Assembly: GCA_965215265.1 (NCBI GenBank)
Contig: OZ244048.1
Coordinates: forward strand, 4,640,001-4,704,000
Source of the DNA: Candidatus Poribacteria bacterium
GTDB lineage: Bacteria > Poribacteria > WGA-4E > WGA-3G
Direction of reading: 5' to 3'
DNA: 64,000 nucleotides
The notes under the pieces are model-generated. The model was not told where the DNA came from. It saw only the letters and a program-made list of their open reading frames with translations, and did not search any database. The translations under genes and the position numbers were made by a program. This document shows, one piece after another, positions 1 through 64,000 of this stretch. The first letter of the stretch is position 1, and each line of letters starts with the position of its first letter.

Positions 1-1
1 T

Positions 2-532
2 AACCGACAGCTCATCGTTTTTGAGTTTGATGCGTTCAATCCAGAGATTTCTCGGTTCGCACTCACCATTCCGACGGTGCCACAGTTTATTTATCAGTGT
101 CTGACGTGGCTTGAGGCCGGCTCAGCCCCTATCCAGCCGCTAGTATATCGGGAGGATGCAACACCGCACGCCTTTCACACCGGTGAAAGTGTGAGAATCG
201 CTTTTTCATCTGGAGAGACATCGGATATACGGGTGCTGAAGCCGGATGGGGTAACCGTTGAACTGACTGGTTCAGTCTTTACGCAAACCGATCTGATCGG
301 CACCTACTCCGTTTTTGCGGGAGATGCGCTGGTTGAACGTTTCACGGTAAACCTGCTAAATCCGGCGGAGTCCGCGCTTTCGTCGCCCTCAACGGTGCCG
401 GTCGAACTGGAGGAGACAGCTGGGAGAACCCCGCTTCAACCTATCCAACAAGAGGTTTGGCGTTGGCTCCTCCTCATCGCATTTCTCCTCTTGCTGCTGG
501 AGTGGTGGTGCTATCACCGAAGCGCGAGTTGA
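2..532 (+). CDS. C-terminal part of a BatA/vWA-associated membrane-anchored protein (5' truncated by window edge)
   Basis: Frame is open from position 2 (NRQLIVFEFDAF...). Ends in 'FTVNL.NPAES' and a 'WRWLLLIAFLLLLLEWW' transmembrane tail typical of BatA/vWA proteins. Confidence 0.65.
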   Translation, partial: NRQLIVFEFDAFNPEISRFALTIPTVPQFIYQCLTWLEAGSAPIQPLVYREDATPHAFHTGESVRIAFSSGETSDIRVLKPDGVTVELTGSVFTQTDLIGTYSVFAGDALVERFTVNLLNPAESALSSPSTVPVELEETAGRTPLQPIQQEVWRWLLLIAFLLLLLEWWCYHRSAS

Positions 533-539
533 GGCATGC

Positions 540-1589
540 CTAAAGCCCGTCTGTTTGTGTCTTGTGCCACTCTTGCACAGCGTCCGGAATTGCCTGAAGG
601 TTTTCAATTGTGGTTTGAAGTGGAATCGCGCACTCCGGACCGATGAGCGGTACCCCTGCCTCGAGGTTCTTGATCACCTCGGCTTTAACGGCTTCGGGCT
701 GCTTAGCGAACAACGTTTCCGGGTTGTTGATATTGCCGATAAGTGCAATCCGTTCCTGCACAATCTCCATGGATTCCAGCGGGTCATTTTTTGAATCGTA
801 GTGGAAGGCGGCCATGCCGGTTTGGGCGATGTACTCCATCCGGTCTACAGTGCGCCCACAGATATGTAGGATGAGTGGAATGGGGATGCGCTCTACAAAT
901 TCAATGTGTAAATCTCTAAGGTAGCGCTGGTAGTACTCGCCGCTGACAAGGTCGCCTGTAGCGTGGTCAGGGAGGGTTAGCGCGTCTGCGCCTGCCTCAA
1001 TTTGGGCGATGCCGAATTGGACAGTGGCTTCCTTCATCCGGTCGAGGGCAAGTTTGGTTTTGCCCGGATCGTCGAGAGACATGAGCAGGAAGGGTTCTAC
1101 CCCGAAGCCGTGGTATCCAAGCGACCAGGGTCCCATCGTCTTTCCGATGACAGCGACTTCATCCCCATATTCTTTTTTGAGTATTTTAATAGCGTCCAGC
1201 ACGCATTGCGTGTCTGGATGCATCAAAAAATCGTCTGGAATAGAGATGTCGTCCACATCTTCCCAGATCGGTTCTCGCATTCTGACGGTGGGCCAGTTAT
1301 CTTTCTGTTCCCACTGTATGTTGCAGCCGAGTGCGCTGGATTCTTGTATAATCGTAAAGACTGGCATAATCGAGTCGAATCCAAGCTCTGTGTACCCTGT
1401 GGCTGCGAGGCGTGCCATCAATTCCGGTTCTCTATTCGCTTGCGGGAAGGGTGCGTCGACCAAATCCATCAACTCAACAGTAGCTACAGAGGTCGGGTTG
1501 CAGACAGGCGTGCGGTCTGTTGGTAGGTTTTGAAGTGCAGCCAGCACGCGTTCTCGGGCTGTCATCGGGTTCACGCTCTGTTTTTGCAT
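540..1589 (-). CDS. MtaA/CmuA-family methyltransferase (uroporphyrinogen decarboxylase superfamily)
   Basis: 349 aa; MTARERVLAAL start, 'LHICG' Zn-binding motif, GNINN and 'GPECAIP' motifs. Confidence 0.85.
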   Translation of the reverse strand: MQKQSVNPMTARERVLAALQNLPTDRTPVCNPTSVATVELMDLVDAPFPQANREPELMARLAATGYTELGFDSIMPVFTIIQESSALGCNIQWEQKDNWPTVRMREPIWEDVDDISIPDDFLMHPDTQCVLDAIKILKKEYGDEVAVIGKTMGPWSLGYHGFGVEPFLLMSLDDPGKTKLALDRMKEATVQFGIAQIEAGADALTLPDHATGDLVSGEYYQRYLRDLHIEFVERIPIPLILHICGRTVDRMEYIAQTGMAAFHYDSKNDPLESMEIVQERIALIGNINNPETLFAKQPEAVKAEVIKNLEAGVPLIGPECAIPLQTTIENLQAIPDAVQEWHKTQTDGL

Positions 1590-1646
1590 GTGGGTTACCT
1601 CTTTTTGTAGATAGTCAGGTTAACGTTAGTGGCTTTAGAATAGTTT

Positions 1647-2282
1647 CTACATCTGTTGACTCGGGGCAGAGAGGATGCCTCGTTTTGCCTCCAGCTCCTC
1701 TTCACGTATTACGACACGGACATTAGGTGCTCGAACTAATAGGAGACCAAGGAGTGCATCGTGTGAATGTCCACACGGGAACATTACAGTGTCGTTAGAT
1801 TCCTCAGCATATTCCATTTCTCCGAGTTTGACCAGGCCACCTGCGATTGCTGAAATTCTGCGTTTGGCTTTGGGCGCGTCGGACTCTGCGGAAACGCGGT
1901 AGGTGCCATTTCCAACGGAATGCACGGTGAGGTTTATCCGAGACTTTTTATCGAATATATTTAACGGACGTGCTTCTATGGTGGTCTTAGGTGGGTATTT
2001 GCATGCCTCCAAAAAGGCTCTTCGGCAGGCCGCTTCGTGTCCGGCACCACAAGCAAAATAGAGGAGACCATCAGGCATTTGTTGCATGCCGCCTAACGTC
2101 TTCATCGCACGGGCAACCTCTTGGAGTCGGCTGTCGGCTCCCTGCAGCCTGCTGTACGTATGGACTAAAAAAACAGGTCTCTTATCGCGTTGCTGGCGAT
2201 AGAGCGCAATCGTGATTTCATGAAAATGCACATCCATCGAAACGAGCTCAATTCGGCTGCCGATGTCAACCACGTGTCGCAT
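1647..2282 (-). CDS. Hypothetical protein (~211 aa, Cys/His motifs)
   Basis: Probable ATG at 2282 (MRHVVDIGSRIELVSMD...); paired 'FACGAGH' and 'FPCGHSH' motifs. Confidence 0.6.
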   Translation of the reverse strand: MRHVVDIGSRIELVSMDVHFHEITIALYRQQRDKRPVFLVHTYSRLQGADSRLQEVARAMKTLGGMQQMPDGLLYFACGAGHEAACRRAFLEACKYPPKTTIEARPLNIFDKKSRINLTVHSVGNGTYRVSAESDAPKAKRRISAIAGGLVKLGEMEYAEESNDTVMFPCGHSHDALLGLLLVRAPNVRVVIREEELEAKRGILSAPSQQM

Positions 2283-2392
2283 GATAATTCGCTTCCGGTT
2301 CTGTTGCTCACTTCTAAAAGTAAGTGACGAAAAGGGCTTTAACGAGGTAGCAGAGAAATTCTGACGGCTACAGCTACAGCCAAAAACATCCA

Positions 2393-3358
2393 CTAGCGGC
2401 GAGCGCGTCTACCACCGTAGTTGTTCTCATAGATATACCAGTAGGCACGTTCTGAAAGCCTGCGTAGAATATTCGCCCGGCGCGTCACCCACGCGCCAAA
2501 AGAGATTCTCCGATTTCTCGTCCTCGTTTTGGTTGTATCCTCAATCATACCCGTGAAGATGTAGGGCCGCGAATTGCCGCGGGGATCCCGGAGGATTAGC
2601 ACGCCGCTGTCCCCTACCAATCCATAGACAGTTCCAGTTTTGTTGTAGACACGCACGGAGGCCGGGATATTCGTCCTTTTGTAGATGTAATCTCCATTCT
2701 TCAAACCGAGGTAGTATTTCATTTTATCAGAATGAGGAAGACTTCCCCCCCATAACTGCACATAAAACTTGTTTAGATCTCGTGCACATGTCCGGTTACG
2801 ATACGTGCGGCCATTCGTTGGAATATACTCCACAATCCGGGTCTGTTTAAAATAGCGATAGTTGGCTCTCAAGATTTGATTCACTCTACGCGGACCTCCA
2901 AGTAACCTAATAAAATGGTTCGTTGATGGATTTGAGCTCGACTGAATCATTTTTTTGAGGTGCTTCCGGTTTAAAGCGGTATGGGCTTTGCGGCCTTGCT
3001 TCACTTCATGAAAATAAGCGAGCATGACAAAATTTTTAATAAGTGAGGCAGCCATCATGGGGCGTTCTTCGTTAATAGAAACCAATTTTTGGCCCTTGGT
3101 GAGATCGTAGACGACAAAGCTCGTTCGCTCCGTTGATGCTAAAACGCGACGTTTTCGCTGCCCTTTGATATATACTTCAAAAGTGGCTTCCAAGGGTGAA
3201 TCAATAGTACTTTGGTAGCGTTTGGGGATATTTCGATAGTTTACCGCACTCACTGTAAACATTGGAAGTAAAAACCAGATGCTACAACAAATTAACAGTC
3301 TGCTTAATGAAAGCCTGCGGTTATCAGGCAAGATGAAAGGTTTTATGTCTTTTATCAT
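2393..3358 (-). CDS. Serine hydrolase with class A beta-lactamase-like fold
   Basis: SxxK (AASLIK), SxN (SSN) and KTG motifs; N-terminal hydrophobic signal segment. Confidence 0.8.
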   Translation of the reverse strand: MIKDIKPFILPDNRRLSLSRLLICCSIWFLLPMFTVSAVNYRNIPKRYQSTIDSPLEATFEVYIKGQRKRRVLASTERTSFVVYDLTKGQKLVSINEERPMMAASLIKNFVMLAYFHEVKQGRKAHTALNRKHLKKMIQSSSNPSTNHFIRLLGGPRRVNQILRANYRYFKQTRIVEYIPTNGRTYRNRTCARDLNKFYVQLWGGSLPHSDKMKYYLGLKNGDYIYKRTNIPASVRVYNKTGTVYGLVGDSGVLILRDPRGNSRPYIFTGMIEDTTKTRTRNRRISFGAWVTRRANILRRLSERAYWYIYENNYGGRRARR

Positions 3359-3423
3359 TCTATTCTTTTTTCCTTTCCTAACTTTCCTGTGTTTGATATT
3401 CGAGTACCAAAAACGACTCGTTG

Positions 3424-4944
3424 TTATTCATGCGTGCCTACAGTTGGTAATTGATAGCAGGCTGCTTCCTGATCATTTCGCACGAGAAGGTAGCTGCCTG
3501 CAAGCGCTGGAGTATTCCAGGTTCTTCCTGTCAGCACCTTGTGACGCGCCAATTCAATCAGTTCGGCCGGGCTCGGTTCTACCAACACCAATTCGCCCGA
3601 TTCGGTTAACACGAGTAGTACATCTCCAACTAATAGGACTTGCCCGTGTCCGTATCTACCCCGCTTCCATTGCCTCGAGCCGTCCGTAGGATTTACACAA
3701 GCGAAAATTCCGTCGTCAAGCCCATAGAGATAGCCTTGATGAGGGATGACAGTGGTAAATTTTGCTTTGAGATGTATTGTTTCCCATATAAGTGAAACGT
3801 TAAAGTCTCCGTCCGGGTTACGCCTGAGTTGGAACAATTTCCCCCCCACTCCGTAAGCGGTTGAGACAAACAGTTTGTCATCAGAAAGCGGTAACGGTTG
3901 TGAGACGCATTCGGCCCTGCTCGGCCAGGTTCGCTTCCAAAAAAGTTTCCCGGTCGTCGGTTCGTGGGATGTGATCAGTCCCTGATTGAATATGAGCAAT
4001 TGGCGTGTCCCTGCAAGTGTTGTCAAAAGTGGAGAACTGTAACCGGTGCCGGTTCTGTGCCCTTGCCAGATAATTTCGCCCCTGTCTTTATGATATGCTA
4101 CGGGGCCGCCGGCACTAACGATAACGAGCTCGCCGTATATGAGCGGGGAGATACTCACGCCCCAGGGGGGCGGCTGTGCGTCATTCTCTTTAAAGATATT
4201 GGTTGTCCAGAGTTGTTCACCCGTCTGGAAATTGAGACAGTTGAGGATACCGGTGGAACCGAGGGTGTAGACCTTGTTACCCGAGATCGTCGGTGTTGCG
4301 CGCGGCCCAAGCCCTGCTAAAGCAGAGTCGTATCTCGCTTCGTCGCGATGGCTCCACTTTACATCGCCCGTGCTTAGGTCATAACAGACGACCATTTCCC
4401 AGTCCCCGTCCTGTTCTTGTGTGATGGCTGAATTTCCGACAACAGCGAACGCTGACCAGCCAGCACCGATAGGCTGCCGCCATATTAGTTTTGGTGGATG
4501 CTTCTCCCAATCACGCTCTATCTCAAAGGTAGTGACAACGGCATTCCTATTTGGGCCAAGGAACTGTGGGTAATCCGTCGTCGAGGTTATACGTTGTTCT
4601 GTAGAAACTGATACAGGATTCGTGGTTTCATTTGTCCACCGCCACTCTACTATCGGCATCAGGTCTCCGCGTACGCCACGAATGCGAAAGAGGGCACCGC
4701 AAAGTACTAGCACGACGGCAATCATTAAAAGAGTGAAAAGACGTAAGTGCCAGGCTAAGCGAGATAGAAATAATAACCACAGCACCCCCAAAAACAGGGC
4801 GAGGATGAGGATGCTAATCGTCATAACCCCTTTTCCTTCACGATCTTCAGCATTTAATCCCCATAGAACTCCAATTCCAAGGATGGCAAGGAGCACAATG
4901 ATAAGCAGGGGCCACCAGCGGGTACGTTTGTTAATAGAGCTCAC
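3424..4944 (-). CDS. PQQ-binding-like beta-propeller membrane protein
   Basis: Three N-terminal TM segments, 'DYPQFLGPNRN', 'GPRATPT' and repeated 'TG..LW' blades. Confidence 0.85.
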   Translation of the reverse strand: MSSINKRTRWWPLLIIVLLAILGIGVLWGLNAEDREGKGVMTISILILALFLGVLWLLFLSRLAWHLRLFTLLMIAVVLVLCGALFRIRGVRGDLMPIVEWRWTNETTNPVSVSTEQRITSTTDYPQFLGPNRNAVVTTFEIERDWEKHPPKLIWRQPIGAGWSAFAVVGNSAITQEQDGDWEMVVCYDLSTGDVKWSHRDEARYDSALAGLGPRATPTISGNKVYTLGSTGILNCLNFQTGEQLWTTNIFKENDAQPPPWGVSISPLIYGELVIVSAGGPVAYHKDRGEIIWQGHRTGTGYSSPLLTTLAGTRQLLIFNQGLITSHEPTTGKLFWKRTWPSRAECVSQPLPLSDDKLFVSTAYGVGGKLFQLRRNPDGDFNVSLIWETIHLKAKFTTVIPHQGYLYGLDDGIFACVNPTDGSRQWKRGRYGHGQVLLVGDVLLVLTESGELVLVEPSPAELIELARHKVLTGRTWNTPALAGSYLLVRNDQEAACYQLPTVGTHE

Positions 4945-5120
4945 AGTAAACTCCTTACGGACTAAGTTACGTTTCTATCTATAATAGTATTTTTTTTCAA
5001 ATTTTTCAACAAAAATTTGAAAAACTAAATGGCCCTAGCACAAAATCTATAAAGCCTTGTCAGTAAAAAACGTTTGTGGTAAGATGAGACTATATCCAGA
5101 GAAGAGGTCAGGAGACGAAA

Positions 5121-6173
5121 ATGGCAATAGGATTAGGCGTTATTGGAATGAACCCTACTAACATGGGTTCAACCGCAGCACTCCTGAAAGATGTACCAGA
5201 TCTGAATTATGAACTCCGGGGCATTTGTGCGAGAAGACCTGAGGTCCTGGAAAACTATGCGAACCGGCTTGGTGTCGGTTTTTGGACGACAGATTATCGC
5301 GAATTGGTTCGACACGAGGACATTCAAGTCATCGCCGTCTATTCACCGGATCATCTGCACGCGGCGCATTGCATTGCTGCAATTGAGGCAGGAAAACACG
5401 TGGTTTGTACCAAACCGATGGTGACAACCTTGGATGATGCCCGGCACCTCGTTGAGCTAGTACGCATGCATAAGGTGAAGTTTCTCGTCGGGCAGACAAT
5501 GCGGTTTGACTTGCAATTTTTGACGATGAAGAAGTTGTTTGATGACGGTGACTTAGGGGACATCACGTTGGCAGATGCCTACTATGTCCATGACATGCGC
5601 GAGGTTTACGAGTTCACACCCTGGCGATTGCAGGAACCACAAGATTTGATGTTCGGAGGCGTTGTGCACCCGGTTGATATCTTGCGCAGCTTCCTCGGCG
5701 ATGTGGAGGAGGTTCATGCTTACGGGATGAAAGGACCGCTGACCCCGGAGTACCCGATAATGAATAACTTTTTGCTCAATCTCAAGTTTAAGAGCGGGCA
5801 GATTGCCAGAGCGATGGGACTCTACGATATTGTCCACCCCCCGATGCCGATGATGCAGGTATCAATTTACGGGAGCAAAGGCACCATGATCGGGGACTTT
5901 ACAGATAATAAAGGCGGGCAAGTCAAACTGATGCTTGACAAGATGGTGGCGAGAGAACCTTTCGAGATGACGTATCCACCTGAGTTGGATACGAGTGTGT
6001 ATGGGCACGGGCAAACGGTAATCCGGTATATGCGCCATTTTCAGGAATGCCTCGAGGCAGATACAGAACCGGTGCCGAACGTCGTTGATGGCGCGAAGTC
6101 GATCGCTGTTGGTGTAGCGGCCTGGCAATCGATTGAGACGGGGCAGCCTGTGAAGGTGTACAACGAGTTTTAG
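5121..6173 (+). CDS. Gfo/Idh/MocA oxidoreductase
   Basis: 'GKHVVCTKPM' motif; SD 'AGGAG' upstream. Confidence 0.9.
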   Translation: MAIGLGVIGMNPTNMGSTAALLKDVPDLNYELRGICARRPEVLENYANRLGVGFWTTDYRELVRHEDIQVIAVYSPDHLHAAHCIAAIEAGKHVVCTKPMVTTLDDARHLVELVRMHKVKFLVGQTMRFDLQFLTMKKLFDDGDLGDITLADAYYVHDMREVYEFTPWRLQEPQDLMFGGVVHPVDILRSFLGDVEEVHAYGMKGPLTPEYPIMNNFLLNLKFKSGQIARAMGLYDIVHPPMPMMQVSIYGSKGTMIGDFTDNKGGQVKLMLDKMVAREPFEMTYPPELDTSVYGHGQTVIRYMRHFQECLEADTEPVPNVVDGAKSIAVGVAAWQSIETGQPVKVYNEF

Positions 6174-6240
6174 CAGAATCACGCAAAATATGAGAGCAGC
6201 TTGGCTTTTCATATTCTCTCTTTTATCGTAAAATCTAAAT

Positions 6241-6480
6241 GGATGCGATGCCGGGAGTCAGCACTGTGATGACAATCTACACCCTTGCCGAGGCGGTTGC
6301 GGTGCAGAACTGACTAATCCTGAGGCCCATAGTTCGGAATGTCGGTACCATCATCCGATGGAAATTTTCTATAATTGCCAACCTCATAACCATGGGTCCA
6401 ATTGTGGGGCACCGTAGCAGACCTGGTTAATGCCGCATTTTGCAAAAAGGTCGGATTTCTACGACAGCACGCCGGCATCC
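6241..6480 (+). ncRNA. Candidate structured ncRNA (long irregular hairpin, 6S-like architecture; family unassigned)
   Basis: ORF-free GC-rich island in AT-rich intergenic DNA. Ends pair (GATGCCGG/CCGGCATC) with nested complementary arms. TAAAAT at 6229-6234 just upstream. Strand uncertain. Confidence 0.45.
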
Positions 6481-6559
6481 TATGTCAAGAGAAATCTATT
6501 CCGGACTATTTACGATTCTTATCCTCACATTTGGATTATTTTTCAAAAACAAAATTTCC

Positions 6560-6588
6560 TTGACATTTAGGTTTATATAATGTATAAT
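6560..6588 (+). promoter_or_regulatory. Sigma70 promoter of the mntR operon
   Basis: Perfect TTGACA (6560-6565), 17-bp spacer, TATAAT (6583-6588). Confidence 0.85.
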
Positions 6589-6626
6589 TTAGGTATGACT
6601 AAATTAATTTATTAAGGATGCCTAAT
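6566..6626. promoter_or_regulatory. Tandem DtxR/MntR operator boxes
   Basis: TTTAGGTTTATATAAT (6566), palindromic TTTAGGTATGACTAAA (6588) and ATTAAGGATGCCTAAT (6611) resemble the DtxR/MntR TTAGG-N4-CCTAA box and overlap the promoter. Confidence 0.75.
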
Positions 6627-6768
6627 CATTTCGAGACTGATTGCCTAACATTTATAGGTATGGGTGCGAAATAATGTAAGGAGTCGGTAAAGCCTCCGGC
6701 AAGATAGAAACGGAACTTTCATGACAATCCTTCCATATTGTTACTAGTGACAAAAATTGGAAAAGTTA

Positions 6769-7443
6769 ATGCTTACACATGCAGCTGAAGACTACCTAAA
6801 GTCCATTTATAAGTTACAAGAAAAGGGTGATAAGGTTTCAACTGGGACGTTAGCACAATATCTCGACGTTAAGCCTGCCTCCGTGACAGGGATGCTTAGA
6901 AAGCTGAAAGAGATGAAGTTGGTACGCCAAGAAAAGTATCAAGCCGTGACACTAACAAAGGCTGGTAAAGCGATTGCACTGGAACTCATTCGGCACCATC
7001 GCTTATTGGAGCTTTACCTGTTTAAAGCCCTCGGTGTGCCGTGGGATGGCGTTCATGAAGAAGCTGAGAAGTTAGAGCATGTCATTTCAGAGGACGTGGA
7101 GGCACGGATGGATGCCATACTAGGCTACCCGACTGCCGATCCGCACGGGGCACCGATTCCGGATCAGAATGGGGTTGTAACACAAACGGACCGTACGCCC
7201 ATGACGGCCCTTAGCAAGGGACAATCCTGTGTTGTTGCTGAAGTCAATGATACCAATTCCGAACTACTCCGGTATTTGGGCGGACTTAACCTCTATCCTG
7301 GGACTGCGTTTCACGTACTTGATATTGCCCCATTTGAAGGACCTTTTACTATTGATATTGCTGGACAGCACATTGTCATCGGGCGCGAAGTCACAAAGCA
7401 TATTTTTGTCACCAATATCCACGATACAGAATTAACGGAGTGA
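6769..7443 (+). CDS. mntR: DtxR/MntR metal-dependent repressor with C-terminal FeoA domain
   Basis: 'EDYLKSIY', 'RHHRLLELYL', 'EAEKLEHVIS', 'DPHGAPIP'. Confidence 0.9.
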   Translation: MLTHAAEDYLKSIYKLQEKGDKVSTGTLAQYLDVKPASVTGMLRKLKEMKLVRQEKYQAVTLTKAGKAIALELIRHHRLLELYLFKALGVPWDGVHEEAEKLEHVISEDVEARMDAILGYPTADPHGAPIPDQNGVVTQTDRTPMTALSKGQSCVVAEVNDTNSELLRYLGGLNLYPGTAFHVLDIAPFEGPFTIDIAGQHIVIGREVTKHIFVTNIHDTELTE

Positions 7444-7525
7444 ATCAGAGCGAAAACCCCTAAAAAATCGACATCTGACGTTAGAACAACGGTGTATAAG
7501 AAAAAACAATCACAAGGAGCATCAA

Positions 7526-8659
7526 ATGCAACGACACGAGCAAAGTACGCCCGATCGAAAAACGCTCAAAATCTGGAAACATCATTTGCAGGATGAGGTA
7601 GATGCTCATTTCCTCTACGACGTGTTCGCGAGTCTTGAGCAGGATGCACATAGAAAAGAGATATTAACCGAGCTTGCCATTGTTGAAAAACGGCATATCA
7701 CTCGATGGCAAGAGATGCTAGATACCTATAAGGTAGTCTATAAACTGCCACGGCCGACAATGCGAGCCCGCTTGATGGGTTGGTATGCGCGTCGGGTTGA
7801 CAGTGAATTCACACTTACGCAAATGCTGAACGAGGAGGCAGGCGAAGTTAAAGATTATCTAATGCTGCATAAAAATAGCAAACTTACGGATGCGAAGAGT
7901 ATGGCACTCACCATGGCGAGAGAATCCGCCATGCATACAGGAGATTTGCAGCAACTGACAGGTGAGAGTCCCGAACCGTGGCATAAAACCGAATCCGGTG
8001 GAATGTTAGGGAACATTGTTTATGGATTTAATGACGGGTTGACAGCTAACTTTGGGCTTGTCGCCGGGGTGATCGCTGCAACTGCTGATACCTCGATCAT
8101 TTTGGTGACCGGCATTGTTGGAACTATCGCTGACGCGCTCTCTATGGGTGCTTCTGGTTACCTCGCTGCAAAAAGCGAACAGGAAGTATATGAGCACGAG
8201 ATTGGAGTTGAAAAAGAGGAGATCCGCCTGATGCCCGACTTGGAAGAGGACGAGCTGGCCCTTATCTATGAGGCGCGCGGCATTACAAAAGAACAAGCGC
8301 GAACTCTCGCTCATGAAGTCATGCAAGATCCGGAGAAGGCCCTCGCTGAGAAGGTACAGACTGAGCTCAAAATTGGTGAAACGCACACTACGCCACTCAA
8401 AGAGGGGTGGATTACCGGATTCGCCACGGCTATCGGGGCTTTTATTCCGGTTGCGCCTTTTCTCTTTACCTCCGGACCTCTTGCTATCTGGCTCGCTTTT
8501 AGCCTCGCTATGTTTTCCCATTTTGCTGTCGGTGCTGCAAGGAGCATCTTCACCGGACGTGGGTTAATTCGGAGCGGGGTTGACATGTTTGTGGTCGGGC
8601 TGGGTGTTGCAGCGGTTGGATATCTCGTCGGCGAGCTCTTGGAACGTTTCTTTTTCTAA
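7526..8659 (+). CDS. VIT1/CCC1 transporter with N-terminal ferritin/rubrerythrin-like domain (MbfA-like)
   Basis: N-terminal E..H pairs (EKRH, ESAMH); 'VYGFNDGL' and 'SMGASGYLAAKSE' VIT1 motifs. Confidence 0.85.
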   Translation: MQRHEQSTPDRKTLKIWKHHLQDEVDAHFLYDVFASLEQDAHRKEILTELAIVEKRHITRWQEMLDTYKVVYKLPRPTMRARLMGWYARRVDSEFTLTQMLNEEAGEVKDYLMLHKNSKLTDAKSMALTMARESAMHTGDLQQLTGESPEPWHKTESGGMLGNIVYGFNDGLTANFGLVAGVIAATADTSIILVTGIVGTIADALSMGASGYLAAKSEQEVYEHEIGVEKEEIRLMPDLEEDELALIYEARGITKEQARTLAHEVMQDPEKALAEKVQTELKIGETHTTPLKEGWITGFATAIGAFIPVAPFLFTSGPLAIWLAFSLAMFSHFAVGAARSIFTGRGLIRSGVDMFVVGLGVAAVGYLVGELLERFFF

Positions 8660-8678
8660 AAGGGTATGAAGAATTTAA

Positions 8679-8755
8679 CGCTCGGATGGCGGGGTTCGGT
8701 TTTCTTTCTCTCTCCTTCAGGAGAGAGAAGAATACCTTATCCCCGCCACCACTGG
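8679..8755 (-). repeat. Palindromic repeat family B, copy 1
   Basis: Reverse complement reads GTGGCGGGGATAAGGTATTCTT...AAGAAAACC...CCCCGCCA, matching the copies at 9907 and 32806. Confidence 0.7.
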
Positions 8756-8842
8756 TTTACACGGATTGTCCAGAAAAAACAGAAAAAAAATCCGGCACCT
8801 CAAACCGGACAATGCAATATCAGACAGAGATTGGAAAACAGA

Positions 8843-9886
8843 ATGATAGAGAAAATAGACAAGATAGCGGGCCAAAGCCGCTTCGATGAGATTCGCACAC
8901 GGTTTTTCCGGCTAATCTCGCCTGAGTGCTTTAATAGACGAAAAGTCGCTTTTTTAGCAGTATGCTTCCTAACGATGCTGGCAAGTGTCGGCTGTGAACC
9001 CCAAAAACAGCCAGATGCTGCGACATCAGAAAAATTGAAGGTTGTTACGACTATCGGCATGATTACGGATATTGTCAAGAATGTTGGCAGTGAACACGCT
9101 GAGGTGATTGGACTTATGGGGCCCGGTGTCGATCCGCACCTATATAAGGCGACTGCAGGAGACATAAATCGACTGAAGGCCGCAAAACTCGTTTTCTATA
9201 ACGGCCTGCACTTGGAATCGAAAATGGGGGAGGTACTTGCTAAGACAACGGGAAACACGCGAGCCGTCGCAGTCACAGATGCTGTAGATAGGACACGACT
9301 CTTGGCACCACCTGAATTTGAGGGACAATACGACCCGCACTTATGGTTTGATGTGACGCTGTGGATGAAAGCCGTTGAAACGGTACAAAAGACACTCAGC
9401 GAAGTCGATCCGGGGCATGCAACTGATTATCGCTCCAACGCGGAACGTTACCTCGATAAACTCGCTGAATTACATGAATACGTCAAATCAGAGGTGGCGA
9501 AGGTAGCACCTGAACAACGTGTCTTGGTAACAGCACACGATGCTTTTAATTACTTTGGTAAAGCATACGGGTTTGAGGTGCGCGGCCTACAGGGGATTAG
9601 CACAGCAACAGAGGCAGGCATCGCGGATGTTCAGGAATTGGCAGCTTTTATCGCAGAACGGCGCATTCCCGCAATTTTTGTTGAGTCTTCGGTTTCTTCT
9701 CGGAGCATTGAGGCTGTGAAAGCCGCTGTTAAGTCCAGAGGCTTTGAGGTCGACATTGGCGGTGAGCTTTTCTCAGACGCAATGGGTACCGTTGGAACGC
9801 CTGAGGGCACCTATATCGGCATGGTCCGCCACAATATTGATACGATTGTGAAAGCCCTGACAAAAGCGTCTGTAGACGAGCAATGA
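8843..9886 (+). CDS. troA: Mn/Zn ABC transporter substrate-binding lipoprotein (TroA/MntA)
   Basis: Lipobox SVGC; 'GPGVDPHLY', 'DPHLWFD', 'TAHDAFNYF'. Start uncertain. Confidence 0.9.
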   Translation: MIEKIDKIAGQSRFDEIRTRFFRLISPECFNRRKVAFLAVCFLTMLASVGCEPQKQPDAATSEKLKVVTTIGMITDIVKNVGSEHAEVIGLMGPGVDPHLYKATAGDINRLKAAKLVFYNGLHLESKMGEVLAKTTGNTRAVAVTDAVDRTRLLAPPEFEGQYDPHLWFDVTLWMKAVETVQKTLSEVDPGHATDYRSNAERYLDKLAELHEYVKSEVAKVAPEQRVLVTAHDAFNYFGKAYGFEVRGLQGISTATEAGIADVQELAAFIAERRIPAIFVESSVSSRSIEAVKAAVKSRGFEVDIGGELFSDAMGTVGTPEGTYIGMVRHNIDTIVKALTKASVDEQ

Positions 9887-9906
9887 AACGTGTAACCGCA
9901 CAGCTT

Positions 9907-9974
9907 GAGTTGCGAGAGAGGTATTCTTTTTCTGTCCATGAGAAAAGATAACCTTTTACTCGCAACCCATTGGG
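9907..9974 (+). repeat. Palindromic repeat family B, copy 2
   Basis: GTTGCGAGAGAGGTATTCTTTT...AAAAGATAACCTTTTACTCGCAAC imperfect inverted repeat. Confidence 0.75.
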
Positions 9975-9984
9975 AGGAGTCAGC

Positions 9985-10728
9985 ATGCAAGCATCTGAAC
10001 CAAAAGCAATTGAGGTGACAGATTTGACGGTCGCGTATCACGAGAAACCAGTCTTGTGGGATATCGACCTCGATGTGCCACCGGGTGTACTTTTGGCAAT
10101 TGTAGGTCCCAATGGGGCAGGTAAAACAACGTTGATGAAAGCGATTTTGGGCTTAGTCCGTCCTGCAGCCGGCAGAATCTTAATTTATGACAAGCCTTAT
10201 GAAGTGCAGCGCCGGATTGTTGGGTATGTGCCACAACGCGAAAGCGTTGATTGGGATTTCCCGACAGATGTATTAGACGTTGTGATGATGGGGCGCTATG
10301 GTAGGCTGGGCTGGATACGACGGCCGGGAAAAACGGAACAGCACCTTGCTAGGCAAGCCTTGGAGAAAGTCGGCATGGAGCTGTATGCCACTCGGCAGAT
10401 AAGCCAACTCTCCGGTGGACAGCAGCAGCGCGTTTTCCTTGCCCGTGCCCTTGTCCAAGATGCAACCGTCTACTTGATGGATGAACCTTTTCAAGGCGTG
10501 GATGCAACAACGGAGCGCGCGATTGTGGAGCTGCTGCAAGAACTGCGTGCAAACGGAAAAACTGTTGTCGTTGTCCATCATGATCTTCAGACTGTGGAAG
10601 ACTATTTTGATTGGGTGATGTTATTGAACATTCGCCGCATTGCGAGTGGCCCTGTTGCTGAAACCTTCACGCCCGAGAATTTGCGGCTAACGTACGGGGG
10701 GCGGATCGCTTTCATGAAAAATTCATAG
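9985..10728 (+). CDS. troB: Mn/Zn ABC transporter ATP-binding protein
   Basis: Walker A GPNGAGKT, signature LSGGQQQR, 'MDEPF', 'HHDL'; SD GGAGG. Confidence 0.92.
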
Positions 10729-10753
10729 CAGGAATTACGCTCACCTCTTCTCT

Positions 10754-10842
10754 AAGTGATTGAAGAATCATAACCTAGAACGGCTCAGACGAGATTTACA
10801 CACGAGTTATCAAAACAGAGACGTTGATGGTACGGAGATATA
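10754..10842 (+). repeat. ~89-bp dispersed repeat family A, copy 1 (partial copy at 10849-10898, diverged copy at ~10926-10995)
   Basis: One mismatch to 13102-13190 and near-identical to the reverse complement of 36723-36806. Confidence 0.9.
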
Positions 10843-11002
10843 CAAAAAACACGAGCTATCATTACCTAGACGTTGATGGTACGGAGATATACAAAAAAGT
10901 TGCATCTTAGAGTCAATACATCGAAGGGCTCTGACGAGATTTTCACAGTCATTGACAATACATCAGGCGTTATCGGGCTGAAATATACAAAAAAACGAGA
11001 AA

Positions 11003-11986
11003 ATGGAAACTCTAAACAGTATTATACCTCTCGATTATACGTTGATGATTGTTGCCCTCGGTTCCGCACTGCTTGGCCTGGTCAGTGGTGCCCTTGGCAC
11101 CTATGCAGTTTTGCGGCAGCAGAGTCTCCTCGGTGATGCCATCTCACATGCTGCACTGCCGGGCATAGCGATTGCTTTCCTGCTGACTGGAAGCAAGATG
11201 CCACTGATTCTGGTATTCGGTGCTGCGGTTGCGGGATGGTTGGGAACCCTGCTCATTCTGAGCATCGTCAAATTAACGCGTATCAAGTACGATAGTGCAC
11301 TCGGGCTGGTGTTATCTACCTTTTTCGGTTTTGGTCTAGTTTTGCATACGCTCATTCAGAGAACTGGCAATGCGAATCAAGCAGGATTGGATACATTCCT
11401 CTTTGGACAAGCCGCCTCCATACTGGAGCGCGATGTGGTGACAATGGGCATCCTTGGTGGCATCGCAATCTCCGTTATGCTCCTCTTCTGGAAAGAGTTA
11501 AAGTTGCTTGTATTTGATGAGGGCTTTGGGACATCTGTTGGCTTACCGATCCGTGCGCTTGATATTCTGTTGACAAGCCTTTTGGTAATTGCGATTGTCC
11601 TCGGTTTACAAACAGTGGGTGCAGTTTTGATGAGCGCGATGTTAGTTGCCCCGGCGGCTGCAGCACGCCAATGGACAAACCGTCTCGGTCCTATGGTGTT
11701 CCTCGGTGCACTCTTTGGTGCAATTGCCGGTATAAGCGGGACAATTATTAGCAGTAGTGCCTCGCGAATTCCGACAGGGCCGACAATTGTACTGTGTGCG
11801 ACAACCGTCGTCGGATTTTCCATTGCTTTTGCCCCGAACCGAGGGCTTTTGTGGAATTGGTTGCGGCATCAACGCAACAAACGTAACTTCAAGATGTCTA
11901 TAAGTGAAACGGTTAACACTACACAGGTACGCACGCTGTCTCAGCGTGCAAGTGTATCTGTTCCGTCGAAAAAAGAATCGGTGTAA
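11003..11986 (+). CDS. troC: Mn/Zn ABC transporter permease
   Basis: 'SLLGDAISHAALPG', 'FLFGQAA'. Confidence 0.9.
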   Translation: METLNSIIPLDYTLMIVALGSALLGLVSGALGTYAVLRQQSLLGDAISHAALPGIAIAFLLTGSKMPLILVFGAAVAGWLGTLLILSIVKLTRIKYDSALGLVLSTFFGFGLVLHTLIQRTGNANQAGLDTFLFGQAASILERDVVTMGILGGIAISVMLLFWKELKLLVFDEGFGTSVGLPIRALDILLTSLLVIAIVLGLQTVGAVLMSAMLVAPAAAARQWTNRLGPMVFLGALFGAIAGISGTIISSSASRIPTGPTIVLCATTVVGFSIAFAPNRGLLWNWLRHQRNKRNFKMSISETVNTTQVRTLSQRASVSVPSKKESV

Positions 11987-11992
11987 GAAAAA

Positions 11993-13099
11993 ATGAGTCA
12001 CATTGAAATTTTGCTGATTGCTACTGTTGTCGCAGTCGCATGTGCACTGCCGGGTGTATTTTTAGTGCTGCGCCGGATGGCCTTGATGGGTGATGCAATT
12101 AGCCACGCGATTCTTCCGGGCATCGTTCTCGCTTTTTTTTTAACGCACAGTCTTTCATCGCCGCTGCTGATTCTCGCTGCTGCCGGCACCGGGGTCTTCA
12201 CCGTTATCATCGTTGAATTGCTACAGCGTACAAAATTAGTGAAAGAAGATGCGGCAATAGGATTAACCTTCCCTGCGTTGTTCAGTATAGGGGTTATCCT
12301 GATTTCCCGCTTCGCCGGCAATGTGCATCTGGATATTGATGCGGTGTTACTGGGAGAGCTCGCTTATGCGCATTTAAACCGGCTGACGGTTGGTGGTGTT
12401 GATTTGGGTCCTGTGTCTCTGTACGTTATGGGGACGATTTTGGTGGTGAACCTGATTTTTATTTTTCTGTTCTATAAAGAATTAAAACTCGTGACATTTG
12501 ACAGCAGTCTGGCAGCCTCGTTAGGATTCGCGCCGGCAGCTATCCACTACGGATTGATGACTTTAGTCTCTGTTACGACAGTGGGTGCGTTTGACGCGGT
12601 CGGCTCTATCTTAGTTGTGGCCCTCATCGTTGGCCCGGCGGCCACGGCGTATCTCATGACAGACAGTCTGGCACGCATGCTGCTCTTCAGCGGCATCATT
12701 GGCAGCGTCAACGCGGTGACCGGTTATTGGCTGGCCCACGTTTTTGATGTCTCAATCGCCGGTGCGATGGCAACGATGACGCTGGTTATCTTCGGATTCT
12801 GTTTTTTGGTTGTTCCCGGACGTGGGCTCATTGCAATTCTGCGTCGCCGGCATCTGCAGAAATTGGAGTTTGCACAGACGATGTTAGTGATTCATCTGCT
12901 TAATCATGAGGCACTGCCTGAAGCTGCTGAGGAATCGCTTATCTCTCATCTTCATGAACACCTTCGTTGGGAACCGTCTTTTGCCTCACAAATCGTTAAA
13001 TACGCCTTGGGGAATCAGTGTGTCTCCTTGGTAGGCGGCACTTCACTCGCTTTAACAGCACGTGGACGGGGCATCGCACAACGTGCACTTGTTCAATAG
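11993..13099 (+). CDS. troD: Mn/Zn ABC transporter permease with C-terminal wHTH-like extension
   Basis: 'LMGDAISHAILPG', 'VHLDIDAVLLGE'; tail ends in 'LTARGRGIA'. Confidence 0.88.
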   Translation: MSHIEILLIATVVAVACALPGVFLVLRRMALMGDAISHAILPGIVLAFFLTHSLSSPLLILAAAGTGVFTVIIVELLQRTKLVKEDAAIGLTFPALFSIGVILISRFAGNVHLDIDAVLLGELAYAHLNRLTVGGVDLGPVSLYVMGTILVVNLIFIFLFYKELKLVTFDSSLAASLGFAPAAIHYGLMTLVSVTTVGAFDAVGSILVVALIVGPAATAYLMTDSLARMLLFSGIIGSVNAVTGYWLAHVFDVSIAGAMATMTLVIFGFCFLVVPGRGLIAILRRRHLQKLEFAQTMLVIHLLNHEALPEAAEESLISHLHEHLRWEPSFASQIVKYALGNQCVSLVGGTSLALTARGRGIAQRALVQ

Positions 13100-13101
13100 A
13101 A

Positions 13102-13190
13102 AAGTGATTGAGGAATCATAACCTAGAACGGCTCAGACGAGATTTACACACGAGTTATCAAAACAGAGACGTTGATGGTACGGAGATATA
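13102..13190 (+). repeat. Repeat family A, copy 2
   Basis: Near-identical to 10754-10842. Confidence 0.9.
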
Positions 13191-13212
13191 TAGAAAGAGC
13201 GGAGATTAGAAA

Positions 13213-15576
13213 ATGCGAGCTGTTTCAATGTGCGTTCACAAAAGAGCAAAATTGAGAGTTCGTCCGTTTTGCTCTGACTTGCTTTGTCTAATATTCATTT
13301 TTCTTTTGTTGCTTGTCAATCCGCTCGGATTCGCTGACGAATCCGGTCTCAAAAATCCAGATGGGACGTGGAAATGGACGAATCGCCTCATTGATGAAAC
13401 CAGTCCGTATTTGCGACTGCACGCACATAACCCGGTGGATTGGTATCCGTGGGGCGATGAGGCGCTTGCGCGCGCGAAAACTGAAAACAAATTGATTTTT
13501 CTCTCCATCGGTTATTCTACTTGCTACTGGTGCCATGTCATGGAACGGAGAGTCTTCTCAAATCCGGGGATCGCTGCACAGATGAATGCACAGTTTATCA
13601 ATATCAAAATTGATCGGGAGGAGCGGCCTGACTTAGATGAAATCTATATGACAGCAACGCAGTTATTGACAGGTAGCGGTGGATGGCCGACTTCGGTGTT
13701 TCTCACACCAGATTTAGAGCCGTTCTATGCTGGGACCTATTTTCCGCCTACAGATGTACCGGGTAGACCGGGGTTCCCAACCATTCTGACAGCCGTTCAT
13801 GAGGCTTGGACAGTGCGGGAATCAGAAGTTATTGTAGCAGCGAGGGAAATTGTCACTGCGATTGAAAATGCGATGAGCCGAAGGTTCAGTCCAATTTTAT
13901 CTAAACTTCCAGAGCGAGGGCTCGTCGAGACTGCCGTAGAGAAACTTACAAGCAGCTACAGTCAAGCATACGGTGGTTTTGACGGTGCACCGAAATTCCC
14001 TAGTCCTGCCAATTTGGAGTTTCTGCTGAGCGAATGGGAAACCCAGTTAGGAAGTGGTTCAGTCGGATCTTACGAAAAAATGATAACGCATACGCTCGAT
14101 AGGATGGCGTACGGCGGCATCTACGACCAGCTCGGCGGTGGGTTTCATCGGTATTCAGTTGACGAAAAATGGCTAGTCCCACACTTTGAGAAGATGCTCT
14201 ACGACAACGCGCTACTCGCAAAAATCTATCTCCGCATCTATGTCTTAACCCAAGAACCGCGCTATAAACGGATAGCAACTGAGATTTTCTCTTTCATTTT
14301 CCGAGAGATGACAGCTCCTGAAGGTGGATTTTATTCGGCAATAGATGCTGAGACGGATGCAGAAGAGGGAAAATACTATGTCTGGAGCACCACTGAAATC
14401 GATGAAATACTAGGGAAGCAGCATGCAAAACAGTTCAAAAAGGTTTACGGTATAGATAAGGGGCCCAACTTTGAAGGAAAAAATGTTTTGTATATCCCAA
14501 GTGGGACAGACGAGGAGACTCTCAAGGCAGTTGCGTCGGAACGTGAAACCTTGTTAGCAGCGCGTGCCTTCCGTGAACGTCCGCTTCTCGACACGAAGAT
14601 TCTAGTGAACTGGAATGGCTTGATGATAGATGCCCTGGCCTACGGTTATGAGGTACTACGCGAGGAACAGTACCTCCAGGCAGCGCAGAAAGCTGCTCGG
14701 TTTATTCTAAAAAAATTAAGACAGCCTGATGGCGGGTTATGGCATACTTATACGGAAGGGATTGTGAAATACGACGGTTATCTTGTCGATTATGCATTTT
14801 TTGTCCGCGGTCTATTAGGACTGTATCAAGCCACGGGCGAACCGCTTTGGTTGCAGGAGGCAAAAGCGTTAACGAATACGATGATTGAACGTTTTTGGGA
14901 TGACAAGAACGGAGGGTTCTTTTTTACACAAGCCGATGCAGAAGACCTCATCGTCCGAACGAAGAACCCTTACGATTCCGCGCTCCCTTCCGGCAACGCT
15001 GTGGCTGTCAATAATCTGATAACTTTGTCGAGACAACCGTCTACGAAAAATTATCAACAACGTGCCGAAGAAACCTTTATCAGTTTTAGTACCGCGATGG
15101 AACAATACCCTACATCTTTCATGCACATGCTCTCCGTCCTGAACCGTTACCTCTCGAAATCGAAAAGGACGGCATCGTCAGAGCATATCACTGCAGCGGC
15201 ATCTATCCGCTTGACCGGACAGATTTTTAAGGTCGAACTGAACGTCAAAATTGCGGAAGGATGGCACATTAACACCAATCCGGCCGCCCAACCGAATCTG
15301 ATTCCGACGGCTGTTACCGTCGACGCAGCTGCCCCTGTGGAGCTCGTTTCCGTTAAATATCCGCGGGGGGCAGCTGCGCATTTTACGTTCAGTGATGATG
15401 CCTTAACAGTTTACGAAGGAGAGATAACGATTTCTGTACAATTGAGACGCAAACCGAAAGAGGCATCTGATGCAGCGTCCCCGGTCGCACTGCACCTCAC
15501 GTATCAGCCGTGTAACGACACACAATGTTTGCTGCCGAATGTGTTGGAGATTCCGTTAGCGTTACCGGAAGAGTAG
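13213..15576 (+). CDS. Thioredoxin-domain/DUF255 (YyaL/SSP411-like) protein with C-terminal DsbD-N-like domain
   Basis: '[22 protein letters not shown]', CYWC, '[11 protein letters not shown]'; C-terminal 'GWHINTNP...[10 protein letters not shown]'. Confidence 0.9.
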
Positions 15577-15818
15577 CGTCTTGCACGTTTTTAGGAAGCG
15601 GTGCTGCTTTTTACGTCTCCTTCAATTCAATATTCTATTTAAAGAATTGTCCCTGCCACTCAACCGCTTTCTCGGAAACGTTCTACAAAAAATGGAGGGA
15701 AGTGAGGATAGATATTTTTTGTTTAAGAAGTTCTCCCCGCTTGCGGGGATGAATTCTTTAATTTAACGGAAATCTGCTATCATGATATACTTAGAATCTA
15801 TCAATAACCGTAATATCA

Positions 15819-16715
15819 ATGAACGATACAATTACTGCGATTAACGGCATTAAAGCAGGACATGCTACGAATACCATTGCATGCACCGGTTGCACAGTCA
15901 TCCTCTGTGAGGCAGGCGCGACAGCAGGGGTTGATGTGCGCGGGGCTGCCCCCGGTACACGAGAGACAGAGGCAATTCGCCCCGGCCGCTTGGTGCAGCA
16001 GGTTCACGCTGTTCTCCTAACGGGCGGTAGTGCATTCGGTCTAGATGCAGCGGGTGGTGTTGTCCAATACCTTGAGGAGCGAAACGTAGGCTTTCCAGCG
16101 GGGCCGGTGCGTGTGCCAATAGTTCCTGCCGCTGTTATTTTCGATCTGGGTGTCGCGTCTGCCGAGCTCCGCCCGGACCGGCAGATGGGCTATCAGGCGT
16201 GTCTTAATGCGACAAGTGGGCGGGTTGAGACAGGCAGCGTTGGGGCAGGGACGGGTGCAACCATTGGAAAGGCCCCCGGACTTATTGCCTCATCGGGGGG
16301 TGTCGGTGCTGCGTGTATCCGGCGCCCGTCTGGTTTAATTGTAGCCGCGCTGATGGTTGTCAACGCCCTCGGAAACGTTGTGAATCCCACGACAGGCGAG
16401 ATTATTGCAGGTGGGAAGGAAGATAAGACCTTCGTTGATGTCACAGAGCGGCTTTTGGATGCAGAACTTTCTCCGGGCACAAACACAACAATCGGCGTTG
16501 TTGCCACAAATGCTTGCCTCTCTCCGGCAGAAGTCAATCGGGTTGCGGAAATGGCACACGATGGTCTCGCACGCTCGATTCGACCTGCCCACACGATGTT
16601 TGATGGAGATACGATTTTCGGGCTCTCTATCGGCAAGCAAGAGGCTTCGGTTAATACGGTGGGCCTGCTCGCAGCAGAGTGCGTGGCAAAGGCAATTGTT
16701 GATGCTGTAACATGA
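15819..16715 (+). CDS. P1-family (S58/DmpA-like) peptidase
   Basis: 'GVDVRGAAPGTRET', 'GGSAFGL', 'NTTIGVVATNA', 'HTMFDGD'. Confidence 0.9.
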   Translation: MNDTITAINGIKAGHATNTIACTGCTVILCEAGATAGVDVRGAAPGTRETEAIRPGRLVQQVHAVLLTGGSAFGLDAAGGVVQYLEERNVGFPAGPVRVPIVPAAVIFDLGVASAELRPDRQMGYQACLNATSGRVETGSVGAGTGATIGKAPGLIASSGGVGAACIRRPSGLIVAALMVVNALGNVVNPTTGEIIAGGKEDKTFVDVTERLLDAELSPGTNTTIGVVATNACLSPAEVNRVAEMAHDGLARSIRPAHTMFDGDTIFGLSIGKQEASVNTVGLLAAECVAKAIVDAVT

Positions 16716-16768
16716 AGGGGTGAGCGCGGGAACAGAACCGGCGTACGACGCGCACGACAGGGCGAGGC

Positions 16769-18166
16769 TTAGTGCTTCCCTAGAGAGAAAATCGGTTCAC
16801 CTCGCATTGCATGTGGAACCTCAATACCGAATTCTGTTAGGACTGTGGGGGCGATGTCGTATAAACTTTTTGGCGATACACGTCCACAAGGTTCGCATCC
16901 GTTGCCTGTTTTGATAATAAACATGCCCATCTGGGCATGGTTGCAATCATCGGGTCCGGTATCGTTTTCGTAGGTATAGATGCTGTTGTAGCCGACACTT
17001 CCTACAGAACGCCAGGAGAGTTCTCCGAAATAGACGATGAGATCTGGTGGTATATTCTGGCATTCTTCGTAGACTTCCTCCGGTTTAAAGACGTGCGTGC
17101 CGATGTTCTTTCCGTTTTCATCTGTAATCGCCTCAAGTGCTGTTTTCAATTCATCACGTCTTTTTTCATAATCTTCAGGTTCAACTATGCCGCACGGTTC
17201 TCTCCCTTTGACGTTCATAAAAATTCGTCCGTAATAACCACCTTCACCCCAGGCTTGTGTCTTTTCCCAATCCACAAGTGCTGGGTTAAACGGTGTCTGT
17301 GCTTTCGGTTGTGCTTTCAAGGTTAAGTATCCGTGCCGTTGTAGCCATTCATTGACGCAGATGCCCCCGTCCATCCGTTTTGCACCGTGGTCGGAAACAA
17401 TCATTACCGTGGTGTGTTCATCAATGCGCTCTAATATGCGTCCCAATTCTGCGTCAAGCATTGCATAATATCGGTGCATCGTGTCTGCAAAAGGCGAATT
17501 CGGTTCGTGCTTAGGGTGCGTTTTATCCGAGAACCGCCAAAAGGCGTGGTGGAGCCGGTCGGGACCCATTTCCACCATGGCGAACAGATCCCAGGCTTTT
17601 GTGTGCAGCAGGTGCCGTGCCAATTTGAATCGTGCTTCGGTCATTTTAAACAGGTTGCGTTCTAATTCGGCGCGCAGGTCTGTCCGGAAGTTGGGGATAT
17701 CAATCATATAATCCTCCGCAACTTCTGATATTTCGTGCTTGAGTCGGTGTGGAAATGTCCACTGCGCATTTTTGTTTGGCGTGAGGAAACTGGTAACCAT
17801 CCATCCTTGAAAAGGTTTTGGTGGGTACGTGAGTGGCACGCCAAGAACGACAGACTTTTTTTGGTAACTCCCTAAGATGTCCCAAAGTGTCGGTACTTTA
17901 ACTGCGCTGGAATTGACGATGTAGAGGTTGTCATAGGAATAATCTTGGCGGTTGCGAAATCCGTAGATGCCGAGTTCCCCCGGAGACCTGCCTGTCATCA
18001 TGCACATCCATGCCGGCACGGTAATAGGGGGGATAGTGCTTTCCAATTCGCCGTAGATACCGCCTTGCATTAACGTTTGTGTGTTGGGCATAGCGTCTCT
18101 GAATTCGTCAAAGACGAGTTCAGGTGCAGCGCAGTCCCAACCGATAATGAGAACCCGTTTCTTCAT
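16769..18166 (-). CDS. Alkaline phosphatase superfamily phosphodiesterase / nucleotide pyrophosphatase
   Basis: 'IIGWDCA', 'STIPPITVPAW', 'DRLHH', 'VSDHG'. Confidence 0.85.
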   Translation of the reverse strand: MKKRVLIIGWDCAAPELVFDEFRDAMPNTQTLMQGGIYGELESTIPPITVPAWMCMMTGRSPGELGIYGFRNRQDYSYDNLYIVNSSAVKVPTLWDILGSYQKKSVVLGVPLTYPPKPFQGWMVTSFLTPNKNAQWTFPHRLKHEISEVAEDYMIDIPNFRTDLRAELERNLFKMTEARFKLARHLLHTKAWDLFAMVEMGPDRLHHAFWRFSDKTHPKHEPNSPFADTMHRYYAMLDAELGRILERIDEHTTVMIVSDHGAKRMDGGICVNEWLQRHGYLTLKAQPKAQTPFNPALVDWEKTQAWGEGGYYGRIFMNVKGREPCGIVEPEDYEKRRDELKTALEAITDENGKNIGTHVFKPEEVYEECQNIPPDLIVYFGELSWRSVGSVGYNSIYTYENDTGPDDCNHAQMGMFIIKTGNGCEPCGRVSPKSLYDIAPTVLTEFGIEVPHAMRGEPIFSLGKH

Positions 18167-18175
18167 TTTTCCTTC

Positions 18176-19522
18176 TCATGCCCAGCGTGGGTTTCTGCCT
18201 CCGAACCTTTGTTCGCTTATGTTCCAGAGCTCGGATAATCCGAGTTGACGAATGTGTTCCAAGCCTGGGAGAAACGGATCGTTTATCTGTATTAACCATC
18301 GTTGCAGTGCCACTTCAAGTTCTGTCTTGAGTTGCTGTGAATTCTGATTGTTGATGAGATTGTTCAACTGGTACGGATCGGCGTAGTTATCGTAAAGGAG
18401 CCAATCTGTTCCGTCTTGATGTCGTGCGTAAGTGTAGCGGTGTGTGCGAATGCCGCGCCACTCTTGAAGTCCTGCATTAACTCCTTCGCTTCCATGCAAT
18501 GGTATTTGAAGTAAGACAGCCTCTGGTTCTTCAAGTGTCTCGTTGCGCATGGCGGCTGAAAGATCGCGTCCTTCTACCCCCTCAGGCACCTCTAAGCCGC
18601 ACAGTGAGAGGAGGCTCGGCATGAAATCGACGAGACTCAGCAACGTGTTGCGGGTAACACCTGTGGGTATTTTCCCTGGCCATCGAATAATGAAAGGTAT
18701 GCGAATGGATTCGTCCCATGGGCGTTCCTTCCGGACGTGTCCTTGGCTGCCCAGCATATCGCCATGGTCAGAAGTGTAGACGATGATGGTGTTTTGGGCA
18801 ATGCCGAGCTCATCCAAGGCGTGCATCAATCTGCCGAGATTTTCATCTAGTGCTGTGATGTGGGCATAGTACCCGGCAATGTCCTCCCGAATTTGAGGGG
18901 TGTCTACGGCATTCGGTCTGAGCTGGAGCTGCTCTGGTGGGTACATCGCTTTGTAGTGTTGAGGTACATGTTCGTATGGGTTGTGGGGCGGTCCCCAACT
19001 CATATAGAGACAGAAGGGTTCATCGGCGTGTTCTCGGCAGTATTGAATGGCGTATTCTGTTTGGAAATCTGGTTCGTAGCCTTCAATCTGCATCTGGTTT
19101 CCGACACTGTCATGGTAGGGGGCATTGAAGTAGTTATGGTGGCAATTCCATCCGAGCCAGTCATCAAAACCGAAGCGCATCTCAGGTCTGATAAACTTGT
19201 CTCTGGGCATGCCGCCGAGGTGCCACTTTCCGATGTAGCCGGTGGCGTAACCTGCGGATTTGAAAACCTCTGCAATTCCTGTTTCAGACAAAGGGAGCGG
19301 CAGGTCATTCGAGACAGCTTTGTGATTTAGCGGATACTTGCCGGTCAGTAGACATCCGCGGGCAGGGACGCATAACGGGATATTCGTGAAAGTATTCGGG
19401 AAGAACATTCCTTCTTGTGCGAGCGCATCCATGGCAGGCGTTTGCACCTGACGGTTCCCCGCACATCCGATGTCACATTGGCGATGCTGATCTCCGAAAA
19501 CAAAGATTAAATTAGGTTTCAT
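18176..19522 (-). CDS. Formylglycine-type sulfatase
   Basis: CxPxR (CVPAR), 'GKWHLG', 'PPHNPY', 'SDHG'. Start overlaps the upstream stop (ATGA). Confidence 0.92.
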   Translation of the reverse strand: MKPNLIFVFGDQHRQCDIGCAGNRQVQTPAMDALAQEGMFFPNTFTNIPLCVPARGCLLTGKYPLNHKAVSNDLPLPLSETGIAEVFKSAGYATGYIGKWHLGGMPRDKFIRPEMRFGFDDWLGWNCHHNYFNAPYHDSVGNQMQIEGYEPDFQTEYAIQYCREHADEPFCLYMSWGPPHNPYEHVPQHYKAMYPPEQLQLRPNAVDTPQIREDIAGYYAHITALDENLGRLMHALDELGIAQNTIIVYTSDHGDMLGSQGHVRKERPWDESIRIPFIIRWPGKIPTGVTRNTLLSLVDFMPSLLSLCGLEVPEGVEGRDLSAAMRNETLEEPEAVLLQIPLHGSEGVNAGLQEWRGIRTHRYTYARHQDGTDWLLYDNYADPYQLNNLINNQNSQQLKTELEVALQRWLIQINDPFLPGLEHIRQLGLSELWNISEQRFGGRNPRWA

Positions 19523-20565
19523 TTTTTCCGCCTCATCCATGTATAGATTTTGCGGAGCATGCCTTCACTTCGCGTCCACACGCGCCTTTTGATGGGTGAA
19601 ACGACTTTGGTGTAGTGGCAGAGATGGGTTTGCTTTGCGCCGTATTGCTCTTTGTGCGCAATCAACCCGCTGTTTTGTGGGGGCGATGCCCCGAAATCCA
19701 CCCAGTCGTAGCCGGTGTTGCATGCCCAGGTGATGATATGGTGAAAAATAGCGTTGTTAGGACGGTATTGTAAAAACTCGGGCAGCGAAGCCTCACACCA
19801 TAATGTCACCGTCCGGTTGAAGTATAGGTAGAGGAGTCCGGCGATCATTTTTTCTCTGTATGTAGCGACAGCGAGTTTTGCTATGTTCCGGCGTAGCAAG
19901 GCTTTCATAAAGGCAAGGGGCTTGGGGGTACCGCCCAATCGTTTGACTGTTGCCAGATATATATTGTAAAAAGTCGTGAGTGCTGCGTCACTATCCATAT
20001 CTATGACTTTGACACCGGATTTTGCTGCCTTCCGGACCGCCCCCCGTACCCGTTTATTGTATGCTTTCCAGAGGGCATCAACATCTGGACTCGTCGCTAA
20101 AAGATGGGTAAAATGCTCTAGCCGTTCATATCCATGTGCGTCCAAAATATGTGCATATTTCACGCTCGCTTGTGCGGAGAGCGTCCAGCGGCGTTCACAC
20201 CATCCATTTTCTATGGATGCGCTTTCAAGATACGTTTCAATTTCGGACATCAATTTATCAGGATTGACTTGTTCTGAATGGATAATCTGTGGTCCACCGA
20301 TTAGGTTCCACGGCATTGAGTGCCACAATCGGATGCTGCGAATCGGTTGAAACACGAACGCTGGCACGCCGCCAATCACTGTGTCTTGCTCCTTAATAAG
20401 CAGATACATCGGAACGAACTGTTTGAATGTCTCTGAGAGTGCGTCGCGCCACGCGAGTGACTGGAAAGCAGTGCTATCGGGACGCTGCTGAACCATCGCA
20501 TCCCAACTTTTGTCATTTTGTGTGGCAAGCGGTTCTAGTATGTACACACCGACATCGTATCTCAA
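19519..20565 (-). CDS. GNAT/FemAB-like acyltransferase
   Basis: 'RGAVRKAAKSGV', 'RPNNAIF', 'DFGAS', 'KEQYGA'. Confidence 0.8.
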   Translation of the reverse strand: MRYDVGVYILEPLATQNDKSWDAMVQQRPDSTAFQSLAWRDALSETFKQFVPMYLLIKEQDTVIGGVPAFVFQPIRSIRLWHSMPWNLIGGPQIIHSEQVNPDKLMSEIETYLESASIENGWCERRWTLSAQASVKYAHILDAHGYERLEHFTHLLATSPDVDALWKAYNKRVRGAVRKAAKSGVKVIDMDSDAALTTFYNIYLATVKRLGGTPKPLAFMKALLRRNIAKLAVATYREKMIAGLLYLYFNRTVTLWCEASLPEFLQYRPNNAIFHHIITWACNTGYDWVDFGASPPQNSGLIAHKEQYGAKQTHLCHYTKVVSPIKRRVWTRSEGMLRKIYTWMRRKK

Positions 20566-20665
20566 AACGTGCTTTTTGTCAATTTTTAATTGCCTTTTTT
20601 ATCAAAAGTCTGCTACAATCATATAGTGAAACCAGGATGCTTGTGATAGATAGGGAGGAGTAACC

Positions 20666-21319
20666 GTGTATCAACAGAATGGATTTTCAGAATTAGCAAA
20701 ACAGATGTTCATGCATTCGCGTGACGACGAAACCCTTAAAGAATTCCTGACCTCTCAATATTCAGAAGAGGATTTGATATGTTATCTGAGAAGCGACGAT
20801 CCGTTAGAGATGCGTGCTGCTGCCGCTGCGCTTAGGTTAATCGGAGGTGAAATGGGCATTCCGGCGTTGATAGAGGCGCTCCAGGACGATGACTTGGGGA
20901 CGTGCTTTAGTGCTGAAAATGCGTTGTGGCATATCTGGGCGCGGTCTGGTGACCCGGCTGTAGATGCGATACTTAATGACGGAAAGGCGCTACTGAGATC
21001 TGAAGCTTACGATAAAGCGGTTGAACGTTTTACGAAGGTCATTCAAGCAGCCCCTAATTTCGCAGAGGGTTACAACCAGCGTGCCATTGCCTATTTTCTG
21101 CTGGAAGAATGGAGCAAATCGATCCGAGACTGTAAGCGGACCGTGGCGCTCAATCCGAATCACTTCGGTGCGTTCGCGGGAATGGGGCATGTTTATGTCA
21201 AACTGGGAAAAATCATAGAGGCAATTACGGCTTACAAACAAGCATTGCATATTAATCCAAACCTCCTTCCGATTGCAGAGGCAATTTTGCGGCTCCGCAG
21301 CGAATTGGAAAACGAATAA
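20666..21319 (+). CDS. HEAT + TPR repeat protein
   Basis: HEAT-like 'IPALIEAL'; TPRs 'APNFAEGYNQRA', 'NPNHFGA'; SD GGAGG before GTG. Confidence 0.85.
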   Translation: MYQQNGFSELAKQMFMHSRDDETLKEFLTSQYSEEDLICYLRSDDPLEMRAAAAALRLIGGEMGIPALIEALQDDDLGTCFSAENALWHIWARSGDPAVDAILNDGKALLRSEAYDKAVERFTKVIQAAPNFAEGYNQRAIAYFLLEEWSKSIRDCKRTVALNPNHFGAFAGMGHVYVKLGKIIEAITAYKQALHINPNLLPIAEAILRLRSELENE

Positions 21320-21426
21320 GAGGATATGCCATCGAGCCTCTGGCGAGATGCGATATGAAAACCACACGCTTCATTCAGAACAGATAGAACAGATGTACCT
21401 TATGCTATAGACAAAAAAAATCGGAA

Positions 21427-22221
21427 ATGATTTTAAGACGTTTCGCTTTCACTGGCATGGTGGCGGGTTCACCTTATCGGCTAAAAACGTTTTTCTCTTG
21501 CATCTTCATTGCCACTTTTCTCGTGTGGATGCTATACGAATTGTTTACAACCGTGAAATTCGCATCACCGAGTTTACGTTTTGCTATCACGCAAGTATTG
21601 GTTGTGTTGTTGGCGGCCCCTTATTTATCGGCCCGTGCTGTGGTTACGGTTTCTTCTACACAATTATTGGTGTTAAGTCCGGTTAGTTTATGGCGTTTTG
21701 CGCTGATTCGGCTTATCTATAGTCAGAGCGCGGTTATCCTCTGGTCGTTTTTGTCTACCGGGTTCTTGGCCTCTGTTTTTTATGTTGGGAGTGCGACATG
21801 CCTCAAGCTGCTTGCGGTCCTGGTGATTTGTAGCATTACGGGGGCTGCTGTCGGCGCGGGCGCAGGGCTCCTTTGCCGAGATGCCCTATTTGGTACAGAA
21901 TTGACATATCTCTTGTGGAGCGTGCTAATTGGTGGCGTTTTTCTGCTAGGGCCTTTGGACCGCTATGTGGATAACATTCAATCAGTTATTCCGCCGTTTC
22001 TCAACGTTAATCCGGTGATGGCGGCTTGTAATCTCTTTTTTGAGGAAGACATTTTTAGGACACCCTTGCTTTATGATTTAACACCTGTCTCCTCTTATGT
22101 AATCACGTATCCATCGTGGTATCGTATCTGCTTCTGGCAATTGGGACTCGGTGTGCTTTGTGTCTTTGGAATTCTGTTTCAATCGACAAAGAATCTTACC
22201 TATAAAAAGATTCGGGTGTAA
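21427..22221 (+). CDS. Multi-pass membrane protein (ABC permease-like)
   Basis: About 6-7 hydrophobic segments; 'NVNP' motif. Confidence 0.6.
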   Translation: MILRRFAFTGMVAGSPYRLKTFFSCIFIATFLVWMLYELFTTVKFASPSLRFAITQVLVVLLAAPYLSARAVVTVSSTQLLVLSPVSLWRFALIRLIYSQSAVILWSFLSTGFLASVFYVGSATCLKLLAVLVICSITGAAVGAGAGLLCRDALFGTELTYLLWSVLIGGVFLLGPLDRYVDNIQSVIPPFLNVNPVMAACNLFFEEDIFRTPLLYDLTPVSSYVITYPSWYRICFWQLGLGVLCVFGILFQSTKNLTYKKIRV

Positions 22222-22255
22222 TTCAAAACAGATATAAGGAAAAAAGATAAGTGAT

Positions 22256-23626
22256 ATGATGCAACCAATTGTGAGTGTTTCAGGGGTGCGAGGACAAGTA
22301 GGGGTTTCGCTGGATCCGTGTGTACTAACCCGTTTTGCTATGGCTTTTGGTACGATGGCTGGTGGTAGAACCGTCGTTGTAGGGCGAGATTCCCGCACCT
22401 CGAGCCCGATGGTTCGGCATGCTGTGCTTTCTGGGCTTTTTGCTACCGGGTGCCGCGTGATTGATGTTGGGCTGTGCCCGACACCGACTATCCTTTTGAT
22501 GGCGAAGGTGCTTGGTGCACAAGGCAGTGTGACGATAACGGCCAGCCACAACCCGGTTGACTGGAACGGCATCGAATTTTCTGCCATGTCTGGACAGCTT
22601 TTGACGAAAGCAGAACGTGACGAATTAACAAGAATTTACGAAAACGAAGCTTTCATTCTGGCACCATGGAACGAGCAAGGTGTATTGGAGATGTACGAAA
22701 ATGCAACAGCAGTCCATCTCAAGCAGATATTGCGTGCCCCATGGCTTGAACCGGATCTAATTCAAAAAGCCAATTTGAAGGTGGTGCTTGATTGTGGTAA
22801 CGGTGCCGGAAGTGTCCTGAGTCCAACCCTCTTAAGAGAGCTCGGGTGTAGGTTGGTTGAACTCAATTGTGTTGCTGATGGACATTTCCGTCGTCCGGCT
22901 GAACCTACGCCTCAGGCGTTAAGCGAGCTCTCTGAAACCGTAATTGCAGCGAATGCCGATATCGGGTTCGCACACGATGGTGATGCCGACCGGCTGGTTG
23001 TTGTGACTGACCAAGGTGTGCCGCTCAGTGGCGAATGGACGCTCGCTCTCGTTGCTGATTTTATCCTCTCTAAAACGAATGGTGACATCGTGGTTACGGT
23101 TTCAACGAGTCGTGTGCTGGACGATATCGCAGCAAAGCATGAGGCTGTACTCCATCGAACGAAAGTGGGTGTCGGCTGGGTCGTTGATAAAATGCACGAA
23201 GTGGATGCAGTTATCGGGGGTGAAGGCACCGGGGGTATCATCTATCCGGATATTCACCACACGACCGATGGTATTGCAACAATTGCGGCAATTCTTCAAT
23301 TGATAGCAGAGACTGATAGCCGCGTGACAACGCTTGTTGGGAACATGCCTCAATATGAGATGTGTCGCAAAAAGTTAGATATCCCTTCGCAAAACATCGC
23401 AACACAAGTGGTTGCACGAGCTATGGAGGTGTATGGCGGCGAAACACTTGAGTTGACAGACGGAATCAAACGCGTCTGGGATGATAGATGGGTGAACATC
23501 CGAAAGTCTGGGACAGAACCTGTTATTCGGGTTTTTAGCGAAGCCCCCACGTCTGACGAAGCAGAGGCTTTGTGTGACGAGACGCTCGCGGTTCTAGAAA
23601 TGTTAATGAAACAAATTCACCCTTAA
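22256..23626 (+). CDS. glmM: Phosphoglucosamine mutase / alpha-D-phosphohexomutase
   Basis: 'SVSGVRG', 'TASHNP', 'DGDADR', 'GGEG.GG', 'RKSGTEP'. Confidence 0.8.
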   Translation: MMQPIVSVSGVRGQVGVSLDPCVLTRFAMAFGTMAGGRTVVVGRDSRTSSPMVRHAVLSGLFATGCRVIDVGLCPTPTILLMAKVLGAQGSVTITASHNPVDWNGIEFSAMSGQLLTKAERDELTRIYENEAFILAPWNEQGVLEMYENATAVHLKQILRAPWLEPDLIQKANLKVVLDCGNGAGSVLSPTLLRELGCRLVELNCVADGHFRRPAEPTPQALSELSETVIAANADIGFAHDGDADRLVVVTDQGVPLSGEWTLALVADFILSKTNGDIVVTVSTSRVLDDIAAKHEAVLHRTKVGVGWVVDKMHEVDAVIGGEGTGGIIYPDIHHTTDGIATIAAILQLIAETDSRVTTLVGNMPQYEMCRKKLDIPSQNIATQVVARAMEVYGGETLELTDGIKRVWDDRWVNIRKSGTEPVIRVFSEAPTSDEAEALCDETLAVLEMLMKQIHP

Positions 23627-23728
23627 TTGCGTTATTTATGACGAGGCATCTGAATAAGGGAAATGCGGCAGGATGTAAGGTTATGAAGATGCGAAAGAGT
23701 CGAAACGAAAAAAAAATTGGAGAAGGCT

Positions 23729-24964
23729 ATGGCTTTGAAACTCGCCTGTATCGGTGGCGGAAGTGGACTTTCTGCGCTGCTCAGTGGGATTAAGCAATAT
23801 GCAGACCTTCACTGTGCAGAGGATAGCATTATCGATTTAGACAGTTTGGCAGCAATCGTGACTGTTTCCGACGATGGTGGGAGTTCGGGGCGGCTCGTTG
23901 AAGAATTTGATGTACTTCCGCCCGGGGATATCCGTAGGCTCCTGTTCACCTTGTCGGATGCAGATGAGCTGGCAGGGCTTTTTGAATACCGTTTTTCAAG
24001 CAATGGGGAGCTAGGAGGGCATACAATTGGCAATATCCTGTTAACGGCCCTGACTGAATTAAAAGGGAATTTCCCGAAGGCGATTCAAGCAGCATCTCGC
24101 TTACTCTCGGTTCGCGGGCAGATTATCCCGGTGACGCTCGATTACACAGTGCTTTGCGCAGAGCTTGCGGACGGTGAAATCGTGCGTGGTGAGTCGACGA
24201 TTCCAACACGCGAGAATCGTGAGCCTATCAAGCGTGTCTTTTTTGAGCCGCGCGAAAATGGGAAAACACACCATCCGCCTGGTGAACTCTATGAATGTCA
24301 AGCGCATGAAACCGCAATAGATGCCTTGCTCAGTGCGGATGTGATTATCATCGGACCCGGCAGTCTTTATACCAGTATCATGCCGAATCTGGTTATTAAA
24401 GGCATTGTTGACGCAATCCAACGGTCCGATGCAATGAAAATCTACGTTTGTAACGTAATGACACAGCCGGGGGAGACCGATGGCTACGCTGTCACCGACC
24501 ACGTCAACGCCCTGTTTGACCATGCCAAGATCGCTTTGCAGTATGTACTTGTTAATAATCAGCCAGCGCCGACAGAAATCATTCAGGAATATGTGCGACA
24601 AGAACTCCTCGCGCAGTTAACGCGCATCCGTTCACTCGCAGAGGAAGGGCTTACAATGCTTTACGAAAGCACTGCGCATCCTTTGGATGTCCTTACTCTC
24701 GCGAAAAATATTTCACAACTCTCTGCAGAGACGATGCTCGTTGCGGATGCATCAAAAGTGCAAGTCTCATACAATGCGGAACGAGAAAATCTTGACGTCG
24801 AAGGTATTACTGTCGTTGAGGCAGACCTGATTCGTGACCTGGTTGTTACCGAACGCGGCATTGAGATGAACGTTATCCGGCACGATCCGGAGAAACTCGT
24901 GCGAACGCTCGTCAAGGTTTTTCGGAATCATCCGAAACTGAATGAACTCACTTCTTCGTCGTAA
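23729..24964 (+). CDS. yvcK: YvcK/GlmR (UPF0052/CofD-like) protein
   Basis: 'GGGSGLS', 'DDGGSSG', 'PPGDIR', 'GPGSLYTS', 'RHDP'. Confidence 0.88.
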   Translation: MALKLACIGGGSGLSALLSGIKQYADLHCAEDSIIDLDSLAAIVTVSDDGGSSGRLVEEFDVLPPGDIRRLLFTLSDADELAGLFEYRFSSNGELGGHTIGNILLTALTELKGNFPKAIQAASRLLSVRGQIIPVTLDYTVLCAELADGEIVRGESTIPTRENREPIKRVFFEPRENGKTHHPPGELYECQAHETAIDALLSADVIIIGPGSLYTSIMPNLVIKGIVDAIQRSDAMKIYVCNVMTQPGETDGYAVTDHVNALFDHAKIALQYVLVNNQPAPTEIIQEYVRQELLAQLTRIRSLAEEGLTMLYESTAHPLDVLTLAKNISQLSAETMLVADASKVQVSYNAERENLDVEGITVVEADLIRDLVVTERGIEMNVIRHDPEKLVRTLVKVFRNHPKLNELTSSS

Positions 24965-25142
24965 TTTTTTTAAGAATTCTGCTAGCATGGCTCGATTGCA
25001 AACTGCATCTACAAATCGGGGCCGGCGGATAGTAAAAAAATATGAGGTACATTGGAATGATAACATACCTCATGTCTCTGGATTGATTGTGATAAAGGGG
25101 GCCTGCTTGACATATAAAAAAGCTAGGGACGATTGCCGGCTG

Positions 25143-25337
25143 TTACCTCTTTTGTGTCAGAGCCGTGGGCTGAATAGTTTTGGACGCAATGTGAGCGGCG
25201 AATTGATCGCAAATGTTTGACAGATCGTCAATAAAAAGTTCCCAACGAAATTCGTCTTGTTGCGCTTTTGCAGCTGCAAGATATAGCGCGAGTTCATAAT
25301 AATTGGCGGGGTTCTCGAGCACATCTTTGGTATCCAT
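25143..25337 (-). CDS. Small hypothetical protein (64 aa)
   Basis: ATG with strong SD (AAAGGAG) upstream; divergent from glnS. Confidence 0.6.
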   Translation of the reverse strand: MDTKDVLENPANYYELALYLAAAKAQQDEFRWELFIDDLSNICDQFAAHIASKTIQPTALTQKR

Positions 25338-25500
25338 GGATTCTACTCCTTTCTTAATATATTTCTTCACATACCATAAAACGGAATTAAGACGGAAACG
25401 GTTTCATTTTTTTTGAAAAGAAACAGGAGATGCAGTTGAGAGTGCAGGAATGCCTTGCATCGCACCCTGGAGTATTCTTTGAACTAATTCGTTGAGAAAT

Positions 25501-25529
25501 TTGACAACATAGGCGGAATGTAGTATTAT
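25501..25529 (+). promoter_or_regulatory. Sigma70 promoter upstream of the glnS leader
   Basis: TTGACA, 17-bp spacer, TATTAT. Confidence 0.65.
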
Positions 25530-25800
25530 AATTGCAGCTGCAGCGAAATGTACAATGCAGGAGGAGGCAGCCTCGTCTGGGGGCGTAGTAGACTTCTATC
25601 CGGCGACTGCCAATCAGATAGCACGGGCATGCGAACCAGAGTGAAATTGATGCTGGACTCTTTTTAAGCCTTATGCACACGAATCCCGGTAGCATACGGT
25701 TTTTTGTTTTTTTTGGAGAGAGGAGTTCGTGCCACAAGATTCTCGAAAAGAGAATTCCGCCTTGTGGCATGCAAACTATGCATTGTGAAGGAGATATTTT

Positions 25801-27537
25801 ATGAAAAAGTCGGATTCTGACACAAAACACAACAGCCAAAAGGCAGACCGAAGAACGCACGGAAAAACAGGTATTGACTTTATCCGCCAGGAAGTTGAGA
25901 AAGACCTGGAATCAAATCGGTACGATGGCAGAGTCCACACCCGCTTTCCACCTGAACCGAGTGGATACCTCCATATTGGACACGCAAAAGCCATCTGTAT
26001 TAGTTTCGGTATTGCCGAAGATTATAAGGGGCTTTACAACCTGCGGTTTGACGATAGCAATCCTATCACGGAAGAGGGTGAGTACGTTGAGGCAATCAAA
26101 CGGGATGTCCGGTGGCTTGGATTTGATTGGCAGGACAGAGAATACTATGCCTCGGATTACTTTGAGGCGCTCTATGAATATGCTGTCAAACTTATCAAAA
26201 AAGGGAAGGCGTATATCTGCGATTTGACACCGCAGGAAACCAGAACGTATCGTGGGACTCTGTTGGAAGGGGGCAGAGACAGTCCGTATCGCAACCGTTC
26301 GGTTGAAGAAAATCTTGCGTTGTTCTACCGGATGTGCGGTGGTGATTTTCCTGACGGCTCACGCACACTTCGTGCCAAAATTGATATGACGAGCCCGAAT
26401 CTCAACATGCGAGATCCGGTCATGTATCGCATCCTCCGGGAGCCACACTATCGGCACGGCAAGAAATGGTGCATCTATCCCACTTACGATTTTACACATG
26501 GACAATCCGACTCTATTGAAGGCATAACCCACTCCCTCTGTGATGTTCAGTTTGAAGACCACCGGCCCCTCTATGATTGGTTTTTAGAGGCGTTGGAGAT
26601 TTATCAGCCGCGACAAATAGAATTTGCACGCCTGAATCTAACGTATACTGTGCTCGGCAAGCGCAAGCTCAGACGACTGGTACAGGGTGGACACGTCAAC
26701 GGGTGGGACGATCCGAGGTTGCCGACACTCGCGGGCATGCGCCGTCGTGGCTATACCCCGCAAGCAATTAGAGATTTTTGCAACCGCATCGGCGTTTCAA
26801 AATCAGATAATCTGATTGAGTTAAGCCAGCTCGAGTATTCCATCAGGAACGATCTGAATCAGCGTGCACCACGCGTGATGGCAGTGCTTAATCCTGTCAA
26901 ATTGATTATTGATAACTATCCAGAGGGACACGTCGAAATGCTTGATGCTGAAAACAATCCGGAAGACCCGAACGCGGGTGAACGGAAGATCCCGTTTTCG
27001 CGTGAATTATACATTGAACGTGAAGATTTTATGGAGGATCCGCCGCGAAAATTCTTCCGATTGGCCCCGCAGCGGGAGGTACGGCTCAAACACGCCTACT
27101 ATGTTCGCTGTGAAAACGTTGTGAAAAACCCGAACACCGGCGATATTCTGGAGATTCACTGTACGTACGATCCGGAGACACGCGGTGGCTGGTCAGAAGA
27201 CGGGCGCAAGGTGCGCGGCACGTTACACTGGGTGTCAGCAGAACACGCTGTGGACGCACACGTTAACCTATATGATACGCTTTTCACGGAAAGAGAACCA
27301 GAGAACACTGACGAAGAAACGGAGTGGATGGATTTCCTGAATCCGAATTCTTTGCAAATTCTAACGGGGTGTAAGGTCGAACCGGGTCTGGCTGAAGCTG
27401 ACATCGGCGCGCAGTATCAGTTTCTCAGGATGGGCTATTTCTGTGTAGATGCGGATACAACCTCACAAAAATTAGTGTTTAACCGCACTGTCCCGCTTAG
27501 GGATACATGGGCGAAGATTCAGAGAGGACAGAGATGA
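25801..27537 (+). CDS. glnS: Glutamine--tRNA ligase
   Basis: '[17 protein letters not shown]', 'MRDPVMYR', 'GWDDPRLPT', 'FNRTV.LRDTW'. Confidence 0.95.
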
Positions 27538-28985
27538 GCATAAATCAGGGTGTCCGTGTCCGGATGGCACCGTCGCCAACCGGTTTTTTACACATCGGGG
27601 GCGCACGGACAGCGCTCTTCAATTGGTTGTTCACGAAACGTCACAACGGAACGTTCGTTCTCCGGATTGATGATACGGATACGGCGCGTTCGACCGAAGA
27701 ATCCATGCAGGAAATTTATAGCGCGCTGAAGTGGCTCGGACTCAAGTGGGATGAAACCTACGTCCAATCGGAACGCGGCGGCGTTTATGAACGGTACATC
27801 GCGCAGCTGCTTGAGAGCCGCAATGCTTATCACTGCTACTGCACACCCCAAGAATTGGAAGCAATCCGCGCTGAAGCACGCATGGAAAAGCGGAATCGTT
27901 CCTATGATGGACGGTGCCGACATCTCACCGCAGAAGACACGGAACGTTTTGTTGTAGAAGGACGAAAACCGACGGTTCGAATGAAGATGCCTGACGAACC
28001 CATACGTGTCGATGACATTATCCTCGGTACACGGAATATCGATGCCGGCACTCTGGAAGACGAAGTCATCGTCCGCTCAAACGGTGTCCCTACTTACAAT
28101 CTCACCTCAATTATAGACGATGCTGAGATGGCAATAACGCACGTGATCCGCGGCATGGAACACCTTAACAACACACCAAAGCAGATGGCAATCGCGAACG
28201 CACTCGATTTCACGCTTCCGCAGTTTGCACACATCCCGCTTGTTCTGGATGAGAATGGGCGAAAACTGAGCAAACGGCATCATGGTGACCTTGTCTCTGT
28301 TAATCGTTATCGCCAGCTCGGTTATCTACCTGAGGCGATGCTCAACTTCGTGGTGCGGCTCGGCTGGTCCTATGACGACAAACAGGAAATTTTTGCGGTT
28401 GATGAACTCGTCGAAAAGTTCGATCTGGCACGCGTTGGCAAAAGCGGGAGTGTCTTTGATATTAAGAAACTCGATTGGCTCAATTCACACTACATCGCGC
28501 GATTGGACATCGCAGCACGAACGGATGCCGTAATTCCGTTTTGGGAAGAAGCAGGCATAGATATAACATCCAAACCGCGCCTGCAATTGGAGGGCATCGT
28601 TACCGCAGTAGGTGAACGGCTGCTGACCTTAGCAGATATCGTCTCGCAGACCCGCTATTTCTTTTACGCGCCATCTGAATATGAGCCCAAAGCCGTTAAG
28701 AAATGGTGGGGAAGTTCGGCTGAAAAGAGAGAGAAAGCGGCTGATATCCTAACGCATCTCTCAGAGGTTTTACGCGAAATTCCGGCATTTCAGGTGGAAC
28801 TGGTTGAGGAGGCGATTTGGCAATACACGGACGCACACAATATCAAACGAGTCTTAGCGATGCAAACGTTGAGAATCGCCTTAACAGGGACATCGTTTGG
28901 TCCAAGTCTGTTTGATATCCTTGTTTTGCTGGGGAGAGACGAGGTCTTAGAACGGGTCGAAAGCGCAATAGGACATCTAGCCTAA
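27534..28985 (+). CDS. gltX: Glutamate--tRNA ligase
   Basis: '[12 protein letters not shown]', 'KLSKR'; ATGA overlap with glnS. Confidence 0.95.
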
Positions 28986-30026
28986 ATTGAGTGTTCCGGA
29001 GAGGGGACTCTTGGGCTATTTATTCCTCGCCTCTTTCGTTTGTCGTAGAGATCCGTCATTGCCCCTCTTATCTGCCAAGAAGTAGGACTTTCATGAAAGG
29101 AAAACTCGCCATTCATGGCGGACAAAGCACCGTCCCTGATGGATTAATTCAACCGTGGCCGCACGTTACCGACTCCGATAGAGAAGCTGTCGCAGCGGTG
29201 ATGGCCTCGGCGAAAATCACCGAACAGCAACAGGTCCAATCCGAAGGACTCGCACGAGAGTGGGCAGAGTAAATGGGTGTTGGGTATTGCATCCCCGTTA
29301 ACAGCGGCACGGCTGCCCTACACCTATGTGTTGCCGGTGTCGGCATTGAACCCGGTGATGAGGTTATTGTACCGGCCTTCACCTTCTGGGCAACGGCGGC
29401 AGCGGTCCTCCACCACAATGCGATTCCTGTTTTTGTTGATATTGACCCGCACACTTATTGTATCGATGCCACCCTCATCGAGGCGAAAGTCACTGAGCGA
29501 ACACGTGCTATTATGCCGGTTCACATTCACGGCATGCCTGCCGATATGGACACCATTCTGGCAATTGCCAAGAAGTACGATTTGAAAGTCATCGAAGATG
29601 TCGCCCAAGCCCATGGGGCGAAATATAAAGGGCGCTTCTGTGGCGCTATGGGGGACGCGGCGGGTTATAGCACGCAAGCATCCAAAACGTTGAGCAGCGG
29701 TTGCCAAGGCGGATTGTTCACAACAGATGATGAGCAAATTTACAAGCGAGCGGCGTTGCTGCAATATTTCGGTGAATTGGTGGTGCCCGGGCAGGAGCGC
29801 GAAGAACAAGAATATAACGCGTATGGGCTTGGGTGGATGTATCGCGGCGATATGTTCAGCCAAGCGTTCATCCGTAGCCAAATTAAGCGGCTGGATGAAA
29901 ACAATGCGCCGCGCATCAGGAATTGCGACTATCTCACGCAACGTCTCAATCAAATTGATGGAATTGAAACCCCTTTTGTTCCTGAGGGGTGTGAACCGGT
30001 CTATTACAACTACGTCGTCGGTTTTA

Positions 30027-30245
30027 TAGTGGATCCCGTAATTACTTATACATTTTTATCATGTCATCAATAACCACCTCAGCGTTATATTGCCGTATCC
30101 GTTTGATGGTGGCAAAATCCTTCTCAATCGGGTTCAACTCCGGCGAATACGGCGGCAAAAATAGCAAACTCTCTGTTGAATATGCCATAATCGTAAATGA
30201 TAACATAAGCCTCAGAAAATGTAAACTTATTTTTCGGATATACTA
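30027..30245 (-). mobile_element. IS630-derived MITE, left copy (219 bp)
   Basis: Flanked by TA; ends TAGT...ACTA. Minus strand encodes the IS630 DDE C-terminal remnant LLFLPPYSPELNPIEKDFATIKRIRQYN. Confidence 0.88.
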
Positions 30246-30267
30246 TAAAGATTCGTGGCAACTTAGG

Positions 30268-30394
30268 TATATATAACAGAGAGACAGAAACCACGGCACG
30301 AAAACAAGTGGGTTTGGAAAAAAAAAGCTAAACTTTTCCCAGCCACTTGTATATATATAATAGAGAGAGACGGAAACCACGGTGCGAAAAAAAC
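30268..30394 (+). repeat. Imperfect direct repeat (~40 bp x2)
   Basis: TATATATAACAGAGAGACAGAAACCACGGCACGAAAA and TATATATAATAGAGAGAGACGGAAACCACGGTGCGAAAA. Confidence 0.7.
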
Positions 30395-30756
30395 GCAGCG
30401 CAGGGTAGCTGAATGTTTTCGCAGGTAAGGTATTAACCTAAAGTTCAATACCTTACCCGTCAAAAAACGCCAATGTTTGCAATGTTTTGCAAAAAAACTT
30501 GACACTTTTGTGATTTTTGATCGAATCTTATTTGGAATGGGCAGCCGCCCATTTGAGAGGGGTGTCGACGGTGATACCAGCACCGCCGCCGCGGAGAACC
30601 CTGCTACAGAACCGGTATGACAGCGCTGGTTTTCTATTGTATCATAAAACAGGTATAAAAGGCAACCAGCACGCTATATGACATGGAAAAATTGCTATCT
30701 CTCCGACCGATTTTCTTTTCAGGCATTTTTCCATCAATCCGAATGAGAGAGGTTTT

Positions 30757-31503
30757 ATGATGTTACGTGATTTACTTTCCCATCGATGGCTACAAATCTG
30801 TCTTGTTTTCTTTATTATCGCTGTTGGGGGCAGCCTGCTGTATCGTTGGCACACCCTACGAGTCACAGAAAGAGACATGGAACGGCATGACCGCTTTTTA
30901 CAGAGACTGGAAAAAGAGAATGAGACACGTCCTGCTCAAACGGTGAACGTTCCTACAGAAAATGAGACACCTGGTCGTGTAGACACATCGTCGGCAAGCG
31001 TCGCGACAGATACCGAGACACCCAAGGGAACAGCAACGTTACCTGGTGATTCGGAGTTAGACGACGTAGAGGATGTGTTCTTGCCCGATGATTTTGTAGC
31101 AGAGGACCCCCCAACTGAAGAGGTACCTGTCTCACCTCACGGCTTTGGCCCGTATCCTGAAGTCCCAGAGGATTTTCCTAGAAACGTCAACTGGGCTCAC
31201 TATGAGGAAGACCGCCCCATCTTTGAATTGATGACCCGTGTACAGATTAAATTATGGAACCAAGGATACAAGGTCACAGGGATGACTGAAAAGAATGGGT
31301 TGATGTATCCCACAATTCGCGGGACGGTTTACGTCAAATGGAGTCGTAATGGTGAAGAGATTCTTGGAATTAGAGGGCATCCCGCGGATTTGTCTGATGC
31401 AATTGTTGATCAGATGATGGAGTCTGGTATCATTCCAGCAGGGCTTAAAGTGATTGATTATGAGACAGCGGGCATAGATCCATATCAGTTTCTCAACCTA
31501 TAA
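30757..31503 (+). CDS. Membrane-anchored hypothetical protein (cargo)
   Basis: 248 aa; SD GAGG; N-terminal TM, acidic linker, 'VSPHGFGPYPEVP'. Confidence 0.8.
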   Translation: MMLRDLLSHRWLQICLVFFIIAVGGSLLYRWHTLRVTERDMERHDRFLQRLEKENETRPAQTVNVPTENETPGRVDTSSASVATDTETPKGTATLPGDSELDDVEDVFLPDDFVAEDPPTEEVPVSPHGFGPYPEVPEDFPRNVNWAHYEEDRPIFELMTRVQIKLWNQGYKVTGMTEKNGLMYPTIRGTVYVKWSRNGEEILGIRGHPADLSDAIVDQMMESGIIPAGLKVIDYETAGIDPYQFLNL

Positions 31504-31519
31504 TAAGGAGGCATTTCAT

Positions 31520-32007
31520 ATGAAATGGATTTTCAGTTTTCTCATCCTCGTTTTGATAAGCAGCATCGCGATTTCCGATCACACACTCCACAGAAATCGA
31601 GTGTTACACGAGTACGAGAGAGAAACAAGAGAGAATACCTATGCATCGGCGATTGACGAAGACCTTCTCGAAATCCTACGTGCACGTTCACGGACATCAT
31701 CTAGACATTATGAAGGAAGTCAACGCTGGACAGCATTCGCCGATGTCACATGTTATAATGAGGAATACCGAGGCAATTCGGGTTTTGCTAACTATACCCC
31801 CACGAAATAGAAAATGATGGGGGATCCGAAGCTAACACATTTGTAGGCAATTTTTACGAGAATGCCAGGGTTAAAGGTCTGCGTCCAAATTTGCTTTCTG
31901 ATAGCAGAGAGGAAATAAGACGCTGTAGTGCCAGTGCAAGCATAACTGCATGGCGGGGAAGTCCATCATCAGGCATAACCTTTTCAGATAGTGCGATTCC
32001 ATGGTAA
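31520..32007 (+). pseudogene. Secreted hypothetical protein, frameshifted at a C5 run (cargo)
   Basis: SD AAGGAGG and signal peptide. ORF stops at 31810, but the -1 frame from 31801 is open to TAA at 32007; junction TATACCCCCACG. Confidence 0.55.
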
Positions 32008-32029
32008 GCCCTATCCTTTGACAACTTCG

Positions 32030-32075
32030 GAAACCCTATCGGTGCTTTTTCGCAAGCTCCGGTGGGGTTTCTTTC
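32030..32075 (+). terminator. Hairpin / putative terminator after the cargo genes
   Basis: GAAACCCTATCGG...CCGGTGGGGTTTC followed by TTT. Confidence 0.5.
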
Positions 32076-32515
32076 GCTGGGGGGGGGGGCTCCGTCTCTT
32101 ATCATGTCCGACCTACCCTCGCCTTTCACTTTATCCTTTGTGGCAATCCTTCCATTTCCTGATGAGAGCTGCCCCATGCTTGCACAGGAATGTTATGGCC
32201 CCCAGTGTCGCGGTACACAAAGCCAGTGACTCAAAGACGTACCACTTGTCAAACCACATCCCAAAGAACTTGAAATGAAAAGCCTCTCGATAACGAGATT
32301 GAAACAACATTACGGTTGCAATCTTGAATACAAGATATGTCTCAAGGTTCGGGGGAGAAGGTGTAAGCCTTGCTATTGCGAGCAACTTGCGTTAATCCCA
32401 CAATCTCTCTGCACAAGGGAACTTACAAATTCTCTAGCTTCAGTTGGGAGAACATGTCAATTGGCTGTGAGAACCAATATTTTTAGTTTTTCTGGAAACA
32501 GGTCATCTCACATTA

Positions 32516-32708
32516 TAGTGAATCCCGTAATTACTTATACATTTTTATCATGTCATCAATAGCCACCTCAGCATTATATTGCCGTCTCAATCGGGTTCAA
32601 CTCCGGCGAATACGGCGGCAAAAATAGCAAACTCTCTGTTGAATATGCCATAATCGTAAATGATAACATAAGTCTCAGAAAATGTAAACTTATTTTTCGG
32701 AGATACTA
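32516..32708 (-). mobile_element. IS630-derived MITE, right copy (193 bp)
   Basis: Direct repeat of 30027-30245 with a 26-bp internal deletion; TA-flanked. Confidence 0.88.
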
Positions 32709-32805
32709 TAATCCAGGTGCGTTGGAATTGGACATTTCTGCGAAAACCTTGCGTGAAAAGGTGCAGGCGGCATTACGGGCCGAGGGTGTGCCGACGGGGC
32801 AGTGG

Positions 32806-32868
32806 CAGTGGCGAGATAGGTATTCTTTGTCTCATGGCAAGATAACCTTTTACTCGCCACCCGCTGGG
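32806..32868 (+). repeat. Palindromic repeat family B, copy 3 (inside the DegT coding frame)
   Basis: GTGGCGAGATAGGTATTCTTTG...CAAGATAACCTTTTACTCGCCAC. Confidence 0.75.
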
Positions 32869-33304
32869 CGGCTTCCAGTCCCGTCTCAGGAAATTTTCCA
32901 TAACCGAATCGGTTACGGCAAAGGATTTGGGTGGGCGGGCGATGTAATCAGTCAACGGTTGAATACAACACGGCAGACTATCCCAAATCGGTTGCGTTTA
33001 TCGATTCGTACTGTTATCTCTTTGATGTGAATCCTCCCAATGACCTGAGTTTGATGAATCTGTATGTTGAAGCGTTCCGTAAAGTGATAGGGCAGCTGGA
33101 TGCCGTGCTTGAAGTGCCTGCCACGACAGATTCTTATTCGGGTTTACTATAACTCGCGGATGTTGTTTAGATACGCCCGCGGCTTTTTCCGCCTGAATCG
33201 CGGATTTTCACAGAGCACACAACTCACACGGATTTTAGCATTCTAACACCCCTCAAAGGCTGATTGCATACAGCAGGTATTCGGGGCTGTCTGTTGGACA
33301 ACCG

Positions 33305-33874
33305 CTAAAGATACCGCTGAATCTTTTGAAAACTTTGTATATCCAACTTTCGGTAATCTGGAATATCGTATCGGTTGCCCCGGACATCAGTCACGAAAAG
33401 CCTAGCCGGTGGTACCTGTTTGACATTCTGATTTAAGCCTCGCACGGAAAATTTCACACGGCCGCGTGCTGTTTTTACCTCCCACTCATGAATTCCGAAC
33501 TGCTCCTTAACCCGGTAAATTTTCTGAATTATAGGAGTGAAGTACCGTTTATCCAATTCTTCTTGGAGAATTGTGAGGCTCTGCGGATCCAGTTGTGCCG
33601 GATTAACGATAATCCCGATTTCGGTATCCTCGTCAGCAGCGAGCGAGATGTACCGTTCTGGGGTGCTCAGCGGTGTGAGTCGACGTGCTATGATTCGTAG
33701 GTAACACACTTGGTCCTGTATTTCAAGACGTGCTGCGCCGACGGGTGAGCGGGTCAAGCGAAGCTTTGCTGGATGGAGGTAGTTGGGCGTAAAATCGTCC
33801 GTATCTTGACTTTCTGTAACAGCCTGGACTGTCTCAATCGCGAGATTTTTTTTTGAGTTTTTTGTCTGTTCCAT
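33305..33874 (-). CDS. DUF1854 domain protein
   Basis: 'PLSTPERYISL', 'ELDKRYF.P.I', 'W.V.T.RG', 'DVRGNRY'; directly downstream of the ABC transporter. Confidence 0.8.
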   Translation of the reverse strand: MEQTKNSKKNLAIETVQAVTESQDTDDFTPNYLHPAKLRLTRSPVGAARLEIQDQVCYLRIIARRLTPLSTPERYISLAADEDTEIGIIVNPAQLDPQSLTILQEELDKRYFTPIIQKIYRVKEQFGIHEWEVKTARGRVKFSVRGLNQNVKQVPPARLFVTDVRGNRYDIPDYRKLDIQSFQKIQRYL

Positions 33875-33875
33875 C

Positions 33876-36230
33876 TTAGCCCTCCACGGCTTGTGCTGCT
33901 GCGCGCACATTCGCTGCTTCGCGTTGGGTTTCCACTAACTTGTAGTAGATACCTTTTTTTGCCATGAGTTCTTCATGGGAGCCGGACTCAACTCCTTTTC
34001 CTTTTTCAATAACAAAAAGCCTATCAGCATTTCGGAGTGTGGAGAGTCGATGTGCGATTGCGAAGGTCGTTCGGTTTTTAACGAGTCTGTCAATGGCTTG
34101 TTGAATTTTCTTTTCTGTCTCAACGTCGACGGACGAAGTGGCTTCATCGAGGATGAGAATGCGGGGGTTATGTAAAATTGCGCGGGCTATTGAGATGCGT
34201 TGGCGTTCGCCTCCGGATAAACGACCTCCGCGTTCTCCCACCTCCGTGTCATACCCGTCAGGGAATTTGATAATGAATTCGTGTGCGTTTGCCGCTTTTG
34301 CTGCGGTGACAATTTCTTCCATAGACGCGTCTGGGTGCGCGTAAGCGATGTTTTCCGCGATAGTTCCGCTAAATAGGTACGGCTCTTGGAGAACCACACC
34401 AATTTGCTGACGGAAATCTTTGAGGTTGATTTTGGTGATGTCTATCCCATCAATCTCTAAACGACCTGAATCCGGAGTATAGAATCTACAAATCAGATTA
34501 ATCAGGGTTGATTTCCCTGCACCGGAGTGTCCAACAAGCCCGATCATCTCTCCGGGTTTGACGTGTAGGTTGATATCCTTTAACACCGGCTTATGGGCAT
34601 CGTAACCGAACGTCATATTGTGAAAACGGACTTCTCCCAAAATATCAGGTACCGCTTCAAGCGTCCCGTCGTCTAGCTGCTCTGGGGGTGAGTCAATCAC
34701 CTCAAACAAACGTTCAGCCGCCGTCATTGAACGGGATGCCCAGTTAATCAGTGGACTGATATAACGCAGCGGTTCATAGAACATACTTAAGTAACTTTGA
34801 AATGCAATGAGGGTGCCGAGTGTCATAGTAGTGCCTAGGACGTTCAAGCCTCCAGCGTACCATATAATGAGGGTGCCTAACTGAATGGCAAGCATCAGTG
34901 GTGGATAATAGGTAGCCCAGATGAGTTCTGCGTTCGTTTCGTAGTCCCGTGCATCTATGTTGGATTCATGAAACCTGTCAACCTCGCCACGCTGTTTCCC
35001 GAACGCACGAACAACCCGGATACCGGAGACAGAGTCATTGACTACATCAAAGAGTTTTGACCTGCGTCGCCAGGCGCGGTGCCACAAATTTCGGACTGTT
35101 TTCCAAAACCACCTCGCCCCGAAGATGATGATCGGGATAGGAATTAGAATAAAGCAGGCGAGCTGCCAATTCATCCAAAAGAGTACTGCCCCAATTCCGA
35201 AGAAGAGTAACAATTCCACGGCAAGAAATGAAAGGCCTTCCAACAGGAAATCCTGCAGCCGTTCGCTGTCTTCGGTGATATGGGAGATGACTGTCCCAGT
35301 TTTCCGTTTGTCAAAGAATCGGATGGAGAGATTATGCAGATGCTGGTAAACATGCGCGCGAATGTTTGCTGCAACGCGGAACGTCAACCAGGCTCCCAAC
35401 CGCAAGCGGAGAACGTCAAAAATAACGCGGATGACCATTATTGTTAACAGAGATGCTACGGCAATGCCTAGTGCTATTGCAGGCGTTTGCATCGTGCGGA
35501 ACATGTTCCCCAGCCAAGTCTCCGATGCTGTTTGGGCAGCAGCGGCATCCTGATTCAACACGAGGATATCGTCAATTAAGATACGTGAGAAGTAGGGCGG
35601 TAACAACTGAATGAGCGTTCCTATGATAATGAACCCCATGAAAATGGCTGCCTTGGCGCGATACGGTTTGAGATACGAGAGGATCCGCATCATCACTTTG
35701 TGTTTCTTTGTGCATGCTGGGCACGGGAAAAATTCATCGGGGAGCGGCAATCCGCACGTCTTGCAGCTCTGTTCTTCTACTTTGTAATCCCATATTGGGG
35801 CTTCATCACGCTTTTTGTCTCGATATGCTATTTCGTCTCCGATAAATTGTGCGACGAAACCGAATTTCGCGGCGCAGCCATTTGAATAGCGAATTAGGTC
35901 CGTTGTCCCTTCCCTTGATTCTAATATCAAAACACCGGCATCGACAACGACTTCGGCTCGAATGCCAAGTACACTTTTATACGGAATATAGTGCAGCACC
36001 GTGCCATCGGCGGAGACGGTGAAAATCGCCGCGTCTGTTAGTACAAACCACTCTTCACCGAAAACGCCCGCTGAAGTAATGTCACTTTGGACAGCAAACC
36101 GGATTTGTTCAAAAGCGACATTGATGCTTTTTAGTGTTTCTTCAATTAAAGGTGGCAATTCGTCAACCGTGCCCGTTTTTCTCTCTGTAGTTGGCATTCC
36201 TTCCTGAATCCTCCGTTTGAACAAAGTCAT
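33876..36230 (-). CDS. ABC transporter (fused TMD-NBD) with N-terminal PH-like/Zn-ribbon extension
   Basis: CKTC...CPAC; GHSGAGKS, LSGGERQR, LDEATS. Confidence 0.9.
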   Translation of the reverse strand: MTLFKRRIQEGMPTTERKTGTVDELPPLIEETLKSINVAFEQIRFAVQSDITSAGVFGEEWFVLTDAAIFTVSADGTVLHYIPYKSVLGIRAEVVVDAGVLILESREGTTDLIRYSNGCAAKFGFVAQFIGDEIAYRDKKRDEAPIWDYKVEEQSCKTCGLPLPDEFFPCPACTKKHKVMMRILSYLKPYRAKAAIFMGFIIIGTLIQLLPPYFSRILIDDILVLNQDAAAAQTASETWLGNMFRTMQTPAIALGIAVASLLTIMVIRVIFDVLRLRLGAWLTFRVAANIRAHVYQHLHNLSIRFFDKRKTGTVISHITEDSERLQDFLLEGLSFLAVELLLFFGIGAVLFWMNWQLACFILIPIPIIIFGARWFWKTVRNLWHRAWRRRSKLFDVVNDSVSGIRVVRAFGKQRGEVDRFHESNIDARDYETNAELIWATYYPPLMLAIQLGTLIIWYAGGLNVLGTTMTLGTLIAFQSYLSMFYEPLRYISPLINWASRSMTAAERLFEVIDSPPEQLDDGTLEAVPDILGEVRFHNMTFGYDAHKPVLKDINLHVKPGEMIGLVGHSGAGKSTLINLICRFYTPDSGRLEIDGIDITKINLKDFRQQIGVVLQEPYLFSGTIAENIAYAHPDASMEEIVTAAKAANAHEFIIKFPDGYDTEVGERGGRLSGGERQRISIARAILHNPRILILDEATSSVDVETEKKIQQAIDRLVKNRTTFAIAHRLSTLRNADRLFVIEKGKGVESGSHEELMAKKGIYYKLVETQREAANVRAAAQAVEG

Positions 36231-36329
36231 CTGTTAGATGACTGGTTTTGCTTAATTAACACAGTCCTAAGCTGGATAAAAAATACACAGTTTTAAAGGG
36301 GCCGCGGAAATTAGAGAAGTCGTTGATAC

Positions 36330-36572
36330 TTACTTTGTCGTCCGCGTGCGTTTGTCTGGATACTTCCAAGGAATTTTGTAATCAATAGACTTCCAGCGAG
36401 TTCTGTCTAAGCGTTTTACTGAAAACAACTTCCGGCCGCATCCACACGATATCCCGTGGACATGCCCGCTTGAACAGCGCTGCTTTTGAACAAAGTCTAT
36501 ACTCTCTGGATGTACACGATACCCGTGCCTACATGTGTAACAGACTAAATACATCTTCTCGGCTCTATCCAT
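36330..36572 (-). CDS. Small Cys/His-rich basic hypothetical protein
   Basis: CYTC...C..GH..G.SCGCG; co-oriented with its neighbours. Confidence 0.45.
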   Translation of the reverse strand: MDRAEKMYLVCYTCRHGYRVHPESIDFVQKQRCSSGHVHGISCGCGRKLFSVKRLDRTRWKSIDYKIPWKYPDKRTRTTK

Positions 36573-36722
36573 TTCTGTTTTTGCTTTTCCAAGTGCCAAT
36601 TGAATTTTGAATCAGGGCCGATTCTGCCCGTCCCCGGTTTGAAGGTTAAAAATTTTAGTAGATAGGAGTGCGTCCCTATTCCTTTTTAACCTGTTTTTAT
36701 CGGTTTAATTCAAATTTTTCTA

Positions 36723-36806
36723 TATATCTCCGTACCACCAACGTCTCTGTTTTGATAACTCGTGTGTAAATCTCGTCTGAGCCATTCTAGGTTATGATTC
36801 CTCAAT
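36723..36806 (-). repeat. Repeat family A, copy 3
   Basis: Reverse complement matches 13107-13190 with two substitutions. Confidence 0.9.
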
Positions 36807-36829
36807 TCGATTGCTTGAAAATTTACGCT

Positions 36830-37948
36830 TTAAATGGCAATCGCGTGCTTTTGAAGAACTGCATCGTTCAATTCAACGCCAAGTCCGGGTTTGGTAGAAG
36901 GTATCATATAACCGTCTTCCCACTGTAAGGGTTCCTTGAGAATGTCAGCATGAAAGCCGTCCCATTTATGGATACCTTCCTGGATTAAAAAATTCGGACT
37001 ACAGACATCCAATTGGATGTTCGCTGCGCCGCCGATGGGTCCGCCGTACAAGTGTGGTGCGATTTGGGCGTAGTGTGCCTCACCGATGGCGGCGATTTTT
37101 TTTGCTTCAAGGATGCCCCCGGTGATTGTCAAGTCCATCTGCAAAATAGAGGCGGCCTGCTGCTCAAGCAGGTCTACGAATTCGTATTTGGTGAGTAACC
37201 GTTCGCCGGTCGCAATGGGAATGCTGGTTGCTTGCGCGACGCGTGCCATCTCTTTGATGTTCTCGGGTGGTACAGGCTCCTCAAACCAGAGGGGATCGTA
37301 GGGTTCCACGCGTTTGGCAAAACGGATAGCACTGTTCGTGTTGAATTGTCCGTGGGTTCCGATGAGAATATCGCATCGATCTCCGACAGCATCACGAATG
37401 GCACGGATGACACTTTCAGCATAATTTAGCGTCTCCAGTCGATCTACGTGACGTGCATCAACCGGGTCTAATTTAACAGCGGTAAACCCTTTTTCGACGT
37501 AGGCGAGCGCGAGTTCAGCGGTTTTTTCTGGGGAATCGCCACGTCGCCATTCCAAGAGATAGGAATAGGCGCGCAGCTTTTCATGAAACATACCACCTAA
37601 CAGATTGTAAATTGGCTGGTTTAACGCTTTGCCTACGATGTCCCAGCAGGCCATCTCTATTGCACTCATGGCAGGAGTACTGAGCGGGCCGGAATGCCGT
37701 ACACTGGGGCCCTCGTACAGGGTGTTCCAAATTTTCTCAATCCGGAACGGATCCGCGCCAATAAGGAAACGTTCACCCCAATCCTTGATTAATTCAACAA
37801 CAACATGATTGAGTTGGGTATGATAGGTACATTCACCGACTCCTTCGATACCGTTATCTGTGCGTAATTTAACGAAAATCCAACGTCTGCCACCCCAATG
37901 CGGTGGTGGTACATCAACCATATAGGTTTTTACCTGTACAATTTTCAT
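36830..37948 (-). CDS. Mandelate racemase/muconate lactonizing enzyme family dehydratase
   Basis: 'WDIVGK', 'WFEEP', 'ATGERL', 'PGLGVEL'. Confidence 0.9.
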   Translation of the reverse strand: MKIVQVKTYMVDVPPPHWGGRRWIFVKLRTDNGIEGVGECTYHTQLNHVVVELIKDWGERFLIGADPFRIEKIWNTLYEGPSVRHSGPLSTPAMSAIEMACWDIVGKALNQPIYNLLGGMFHEKLRAYSYLLEWRRGDSPEKTAELALAYVEKGFTAVKLDPVDARHVDRLETLNYAESVIRAIRDAVGDRCDILIGTHGQFNTNSAIRFAKRVEPYDPLWFEEPVPPENIKEMARVAQATSIPIATGERLLTKYEFVDLLEQQAASILQMDLTITGGILEAKKIAAIGEAHYAQIAPHLYGGPIGGAANIQLDVCSPNFLIQEGIHKWDGFHADILKEPLQWEDGYMIPSTKPGLGVELNDAVLQKHAIAI

Positions 37949-37983
37949 CGCTTTTTCCCTTTAATCTTGCTTGCCATCCGTAG

Positions 37984-40227
37984 TTATGGATTCCACCAAT
38001 AGGTAAACTTTACCACAAGTGTCGTATCTATCAACGCGTTCGTCATGCTTTCTGTTCCATAAGTTTGGTTGAAGACAAAATAGAAATCGCTTCCGGGACG
38101 ATAGATATAATTGACTAAGAAATTCGTTGTCACCAATTCTCTATCACTGCTCCATTGGAGATAGAGTTTAGCGAACAGGTCGGTTGAAAAGGAATAAACT
38201 ATGCGTCCGCCGAAGATGTTTGTGTTGAACGTACCTTGTGGCAGATTGATGCGATTAAATTCGTATCTCGGTTCAAGGCTAAAACGGCCGGTAGGTCGGA
38301 AGTCCATACGGATGTCAAATCCGCGGCGGGTGCCGTCGTAGAAATCACCGAAATTGAGTGATAACCTCCCGGTCAACTTTGTGTTTCCCTCTGAATTCAG
38401 CATAAGGTTGTATTGCGTATAGTGATAGGCCCCAGGCGGAATAATCACGTCTTCTCGTATTTCAAAATCCTCCTCGAGGTTTTCAAATTCTCGTCTAATG
38501 CGAATACCGCCCCAGCCGCCCTTTTCCAATTCAAGCCAGGTACCCCACATGAGCGTTTGCGTCTCCAATTGATTTTCTGAATTGAAAATAATGTCAAACT
38601 CTGGACCAATCCATAGTCTACGGAGTCCATACCGGTGCAGGTAAGGCGTGCCTCGTGCTTCACCACGAATCCATTTCGCCCCGGGGCGTTGTACATAGCC
38701 GACTTCAGGATTGAAATCTTCACCGATATCGGTATAAGAGGCGTTGACCCTTGCAACAGTACTTTGCCAATTTCCGCCTAAGTACCATGCATCGGGTTTT
38801 TGCATAGGCCTTTCTCTGTCAAGATTAGCGGCTTCGTCTTGAGATTCGCTTGCGTCAAACGTTCGTGCCCAAAGTGCCCTGAGATTCATCCGATCCGTGG
38901 GGCGGTATACAAAATCAACACCAGTCGCGCGATTTTGGACATCACTCCCCTGCTTATTGACGGCAATCATCCCGAGGCTGGATCCGGTAAACAGATCGCG
39001 TTTAACGCGCAGGACTGAGTAGTTTGTACGCGGGACATTCACGACATCTGTGCTTTCTGTGGTGTCTGCTGCGTATTTATCCGTGAGAACATTCAGGACC
39101 CCAACGGCGTAGTTGCCTACCTTACCGCTGACTTTTCCGCCTGCAAGAATAGGGATAGCGTGTTCTTCCGCAATGCCGATGCGTCGACTGTAAAAGAGCA
39201 GGAGCGGCGGCGGTGCATTGAAACTTGTGCGTGGGATACCAAAATCAAATACACCGGCACCTTCTAAAAAAAATTGACGTTTCTCAGGAAAAAAGAGGCT
39301 GAACCGCGTTAAATTGGCTTGCTCTTGGTCCGCTTCAACTTGTGCGAAGTCGGTGTTGACGGTTAAATCGGCAGTCAAGTTTGACGTAACACGAACCTTA
39401 GCATCAGCTCCAAGATCCAATACAGCGTCTATATCTTCGTTTTCAGCCTGTTGAACGCCGGGAAGCAGATAGGGGAGAAACTCAATGTTGCGTCCTTGCG
39501 AGATACCAGATAAACCACTCAGGGTGCCAAGGTGCGTTGTGCGATAGCGGGCTAACCAATTATAGGCGGCCGGAACCGGTGCCCATGTTCCCTCCTCCTG
39601 GTTTTTCTGAATCGTGCGTCCGATGTTTAATCCCCATTCCATTGTCTCTTCGTCTTTAAATCGGAGTTGACTGAACGGAATAGCGATTTCAGCTGTCCAA
39701 TGATCTGCGTTAATTTTCGCTTTGCAGTTCCAGACGGCGTTCCAATTTTCGTTTCGACTGTCGCCACTGTCCATTATAGCGACATCTTCGCGCGCACCTA
39801 ATGGGTTAACCCGAAAGAAAAAACCGCTTCGCCTATCGTTATAGGTATCGAGAAGCACAAAGACGTTGTCATTATCCCATAACATCGTATCGCGCCGCAT
39901 CTTATTGGCAATCAGGGTAGCCGGTTTAGGTTCAGTGCAGACAAAACCGAAATAGATATGCTTATCATCGTAAAGCATACGAACTTCCGTAGGTTCTGTC
40001 ATGGGGACACCTTCCTCCGGTTCAAATTGAATCAATTGGCGAATGGGTATCGCTTTCCGCCAATCGGGTTCAGTAAGTTCTCCATCAATTTCAATACTCT
40101 GATAAGTGCGATATGCAGTCGCGTGGTGTTTTTCTGGCTCCGCAGGCGGGACTGTCTCTTCTGATACTGCACTTATACTCGTAAAAAAAAGAAAGAGGAA
40201 AACTTGGAATTTATATAGGTAATCCAT
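37984..40227 (-). CDS. CBM9-like + DUF5916 outer-membrane protein
   Basis: 'IDGELTE..W', 'WTAEIAIPFSQLRF', 'NTDFAQVEAD', 'FFPEKRQFFLEG'. Confidence 0.85.
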   Translation of the reverse strand: MDYLYKFQVFLFLFFTSISAVSEETVPPAEPEKHHATAYRTYQSIEIDGELTEPDWRKAIPIRQLIQFEPEEGVPMTEPTEVRMLYDDKHIYFGFVCTEPKPATLIANKMRRDTMLWDNDNVFVLLDTYNDRRSGFFFRVNPLGAREDVAIMDSGDSRNENWNAVWNCKAKINADHWTAEIAIPFSQLRFKDEETMEWGLNIGRTIQKNQEEGTWAPVPAAYNWLARYRTTHLGTLSGLSGISQGRNIEFLPYLLPGVQQAENEDIDAVLDLGADAKVRVTSNLTADLTVNTDFAQVEADQEQANLTRFSLFFPEKRQFFLEGAGVFDFGIPRTSFNAPPPLLLFYSRRIGIAEEHAIPILAGGKVSGKVGNYAVGVLNVLTDKYAADTTESTDVVNVPRTNYSVLRVKRDLFTGSSLGMIAVNKQGSDVQNRATGVDFVYRPTDRMNLRALWARTFDASESQDEAANLDRERPMQKPDAWYLGGNWQSTVARVNASYTDIGEDFNPEVGYVQRPGAKWIRGEARGTPYLHRYGLRRLWIGPEFDIIFNSENQLETQTLMWGTWLELEKGGWGGIRIRREFENLEEDFEIREDVIIPPGAYHYTQYNLMLNSEGNTKLTGRLSLNFGDFYDGTRRGFDIRMDFRPTGRFSLEPRYEFNRINLPQGTFNTNIFGGRIVYSFSTDLFAKLYLQWSSDRELVTTNFLVNYIYRPGSDFYFVFNQTYGTESMTNALIDTTLVVKFTYWWNP

Positions 40228-40425
40228 AATGTGCAAATTAGGTAAAGCGGCCCTCCGTAGATATTTGGTCGGACTGAGTTAGTTACCCGGAAAAAAAATT
40301 AATGCTATTATATCAGATTTGCCAAATTTCTGCACGTTTAATAGATTCGGTTCTGGAGGCATTCTGTTTTAGAGATGTTAGTTTTTTTTTCGGACAGAGA
40401 TAAGCGAAAGTGGACAGTCTCTGGT

Positions 40426-41637
40426 TTATCGGGGGCTGCTTACGGTGTAGGTATCCAACAGTGTTTCCTCTATATCGACACCGAAGCCCGGTTTATCGTC
40501 TAAGGTAAAGTGTCCATCTTGAGGGGTGGGGCGTAAACGCCGGTACAATTCGTTTTCCACTCCCGCTCGGGAGGGACCAAAAGTCTCAGCCATGCATGGC
40601 ATAGGCAGACATGCTGTCAGATGCAAGCCCCACGGCGTGCCGGCTTGATGGGGCCAGGTTGGGATGCCGAGTTCAGCTGCTTCTTGTGCGATGCGCATAC
40701 ATTCGATAAACCCCCCTGCCCAACTGACATCGGGCTGAATCATGTCTGCCGCCTTCCATCGCAATAGTTCACGGAACCCGTATCGTGTAAACTCATGCTC
40801 ACCGGAGACAATCCACGTTGGCTGTACTACTTTTACTAGTTTTGCCATGCCGGCGTAGTCGTCAAGCGGAATGGGTTCCTCAATCCATTTGAGTTGGGCA
40901 TCGCCTGCAGCCTCGGCGAACCGGAGTGTATAGTCTACGTCCCAGCGGAGATAGATGTCTGCCATCAATTGAACCTCTGCGCCGACAGTATTTCGGGCAG
41001 TATATATCATCTCTATGTTTTCGGCGAATCCGTCTTCACCTTCTGCAAGGCCATTCCGGAGCGGTATCTTACACGCGGTGAAGCCTTTTTCAGCATAGTA
41101 CCCGACCTCCGGGCCTGTGGCATAGGCGGGAATCTGGCATCGGGGTGTCTCTGTAATGAGACTATAGACAGGCATGTCTACAATTTTCCCACAGAGATCT
41201 ACGAGGGCGAGTTCTAGTCCGCTTAACGCGTAGATAACCAGACCACGCCGTCCGTAAATTGAGGTAATATGATATAGGTGGGTCCAAATATCTTCGACAT
41301 CAAGTGGGTCGCGCCCGATGACGAAGTGCTGGAGGTGCTTCTCAATAATTAGTGCGGCGGCGGCTCCACCGCCACCGAGTCCATAGCCTTTTAGGCCTTT
41401 ATCTGTTGTAATTTCTACGATGAGGGCCCCGGCTTGCGTAGCAAAGGGACCTCGCCAATCAATATGCTGTACACCGGTGTTGGTGGGAACGTTTTGGTTG
41501 CCAGCTTTAGCAAAACCCATTGTAGGCATAGCACGCGGATTTAGGTTAACGTGCCAGCTACGAATTCCTACGACTTTGTGGCGTGTTCGTGCGTGTGTCT
41601 TCCAATCTGCAGATAAGACAGTTTCCGGGGACTTCAT
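40426..41637 (-). CDS. Enolase-superfamily dehydratase (L-rhamnonate dehydratase-like)
   Basis: 'YGRRG', 'PAYATG', 'WIEEP', 'GEHEFTRYGF', 'QPDV.W.GG'. Confidence 0.8.
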   Translation of the reverse strand: MKSPETVLSADWKTHARTRHKVVGIRSWHVNLNPRAMPTMGFAKAGNQNVPTNTGVQHIDWRGPFATQAGALIVEITTDKGLKGYGLGGGGAAAALIIEKHLQHFVIGRDPLDVEDIWTHLYHITSIYGRRGLVIYALSGLELALVDLCGKIVDMPVYSLITETPRCQIPAYATGPEVGYYAEKGFTACKIPLRNGLAEGEDGFAENIEMIYTARNTVGAEVQLMADIYLRWDVDYTLRFAEAAGDAQLKWIEEPIPLDDYAGMAKLVKVVQPTWIVSGEHEFTRYGFRELLRWKAADMIQPDVSWAGGFIECMRIAQEAAELGIPTWPHQAGTPWGLHLTACLPMPCMAETFGPSRAGVENELYRRLRPTPQDGHFTLDDKPGFGVDIEETLLDTYTVSSPR

Positions 41638-41648
41638 CCTTATGTTTC

Positions 41649-42542
41649 CTATAATTTCAAGTTAATGAAAATTAATGCCACGGCTGCCATCAACGCACCA
41701 ATCAGCGATGGACGGCTCAGGCGTTCATGAAGAAAAACCATGCCGACAAACATTGTGAAGAGTACTCCGCCGGAACTGGCTGTGGGAAAGGCAATTAAGG
41801 CGTTTACTTTATCCAGTGCGATGAGCAATGCCCAACTACCACCGACATTACAGATTCCCATTAGCACACCGTAGAACACTTCCCACCAAGTGGGCCATGC
41901 TTTTTCATAAAGGCAGACACCTAAGTAAACAACGGTGGCGATGCCGAAAAGAAAGCACATGTAGAGGGGTTTCTCATCGGCCGGGCACAGCTCATTAAAT
42001 GCCTTCATAGTCAGCCGCGAGGTACCGGTAACGATTAGAATCGTGATAGCAACCACAAAACCGACTCCGTGACTTACTTTTTCACGCGCGCCAGGGCTGT
42101 CTGCATAGGCAGCAGGTCTGAGTCTGTAGACCGGCTTTTTTTCCTTGCGGCTGAGTAAAGGAATCGCGCCGAAGGTCAAAAGCAGCCCTATGATCTGCCA
42201 TAAATTGGGAATCTCTTTCCAAAACAGCATCGCTGCCAGAATCGGGATAAAGATGGAGAGCCTTACTAGTGCAGCGGTAACGACAATTCCACTTAAGCGG
42301 ATGCCGACCGTGAACAACTCAAACCCGATGGCGTACGTCAACCCATTCGTTATCCCCAACGCCGCAGTCAGTTTTGTGAACGCGAAGTCCTGCTCTTGCG
42401 TGAATGCACAGACGCTGATGAAAAACGCGGTGAGGTAGTTGATAAAGCCGATGGCGTTCAGATGTTGTTGGTTCTCTTTGGCATGTTTGAGAATGAGTCC
42501 GAATCCGGACAGCAGGACAATGTTAAGAGCCAAGAAGAGCAT
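41649..42542 (-). CDS. DMT/EamA transporter
   Basis: Ten TM segments in two repeats ('LFWKE', 'FLHERL'). Confidence 0.8.
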   Translation of the reverse strand: MLFLALNIVLLSGFGLILKHAKENQQHLNAIGFINYLTAFFISVCAFTQEQDFAFTKLTAALGITNGLTYAIGFELFTVGIRLSGIVVTAALVRLSIFIPILAAMLFWKEIPNLWQIIGLLLTFGAIPLLSRKEKKPVYRLRPAAYADSPGAREKVSHGVGFVVAITILIVTGTSRLTMKAFNELCPADEKPLYMCFLFGIATVVYLGVCLYEKAWPTWWEVFYGVLMGICNVGGSWALLIALDKVNALIAFPTASSGGVLFTMFVGMVFLHERLSRPSLIGALMAAVALIFINLKL

Positions 42543-42574
42543 AGGTTTTGCTGCCCCGGGGGCAGCACTCGCGC

Positions 42575-43549
42575 CTACATAGGTAGTACGACCTTCGTTT
42601 TATCTTTTGCAGATTGGTAAGTTGCCAAAACTACCTCAACGGCATGTTTACCCCCTCTACCATCAATCATAGGTGTTTTGTTATCATGGATGCATTCCAC
42701 AAAATGCGCGAGCTCTCCGATTACACCGTGTGCACCTGTGCGATCCGGTGTGATTTCGCGCCATTCGGATGAACCCAATTTTTTGAGGTAAGCAATATCG
42801 GTGCTCATATCTAGCCGGAGAGAACCTTCCGATCCGTCCAAGATGGTTTCGTTGGTGCCTCGTGCCCCGAGGAAACCACCCCATCGCAAAATTCCCACTA
42901 CCTGCGAATCATACCGTATGAGAGAAACAGTATAATCTTCCCAATCATCATGCCCTGAAAAACTGCCTGTCTCCGCAGCGACTGTGACAGCAGTCCCACC
43001 AAACCAGTTAATCAGGTCGGATTTGTGGATTCCGTTTTCTAACAACCCACCGACGGTGCCGTACCAACTGTCTGGACGGGTACGTGGGGCATTGTAGGGA
43101 CCTGTGTAATCGGTTTCTATGTAGACCGGCATCCCGATTTCGCCTGCATCAACGAGCTGCTTGCCGAGTTGATGCACAGGATAAAAGCGGAGTACCTGCC
43201 CTACCATCAAATGAGTCCGTGCTTTATCTGATGCTGCAATCATGGTATCTGCATCCTCAAGCGTAAGGGAGAGCGGTTTTTCGCAAAAGGCGTGTACGCC
43301 AGCCTCTGCAGCAGCCACGACAACTTCTGTGTGAGCAATCGGCGGGGTAGCCACTATGACACCATCAACGGTTTTTAAAAGTTCTTGATAGTCACGGAAG
43401 GCACGGATTTTATGCTGTTCAGCGACTTCTTCAGCTGCTTCCAGTCTCAGATCTGCTATTCCCACAAATTCACAATTTTCAACATTTGGGAGGGCGTTGC
43501 AATGAGAACGTCCCATCCCGCCAACTCCGACAACACCTATACGAACCAT
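42575..43549 (-). CDS. Gfo/Idh/MocA oxidoreductase
   Basis: GVGGMG, 'CEKP', 'GQVLRF'. Confidence 0.9.
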   Translation of the reverse strand: MVRIGVVGVGGMGRSHCNALPNVENCEFVGIADLRLEAAEEVAEQHKIRAFRDYQELLKTVDGVIVATPPIAHTEVVVAAAEAGVHAFCEKPLSLTLEDADTMIAASDKARTHLMVGQVLRFYPVHQLGKQLVDAGEIGMPVYIETDYTGPYNAPRTRPDSWYGTVGGLLENGIHKSDLINWFGGTAVTVAAETGSFSGHDDWEDYTVSLIRYDSQVVGILRWGGFLGARGTNETILDGSEGSLRLDMSTDIAYLKKLGSSEWREITPDRTGAHGVIGELAHFVECIHDNKTPMIDGRGGKHAVEVVLATYQSAKDKTKVVLPM

Positions 43550-43562
43550 GTCAGATCTCCTT

Positions 43563-44333
43563 TTATTTTCCTGCACTGGTAACCGGAAACGGAGCGGCAA
43601 ACTGATACGCGCCATCTGTATCTACGGAGATGCGCGGCGGCTGCCGATTTCTTTCAAACCAATTATAACCAATTTGCAGATTTTTCCAAAATGTTATCTG
43701 CGGTTCATCCTTTAAGCGTTCCAGCGCGCGGTTATCTAATCTTGTCGGAAAAATATGCACTGGGATGCTCGATTGTCCGTTTGACTTTGCTTGCACTGCC
43801 AACCAATAGAGTGCTTTGATGCCGTCATCGGTAATCGGAACACAGCCGACCGTCACGCATCCGCCGTGGATAAATATATCGCTGCCGGGGTGTTGCGGGT
43901 CTCCTAAAATTCTATCCGATGGGTTTGGATAATTCAGTCCGAGCGACAAATAAAAATTACTGTTTGGATTGAATCTGTCAATTTTATAAAAGCCTTCTGG
44001 AATCTGCAAATCTCCCTCGCGTCGTTTTGGACCTAAGTTTCCTGATGTTTGACAAATTGCGAAATTTTTCACGAATTTGAAAACATCTTCGGTTTTTGCC
44101 GCTGCCCACAACTCCAAAATTTTCTCTTCTTTGAAAACACGGATGAATAGTTTCAACGGTGGATAAGTGATGCCTTTATCAGCAAACAGGCTGCGCAAGT
44201 CGGTGTCTGTTTTTGATATGGCTCTCTGTACGCGAGGGTGTCTTCGCTGTTTGTCCGCAAAAGTCTGTCCGTCTGTTAATTGACAGGAAAATAGCATAGC
44301 AAATGTAAGCAAGGCAGTCGTGTGTAGTTTCAT
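43563..44333 (-). CDS. L,D-transpeptidase-family protein (YafK/DpaA-like)
   Basis: 'GPKRREGDLQIPEGFY', 'IFIHGGCVTVGC'. Confidence 0.85.
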   Translation of the reverse strand: MKLHTTALLTFAMLFSCQLTDGQTFADKQRRHPRVQRAISKTDTDLRSLFADKGITYPPLKLFIRVFKEEKILELWAAAKTEDVFKFVKNFAICQTSGNLGPKRREGDLQIPEGFYKIDRFNPNSNFYLSLGLNYPNPSDRILGDPQHPGSDIFIHGGCVTVGCVPITDDGIKALYWLAVQAKSNGQSSIPVHIFPTRLDNRALERLKDEPQITFWKNLQIGYNWFERNRQPPRISVDTDGAYQFAAPFPVTSAGK

Positions 44334-44405
44334 ATTTTTATTGAAGTCCTCTTTCATTGAGGTTAATATTACATGAGTGGTATATTTAGAGAATTCCGTA
44401 AGATG

Positions 44406-45062
44406 CTATTTTGCGCGTTGTTTCACCACTCCTATTATGATTGAAACCGCAATGACGATTCCGAATCCCCAGAAGAGTAATTTGATACTTCCGGTTGCGC
44501 GTTCACCAAGATAGGAATAGAGCAAGGTAGCCGGGAGCTGACCTATGCCAGTGGCGACGGCGAACGCTATGAACCGTATTCTTGTAAGCCCTGCTCCATA
44601 ACTAATGGCATCAAAAGAGATGATTGGCACCAAACGTGCGATGAGGACTGCATGCTGTCCATATCGGAGGAAAAACAGGTCGGACGCTTCTATCGCGGAT
44701 TCGCTGAGAACTTTGACAACAACAGGTCTACCGAGGACGCGAGCAATGAAAAAGCAGAGCATCGCCCCGAGCATCGCGCTACTCCATGATAGTGCAGCGC
44801 CCCACCATACGCCGAATAGGAGTCCATTGGCGAAGGTAATCAGGAAGGCGGGGAGTGGGGCGATGATGCTTTGCAAAACCATCAACAGGGCAGAGACAAT
44901 TGGTGCCAGCACGCCGTATGAGGCGATATAATCGCGGAGTGTTTCCAAATTCTGAAACTTGGCGAAAATATCGGTTAGCCAGCTGCGAAACGCAGGTTGG
45001 ATTAGAGCGAAGAAGCCAAGTCCCAGCAGCACCAATAGGAGTGCAATTTTAAGGCGATTCAT
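44406..45062 (-). CDS. TVP38/TMEM64 (DedA/SNARE-associated, YdjZ-like) membrane protein
   Basis: 'PLPAFLITFANG', 'ARLVP..SFD..SYGAGLT'. Confidence 0.88.
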   Translation of the reverse strand: MNRLKIALLLVLLGLGFFALIQPAFRSWLTDIFAKFQNLETLRDYIASYGVLAPIVSALLMVLQSIIAPLPAFLITFANGLLFGVWWGAALSWSSAMLGAMLCFFIARVLGRPVVVKVLSESAIEASDLFFLRYGQHAVLIARLVPIISFDAISYGAGLTRIRFIAFAVATGIGQLPATLLYSYLGERATGSIKLLFWGFGIVIAVSIIIGVVKQRAK

Positions 45063-45984
45063 TTTTCAGTAGTCCTATCAATGCGCTGCTCATCCGTGCT
45101 TGTGCTTCCTGAACCTTGTCTTCGTGCCAGTCATAAAAACCTTTTTCGGATTTTACACCGAGCTCTCCAGTTTCAACCATCTTTCTGAGAAGGGGGTTGA
45201 TATCAGGCGAACTGTTCAGATCACGATAGAGCGTTTCAAAAGCGTCAAGGACGAGGTCCCAGCCTGCAAATTCAAACACTTCAAAGGGCCCTGCAACACT
45301 GAGCCGTCTTCCGAAACTATTGCGTACTACCATGTCAACGGTTTCTGCAGTAGCGATGCCTTGTTCGACAATAGAGAATGCTTCGCGGATGAGGGCGGCT
45401 TGCAAGCGCGGTCCAACAAAACCCAGTGCTTCTTTTTCAATAATTGCTGGTTTTTTGCCGAGGGTCGTCAATAAATCGGAGGCCACTGAAACTGTTTCAT
45501 CGGACGTTTCAGGACCGCGAATCAGTTCTACAAGCGGAATCAGGAAGGGTGGATTAAAATAGTGGGTATTGAGCACTTTATCGCGCCGGTTCGTTTTCTC
45601 TGCGAGCTGACTCGGCATCAGTGCTGTTGTATTGCTTGCCAAAATTGTGTGCGGGTGGCAGGTCGCGTCTAGTTGCTCAAAAATCTGTTGTTTCAATGCC
45701 AAATTCTCCGGAACGGCTTCAATCACAAAATCCGCATGTTGGGCTATCTCTGTGAGCATTGTGCTACCCTGAAGTCGGCACATGGTTGGTGCAATCGCGT
45801 CCCTCGCTATGATGGCGTTGTCAGCGAGCATGTTGAGGTTGCTCTCAATTCTTGCAAAAGCTGCCTCAATTTTTTCTTCTGTTACGTCATGAAGATAGAC
45901 AGTGTAGCCGACTGTCGCGAATTCTTGAGCGATGCCGTGGCCCATGAGCCCTGCCCCAATAACTGCTATTGTTCGTGGTTGCAT
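45049..45984 (-). CDS. 3-hydroxyacyl-CoA dehydrogenase family protein
   Basis: GAGLMG, 'IEAVPE', 'ASNT', 'HYFNPP'. Confidence 0.9.
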   Translation of the reverse strand: MQPRTIAVIGAGLMGHGIAQEFATVGYTVYLHDVTEEKIEAAFARIESNLNMLADNAIIARDAIAPTMCRLQGSTMLTEIAQHADFVIEAVPENLALKQQIFEQLDATCHPHTILASNTTALMPSQLAEKTNRRDKVLNTHYFNPPFLIPLVELIRGPETSDETVSVASDLLTTLGKKPAIIEKEALGFVGPRLQAALIREAFSIVEQGIATAETVDMVVRNSFGRRLSVAGPFEVFEFAGWDLVLDAFETLYRDLNSSPDINPLLRKMVETGELGVKSEKGFYDWHEDKVQEAQARMSSALIGLLKNESP

Positions 45985-46046
45985 CAGATACCTCCAGCGC
46001 AAATGATAAGAGATGCTGCAGCACTAAGCTGCAGTGGCGTTAACGG

Positions 46047-46772
46047 TTATGTACGTTCGGTTCCCTCCTCCTTAGTAGGAGACGGTTGCGTGCTGCAAGC
46101 GATGACGATGGTGAATTCGCCACGGGGGGCGGTTCTACGGAATTTCTTGAGCGCTTCACTGACGTTACCGCGGAATATCTCTTCAAAACGTTTGGTCAGT
46201 TCGCGCGCAATGACGATGTCACGTTCCCCCATGACTTCAAGTACATCTTCAAGAAAACGGATGAGCCGATGCGGCGACTCAAACAGTATTAACGTTCTTT
46301 TTTCAGCTGCGAGTACAGCTAATTGACGTTTCCGTTTCCCTGTTTTTGGAGAGAGGAAGCCTTCAAAAGTAAAATTGTGCAGCGGCAGTCCAGAAATGGA
46401 GGCGGCTGTAATGACTGCCGAGGGTCCGGGAATCGCCTCGATCGGAATTTCTTCTGCGATGCATCCTCGGAGCAGTGGGTATCCCGGATCTGAAATCGTA
46501 GGGGTGCCGGCATCTGAAACAAGCGCAATGTTTTGTCCGTTCCTTAGCCGTGCGAGGAGTGTTGCACGCTTTGCTTGTTGGTTGCCCTCGAAATAGCTAG
46601 TTATTGGGGTGTGAATGTCGTAATGTGTTAAGAGGCGGCGTGTTTGTCGAGTATCCTCAGCAGCGATGAGCTCAACTTCTTTTAAGATACGGAGGGCTCG
46701 CAGTGTAATATCCTCTAAATTTCCAATAGGTGTGCTAACGAGGTAAAGGGTACCGGTTGTCTTATCGTGCAT
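46047..46772 (-). CDS. rsmI: 16S rRNA (cytidine1402-2'-O)-methyltransferase
   Basis: 'TPIGNLEDIT.RA', 'AEDTR', 'SDAGTP.ISDPG', 'ESPHR', 'RELTK'. Confidence 0.95.
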   Translation of the reverse strand: MHDKTTGTLYLVSTPIGNLEDITLRALRILKEVELIAAEDTRQTRRLLTHYDIHTPITSYFEGNQQAKRATLLARLRNGQNIALVSDAGTPTISDPGYPLLRGCIAEEIPIEAIPGPSAVITAASISGLPLHNFTFEGFLSPKTGKRKRQLAVLAAEKRTLILFESPHRLIRFLEDVLEVMGERDIVIARELTKRFEEIFRGNVSEALKKFRRTAPRGEFTIVIACSTQPSPTKEEGTERT

Positions 46773-46825
46773 TTTGTGCTAAATTGACTGTTGTACCTTA
46801 GCATTGCTATTTGATTCAGTGAAAG

Positions 46826-47689
46826 ATGATTGCGAAGGATTTTTATTGTAGGTTTCCAATATTAAGACGTACTCTCGTATCTGCTGCGTTTTTTTTTACG
46901 TTGATGAGTTCTGCTATTGGGCAGAAGGCAACCGTCTATGCTTTTGAATCTGCTCGTCCACTCTACGTTGGTGCACGCGCTTTAGGCATCGGGAACGCTT
47001 TCACGGCAGTTGCTGATGATGCGACAGCCGGCTTTTGGAATCCTGCCGGGTTAATACAGTGGCAAGGCGTAAAACTTTTCGGTGTGAACAAATTCCACGA
47101 TAGGAACGATTACCGTTTCGATCCCAAGGGCATCGGATATAGTTACCGTGGCTATAGTCTGTTTTGGGGAAACAAAATTGCCTTGGGGGTTGAGTCGGGC
47201 GTGCCCGATTTTAACTATTACAGTATCGCGCATCAATTCGGTTCCTATGTGGCTGCTGGATTGAGTCTCAAATTTAAGCGAAGGCATCCGTCCGGAGTAT
47301 ATCAATTTTTCGGCTATCAGATGTCTTATGATGTCGGGTTACTTTTCAAACCGCGTCCTGACCTCAAATTCGGGTGGCTCGCGCAGAATCTTGATGGTTA
47401 CGGGATTCAGTGGATGACGCTTGGCACGGCGTATTGTTATCGCACATGTGAATTCTCAGCTGATGTTGTCCTCTCTACCGAAGGAGCAACGCCTGAACTG
47501 TATCTTGGGGCAGAATGGCACCCTGTTCCGCTCCTTTATCTTCGGGGCGGTAGTTCCAACGGTTTGTTAACTCTTGGCATGGGTGTTGAATGCAAATTCG
47601 CTTGGATTAACACCATAAATCTTAGCTACGCCCGAATTTTCGAACGTGATTTCGTCTCGGACTTCATTTCTGCCGAGTTGTGGTTTTGA
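46826..47689 (+). CDS. Outer-membrane beta-barrel, PorV/PorQ/UPF0164-like
   Basis: 'GARALGIGNAFTAVADDATA..WNPAGL'; C-terminal Phe. Confidence 0.7.
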   Translation: MIAKDFYCRFPILRRTLVSAAFFFTLMSSAIGQKATVYAFESARPLYVGARALGIGNAFTAVADDATAGFWNPAGLIQWQGVKLFGVNKFHDRNDYRFDPKGIGYSYRGYSLFWGNKIALGVESGVPDFNYYSIAHQFGSYVAAGLSLKFKRRHPSGVYQFFGYQMSYDVGLLFKPRPDLKFGWLAQNLDGYGIQWMTLGTAYCYRTCEFSADVVLSTEGATPELYLGAEWHPVPLLYLRGGSSNGLLTLGMGVECKFAWINTINLSYARIFERDFVSDFISAELWF

Positions 47690-47777
47690 TGCCCGCTGGT
47701 AGGGTGGGTGGCATGCCTCCGTCATGAGGAGGAGCAGAGGCACATCCAAAACAAGACGGATCCGAAATAAATTCCGG

Positions 47778-49187
47778 CTACTCTGATTCTGTGACATTCT
47801 TCCACTCTAATTCGGATTGATTCCATTCAAACTGTTGCAATGGACCGAATTTGAGGTTAACGGTTAAATTTTTCGGCGTTGGTGAACTGTCAAACAGATT
47901 AAAATCGCGGACAACGACGTAGGTGTGCTGTCCATCGGAAATTGTTTCGCAGGCCTCGATGAAGTCGTCTAAATTTCGGATCTGTTTCCCGTTAATATCA
48001 AGGATGACAACTTTGGAATTGCCGTTTCTTTCTTGCACACCAACACGGGAAAAACTACTGCCTGCGACAGCATGCGGCAAATAGACACCGTCTGCTTCCA
48101 AGTAGAGCATGCGTCGGAGTTTAGGCGTAATATCGTGAAAAACCGCCCCGCCGAACCTAACGAATCTCTGAACCTTTTTGTGTTCTAAGTCCTCAACAGG
48201 AACATCAAGCTGCAGGTTTTCACCGTTACGATAGATGTCCAGAGTGACGGTTTTTCCAACCTGCTTGTTCAAGACAGCATCAAACGTATATAAATCGTCC
48301 TTGATGAGTTTTTCATCGATGCGGTAGATGATATCGGATGCCCTCAGCATAGCCTCGCCGGTTGTACGTGGCACTATGGATTCAATCTGAATCACCTTAG
48401 GGGTTCCGGCCTTAGAGGGGCCTATCTCTTTTCGCAGTGCACTCGGAAAATTAAAATGTTTAATCGCTTCACCTATAGAAATCAAATCTAAGTCAACGCC
48501 GATTTCACCCCGCTGAATAGACATGTTATCCCGAATCAACTGCAGGGCATCGATAAGGTAATCAATCGGTAGTTCAAAACTCGAAGTGTCGGTACCTCGC
48601 GCATGGATGGCGATAACCTGGCCGGCGGTATTCCATACAGGACTGCCGCTTGAACCGCCTGTCCGGTCAAACGTGGTGTGGATATAACTAGAGTGCCGGT
48701 CACCTTTGTTGACGTTCAAATTCGCAATCGTTCCGAATTTAATCGAGTACTCCTCTTTTTCGTTATTGCCGATGAGTAACAGCTCATCTCCAAGGGCGAG
48801 TTCATCCCATGCCCCCAATTCAACGGCTTGGAGTTCAAATTCGACTTCGGCCGGGTTAATTTGATAGAATCCGAAGTCGTGCGTCGGATCGTAGTAGAGA
48901 ATTTTGGCTTCGGTAAAACTACCATCATGGAAGTTAATTTTAACGTACGCCGGGCTGCTACCGGTAACATGACGGTTCGTTGCGATGATACCGTGCTCAT
49001 CGTCTATAACAAAGCCTGTGGCGAAACTGGTACCCTTCACCTCGGTTTCAAAAACAATCTCGGAGGCCGTTTCTACATTCACTACCATCGGTTTAAAGGC
49101 AGCAATCTGGTCTGTCCAATTGTGGGCTGCATCCGTGGTTGCTACAGTAATTGTAAGCGTACATAAAAGCAATAGTATCTTCTTCAT
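47778..49187 (-). CDS. Secreted trypsin-like serine protease with PDZ domains (Nma111/DEG7-like)
   Basis: Signal peptide; 'TNRHV', 'DPTHDFGF', 'GGSSGSPV' catalytic triad motifs. Confidence 0.85.
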   Translation of the reverse strand: MKKILLLLCTLTITVATTDAAHNWTDQIAAFKPMVVNVETASEIVFETEVKGTSFATGFVIDDEHGIIATNRHVTGSSPAYVKINFHDGSFTEAKILYYDPTHDFGFYQINPAEVEFELQAVELGAWDELALGDELLLIGNNEKEEYSIKFGTIANLNVNKGDRHSSYIHTTFDRTGGSSGSPVWNTAGQVIAIHARGTDTSSFELPIDYLIDALQLIRDNMSIQRGEIGVDLDLISIGEAIKHFNFPSALRKEIGPSKAGTPKVIQIESIVPRTTGEAMLRASDIIYRIDEKLIKDDLYTFDAVLNKQVGKTVTLDIYRNGENLQLDVPVEDLEHKKVQRFVRFGGAVFHDITPKLRRMLYLEADGVYLPHAVAGSSFSRVGVQERNGNSKVVILDINGKQIRNLDDFIEACETISDGQHTYVVVRDFNLFDSSPTPKNLTVNLKFGPLQQFEWNQSELEWKNVTESE

Positions 49188-49585
49188 AATTTCCTTTTAT
49201 TTTCCACACGCAACCGCCGATCGCGTGTGTTAGATGTAGTACTGTTTTTTTTTACATAAAATCATTTTATCATATAAACTTGGGATAAATCAAGATGTTT
49301 ATAGTAATAAGCAGGGCGTTTTCTAATTCGAGCCAATTGCTAATGGGTACTGATAGGCTTGATTGACTTCATGAGAAAAGCGAACAGGGGCCTAAAATCC
49401 ACTGTGTTTTTTATCCGGACAATATCCATATCTTTGGATTGAGCGGAAGACGGTTTTCCCGTCGGGGCGTTTAGAAAACCGCACTATAAAAAATAGGACA
49501 TGTTGACGAGGTTTCCGAAAACATGATATATTATCATATAGCCTTGTAGCAAAGATTTATTATACTACAGTGAGAGGAGTTTTCC

Positions 49586-50515
49586 ATGGCAACCCATCAC
49601 TTTCAACCCACAGTTTATCACACGGCGATTGGCGCGCATGAACCGGTGCTACACGTTCAACGCGGCGATACCATTCACACGACCACCGTTGATAATGCGG
49701 GGTACGATGCTACCGATACACAAGTAACCCCCGGTGGCAATCCTCAAACAGGGCCTTTCTATATTGAATCCGCCGAGCCCGGAGATACGCTCGCGATCCA
49801 TTTTGACTGCATCGTCCCAAATCGGAAAATCGGGCGTACCGCTACTGTTGTCGCCCCCAATGTACTTGACCCAAGCTACGTCGTCTCCGAGATGCCGGAA
49901 GGCGGCCGGGCAGAATGGCACGTCGATGTTGAGAGATGGATCGCGACGTTGATATCGCCAGAAACGCAGCTAGCCAATTTGACGCTTCCTCTTGAACCGA
50001 TGGTCGGCTGTTTTGGCGTTGCACCGCCACGCGGGCAGGCAATTTCAACCGCAACCTCATCAACCCATGGTGGGAATATGGACTATCGAGGCTTTAAAGA
50101 GGGCGTTACCGTCTACTTCCCAGTATTTGTGCCCGGTGCGCTTTTCCACCTTGGCGATGGGCATGCTGTGCAAGGGGATGGCGAAATTGTCGGAACGGGG
50201 ATTGAAATCTCTTTTGATGTGCAGTTTACAGTCGATGTGCTCAAGGGCAAAAGTATTAACTGGCCCCGCGCAGAGAATGCCGATTACATCCTTGCAGCTG
50301 GCAATGCACGGCCCTTAGATCAGGCCATACAACACGCGACAACGGAAATCCTGCGGTGGTTAGGTGAACTCGGCTTGGATAAATGCTCAGCACATATCTT
50401 ATTAGGGCAAGTCGTAGAATATGACATCGGCAACGTCTTCGACCCAGCTTATACGATGGTATGTAAAATCAAAAAATCTATATTATCGGACATCGGGCTC
50501 ATGCAGCGTGTTTGA
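49586..50515 (+). CDS. Acetamidase/formamidase family protein
   Basis: 'NPQTGPFYI', 'GGNMD', 'GDGHAVQGDGE'. Confidence 0.9.
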   Translation: MATHHFQPTVYHTAIGAHEPVLHVQRGDTIHTTTVDNAGYDATDTQVTPGGNPQTGPFYIESAEPGDTLAIHFDCIVPNRKIGRTATVVAPNVLDPSYVVSEMPEGGRAEWHVDVERWIATLISPETQLANLTLPLEPMVGCFGVAPPRGQAISTATSSTHGGNMDYRGFKEGVTVYFPVFVPGALFHLGDGHAVQGDGEIVGTGIEISFDVQFTVDVLKGKSINWPRAENADYILAAGNARPLDQAIQHATTEILRWLGELGLDKCSAHILLGQVVEYDIGNVFDPAYTMVCKIKKSILSDIGLMQRV

Positions 50516-50716
50516 CCGGCGGAGCATGTTTATAGGGCGGAGGTTACAGCAAAATCCGTTTTAATCGATGGCGATTGGATTGAGTTGCGAAAATAGAGAT
50601 TCGAATTTGTTGAAAATTGCGGAAAAGTGTCACAGCAGCGATGCAATTTTCGATGGAATCGAGTCTAGAAAAATTTGCTTTCTGGTATAATTATATCATT
50701 ATACAAAGGAGTTACT

Positions 50717-52720
50717 ATGAAAACCCTATTAGTCAACCGAAAGGTTATCAGGTCAATTCTGACTGTGATGTTGTTGATATGCGTCGCACAGTTCAGCAGT
50801 TATGTTGCTGCGGCACCTACCGTTACCGTATCAACCCCGGTGCCGTTGACGGAGGCAAACTTAGATGGGAGTGTCGTCACATTAGCCCTCAGCGGCGGGA
50901 CGTACGAACGATTTATCTTTGCTATCCGTGATGCGGTGAAAGTCTCAGGCGTTAGAGGGGTAAGTGCTACGACTTTTTTCGGTGTGAAACGTGTGAGCGA
51001 CACAGAAATGACCGTTGAACTTGTCTTCGACGGCAATATAGATAGCGATACCACATTAACCTTCACCATTAGTGCTGGTGCCATAGCCGAATATAATGGT
51101 CCCGCGCTCACCGCACAACTCCCCATCACTGCCGTAGCCGAATCGGTAGTTGCCTCAACCGCCCTTCCGTTGACGGAGGCGAATTTGGATGGGAGTGTTG
51201 TCACTTTAGCCCTCAGTGGCAGGACTTACGAGCGATTTATCTTTGCTATCCGTGATGCGGTGAAAGTCTCAGGCATTAAGGGTGTAAGTGCTACGACTTT
51301 CGGTGTGAAACGTGTGAGCGACACCGAGGTGTCCGTTGAACTTGCCTTCACCGGCAATATAGATAGCGATGCCACGCTAACCTTTACTATCGGTGCTGGT
51401 GCCATAGCCGAATATAATGGTCCCGCGCTCACCGCACAACTCCCCATCACTGCCGTAGCCGAATCGGTAGTTGCCTCAACTGCCCTTCCGTTGACGGAGG
51501 CGAATTTGGATGGGAGTGTTGTCACATTAACCCTCAGCAGCAGGACCTACGAGCGAAATATCCGCGCTATCCTTGATGTGGTGACAGTCTCAGGCATTCC
51601 GGCGGTAGCCGTTAAGACTACCTCGCAGAGTGACGAGGCAGCAACACAAAGTGGAGAAGATATCTGCCAAACTGACGATGTGCTTGCCCCCGGAGAAAGT
51701 TGCACTTACCCCGGCACGGACGGCAAGTTTTCTGTACTCCATGATGGCAGAGGTCAAGTGAAGGTGGGACCACTCAATCTCACTGCCGACAGGATTATTG
51801 ATTCCAGAAATATAACAGTGAATAATGAGATTTTTAACTTCCTTGCCAGGAACCGCGGCGGATCTTGGGTAATAGAAGAAGCTGGACACACCGTCTTTGG
51901 CGTGGCACGTGTGAGCGACACCGAGGTGTCCGTTGAACTTGCCTTCACCGGCAATATCGACACCGATGCTACGCTAATCTTCACCATCGGTGCCGGCGCA
52001 ATAGCAGGTTATGACGGACCTCCGCTCAAAGCAGAAATAACCGTCACCCCGGATGCTGAAGTTCCAGAAATACCAGAACCAGGACAAACTGGAGACAGAC
52101 CCACACAGCTTGCAGCAGATGTTAATAAGGACGGTACCGAAGACTTCCTAGATTTGGTATTTGTTGCATCACGTTACGGGCAAACAGGGCAGAATCCGGC
52201 AGATCTCAACGGGGATAACGTCGTCGATATTTTAGATCTTCTTCTTGTTGTTGCTGCACTAGACACAAGTGCAGCTGCACCTGCACTGCATCCTGATTCG
52301 ATAGAAATGCTCACCGCAGCCGACGTGAGAAAATGGCTCTCTCACGCACACTCCTTAAATCTCACGGATGCTACGTTCCGAAGAGGCGTTCTGGTTTTGG
52401 AACAACTCTTAACCGTGCTAACCCCCAAAGAGACTCTCCTCTTGCCAAATTATCCGAACCCGTTTAATCCGGAGACATGGATACCGTATCGGTTGGCAAA
52501 ACCTGGAGATGTCCAATTGACAATCTACGCTATGGACGGGCATGTAGTTCGGCGGTTGGTTCTCGGACATCAACCTGCAGGCATCTATCAGACGCGCAGC
52601 CGGGCAGCCTATTGGGATGGTAGGAATGCATTCGGTGAACCCGTGGCGAGTGGGATTTACTTCTACACACTCACGGTGGGTGAGTTCACTGCTACGAGGA
52701 AAATGATGATACGGAAGTAA
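50717..52720 (+). CDS. Secreted repeat protein with dockerin-like and C-terminal FlgD/T9SS-type-A-like domains
   Basis: SD AAGGAG; signal peptide; three ~107-aa repeats; 'DVNKDG..DFLDL', 'DLNGDNVVDILDL'; 'LLPNYPNPFNPETWIPY...WDGRN..GE.VASGIYFY'. Confidence 0.88.
   Translation: MKTLLVNRKVIRSILTVMLLICVAQFSSYVAAAPTVTVSTPVPLTEANLDGSVVTLALSGGTYERFIFAIRDAVKVSGVRGVSATTFFGVKRVSDTEMTVELVFDGNIDSDTTLTFTISAGAIAEYNGPALTAQLPITAVAESVVASTALPLTEANLDGSVVTLALSGRTYERFIFAIRDAVKVSGIKGVSATTFGVKRVSDTEVSVELAFTGNIDSDATLTFTIGAGAIAEYNGPALTAQLPITAVAESVVASTALPLTEANLDGSVVTLTLSSRTYERNIRAILDVVTVSGIPAVAVKTTSQSDEAATQSGEDICQTDDVLAPGESCTYPGTDGKFSVLHDGRGQVKVGPLNLTADRIIDSRNITVNNEIFNFLARNRGGSWVIEEAGHTVFGVARVSDTEVSVELAFTGNIDTDATLIFTIGAGAIAGYDGPPLKAEITVTPDAEVPEIPEPGQTGDRPTQLAADVNKDGTEDFLDLVFVASRYGQTGQNPADLNGDNVVDILDLLLVVAALDTSAAAPALHPDSIEMLTAADVRKWLSHAHSLNLTDATFRRGVLVLEQLLTVLTPKETLLLPNYPNPFNPETWIPYRLAKPGDVQLTIYAMDGHVVRRLVLGHQPAGIYQTRSRAAYWDGRNAFGEPVASGIYFYTLTVGEFTATRKMMIRK
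50843..52030 (+). repeat. Intragenic tandem repeats (units start at 50843, 51167, 51488)
   Basis: 324- and 321-bp near-identical units beginning PLTEANLDGSVVTL; the third unit is interrupted. Confidence 0.9.
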
Positions 52721-52756
52721 AAGTAGCGTATCCTGCTGAATATCCCAAATGCTTTT

Positions 52757-52793
52757 TTCGTGCTAACTACAAAACTTTTGTAGTTGGCACGAA
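52757..52793. terminator. Inverted repeat between convergent genes (probable bidirectional terminator)
   Basis: TTCGTGCTAACTACAAAA-C-TTTTGTAGTTGGCACGAA. Confidence 0.7.
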
Positions 52794-52811
52794 TCTGTGG
52801 CAGGACGAATC

Positions 52812-55016
52812 TCACACCGAAACCTCCACAATCGTCATGGTATCATTGCCGAAAATGTCTACGACTTTGACAGCGAGTTTGTACCGGCCCGGCGGGCATT
52901 CATGGGCCACGCTAGTCAATTCCAACGAGCGATCTTTCTTGGTGCGGAAGCTCTGCCACTCATTTTCAAAGACGTAGTCGCCTGTCCACTGCTCTTCCCA
53001 CTCGCCTGTGTCGGGATGTTGCACTCGGATAATTTCACGTTTGCTCTCGAAGTCAAAATCAACAGACCAGTAATCGATCCAGTCTGTCCAGTGCTTGGTC
53101 AATACTTCGCGGCTATAAACGCCGTCTGCATCTCTGCTGATTTTCACAACTTGTCCCTGCTCTACCACGATGCGACTGCCTTTCTTTCTGAGCTTCTCCT
53201 CAGCATGAGCGATAGAATCCTGCGAGTAAAACACGGAGAAGTCCGTTAGTTCAACGGCTACGGTAGAGCAACCCCTATCTTTTTCTGCTGATGTGATAAT
53301 CGGCTTAGCTTCAATAAACGCCACATCGTGGAACACGACCTGCCCTTGCTCCACTGCACGCTTGTCAAATACCTCGGCAGGGATGTATTTCGGTAGGAGG
53401 TCAATCCCTTTGCTTTTGGCTTCCCCTAAGAGGTTCGGAAAAAGTCCCATTTCAAATTCAAACCCGAGGATGTCCACGCGCGTGATGCGATGCTTACGGC
53501 ATTCAAGGATGATTTCCTCGACGAATAGGCGCGTTACGGGCAGATTGACGGGCCCAACTGCCACAAGCCGCCCCGCTTTTACGCCTTGAAAAGCGATGAA
53601 ACCGTCAGCCTTTTCAGCCGCATACGCGCGCAGGATGAGGTCGATGAACGCCGCCTCTTTTTCCTCTCGTTGACGTTGTGCTAATTTTTCACGAACCCTC
53701 TCTAACTCCCCTTTGTCAGAGGGATAACTTAACTCATGATAAGGGGGGGGGGGTTGGACGGTTGCACCGATGTAGTGCTGCCGTTCATACTTGCCGAGGT
53801 TGAGAATTTCAAAAGCCCGGTAGTCTTTGCCATCCGCCTTCAGTTGCCTCTGCACAGCAATCATCCGCTTGCGCGTCGTATGGATAGCGAACTTACCAAG
53901 ATCCGTTGCAATCCACTTGCGCCCTAACTTTTCAGCAACGGCGGCAGTCGTGCCGGAGCCACAGAAAAAGTCAGCGACAAGGTCGCCGTCGTTGGACGAG
54001 GCTTTGATGATACGCTCGAGGAGGGCTTCCCTTTTTTGAGTGGGATAGTTCAAATATTCTGCAGACCTAGCATCTTGTTGAAAAGAATTAATGTCATGCC
54101 AAGTATCAGGAACCGCTATGCCTTGAAGTTCATCAAGATACTGTTTTTTCCCGCTGCCTCTGTCTCTATATTTTCTGCCATCTGCATCAACCCTTTTGAA
54201 TATTTTTAAATACTTCTCATCATAAGGTAAAAACTGTTTATTGAAAATTTTTCTATCGTGATTTTTTGAATAGAACAGAATTGTCTCGTGGCTTCTTATC
54301 CAATTATTAACTGCGGATTTGTAGCCTGACTTTGTATCAAAGAACCAAATCACCTCCCGTTCAAAATTATTCTTATTTCCAAATATTTCATCTAAGAGCA
54401 GACGAACATGGCTATTCACCCGCCAATCACAATGCACGTAAATACTGCCGTCCTCGCTCAGCAGATCGTACATCAGTGCCAACCGTTCATAAATCATAGC
54501 AAGGAAGGAGTCTGTGCCTTTGCCCCAGGTGTCACGGTAGGCAATCTCTTCAAGGATGTTTGGTGCTTTGGGAAAGGGTTCCTCATCCTCACCAATCTTG
54601 ATATTTATAGAAAAATCCGCACCCACGTCAAACGGTGGGTCGATATAGATGAGTTTGAGTCCGCCTTGTGCTTCAATCTCCTCACGCATCGGTCCGTTCT
54701 TGAGCGATGACAAAACCAATTTGTTATCGCCCCAGGTCAGCTTATTCGTCCATCCTTTAAGTTGGCGGCCGCGCTCGTCGAAAAGGGCGAGTTGCTGCCC
54801 GGTCGTTTCTGGTTTCTCTGTACGTGGTTCATCTACCTGCTCGATGGTCTGGAACGGGAGGACGGTGTTGCCCACTTCGCCGGTCTTGCCGTTCCAGACG
54901 AGTTCTACTTCGCGTTTGTCGTCGAAGAGCAGAAAGCGGTATTTGTCGGGGAGTGGTTTGTCTGCCTCAATAAAGCGGATGATTTCTTGTTGTTCTTGTT
55001 CAGTGAGTCGTGGCAT
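52812..55016 (-). CDS. mod: Type III R-M modification methyltransferase (N6-adenine, beta class)
   Basis: 'LIYIDPPF' precedes 'DFFCGSGTT'; C-terminal 'VKVVDIFGND'; lies downstream of res. Confidence 0.9.
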   Translation of the reverse strand: MPRLTEQEQQEIIRFIEADKPLPDKYRFLLFDDKREVELVWNGKTGEVGNTVLPFQTIEQVDEPRTEKPETTGQQLALFDERGRQLKGWTNKLTWGDNKLVLSSLKNGPMREEIEAQGGLKLIYIDPPFDVGADFSINIKIGEDEEPFPKAPNILEEIAYRDTWGKGTDSFLAMIYERLALMYDLLSEDGSIYVHCDWRVNSHVRLLLDEIFGNKNNFEREVIWFFDTKSGYKSAVNNWIRSHETILFYSKNHDRKIFNKQFLPYDEKYLKIFKRVDADGRKYRDRGSGKKQYLDELQGIAVPDTWHDINSFQQDARSAEYLNYPTQKREALLERIIKASSNDGDLVADFFCGSGTTAAVAEKLGRKWIATDLGKFAIHTTRKRMIAVQRQLKADGKDYRAFEILNLGKYERQHYIGATVQPPPPYHELSYPSDKGELERVREKLAQRQREEKEAAFIDLILRAYAAEKADGFIAFQGVKAGRLVAVGPVNLPVTRLFVEEIILECRKHRITRVDILGFEFEMGLFPNLLGEAKSKGIDLLPKYIPAEVFDKRAVEQGQVVFHDVAFIEAKPIITSAEKDRGCSTVAVELTDFSVFYSQDSIAHAEEKLRKKGSRIVVEQGQVVKISRDADGVYSREVLTKHWTDWIDYWSVDFDFESKREIIRVQHPDTGEWEEQWTGDYVFENEWQSFRTKKDRSLELTSVAHECPPGRYKLAVKVVDIFGNDTMTIVEVSV

Positions 55017-55087
55017 GGGTTTCTCTCATTTCATTAGATTCTTCGGGTTGAGAAACAGGGGGTGTCACTTCTGTAAAACAGAGTTAA

Positions 55088-55689
55088 TTACCAAATTCTG
55101 TCAAGCCCGTAAGTTAGTTCAATATGTGCTTTCATACCTCGGTCAGTAACATTGACAAGATTTTTGAAGAACGCCTCAGTCTCTTGAATCGTCTTGCTCG
55201 TTAGTCGGATTCTCCCACTCGATGATTGTGTCCAATTGTAAGCTGGCATATCAAAACCGTGTGCGAAACTATGGCGAACACGTAATATCTCATTCAATCG
55301 CTCCCGAACCTGCAAGCTTACCATTCCCCGTCGAATCCAGACCCAATCGTCAATTGGATCATATCCTGTGTATTGGACAAGAAGGTTGCGTGTATTTTCC
55401 CAGTTTGGCGTATTAATCTTGTCAAAGCATTTTCTGCTGTGCCCTTAGCGAGTGTGTATACAGCATCAAATTTTAGGTTCAAGGGCTCTGCTATCACATT
55501 GTAGAAGTTACGCACCAAGTTGCTTATGTATGCGTTCCAGGCTGCGACGTAAGCTGCAAGTGCTGCGTGATAGTAAACCTGTTTTTCATCACGCGACGTA
55601 GGTCTCAATCGGCTATCTGTTGCTGTTCTGCGAAGTGTCCGTATGTGACCTACTGCGATGCTGTACTTCAATGCTGCTGGCGATGGCAC
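55088..55689 (-). pseudogene. HEPN-domain protein (RxxxxH) split by a 1-bp frameshift
   Basis: Adding one T at ~55415 joins the two ORFs into ~200 aa: ...ALTRFNTPNWEN...LNEILRVRHSFAHG. Confidence 0.7.
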
Positions 55690-55698
55690 AAGAAACCT

Positions 55699-56820
55699 TT
55701 AAAGATAACTTACAAATTCAGTGAGTGCTTCTCGATACCCCTCTAAAGGTCCAGGGTTGATTTGAACCTGTTTACCGTGAACTTTATTTGGTCCGGCACG
55801 AAGGCTATTTAAAGGTATTCCTTTAATTGTCATAACCACACAAGCACTGTGATAGTCGGGTATTTCTATGAACCTTTCGCTTGGTAACGCTTTCGGTGTT
55901 GCATAGATTTGGCGATGCTTCTTGTGAAGATCATCTAACGTTCTTTTAATAGATGCACTCACTGCCTCGAACGCCATGCTTGCTTTGCCGCGATAAAGGG
56001 TTACGCGGTTACTGACGAAGGTGTGAAGTTTGGGAATATCCAAACCTTCTTCCTTCGCTCTGTTGGTAAAGTTGATTCTCGCATAAGTTTCTATCTTCGG
56101 GTCACCCTCACCGATACTGTATCCATAAAGCAGCGCGACGACATTCTCCACAGCCCTACGCGAACTATCATCAGGTGTAAAAGGCACGACAAGATTTTCG
56201 GCAGCAGCGAGTGCCAATTGGGTGTAGATAGCGAAACTCGGATTACAGTCAATAATGAAGAGCGTATCTCTGTCTCCGCTTCGCTTACGCAACGCGATTG
56301 TTAGATCTTTGATCCAGCAGAGTACCTGTTTCCATGCATTTATTGGGATAGCGAGTTGAGATGTCTGGCGAATCGCCTCCGATAGAATTTCCAACAGATA
56401 ATCGCCGCAAACCAAAAGTAAATTGATTGGAAGCTTTGGGTTAAAGTCCCGAGGGCGACACACATAGGGAGATACATCCTTGATAGACTGAAAGGGAGAA
56501 TTCAGCCGTGCTTCTAGATAGCCCGCGACTGTAGCACGAGGTGTTTTCTCTATCAGTTTGTGTATCACATCATAATTTTTGTGAGTGACATTATAATCAA
56601 TTGGAAACATTTCGTCGGAATTAGTTGAAGACAATTGGTTGGGATTAATTAACGCCTCGGAATTCAGTAGTAACATCTCAGAGATATTTGCCTGCGGGCA
56701 GAGGTCTATAACATAAACATCGGTGCCCGGGTTAGCACGGGCATATTCAGTTGCTGCAACAAAAGCTAAGAAACTTTTGCCAACCCCGCCCTTGTTGTTC
56801 CAGAATGCATAAGTTATCAT
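55699..56820 (-). CDS. ParA/Soj-like ATPase
   Basis: Deviant Walker A 'NNKGGVGKS', 'IDLCPQAN', 'IDCNPS'; SD GAGG. Confidence 0.88.
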   Translation of the reverse strand: MITYAFWNNKGGVGKSFLAFVAATEYARANPGTDVYVIDLCPQANISEMLLLNSEALINPNQLSSTNSDEMFPIDYNVTHKNYDVIHKLIEKTPRATVAGYLEARLNSPFQSIKDVSPYVCRPRDFNPKLPINLLLVCGDYLLEILSEAIRQTSQLAIPINAWKQVLCWIKDLTIALRKRSGDRDTLFIIDCNPSFAIYTQLALAAAENLVVPFTPDDSSRRAVENVVALLYGYSIGEGDPKIETYARINFTNRAKEEGLDIPKLHTFVSNRVTLYRGKASMAFEAVSASIKRTLDDLHKKHRQIYATPKALPSERFIEIPDYHSACVVMTIKGIPLNSLRAGPNKVHGKQVQINPGPLEGYREALTEFVSYL

Positions 56821-56897
56821 AATACAATCCTCTTAAAAGGGAAATTTTATCAACCTCAACCTCAAGAATAGCAGGAACATGGTTCGTTATTCACACG

Positions 56898-59582
56898 CTA
56901 TGAGGTTTTGTACTCGTTGAAGCCGTCGAGCAGCTGCTGAAAGGTTTCCGGTCTATATGTCTCAAAGCTCCCTTGATCGACGTAGACGAAATCATAATCA
57001 ACATCTGACGTGGCTCTGTTGACATCCTCACACCATTGTGCCAGTCGGTGCATCTTGCGCGGTACATCCAGATCTTCTCTGCCCTTGGTTTCGACGACAA
57101 TCACGCGTCCGTCCGTCAACTTGACGAGGAAGTCCGGGTAGTAATTGGCGATGTCTCCGTCTGCGGTGACGTAATCGAGTTTAAAATGCACCGCATAGTA
57201 GTTTTTAGCGTAGGCAGTGACATCGGGGCAGTTTTCCAAAAATGCAGCGAATTTTAATTCAAGATTCCTATCCCCGGTAATTTTATTGAACACGGATTTT
57301 TGGGGAATTAAGTATTTCTGCTCTTTCACCATAAAAGGTTGCGTATCTTGCACTCTGACCGTCTCGCTCAATTGTGCATTCCCTTTATCCCGTATCGTGA
57401 GCGCGTTAATGGCACGCTTGAAAGTCTCGATGACGGTTTTCGTAGCCGGGCTTTCCGCCAGATTGCTCAAAGTAAAGGGGTTATCCAACGCCACCGTCTC
57501 GCCAAACAGGTGGTGCTGAACAAACTTCTTCACCTTTGGGTATAGCACCTCATAACCGCTGACGAGTCGTAACTCTTTCATGATCGTCTGTGCGAAATAG
57601 CCGAGTGCACTGCGGTAATCTTCAACCCCGGGGCCCTCCATTACTGTGGTATGGGAAACTTCGCCCGTTGTCATGTATTCAAACCTAATTTCCCGGATCT
57701 CCGTTTCGAGGGACTCCTGATAGGTTATAGGGACAAACTCAAGTTGTGCAAGATCCAAGTCAGCCAGATTTTTGTATTCACGATAGACGCGGCGCGTGAG
57801 TATCGGAATCTCAATATCGAGTGCGTCGATGTGCTTGTTAGGGTTCTCTTTATCGACCTCAATTACGAGCGGGGTTTTGGGTTTCGTGGCTTCACCCATG
57901 GGTTGACGTTCTAATTCGACACCCTCCTCTTGGATTTGCTCAATGAAATCCATGAAGGCCTTGGTTCCGACCACGCTCACAGATTCGTTCACTGCGTTGG
58001 GATACATCCGGCGGAGCCCGCGGCCTAACGTCTGCTCCGGTAAAATGTTGCTTTTGGCGGAATAGGCCCGGAGTCCGACAATGGTTGTAACGTTTTTGAC
58101 ATCCCATCCCTCCTTGAGCATCAACACGGAGACGATCGCCTTGTAGGGGTTATCCGGTGAATCAATCTCATTTGCCTGTTTACGGAGTTTCTCTAATTCT
58201 TCTTTGCTCTTACCGGATGTCGCTTCTGAAATTTCACCATTTTTCTTGGTGTGAATCACCAGAACAGAATTTTTGAGTTGTGGGTAGCGTTTTTCCAGAT
58301 AATCCGCGACTTCATCGCAGTTTTTGGTATCATCAGTCATCACAAACAGGATGGCTTTCTTTCCGAGTTTTTCATGTTCTACGAATGCTTTTTGCCACTC
58401 AATGATGCCGAGTTCAAGGTAATCAGCGTATTTCTCTGTGTATTTCGCGCTTTGCCGCTCAACAAGTTTCGTTCTGCTCTCTGCATCGGGGAGCACCGGG
58501 TGCTTGACCACGTTTTGCGAGATTGCCTCGACGAGGGGATAATCTGCGACCGTCTGTACAAAAATTGCGCCGTCGTTATGCTTAGGTGTGGCGGTTACGT
58601 CCACTTGTAATGCGAGTTCACTGCCTTTTTGCAAGAGACGGTTGTGGATATCCTCAATGGACTTGAACCATGCCATCTGAGGGTTATGGATATGATGTGC
58701 CTCATCGTTGAGCACCATCAGTTCGTCTATGTCCCGTACAATATCTCCGAGGTCTACCTTAGAGTCTGTGGTTGCGCCTGTGGGTTTTTTGCCGAAGAAG
58801 TAGTCCATACTATTGTCATCGTGCGGTGAGGGGTGGGCCTGGTCACTGGGATAGACACGGTGGATATTGGTTAGAAAGATGTTGCTGGTGGGTTGGGTGA
58901 CGCGGGCTTCATCCTGCAGGTGTAACGTCAGTTGAAAATCGTCGCGCCAGTTGTGCCCTTCAAAACCGTTGTTGGGTAACACCGGGTCTTCAGAGAAGAT
59001 ACGCAGCCCCTGAAAATCGTGATAGAGGCGGTCAAGCACAATGATATTAGGGGCGATAACGAGAAAGTTTCGCGAGAGTTGGGAGTCTGGTTCATACAGT
59101 TTGTGAAAGAAACTCCAGGCAATTGCAAGGCTCATCACCTTTGTTTTTCCTGTCCCTGTTGCCATTTTTATGACAAACCGTCGCCAGTTTTCGTCAAATA
59201 GTCCGGTCGAAATAGTGCCGGAACTGTCAAAGCGCATCAGATCAAATTTATTCCTCACTTTGACGACATCATGAAGATAGATGATGGTTTCGAGTGCCTC
59301 GCGTTGTGCGAAGTAATACTGAAACTTGCTCGCTCTGCCATCTGGCTGTTCTCGTGGGTGCGGCGTATTAAACCACCAATTGAGAAGTGCCCGGCTTGTC
59401 TCGGAAGCACCTTTGTAGTTGTCATCGCGCCACGTTTTGACCTGCTTTCGGATTTTTTGGACAAGCGGGGGCAGTAACATGCCATAGGGGGCTTCACGCA
59501 GCAGTGTTTCATCCGGAAGCCAGCGTACTGAAGGATCCATTATTGCGTATGGAGATTCGGGGAAGTCCCTGTGTAGTGCCAT
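56898..59582 (-). CDS. res: Type III R-M restriction subunit (helicase + PD-(D/E)xK nuclease)
   Basis: 'MATGTGKT', 'DEAH', 'TAT', 'LKEGWDV', 'QTLGRGLR', 'YYPDF...VETKG'. Confidence 0.9.
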   Translation of the reverse strand: MALHRDFPESPYAIMDPSVRWLPDETLLREAPYGMLLPPLVQKIRKQVKTWRDDNYKGASETSRALLNWWFNTPHPREQPDGRASKFQYYFAQREALETIIYLHDVVKVRNKFDLMRFDSSGTISTGLFDENWRRFVIKMATGTGKTKVMSLAIAWSFFHKLYEPDSQLSRNFLVIAPNIIVLDRLYHDFQGLRIFSEDPVLPNNGFEGHNWRDDFQLTLHLQDEARVTQPTSNIFLTNIHRVYPSDQAHPSPHDDNSMDYFFGKKPTGATTDSKVDLGDIVRDIDELMVLNDEAHHIHNPQMAWFKSIEDIHNRLLQKGSELALQVDVTATPKHNDGAIFVQTVADYPLVEAISQNVVKHPVLPDAESRTKLVERQSAKYTEKYADYLELGIIEWQKAFVEHEKLGKKAILFVMTDDTKNCDEVADYLEKRYPQLKNSVLVIHTKKNGEISEATSGKSKEELEKLRKQANEIDSPDNPYKAIVSVLMLKEGWDVKNVTTIVGLRAYSAKSNILPEQTLGRGLRRMYPNAVNESVSVVGTKAFMDFIEQIQEEGVELERQPMGEATKPKTPLVIEVDKENPNKHIDALDIEIPILTRRVYREYKNLADLDLAQLEFVPITYQESLETEIREIRFEYMTTGEVSHTTVMEGPGVEDYRSALGYFAQTIMKELRLVSGYEVLYPKVKKFVQHHLFGETVALDNPFTLSNLAESPATKTVIETFKRAINALTIRDKGNAQLSETVRVQDTQPFMVKEQKYLIPQKSVFNKITGDRNLELKFAAFLENCPDVTAYAKNYYAVHFKLDYVTADGDIANYYPDFLVKLTDGRVIVVETKGREDLDVPRKMHRLAQWCEDVNRATSDVDYDFVYVDQGSFETYRPETFQQLLDGFNEYKTS

Positions 59583-59638
59583 CTTTCTCTTTTTCCTTAT
59601 TGACTGGAACACCTTAGCTTAATTAACAGATGTATTAA

Positions 59639-59668
59639 AGTTTAGCACAAAGTGGTATTGAATGTCAA
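59639..59668 (-). promoter_or_regulatory. Sigma70 promoter of the res-parA-HEPN-mod operon
   Basis: Minus strand TTGACA, 18-bp spacer, TAAACT with extended TG. Confidence 0.6.
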
Positions 59669-59909
59669 CCGATATTTTTTGTCGAACACTTGTGAGAAAG
59701 GGGTTGAGCAGATACCGCTTCGGGGATGACTGACACGGTTTCTCACAGAAATACCCCGCCATCGCTCCTACCGTCAACTTATAAAAAAAATGGGCGGAAG
59801 TGAGAGATCGCATCTATCTTTTTCTTTCAAAGCCTTAACGAACTGCAGACAACGCTGCTATAATTGAAAATGTGTATAACATTAAGAAAGTATGGAGAGG
59901 CTAACGGGT

Positions 59910-60630
59910 ATGCCCCAAGAACGCGATAGCGCCGTGAAATATTTGATGCACCTCAACACGCTACCGTTCGTCAAATTTATACTTGGCGAACTTGCCGGAG
60001 GAAAGATGGAGATAGTGGAAATCGTTGACACGCAACAGCCGAAGTTCGTCTCCCATGAAGGCAACAGCACTGTGAAAGTGAAGATCGATGGCAAACCAAT
60101 GATTGTGCATATCGAATTTCAAGTCACCGACAGCGCGCAGCCGATGTGGGCAAGGCTTGCGACTTACTCTGGCTATCTCATCGGCATACACCAATACCCC
60201 GTCTACTGTACAGTGGTCTATCTCCGTCCAACGGCAGGACGCAAAGACCCCGGAGGCTACGCTTATGACGTAGGCCACTTCAAATACCTCTTGCAATATA
60301 AGGTTCTCCGGCTCAGTGAAGTCGATGGAGAATCCGTCTTACAACAACAAGTACCGGAGTTACTACCGTTCACGGGACTCATGAAACGCCCGGCAGGGAT
60401 GGGCTAAAGGCGTGGCTAGAAAGGTGCGTTGCCAGTGCAACCTCACCGGACCTGCTGATTGACGACACCACCCGCGCAGATCTGATAGCACTCTTCAAGG
60501 GACTTACCGAAACCGTTTGCGGTATAGAGATAATCAAGCAGCTTATAGAGGAGAAACTCATGGAAAAATCCAGTTTCCTTCAGGAATATATTCAACGCGG
60601 CCTCCAACAAGGGCGCGAAGAAGGGGTGAG
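59910..60630 (+). pseudogene. Rpn-like (PD-(D/E)xK, putative transposase) protein, frameshifted and truncated
   Basis: 'HIEFQ', 'VVYL', 'LLPF..LM'. After a frameshift at ~60400 the frame continues to 'MEKSSFLQEYIQRGLQQGREEG'. Confidence 0.75.
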
Positions 60631-60653
60631 TAATTGGAAATCGGGATGTTATA

Positions 60654-61484
60654 CTATGATGACTTGTTCATATCAAGCTCCGCCATCGTTCTGAGGTTTA
60701 ACAAAGGTGTCATGACACCGCCGGCGGCCGGGAGGACAACGCCGGTGTCGTAAAGTTTCATGGCTGCGACGGTGGCGTGTGCCACATCCTCCGGTGTGCC
60801 GGGGCGTACCATGAAAATGTAGCCTTTTTCGGCTGCTTCTTCGTAATCTGGGACACGGACGCGTGAGAGATCGGTATCAATCACGCCTGCAGCAATCCCG
60901 TTCACCTTGATTCCGTGTGCTGCTAATCTTCCGGCATACGCACGCATGCTCATTTCTAATCCGGCTTTTGAGATGCAGTAAGCTGTCCGATTATCTGATG
61001 CCATTGTATCGGAGATTGAGAGCGTATAGATGATGCACCCACGAATGTCGTTGTCTATCATGTAGTTTGCGACACGTTGGGTGAGAAAATGTGGTGCCTT
61101 GAGGTTCGTATTGATCAGTAAGTCAAACTGTTCCGGGCTCTCTTCAAGGATATCCGCAATTCGGGTGATACCGGCGTTATTAATGAGGATATCTACCTTT
61201 CCGAAGGCATCGTGGGCGGTGTCAAGTAGTTTTGGGTGCCCATCTATGTCACTGATATCCGCTTTCAAAATAACTGCTTTTCTCCCAAGCGTTTCGACGG
61301 CCTGTTGAACCTCTAGGGCAGCATCGCGATTTTGGTTGTAGTTTATTAGGACGTTTGCCCCTTGGCGTGCTAATTCAATAGCAATTGCACGGCCGATGCC
61401 GCGACTGGAGCCTGTGACGATGGCAGCTTTGTCGGTGAGTGAAACGTCTGTTGCAAAAAAACCGATGTCTGTATGTCTGTTCAT
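60654..61484 (-). CDS. SDR oxidoreductase
   Basis: TGSSRGIG, NNAG, YCISK. Confidence 0.92.
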   Translation of the reverse strand: MNRHTDIGFFATDVSLTDKAAIVTGSSRGIGRAIAIELARQGANVLINYNQNRDAALEVQQAVETLGRKAVILKADISDIDGHPKLLDTAHDAFGKVDILINNAGITRIADILEESPEQFDLLINTNLKAPHFLTQRVANYMIDNDIRGCIIYTLSISDTMASDNRTAYCISKAGLEMSMRAYAGRLAAHGIKVNGIAAGVIDTDLSRVRVPDYEEAAEKGYIFMVRPGTPEDVAHATVAAMKLYDTGVVLPAAGGVMTPLLNLRTMAELDMNKSS

Positions 61485-61529
61485 AACTTTGTCCTTTTTT
61501 TAAGCACGTAAAACTGACAGTTTACGGTA

Positions 61530-62609
61530 CTAATCCGAATATGGATCTGCGGCATCGCGAAGTGCGTCTCCGAGGAAGTTAAAAGCGATGACGACAACTA
61601 GCACCGGGACAGCTGGGAAGATTAACCATGGATAGTGGAGTAGGACGGTGACGCGCTGTGCCTCCTCTAATAGAACGCCCCAGCTCGTCATTGGCGGACG
61701 GATGCCTAACCCTAAGAAACTGAGGGCTGTTTCGCCTAAAATCATACCAGGGATGGCGAGTGTCGCAATCACAATAATATGGCTATAACACCCCGGCAAA
61801 AGGTGCCGCGTGATAATGTGCCAATGCCCGGCTCCTGCAGCAAGTGCTGCCATGACAAAATCGCTCTCGCGGTATGCCAACACTTTGCCACGTACCTGCC
61901 GGGCTAATCCACCCCAACCGATGATTGACAAAATGATTGTAATGCCGAAATAGGTCTGAATGCTGGACCAACCAGGCGGCAACGCCGCACCTAGTGCCAT
62001 CCACAGCGGGATATTCGGAAAAGCGGAGAGAATTTCGATAATGCGTTGGATGAGATTGTCTACCCACCCACCCCAATATCCAGAGATCGTTCCAAGAATA
62101 GAACCGAGGATGATGCTTAAAAAAACCCCGACTAAGCCGAGTGTCATAGAAACGCGGCCACCGTATATCATTCTTGAGAGCAAGTCGCGGCCCATCCGGT
62201 CGGTGCCAAATAAGAACATGGGCCCAGCAGAACTAAAAAAGTGTCGCCTGCCACCTGCATCTTTGAAAAGAAATTTAACCGGATGCCGTTGTGTCGTATC
62301 TCGCGTGAATTCTAATTCGAGGGTTTCAGGGTTACGCGTAGATTTTAGTCCGTAGACATAGATGCCATCGGTTGTTGAAAAATGGAGCGGTTGCGGAGGC
62401 ACGTGCCGGAAGCGCATGTTGATCTCGTTATAGTGATACGGCGCGAAGAAGTCTGCACCTATTGCAACGATGTAAAAGAAAAGCAAAAGCCCGCTCGCAA
62501 TAAGGCCCATCCGGTTTTTCCGGAAACGCCGCCATATTAGTTGACGGTAACTTAATTGTCCTATTTCGACGGAACTAGCATCTATATCATTGACTTGTGG
62601 ATTATTCAT
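61530..62609 (-). CDS. Peptide/nickel ABC permease (DppC/OppC-like)
   Basis: 'FGTDRMGRD', 'ETALSFLGLG', 'GDALRDAADP'. Confidence 0.92.
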   Translation of the reverse strand: MNNPQVNDIDASSVEIGQLSYRQLIWRRFRKNRMGLIASGLLLFFYIVAIGADFFAPYHYNEINMRFRHVPPQPLHFSTTDGIYVYGLKSTRNPETLELEFTRDTTQRHPVKFLFKDAGGRRHFFSSAGPMFLFGTDRMGRDLLSRMIYGGRVSMTLGLVGVFLSIILGSILGTISGYWGGWVDNLIQRIIEILSAFPNIPLWMALGAALPPGWSSIQTYFGITIILSIIGWGGLARQVRGKVLAYRESDFVMAALAAGAGHWHIITRHLLPGCYSHIIVIATLAIPGMILGETALSFLGLGIRPPMTSWGVLLEEAQRVTVLLHYPWLIFPAVPVLVVVIAFNFLGDALRDAADPYSD

Positions 62610-62653
62610 AGAGAATCCTCACATCTACTGAGGCAAGCGAAAGAGGCACTAAA

Positions 62654-63640
62654 TTATTCATACCGAATTCTCGGATCAACCCACGCAAGTGCTATGTCTG
62701 CTAACAGGTTACCGATAACTAAAAGGAGACTGAGCATCATCAACAAAGTGCCGGCGAGATAGATATCCTCATTCAGAAGGCTCCGTAAAAGAATAGGGCC
62801 GACTGTCGGTAAACCTAGCACGATGGAGACGATAGCCGAGCCAGAGAGGATGCCGGGCAAGCTCATTCCTAAGATGCTGATGAGGGGGTTAATCGCGATA
62901 CGGACGGCGTGCTTTCCAACGACAACCACCTCTCTAAGCCCTTTTGCACGTGCTGTTTGCACGAAGGGTTGTCCGAGCACGTCTAGCAGATTGCCGCGCA
63001 TAATCCGCATCAAGCTAGCAGTCCCGTTGACACCCACAACAATCACCGGAATCCAGAGATGTTTGAGAAGATCCGTCAGTTTTCCCCATGTCCACGGCGC
63101 GCCTTCGTAGTAAGCCGAAAAAAGCCCAAATAGCGGCACGCCGAAAATATCAAACATGAAAACCATTAGCGATAAGGCGACGAGAAATGCAGGTAACGAC
63201 ATGCCGACGAAGCTCAGGAAGGTGAGAAAATGATCTGACCATTTATACTGATGCGTTGCAGAATAGATGCCGAGCGGGATGGCGACAACATAGGTGAAGA
63301 TTAGCGAGCCGGTCGAGATGAGGAGCGTGAACGCAATTCTATCCCAGATAAGTTCGTGCACCTCACGTTTGTACTCAAAAGACTCCCCAAAGTTCCCACG
63401 AACGAAGCCGCTCATCCAGATAAGATAACGTTTCCACAGAGGTTCGTTTAGTCCGTAACGTTGTCGCAATTCCTCAACTTGTGTTAATGAGCTGCTATCC
63501 CCAAATTCTTCTTCTAATCGTTGAATCTCCCGGTCAAGGTAATCGCCTTGCGGGAGTTGGATAATGATGAAAGAGATAATAGAAATCGCCAGCAGTGTCG
63601 GTATGGCAAGCAGACAGCGCCGCAGTATGTATGTGCCCAT
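62654..63640 (-). CDS. Peptide/nickel ABC permease (DppB/OppB-like)
   Basis: 'GNFGES', 'TARAKGL', 'DPRIR'. Confidence 0.92.
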   Translation of the reverse strand: MGTYILRRCLLAIPTLLAISIISFIIIQLPQGDYLDREIQRLEEEFGDSSSLTQVEELRQRYGLNEPLWKRYLIWMSGFVRGNFGESFEYKREVHELIWDRIAFTLLISTGSLIFTYVVAIPLGIYSATHQYKWSDHFLTFLSFVGMSLPAFLVALSLMVFMFDIFGVPLFGLFSAYYEGAPWTWGKLTDLLKHLWIPVIVVGVNGTASLMRIMRGNLLDVLGQPFVQTARAKGLREVVVVGKHAVRIAINPLISILGMSLPGILSGSAIVSIVLGLPTVGPILLRSLLNEDIYLAGTLLMMLSLLLVIGNLLADIALAWVDPRIRYE

Positions 63641-63712
63641 AATTAAAGTGTAAGGTTCTCGGATAGCTCACAGATGCCCAAGAAGATACGTTTGAGCTGC
63701 TTTCTTAAGAAT

Positions 63713-64000
63713 CTAGTGTTTTTCCACATCTATCCAGCACTGTTCGGGGTAGCTCGTTGCGGGTGTCACAATCGCCCAGGGTCCTAAAATACCGTCATTT
63801 GGGACATTGTGAAAATGGTTCGCGACAACAAGCAGTGACGGTGAACGTGCCGCCGATCCGAGGTGAAACGGGCCTTCGTCAATGTGAATCTGGACAGCGT
63901 CTCGGACATATTGATGTCGTCGCTTTTCATCGGGTTCGCGTTTAATCGCGTCGTATAAATCGAGCAGACGCTTGAGGGGGCCCGTGGGCGGCTCGCCTTT
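63713..64000 (-). CDS. C-terminus of an ABC substrate-binding protein (family 5), truncated by window edge
   Basis: Open minus frame KGEPPTGPLKRLLDLY...FHNVP...ATSYPEQCWIDVEKH*, upstream of dppB/dppC-like genes. Confidence 0.75.
   Translation of the reverse strand, partial: KGEPPTGPLKRLLDLYDAIKREPDEKRRHQYVRDAVQIHIDEGPFHLGSAARSPSLLVVANHFHNVPNDGILGPWAIVTPATSYPEQCWIDVEKH

Follow-up and report, generated by a model that had tools for sequence, protein, structure and literature searches.

Between its res and mod genes, this Poribacteria genome probably holds an autonomous, mobile toxin-antitoxin or abortive-infection cassette, in which a ParA-type ATPase gates a HEPN ribonuclease; the cassette would be cargo in a Type III-like restriction-modification (R-M) operon, with the RNase inactivated in this particular copy (probability about 0.62). 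The window analyzed is a stretch of 64,000 nucleotides from a Candidatus Poribacteria bacterium (contig OZ244048.1). ParA and HEPN constitute a real and strongly conserved gene pair, and in this genome ParA, Res and Mod have been left intact while the HEPN gene is broken by a 1-nt deletion. In the mechanism that we infer, an intact HEPN protein would be a toxic RNase whose Rx4H site is formed at a dimer interface, and the ParA-type ATPase, as an ATP-dependent dimer, would be the gate that silences it in uninfected cells. A trigger, perhaps foreign DNA or a phage product, would alter the nucleotide state of ParA and thereby release the RNase, and the ensuing cleavage of RNA would result in growth arrest.

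The genes for Res, ParA, HEPN and Mod follow one another in this order and are all encoded on the minus strand, in agreement with the co-orientation described in an earlier note on this DNA (Table 1). The gap between res and ParA is 77 nt and that between HEPN and mod 71 nt; ParA and HEPN lie 9 nt apart, exactly the distance given there. As the alignments of Res with its homologues (about 70–80% identity) begin at residue 11 of an open reading frame that opens with a GTG at 59612, the true start is likely the ATG at 59582. The flanking genes display the features of a Type III R-M system, namely a Res with helicase and nuclease regions, an N6/N4-type Mod, and a common orientation. Res matched ResIII (1.6e-17) and the PADLOC model REase_III (6e-19), showed weak matches to Helicase_C, TnsA-like and RE_endonuc, and matched the NCBIfam BPTD_3080 family in part (282 bits; the cut-off is 800). 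Mod matched N6_N4_Mtase (1.1e-42) and PADLOC MTase_III (6.3e-110), and its homologues aligned over the full length.

Table 1. Features of the ParA-HEPN locus and its flanking R-M genes (positions within the window).
Feature	Position	Strand	Description
res	56898-59612	-	Type III-like restriction subunit; N-terminal helicase region and C-terminal nuclease-like region
ParA-like (SIMIBI) ATPase gene	55699-56820	-	373 aa, intact
HEPN N-terminal open frame	55318-55689	-	GTG start, 123 codons
HEPN frameshift site	55414-55415	-	1-nt deletion, TT here vs TTT in homologues
HEPN C-terminal frame	55088-55444	-	stop to stop, 118 codons; contains NTPNWEN and catalytic RHSFAH (Rx4H)
mod	52812-55016	-	734-aa DNA methyltransferase (N6/N4, Type III-like); intact in window
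C11 homopolymer in mod	53743-53753	-	encodes PPPP; length varies among public runs
Promoter-like site	59639-59668	-	TTGACA-18-TAAACT, TG before second hexamer; consensus scan only

The pair is indeed AT-richer than res: the GC content is 0.440 in ParA and 0.453 in HEPN, compared with 0.485 in res, 0.487 in mod and 0.484 over the window. At third codon positions (GC3) ParA has 0.42 where res reaches 0.56 and mod 0.54, a difference that supports a putative origin of the pair separate from that of the R-M genes. The promoter-like site upstream of res is the best minus-strand consensus match; the proposal of a single promoter for all four genes nevertheless found no backing, as the consensus scan returned 10 promoter-like sites in the region versus 8.6 +/- 2.4 in shuffles, which is no excess. 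The absence of a parB gene from the vicinity extends to the whole 4.83-Mb genome, where ParB_N had zero matches at E <= 0.001. A larger defence island around the operon was also considered and rejected, as the flanks hold an HtrA-like protease, a formamidase, a dockerin protein, an SDR and ABC permeases.

The ATPase contains the deviant Walker A motif NKGGVGKS and matched AAA_31, CbiA, ParA_partition (9.6e-11) and the ParA-like phrog_164. Its family comprises proteins of about 342–373 aa, and in an alignment of 49 sequences the columns K10, G11, G12, G14, K15, D39 and D191 are invariant. Conservation is strong over the full length of the protein, the C-terminal part included, and the sequences from Poribacteria and cyanobacteria are 59–66% identical. 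A structure model (pLDDT 81.6), in which an acidic insert at residues 56–82 is of low confidence, matched McdA, Soj, ParA, delta protein and DIP2308 at 1e-9 in a Foldseek search.

For the small downstream protein, the assignment as a HEPN domain with an Rx4H motif was borne out by both fold and motif in intact homologues, the copy in the window being frameshifted. The intact protein is 200 aa long, and within its RHSFAH motif residues R139, H140, A143 and H144 are invariant among 46 HEPN sequences. All three intact homologues examined scored above the HEPN_RiboL-PSP cut-off of 28.4 bits (40.2, 32.6 and 37.5 bits), and the C-terminal piece from the window, taken as a 78-aa open reading frame, scored 25.2 bits, below it. 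At E <= 0.05 no HEPN family other than HEPN_RiboL-PSP came up; MAE_18760, for which Pfam has a separate MAE_28990/MAE_18760 model, was not among the hits at this threshold. In a wide structural search with VIA-align, the HEPN model (pLDDT 91.5) retrieved SO_3166 (Z = 9.2), 4nqf (8.9), TT1696 (8.8), HI0074 (8.3), HepT toxins (8.2), the AbiA C-terminal region (8.1) and, at rank 11, HepS (7.4), Z values of 7–9 being a range in which helical bundles may match by chance. Judging from entry titles or known assignments, we take nine of the ten best structural matches to be HEPN proteins. Foldseek found nothing for the same model in the PDB at E <= 0.001, the HEPN sequence profile found nothing among PDB chains at E <= 1, and the PHROGs collection gave no match for HEPN. 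A search for longer fused proteins with HEPN, which is weak evidence, returned none at E <= 1e-5. PADLOC v2, a check on both proteins that the earlier note had proposed, has no model that matches ParA or HEPN. Complex prediction for ParA and HEPN of a related locus (L045), each supplied with an alignment, yielded a score of 0.05 against a mark of 0.32 and thus gives no verdict on the pair.

In the window the HEPN gene has lost a single base, AGATTTAAT -> AGA-TTAAT, and the extra base is present in 5/5 aligned homologues. As a consequence, the N-terminal frame is native for its first ~92 residues only and reads out of frame past the deletion: its alignment with 46 intact homologues departs after ENALTR, and by tblastn residues 1–92 are found in frame in the homologues. 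The C-terminal frame, whose internal ATG at 55324 overlaps the stop codon of the N-terminal frame, shares 56–77% identity with the C-terminal halves of the homologues. A programmed -1 frameshift was rejected, as there is no slippery heptamer, the homologues are in frame and one sequencing run does have the extra base. That run, from a third study, is also the reason to consider an error of assembly or sequencing that would leave the gene intact in the living organism, the more so as the lesion lies within a short T run. At 55414 the contig in question (run X6) does contain the additional base, yet it carries a 2-nt deletion of its own at 55642 in the HEPN gene, at a depth of 6. The 1-nt deletion itself recurs in contigs of runs X1 (depth 44) and X4 (depth 14; zero differences over 3239 nt) from two studies, one of which may be the window's own source, and HEPN lesions are present in six of the 55 other loci as well; on balance we consider an error rather improbable. 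The contigs of run X7 do not bridge the frameshift site. Because HEPN is frameshifted in this genome, the RNase arm is most likely dead, and the module in the window is probably not active as an RNase.

A census with the ParA protein identified 68 loci, 36 of the Poribacteria type and 32 outside Poribacteria. The consistent linkage of ParA homologues to HEPN that the earlier note had put up for verification is found: in 55 of the 68 loci HEPN lies immediately 3' of ParA (intact in 49, damaged in 6), and the spacer measures 8–12 nt in nearly all of them. The loci with the pair derive from Poribacteria, Chloroflexota (Caldilineaceae), cyanobacteria, Frankia and Luteolibacter, and the pair is present in Ralstonia as well. 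Pairwise distances of ParA and HEPN are correlated with a Mantel r of 0.86, a value that 0 of 999 permutations reach. There is no conserved third gene, since HEPN is followed by mod, a small ORF, a 2TM gene, an Mrr-like gene or a housekeeping gene, and the upstream side varies too. Within Poribacteria, the loci form a natural series of states: the pair with R-M, the pair without R-M, ParA without HEPN, and ParA with a broken HEPN.

The decay of the pair is asymmetric. ParA is intact beside a damaged HEPN in five loci and in the window, and both genes are damaged in one, whereas an intact HEPN with a broken ParA occurs in none of the assessable loci. This pattern fits the role of a gate or antitoxin for ParA. 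Note, however, that seven Poribacteria loci have an intact ParA without any HEPN, followed instead by a 2TM gene together with an FlgT_C-like protein, by a CPBP-like protease or by an Mrr-like nuclease. This is not what one would expect of a mere antitoxin; an intact and conserved ParA in these seven loci is a better fit to a system centred on ParA. Such a model is set out in section 16 of a preprint by Li, Burroughs and Aravind (bioRxiv 10.64898/2026.10.19.760177): ParA would intercept or coat invading DNA, and HEPN would be a dispensable and swappable back-up effector rather than a toxin in need of restraint. The intact ParA genes beside broken HEPN genes are in line with it, as are solo homologues of ~36% identity that adjoin a repressor in temperate phages. 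Against it, the conserved spacer of 8–12 nt and the correlated inheritance of ParA and HEPN suggest a close functional couple. ParA is conserved to its C-terminus where the preprint expects rapidly evolving extensions, and the combination of an intact HEPN with a broken ParA, allowed if HEPN were harmless on its own, is never seen. We therefore treat the ParA-centred model as possible but somewhat unlikely.

The claim that the pair is nested in a Type III R-M operon holds for Poribacteria, where it is recurrent: both res and mod flank the pair in 22 of the 36 Poribacteria-type loci, and remnants remain in seven more. It does not extend further, as none of the 32 loci outside Poribacteria has a res or mod homologue. 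A copy of the pair on a Ralstonia megaplasmid, next to an IS630-like gene, likewise speaks for autonomy. The organization of the host operon was surveyed in the best 80 of 296 res loci, comprising 9 from Poribacteria and 71 from other phyla. In this set all nine Poribacteria loci read res, an interval of 1–3.4 kb, and mod, and three of the nine lack ParA and hold HicAB-like and 2TM genes in the interval. Among the 71 loci from other phyla in the same best 80 of 296, mod is located directly or nearly upstream of res in 58, lies downstream of res in none, and the ParA-HEPN pair is likewise found in none. In L004, a locus syntenic with the window, res is lost and mod is reduced to a 63-aa remnant, and both genes of the pair are intact; in at least six Poribacteria loci the pair lies between housekeeping genes without any R-M. 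The res-mod slot of Poribacteria is thus a cargo interval, and the pair is independent of the R-M genes.

These data bear directly on the proposal that the pair is a dedicated guard of the R-M system, which would monitor Type III Res and Mod and unleash the HEPN RNase once restriction has been knocked out by a phage, much as PrrC does for EcoprrI. The recurrent nesting in Poribacteria and the four co-oriented genes with short gaps would agree with such a function, and second-line effectors embedded in R-M operons are expected by the literature, as far as its accessible text goes. The 32 loci in contexts unrelated to R-M, the absence of the pair from the other phyla in the res survey, the unrelated cargo in the same slot, the retention of the pair in L004 and its occurrence amid housekeeping genes all argue against it, so that we regard a dedicated guard as very unlikely. 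A functional wiring of the pair to the R-M operon can also be envisaged in Poribacteria. The operon, with res first and mod last, might have been rebuilt into one transcription unit that accommodates cargo, and ParA-HEPN would then provide abortive-infection cover in the OFF phase of the R-M system. The poly-C tract within mod is hypervariable and may allow the R-M system to switch off by phase variation; the tract in run X1 equals that of the window, is 1 nt shorter in X4 and X7, and 2 nt shorter in X6. We consider this scenario highly doubtful, but if it is true, an uncultured phylum of sponge symbionts would possess a restriction system that is phase-variable and carries its own back-up.

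The contexts outside Poribacteria also raise the question whether the pair has a role in defence at all. The earlier note had asked whether homologues sit in defence islands. Instead, non-Poribacteria neighbours are mostly housekeeping or non-ribosomal peptide synthetase (NRPS) genes, with the pair located between NRPS genes or adjoining TldD/PmbA, CysRS or RNR. This is weak support for defence over plain addiction and counts against our preferred reading. As a mere addiction module, the pair would stabilize the DNA that carries it, here the R-M island. The toxin-antitoxin-like architecture, the asymmetric decay and the scattered, mobile distribution in housekeeping contexts, including positions inside NRPS operons, are consistent with this, and the accessible text of the 2013 paper discussed below (PMC3710099) reads such pairs as toxin-antitoxin systems. 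On the other hand, the pair recurs in an R-M cargo slot that also houses other cargo of the Abi or TA type, and some loci lie near genes for TIR-NB-ARC, NACHT and AAA_15/21 ATPase proteins or methyltransferases. As TA and Abi functions may also coexist in one module, addiction devoid of any defence role appears quite unlikely. A further point against the gated cassette that we favor is that both of its proteins are unusually conserved for genes engaged in an arms race.

For this genome the result is an ordinary one, a cassette of known kind with its RNase gene inactivated. The ParA-HEPN dyad has so far been the subject of two comparative-genomics predictions (2013 and 2026), and the locus together with its 55 relatives provides a compact and very conserved family for the study of ParA-type control over a HEPN RNase. 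The res-cargo-mod arrangement of Poribacteria moreover extends the idea of the embedded defence gene to Type III-like systems; a published survey of such genes covers, in its accessible part, Hma, BREX, DISARM and Type I systems.

The suggestion that the module is undescribed has to be withdrawn. Anantharaman et al. (Biol Direct 2013, 8:15; PMC3710099, accessible text) put forward a dyad of ParA/Soj and HEPN genes as a predicted toxin-antitoxin system, and since such pairs have already been predicted in print the present locus is a clean example rather than a new system. Like that dyad, it combines a ParA/Soj-type SIMIBI ATPase in the antitoxin position with a small Rx4-6H HEPN gene, and the features by which the 2013 and 2026 dyads are defined are present: a ParA with a deviant Walker A motif, an adjacent Rx4-6H HEPN, and a two-gene neighbourhood shared by distant genomes. 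The HEPN family may differ, in that the accessible portion of the 2013 paper assigns the ParA-linked HEPNs to MAE_18760 and describes the RiboL-PSP family as occurring in L-PSP fusions or in linkage with ParB (PMC3710099), whereas HEPN_RiboL-PSP is the family matched here. That portion of PMC3710099 makes no mention of Type III R-M embedding for the dyad.

The preprint by Li, Burroughs and Aravind (bioRxiv 10.64898/2026.10.19.760177) describes "ParA-effector systems" with a HEPN subtype, in its ConB1 clade, that is enriched in multicellular bacteria. This enrichment fits our census, because filamentous cyanobacteria, Frankia, Streptomyces and Caldilineaceae are among the taxa that it recovered. 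The two-gene layout of a ParA and a variable enzymatic effector, HEPN among them, is shared with the pair described here; unlike the fast-evolving C-terminal extensions expected for those systems, the ParA of this family is highly conserved. The preprint (10.64898/2026.10.19.760177) also advances the idea that ParA genes embedded in R-M loci form a second defensive line behind Type I systems, and in its main text Type III R-M and Poribacteria have 0 occurrences each. It cites a tested Salmonella system, ParA-HeH-HEPN, which to judge from the matching descriptions is probably RemAIN. According to the accessible text on RemAIN (PMC13043305), this system of the Gifsy-1 prophage consists of the ATPase RemA, the immunity protein RemI and the HEPN anticodon nuclease RemN. 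An ATPase and a HEPN nuclease working together in phage defence is what the present pair would have in common with it, judging from its genes; in contrast to the three genes of RemAIN, or ParA-HeH subtype 4, with their HeH or immunity protein, no conserved third gene accompanies the pair.

Three further systems invite comparison. The type VII toxin-antitoxin system HepT-MntA, in which the gene of a neutralising enzyme accompanies that of a small HEPN RNase toxin, resembles the predicted layout of the present pair, and its structures 5yep, 8xdj and 7ae2 were among the top hits when the HEPN model was compared; the partner in the present pair is a ParA-type ATPase instead of a minimal nucleotidyltransferase, and the ATPase gene comes first. 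HINPO, or the PADLOC candidate PDC-M28, likewise places a HEPN and a ParA-like protein within a defence operon, but there HEPN lies upstream of a ParA-iNTase and an ORC/STAND ATPase, and the present locus has no third ATPase gene. PrrC and RloC each unite the nuclease and an ATPase of the ABC type in one polypeptide, and PrrC depends on a Type Ic partner. The analogy to them drawn in the earlier note fails with respect to ATPase type and gene fusion, as the present ATPase is a SIMIBI protein of the ParA type encoded by a separate gene; the host system is furthermore Type III-like, and the pair is widespread without R-M. The comparative data also speak against an obligate hold of the R-M proteins on its activity. 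The likeness is a functional one only: as in PrrC and RloC, which are thought to act when restriction fails, an NTPase and a HEPN-type nuclease are combined inside an R-M operon.

The four genes res, ParA-like ATPase, HEPN and mod are co-oriented on the minus strand in exactly the order described in the earlier note, with the HEPN start 9 nt past the ParA stop, and the surrounding genes are housekeeping genes. The middle pair is indeed AT-richer, with a GC content of 0.44-0.45 versus 0.485-0.487 and a GC3 of 0.42 versus 0.54-0.56. The absence of a parB gene, previously reported for the vicinity, extends to the whole genome, as ParB_N (PF02195) gave no match at E <= 0.001 in the 4.83-Mb, 95%-complete single-contig assembly, in a search whose control was positive in 10 of 14 reference genomes. 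Translation of res probably starts at the ATG at 59582, since homologues align from residue 11 on. A consensus scan found a promoter-like match of good quality upstream of res, and because such matches are no more frequent in the operon region than in shuffled sequence, a single promoter for all four genes is plausible as a prediction only.

Coordinates of the four operon genes (matches from profile searches) and of two homopolymer tracts in the window
Feature	Position	Strand	Characteristics
res	56898-59612	minus	ResIII 1.6e-17; PADLOC REase_III 6e-19
ParA-like ATPase, 373 aa	55699-56820	minus	AAA_31/CbiA; NCBIfam ParA_partition
HEPN gene, two frames	55318-55689 and 55088-55444	minus	piece matches HEPN_RiboL-PSP, 25.2 bits, just below cut-off
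mod	52812-55016	minus	N6_N4_Mtase 1e-42; PADLOC MTase_III 6e-110
C11 tract in mod	53743-53753	minus	codes PPPP, ~residues 422-425 of Mod
G11 homopolymer	32079-32089		outside any ORF of >107 codons

Intact homologues of the HEPN protein pass the Pfam HEPN_RiboL-PSP cut-off, and nine of the ten best matches to its model (pLDDT 91.5) in a wide structural search are HEPN proteins, with Z of 7.6-9.2, values that alone are not decisive where the fold is a helical bundle. The HEPN fold proposed from sequence thus stands. The ParA model shows the fold of ParA, Soj and McdA, and no variation was seen at the lysines of the deviant Walker A motif or at the aspartates of Walker A' and B.

Searching with the ParA protein, each species being represented by one genome, gave 68 loci: 33 labelled Poribacteria, three unlabelled MAG contigs of Poribacteria type, two Caldilineaceae, 23 cyanobacteria, mostly filamentous, one Frankia, one Luteolibacter and five Streptomyces copies of only 36% identity. 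HEPN lies immediately downstream of ParA in 55/68. It is intact in 49 loci (48 by uninterrupted full-length match, L057 by ORF), damaged or truncated in six (L018, L030, L044, L046, L055 and L066) and absent from 13, namely seven Poribacteria-type loci, the five from Streptomyces and a contig ending at ParA. The spacer measures 8-12 nt in nearly all loci, and the motif reads RHSFAH everywhere except at a single locus with RHTLAH. Pairwise distances of ParA and HEPN co-vary (Mantel r 0.86, reached by 0 of 999 permutations), which fits co-inheritance, although shared species history would also yield such a correlation. On a Ralstonia megaplasmid, a ParA of 46% identity has a 200-aa HEPN directly behind it, with an IS630-like gene alongside. 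The solo Streptomyces relatives (~36% identity; L062-L065, L068) lie in Tn7-like transposon contexts with TnsA, TniB and a Mu-type transposase, and other distant solo relatives (L151, L152) stand next to the repressor gene in temperate phages and in small replicons resembling phages.

In the window, the HEPN gene lacks one T with respect to 5/5 homologues (AGATTTAAT -> AGA-TTAAT), shifting the frame past residue ~92; RHSFAH and the two almost unvarying motifs NTPN and GYDP all lie downstream of this point. An assembly error could produce such a lesion, and a contig from a third study (sequencing run X6, depth 6) does contain the base and is missing 2 nt at another point of the gene. The same deletion is, however, present in the Logan contigs of two runs that belong to separate studies, X1 (depth 44) and X4 (depth 14; 3239 nt, identical to the window throughout), either of which may be the source of the window itself; the contigs of a further run, X7, do not span the site. 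We consider an error rather unlikely and interpret the lesion as a genuine inactivation that arose recently and varies between strains.

The C11 tract in mod has the same length in X1 as in the window, is 1 nt shorter in X4 and X7 and 2 nt shorter in X6. Tracts of 8-12 nt of G/C also occur in the mod genes of loci L025/L071, L029 and L033, and in L025 the reading frame changes near the tract. These length differences either mark a candidate Type III mod under phase variation in Poribacteria or reflect homopolymer sequencing error. The C11 and G11 tracts are the sole G/C runs of >=8 nt within the window.

The position of the pair had suggested a guard of the R-M system. Its nesting is recurrent in Poribacteria, where both genes flank ParA in 22 of 36 loci and remnants of one or both in seven more. 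Outside this group, however, no res or mod homologue was found at any of the 32 ParA loci. The res family itself is very widespread, with 296 loci in a protein scan. Among the best 80 of these, 71 are from outside Poribacteria, and there mod precedes res on the same strand in 58 and follows it in none, the remaining 13 mostly lacking upstream sequence; neither ParA nor HEPN occurs at any of the 71. All nine Poribacteria loci among the same 80 have the order res, 1-3.4 kb of cargo, mod, and six of them contain ParA, five with HEPN, while the other three hold HicA/HicB-like genes with a 2TM protein, or no ORF. Locus L004, which shares the chromosomal neighbourhood of the window (ABC permeases, SDR, formamidase), has lost res and retains a 63-aa trace of mod, yet both ParA and HEPN are intact, and at six more loci of Poribacteria the pair has housekeeping genes on both sides. 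Because of these loci we regard an obligate functional tie to Res and Mod as very unlikely; the recurrent nesting stands, and the pair is best described, judging from gene neighbourhoods, as an autonomous cassette, with the space between res and mod serving as a slot for cargo.

In a Pfam neighbour survey of 17 of the 32 loci outside Poribacteria, the pair sits between two NRPS genes in three and adjoins TldD/PmbA in four. Further neighbours are CysRS with a TumE toxin, RNR with a C5-methylase fragment, and an upstream B12-radical-SAM gene. Defence-type genes (TIR-NB-ARC-TPR; an AAA_15/21 ATPase with NACHT; a D12 methylase) are only sometimes nearby in these 17, so that a general location in defence islands was not borne out. 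The NRPS cases are cyanobacterial (L040:2794-13474, L042:3097-13870, L054:2820-13919), with the pair on the same strand ~35-95 nt from each NRPS gene, a toxin-type cassette inside a biosynthetic operon.

Other genes occupy comparable positions. The ParA-less Poribacteria intervals L087:9147-10033 and L089:9059-10577 hold, by eye, small proteins of HicB and HicA type together with a two-TM protein of 155 aa. Several loci from other phyla among the best 80 of 296 have a filled mod-to-res interval (L091:5134-5994, L124:4337-5524, L101:4266-6001, L121:4054-5460), the genes listed by eye being a 286-aa protein, an HTH with an ImmA-like 395-aa protein, a ~385-aa ATPase with a ~200-aa partner, and a 468-aa protein. 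One gene pair recurs in the Poribacteria slot, for instance at L007:9196-10112, L021:3041-3909, L028:9059-10145 and L002:10276-11243. Its first product is a membrane protein of ~155-190 aa, and its second, of ~135-185 aa, matches FlgT_C weakly (24.8 bits, below cut-off). These two genes always come after ParA, with or without HEPN, have no PADLOC match and may provide the same ParA with a different effector module. A Rce1/CPBP-like intramembrane protease or Mrr_cat-type restriction nucleases also adjoin Poribacteria ParA (L023:9272-10135, L035:9191-10132, L004:9878-10783, L015:9856-10758).

HEPN domains with an Rx4-6H motif are metal-independent RNases with the active site at the dimer interface, and ParA-type ATPases with a deviant Walker A motif form ATP-dependent sandwich dimers. 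HEPN is broken and ParA intact in the window and five loci, both are broken in one, and no intact HEPN next to a broken ParA was seen among the ParA loci examined; this asymmetric decay, small as the numbers are, would fit a ParA needed to keep HEPN harmless. We commit to a gate whose direction of control, trigger and target RNA we infer: ParA would keep the RNase inactive, infection would change its nucleotide or DNA-bound state, and ParA would then release or activate HEPN, which would cleave RNA and arrest growth. ParA is also intact and conserved in seven loci without HEPN, followed by the 2TM and FlgT_C-like proteins, the CPBP-like protease or an Mrr-like nuclease, which suggests that it acts either by itself or with other partners, in line with the proposal of a 2026 preprint (Li, Burroughs and Aravind, bioRxiv 10.64898/2026.10.19.760177).

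The observation made in the earlier note is thus confirmed and its interpretation partly supported, but the pair is not of an undescribed kind. Anantharaman et al. (2013, PMC3710099) describe a HEPN gene with a ParA/Soj-like ATPase as a 'less common gene dyad' and propose the ATPase as antitoxin; their ParA-linked HEPNs are assigned to MAE_18760, whereas the model matched here is RiboL-PSP. The 2026 preprint defines 'ParA-effector systems' that have HEPN as effector and show an enrichment among multicellular bacteria; it also mentions ParA genes lying within Type I R-M systems as a second line of defence. Its main text contains neither 'Type III' nor 'Poribacteria'. A 'guilt-by-embedding' preprint (10.1101/2024.01.29.577857) surveyed genes located inside Hma, BREX, DISARM and Type I R-M. 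The literature searched yielded neither experimental work on a two-gene ParA-HEPN system nor any account of the pair lying within Type III operons. The window pair belongs to this kind, known from computational work, and forms the cargo of a Type III-like operon; its RNase gene has been inactivated in this genome. The aspects most deserving further attention are the Poribacteria res-cargo-mod arrangement and the possibly phase-variable mod. In architecture, the pair's nearest experimentally studied relative is RemAIN of Gifsy-1, in which a HEPN anticodon nuclease is accompanied by an ATPase and an immunity protein (PMC13043305) and which is presumably the ParA-HeH-HEPN system cited by the 2026 preprint.
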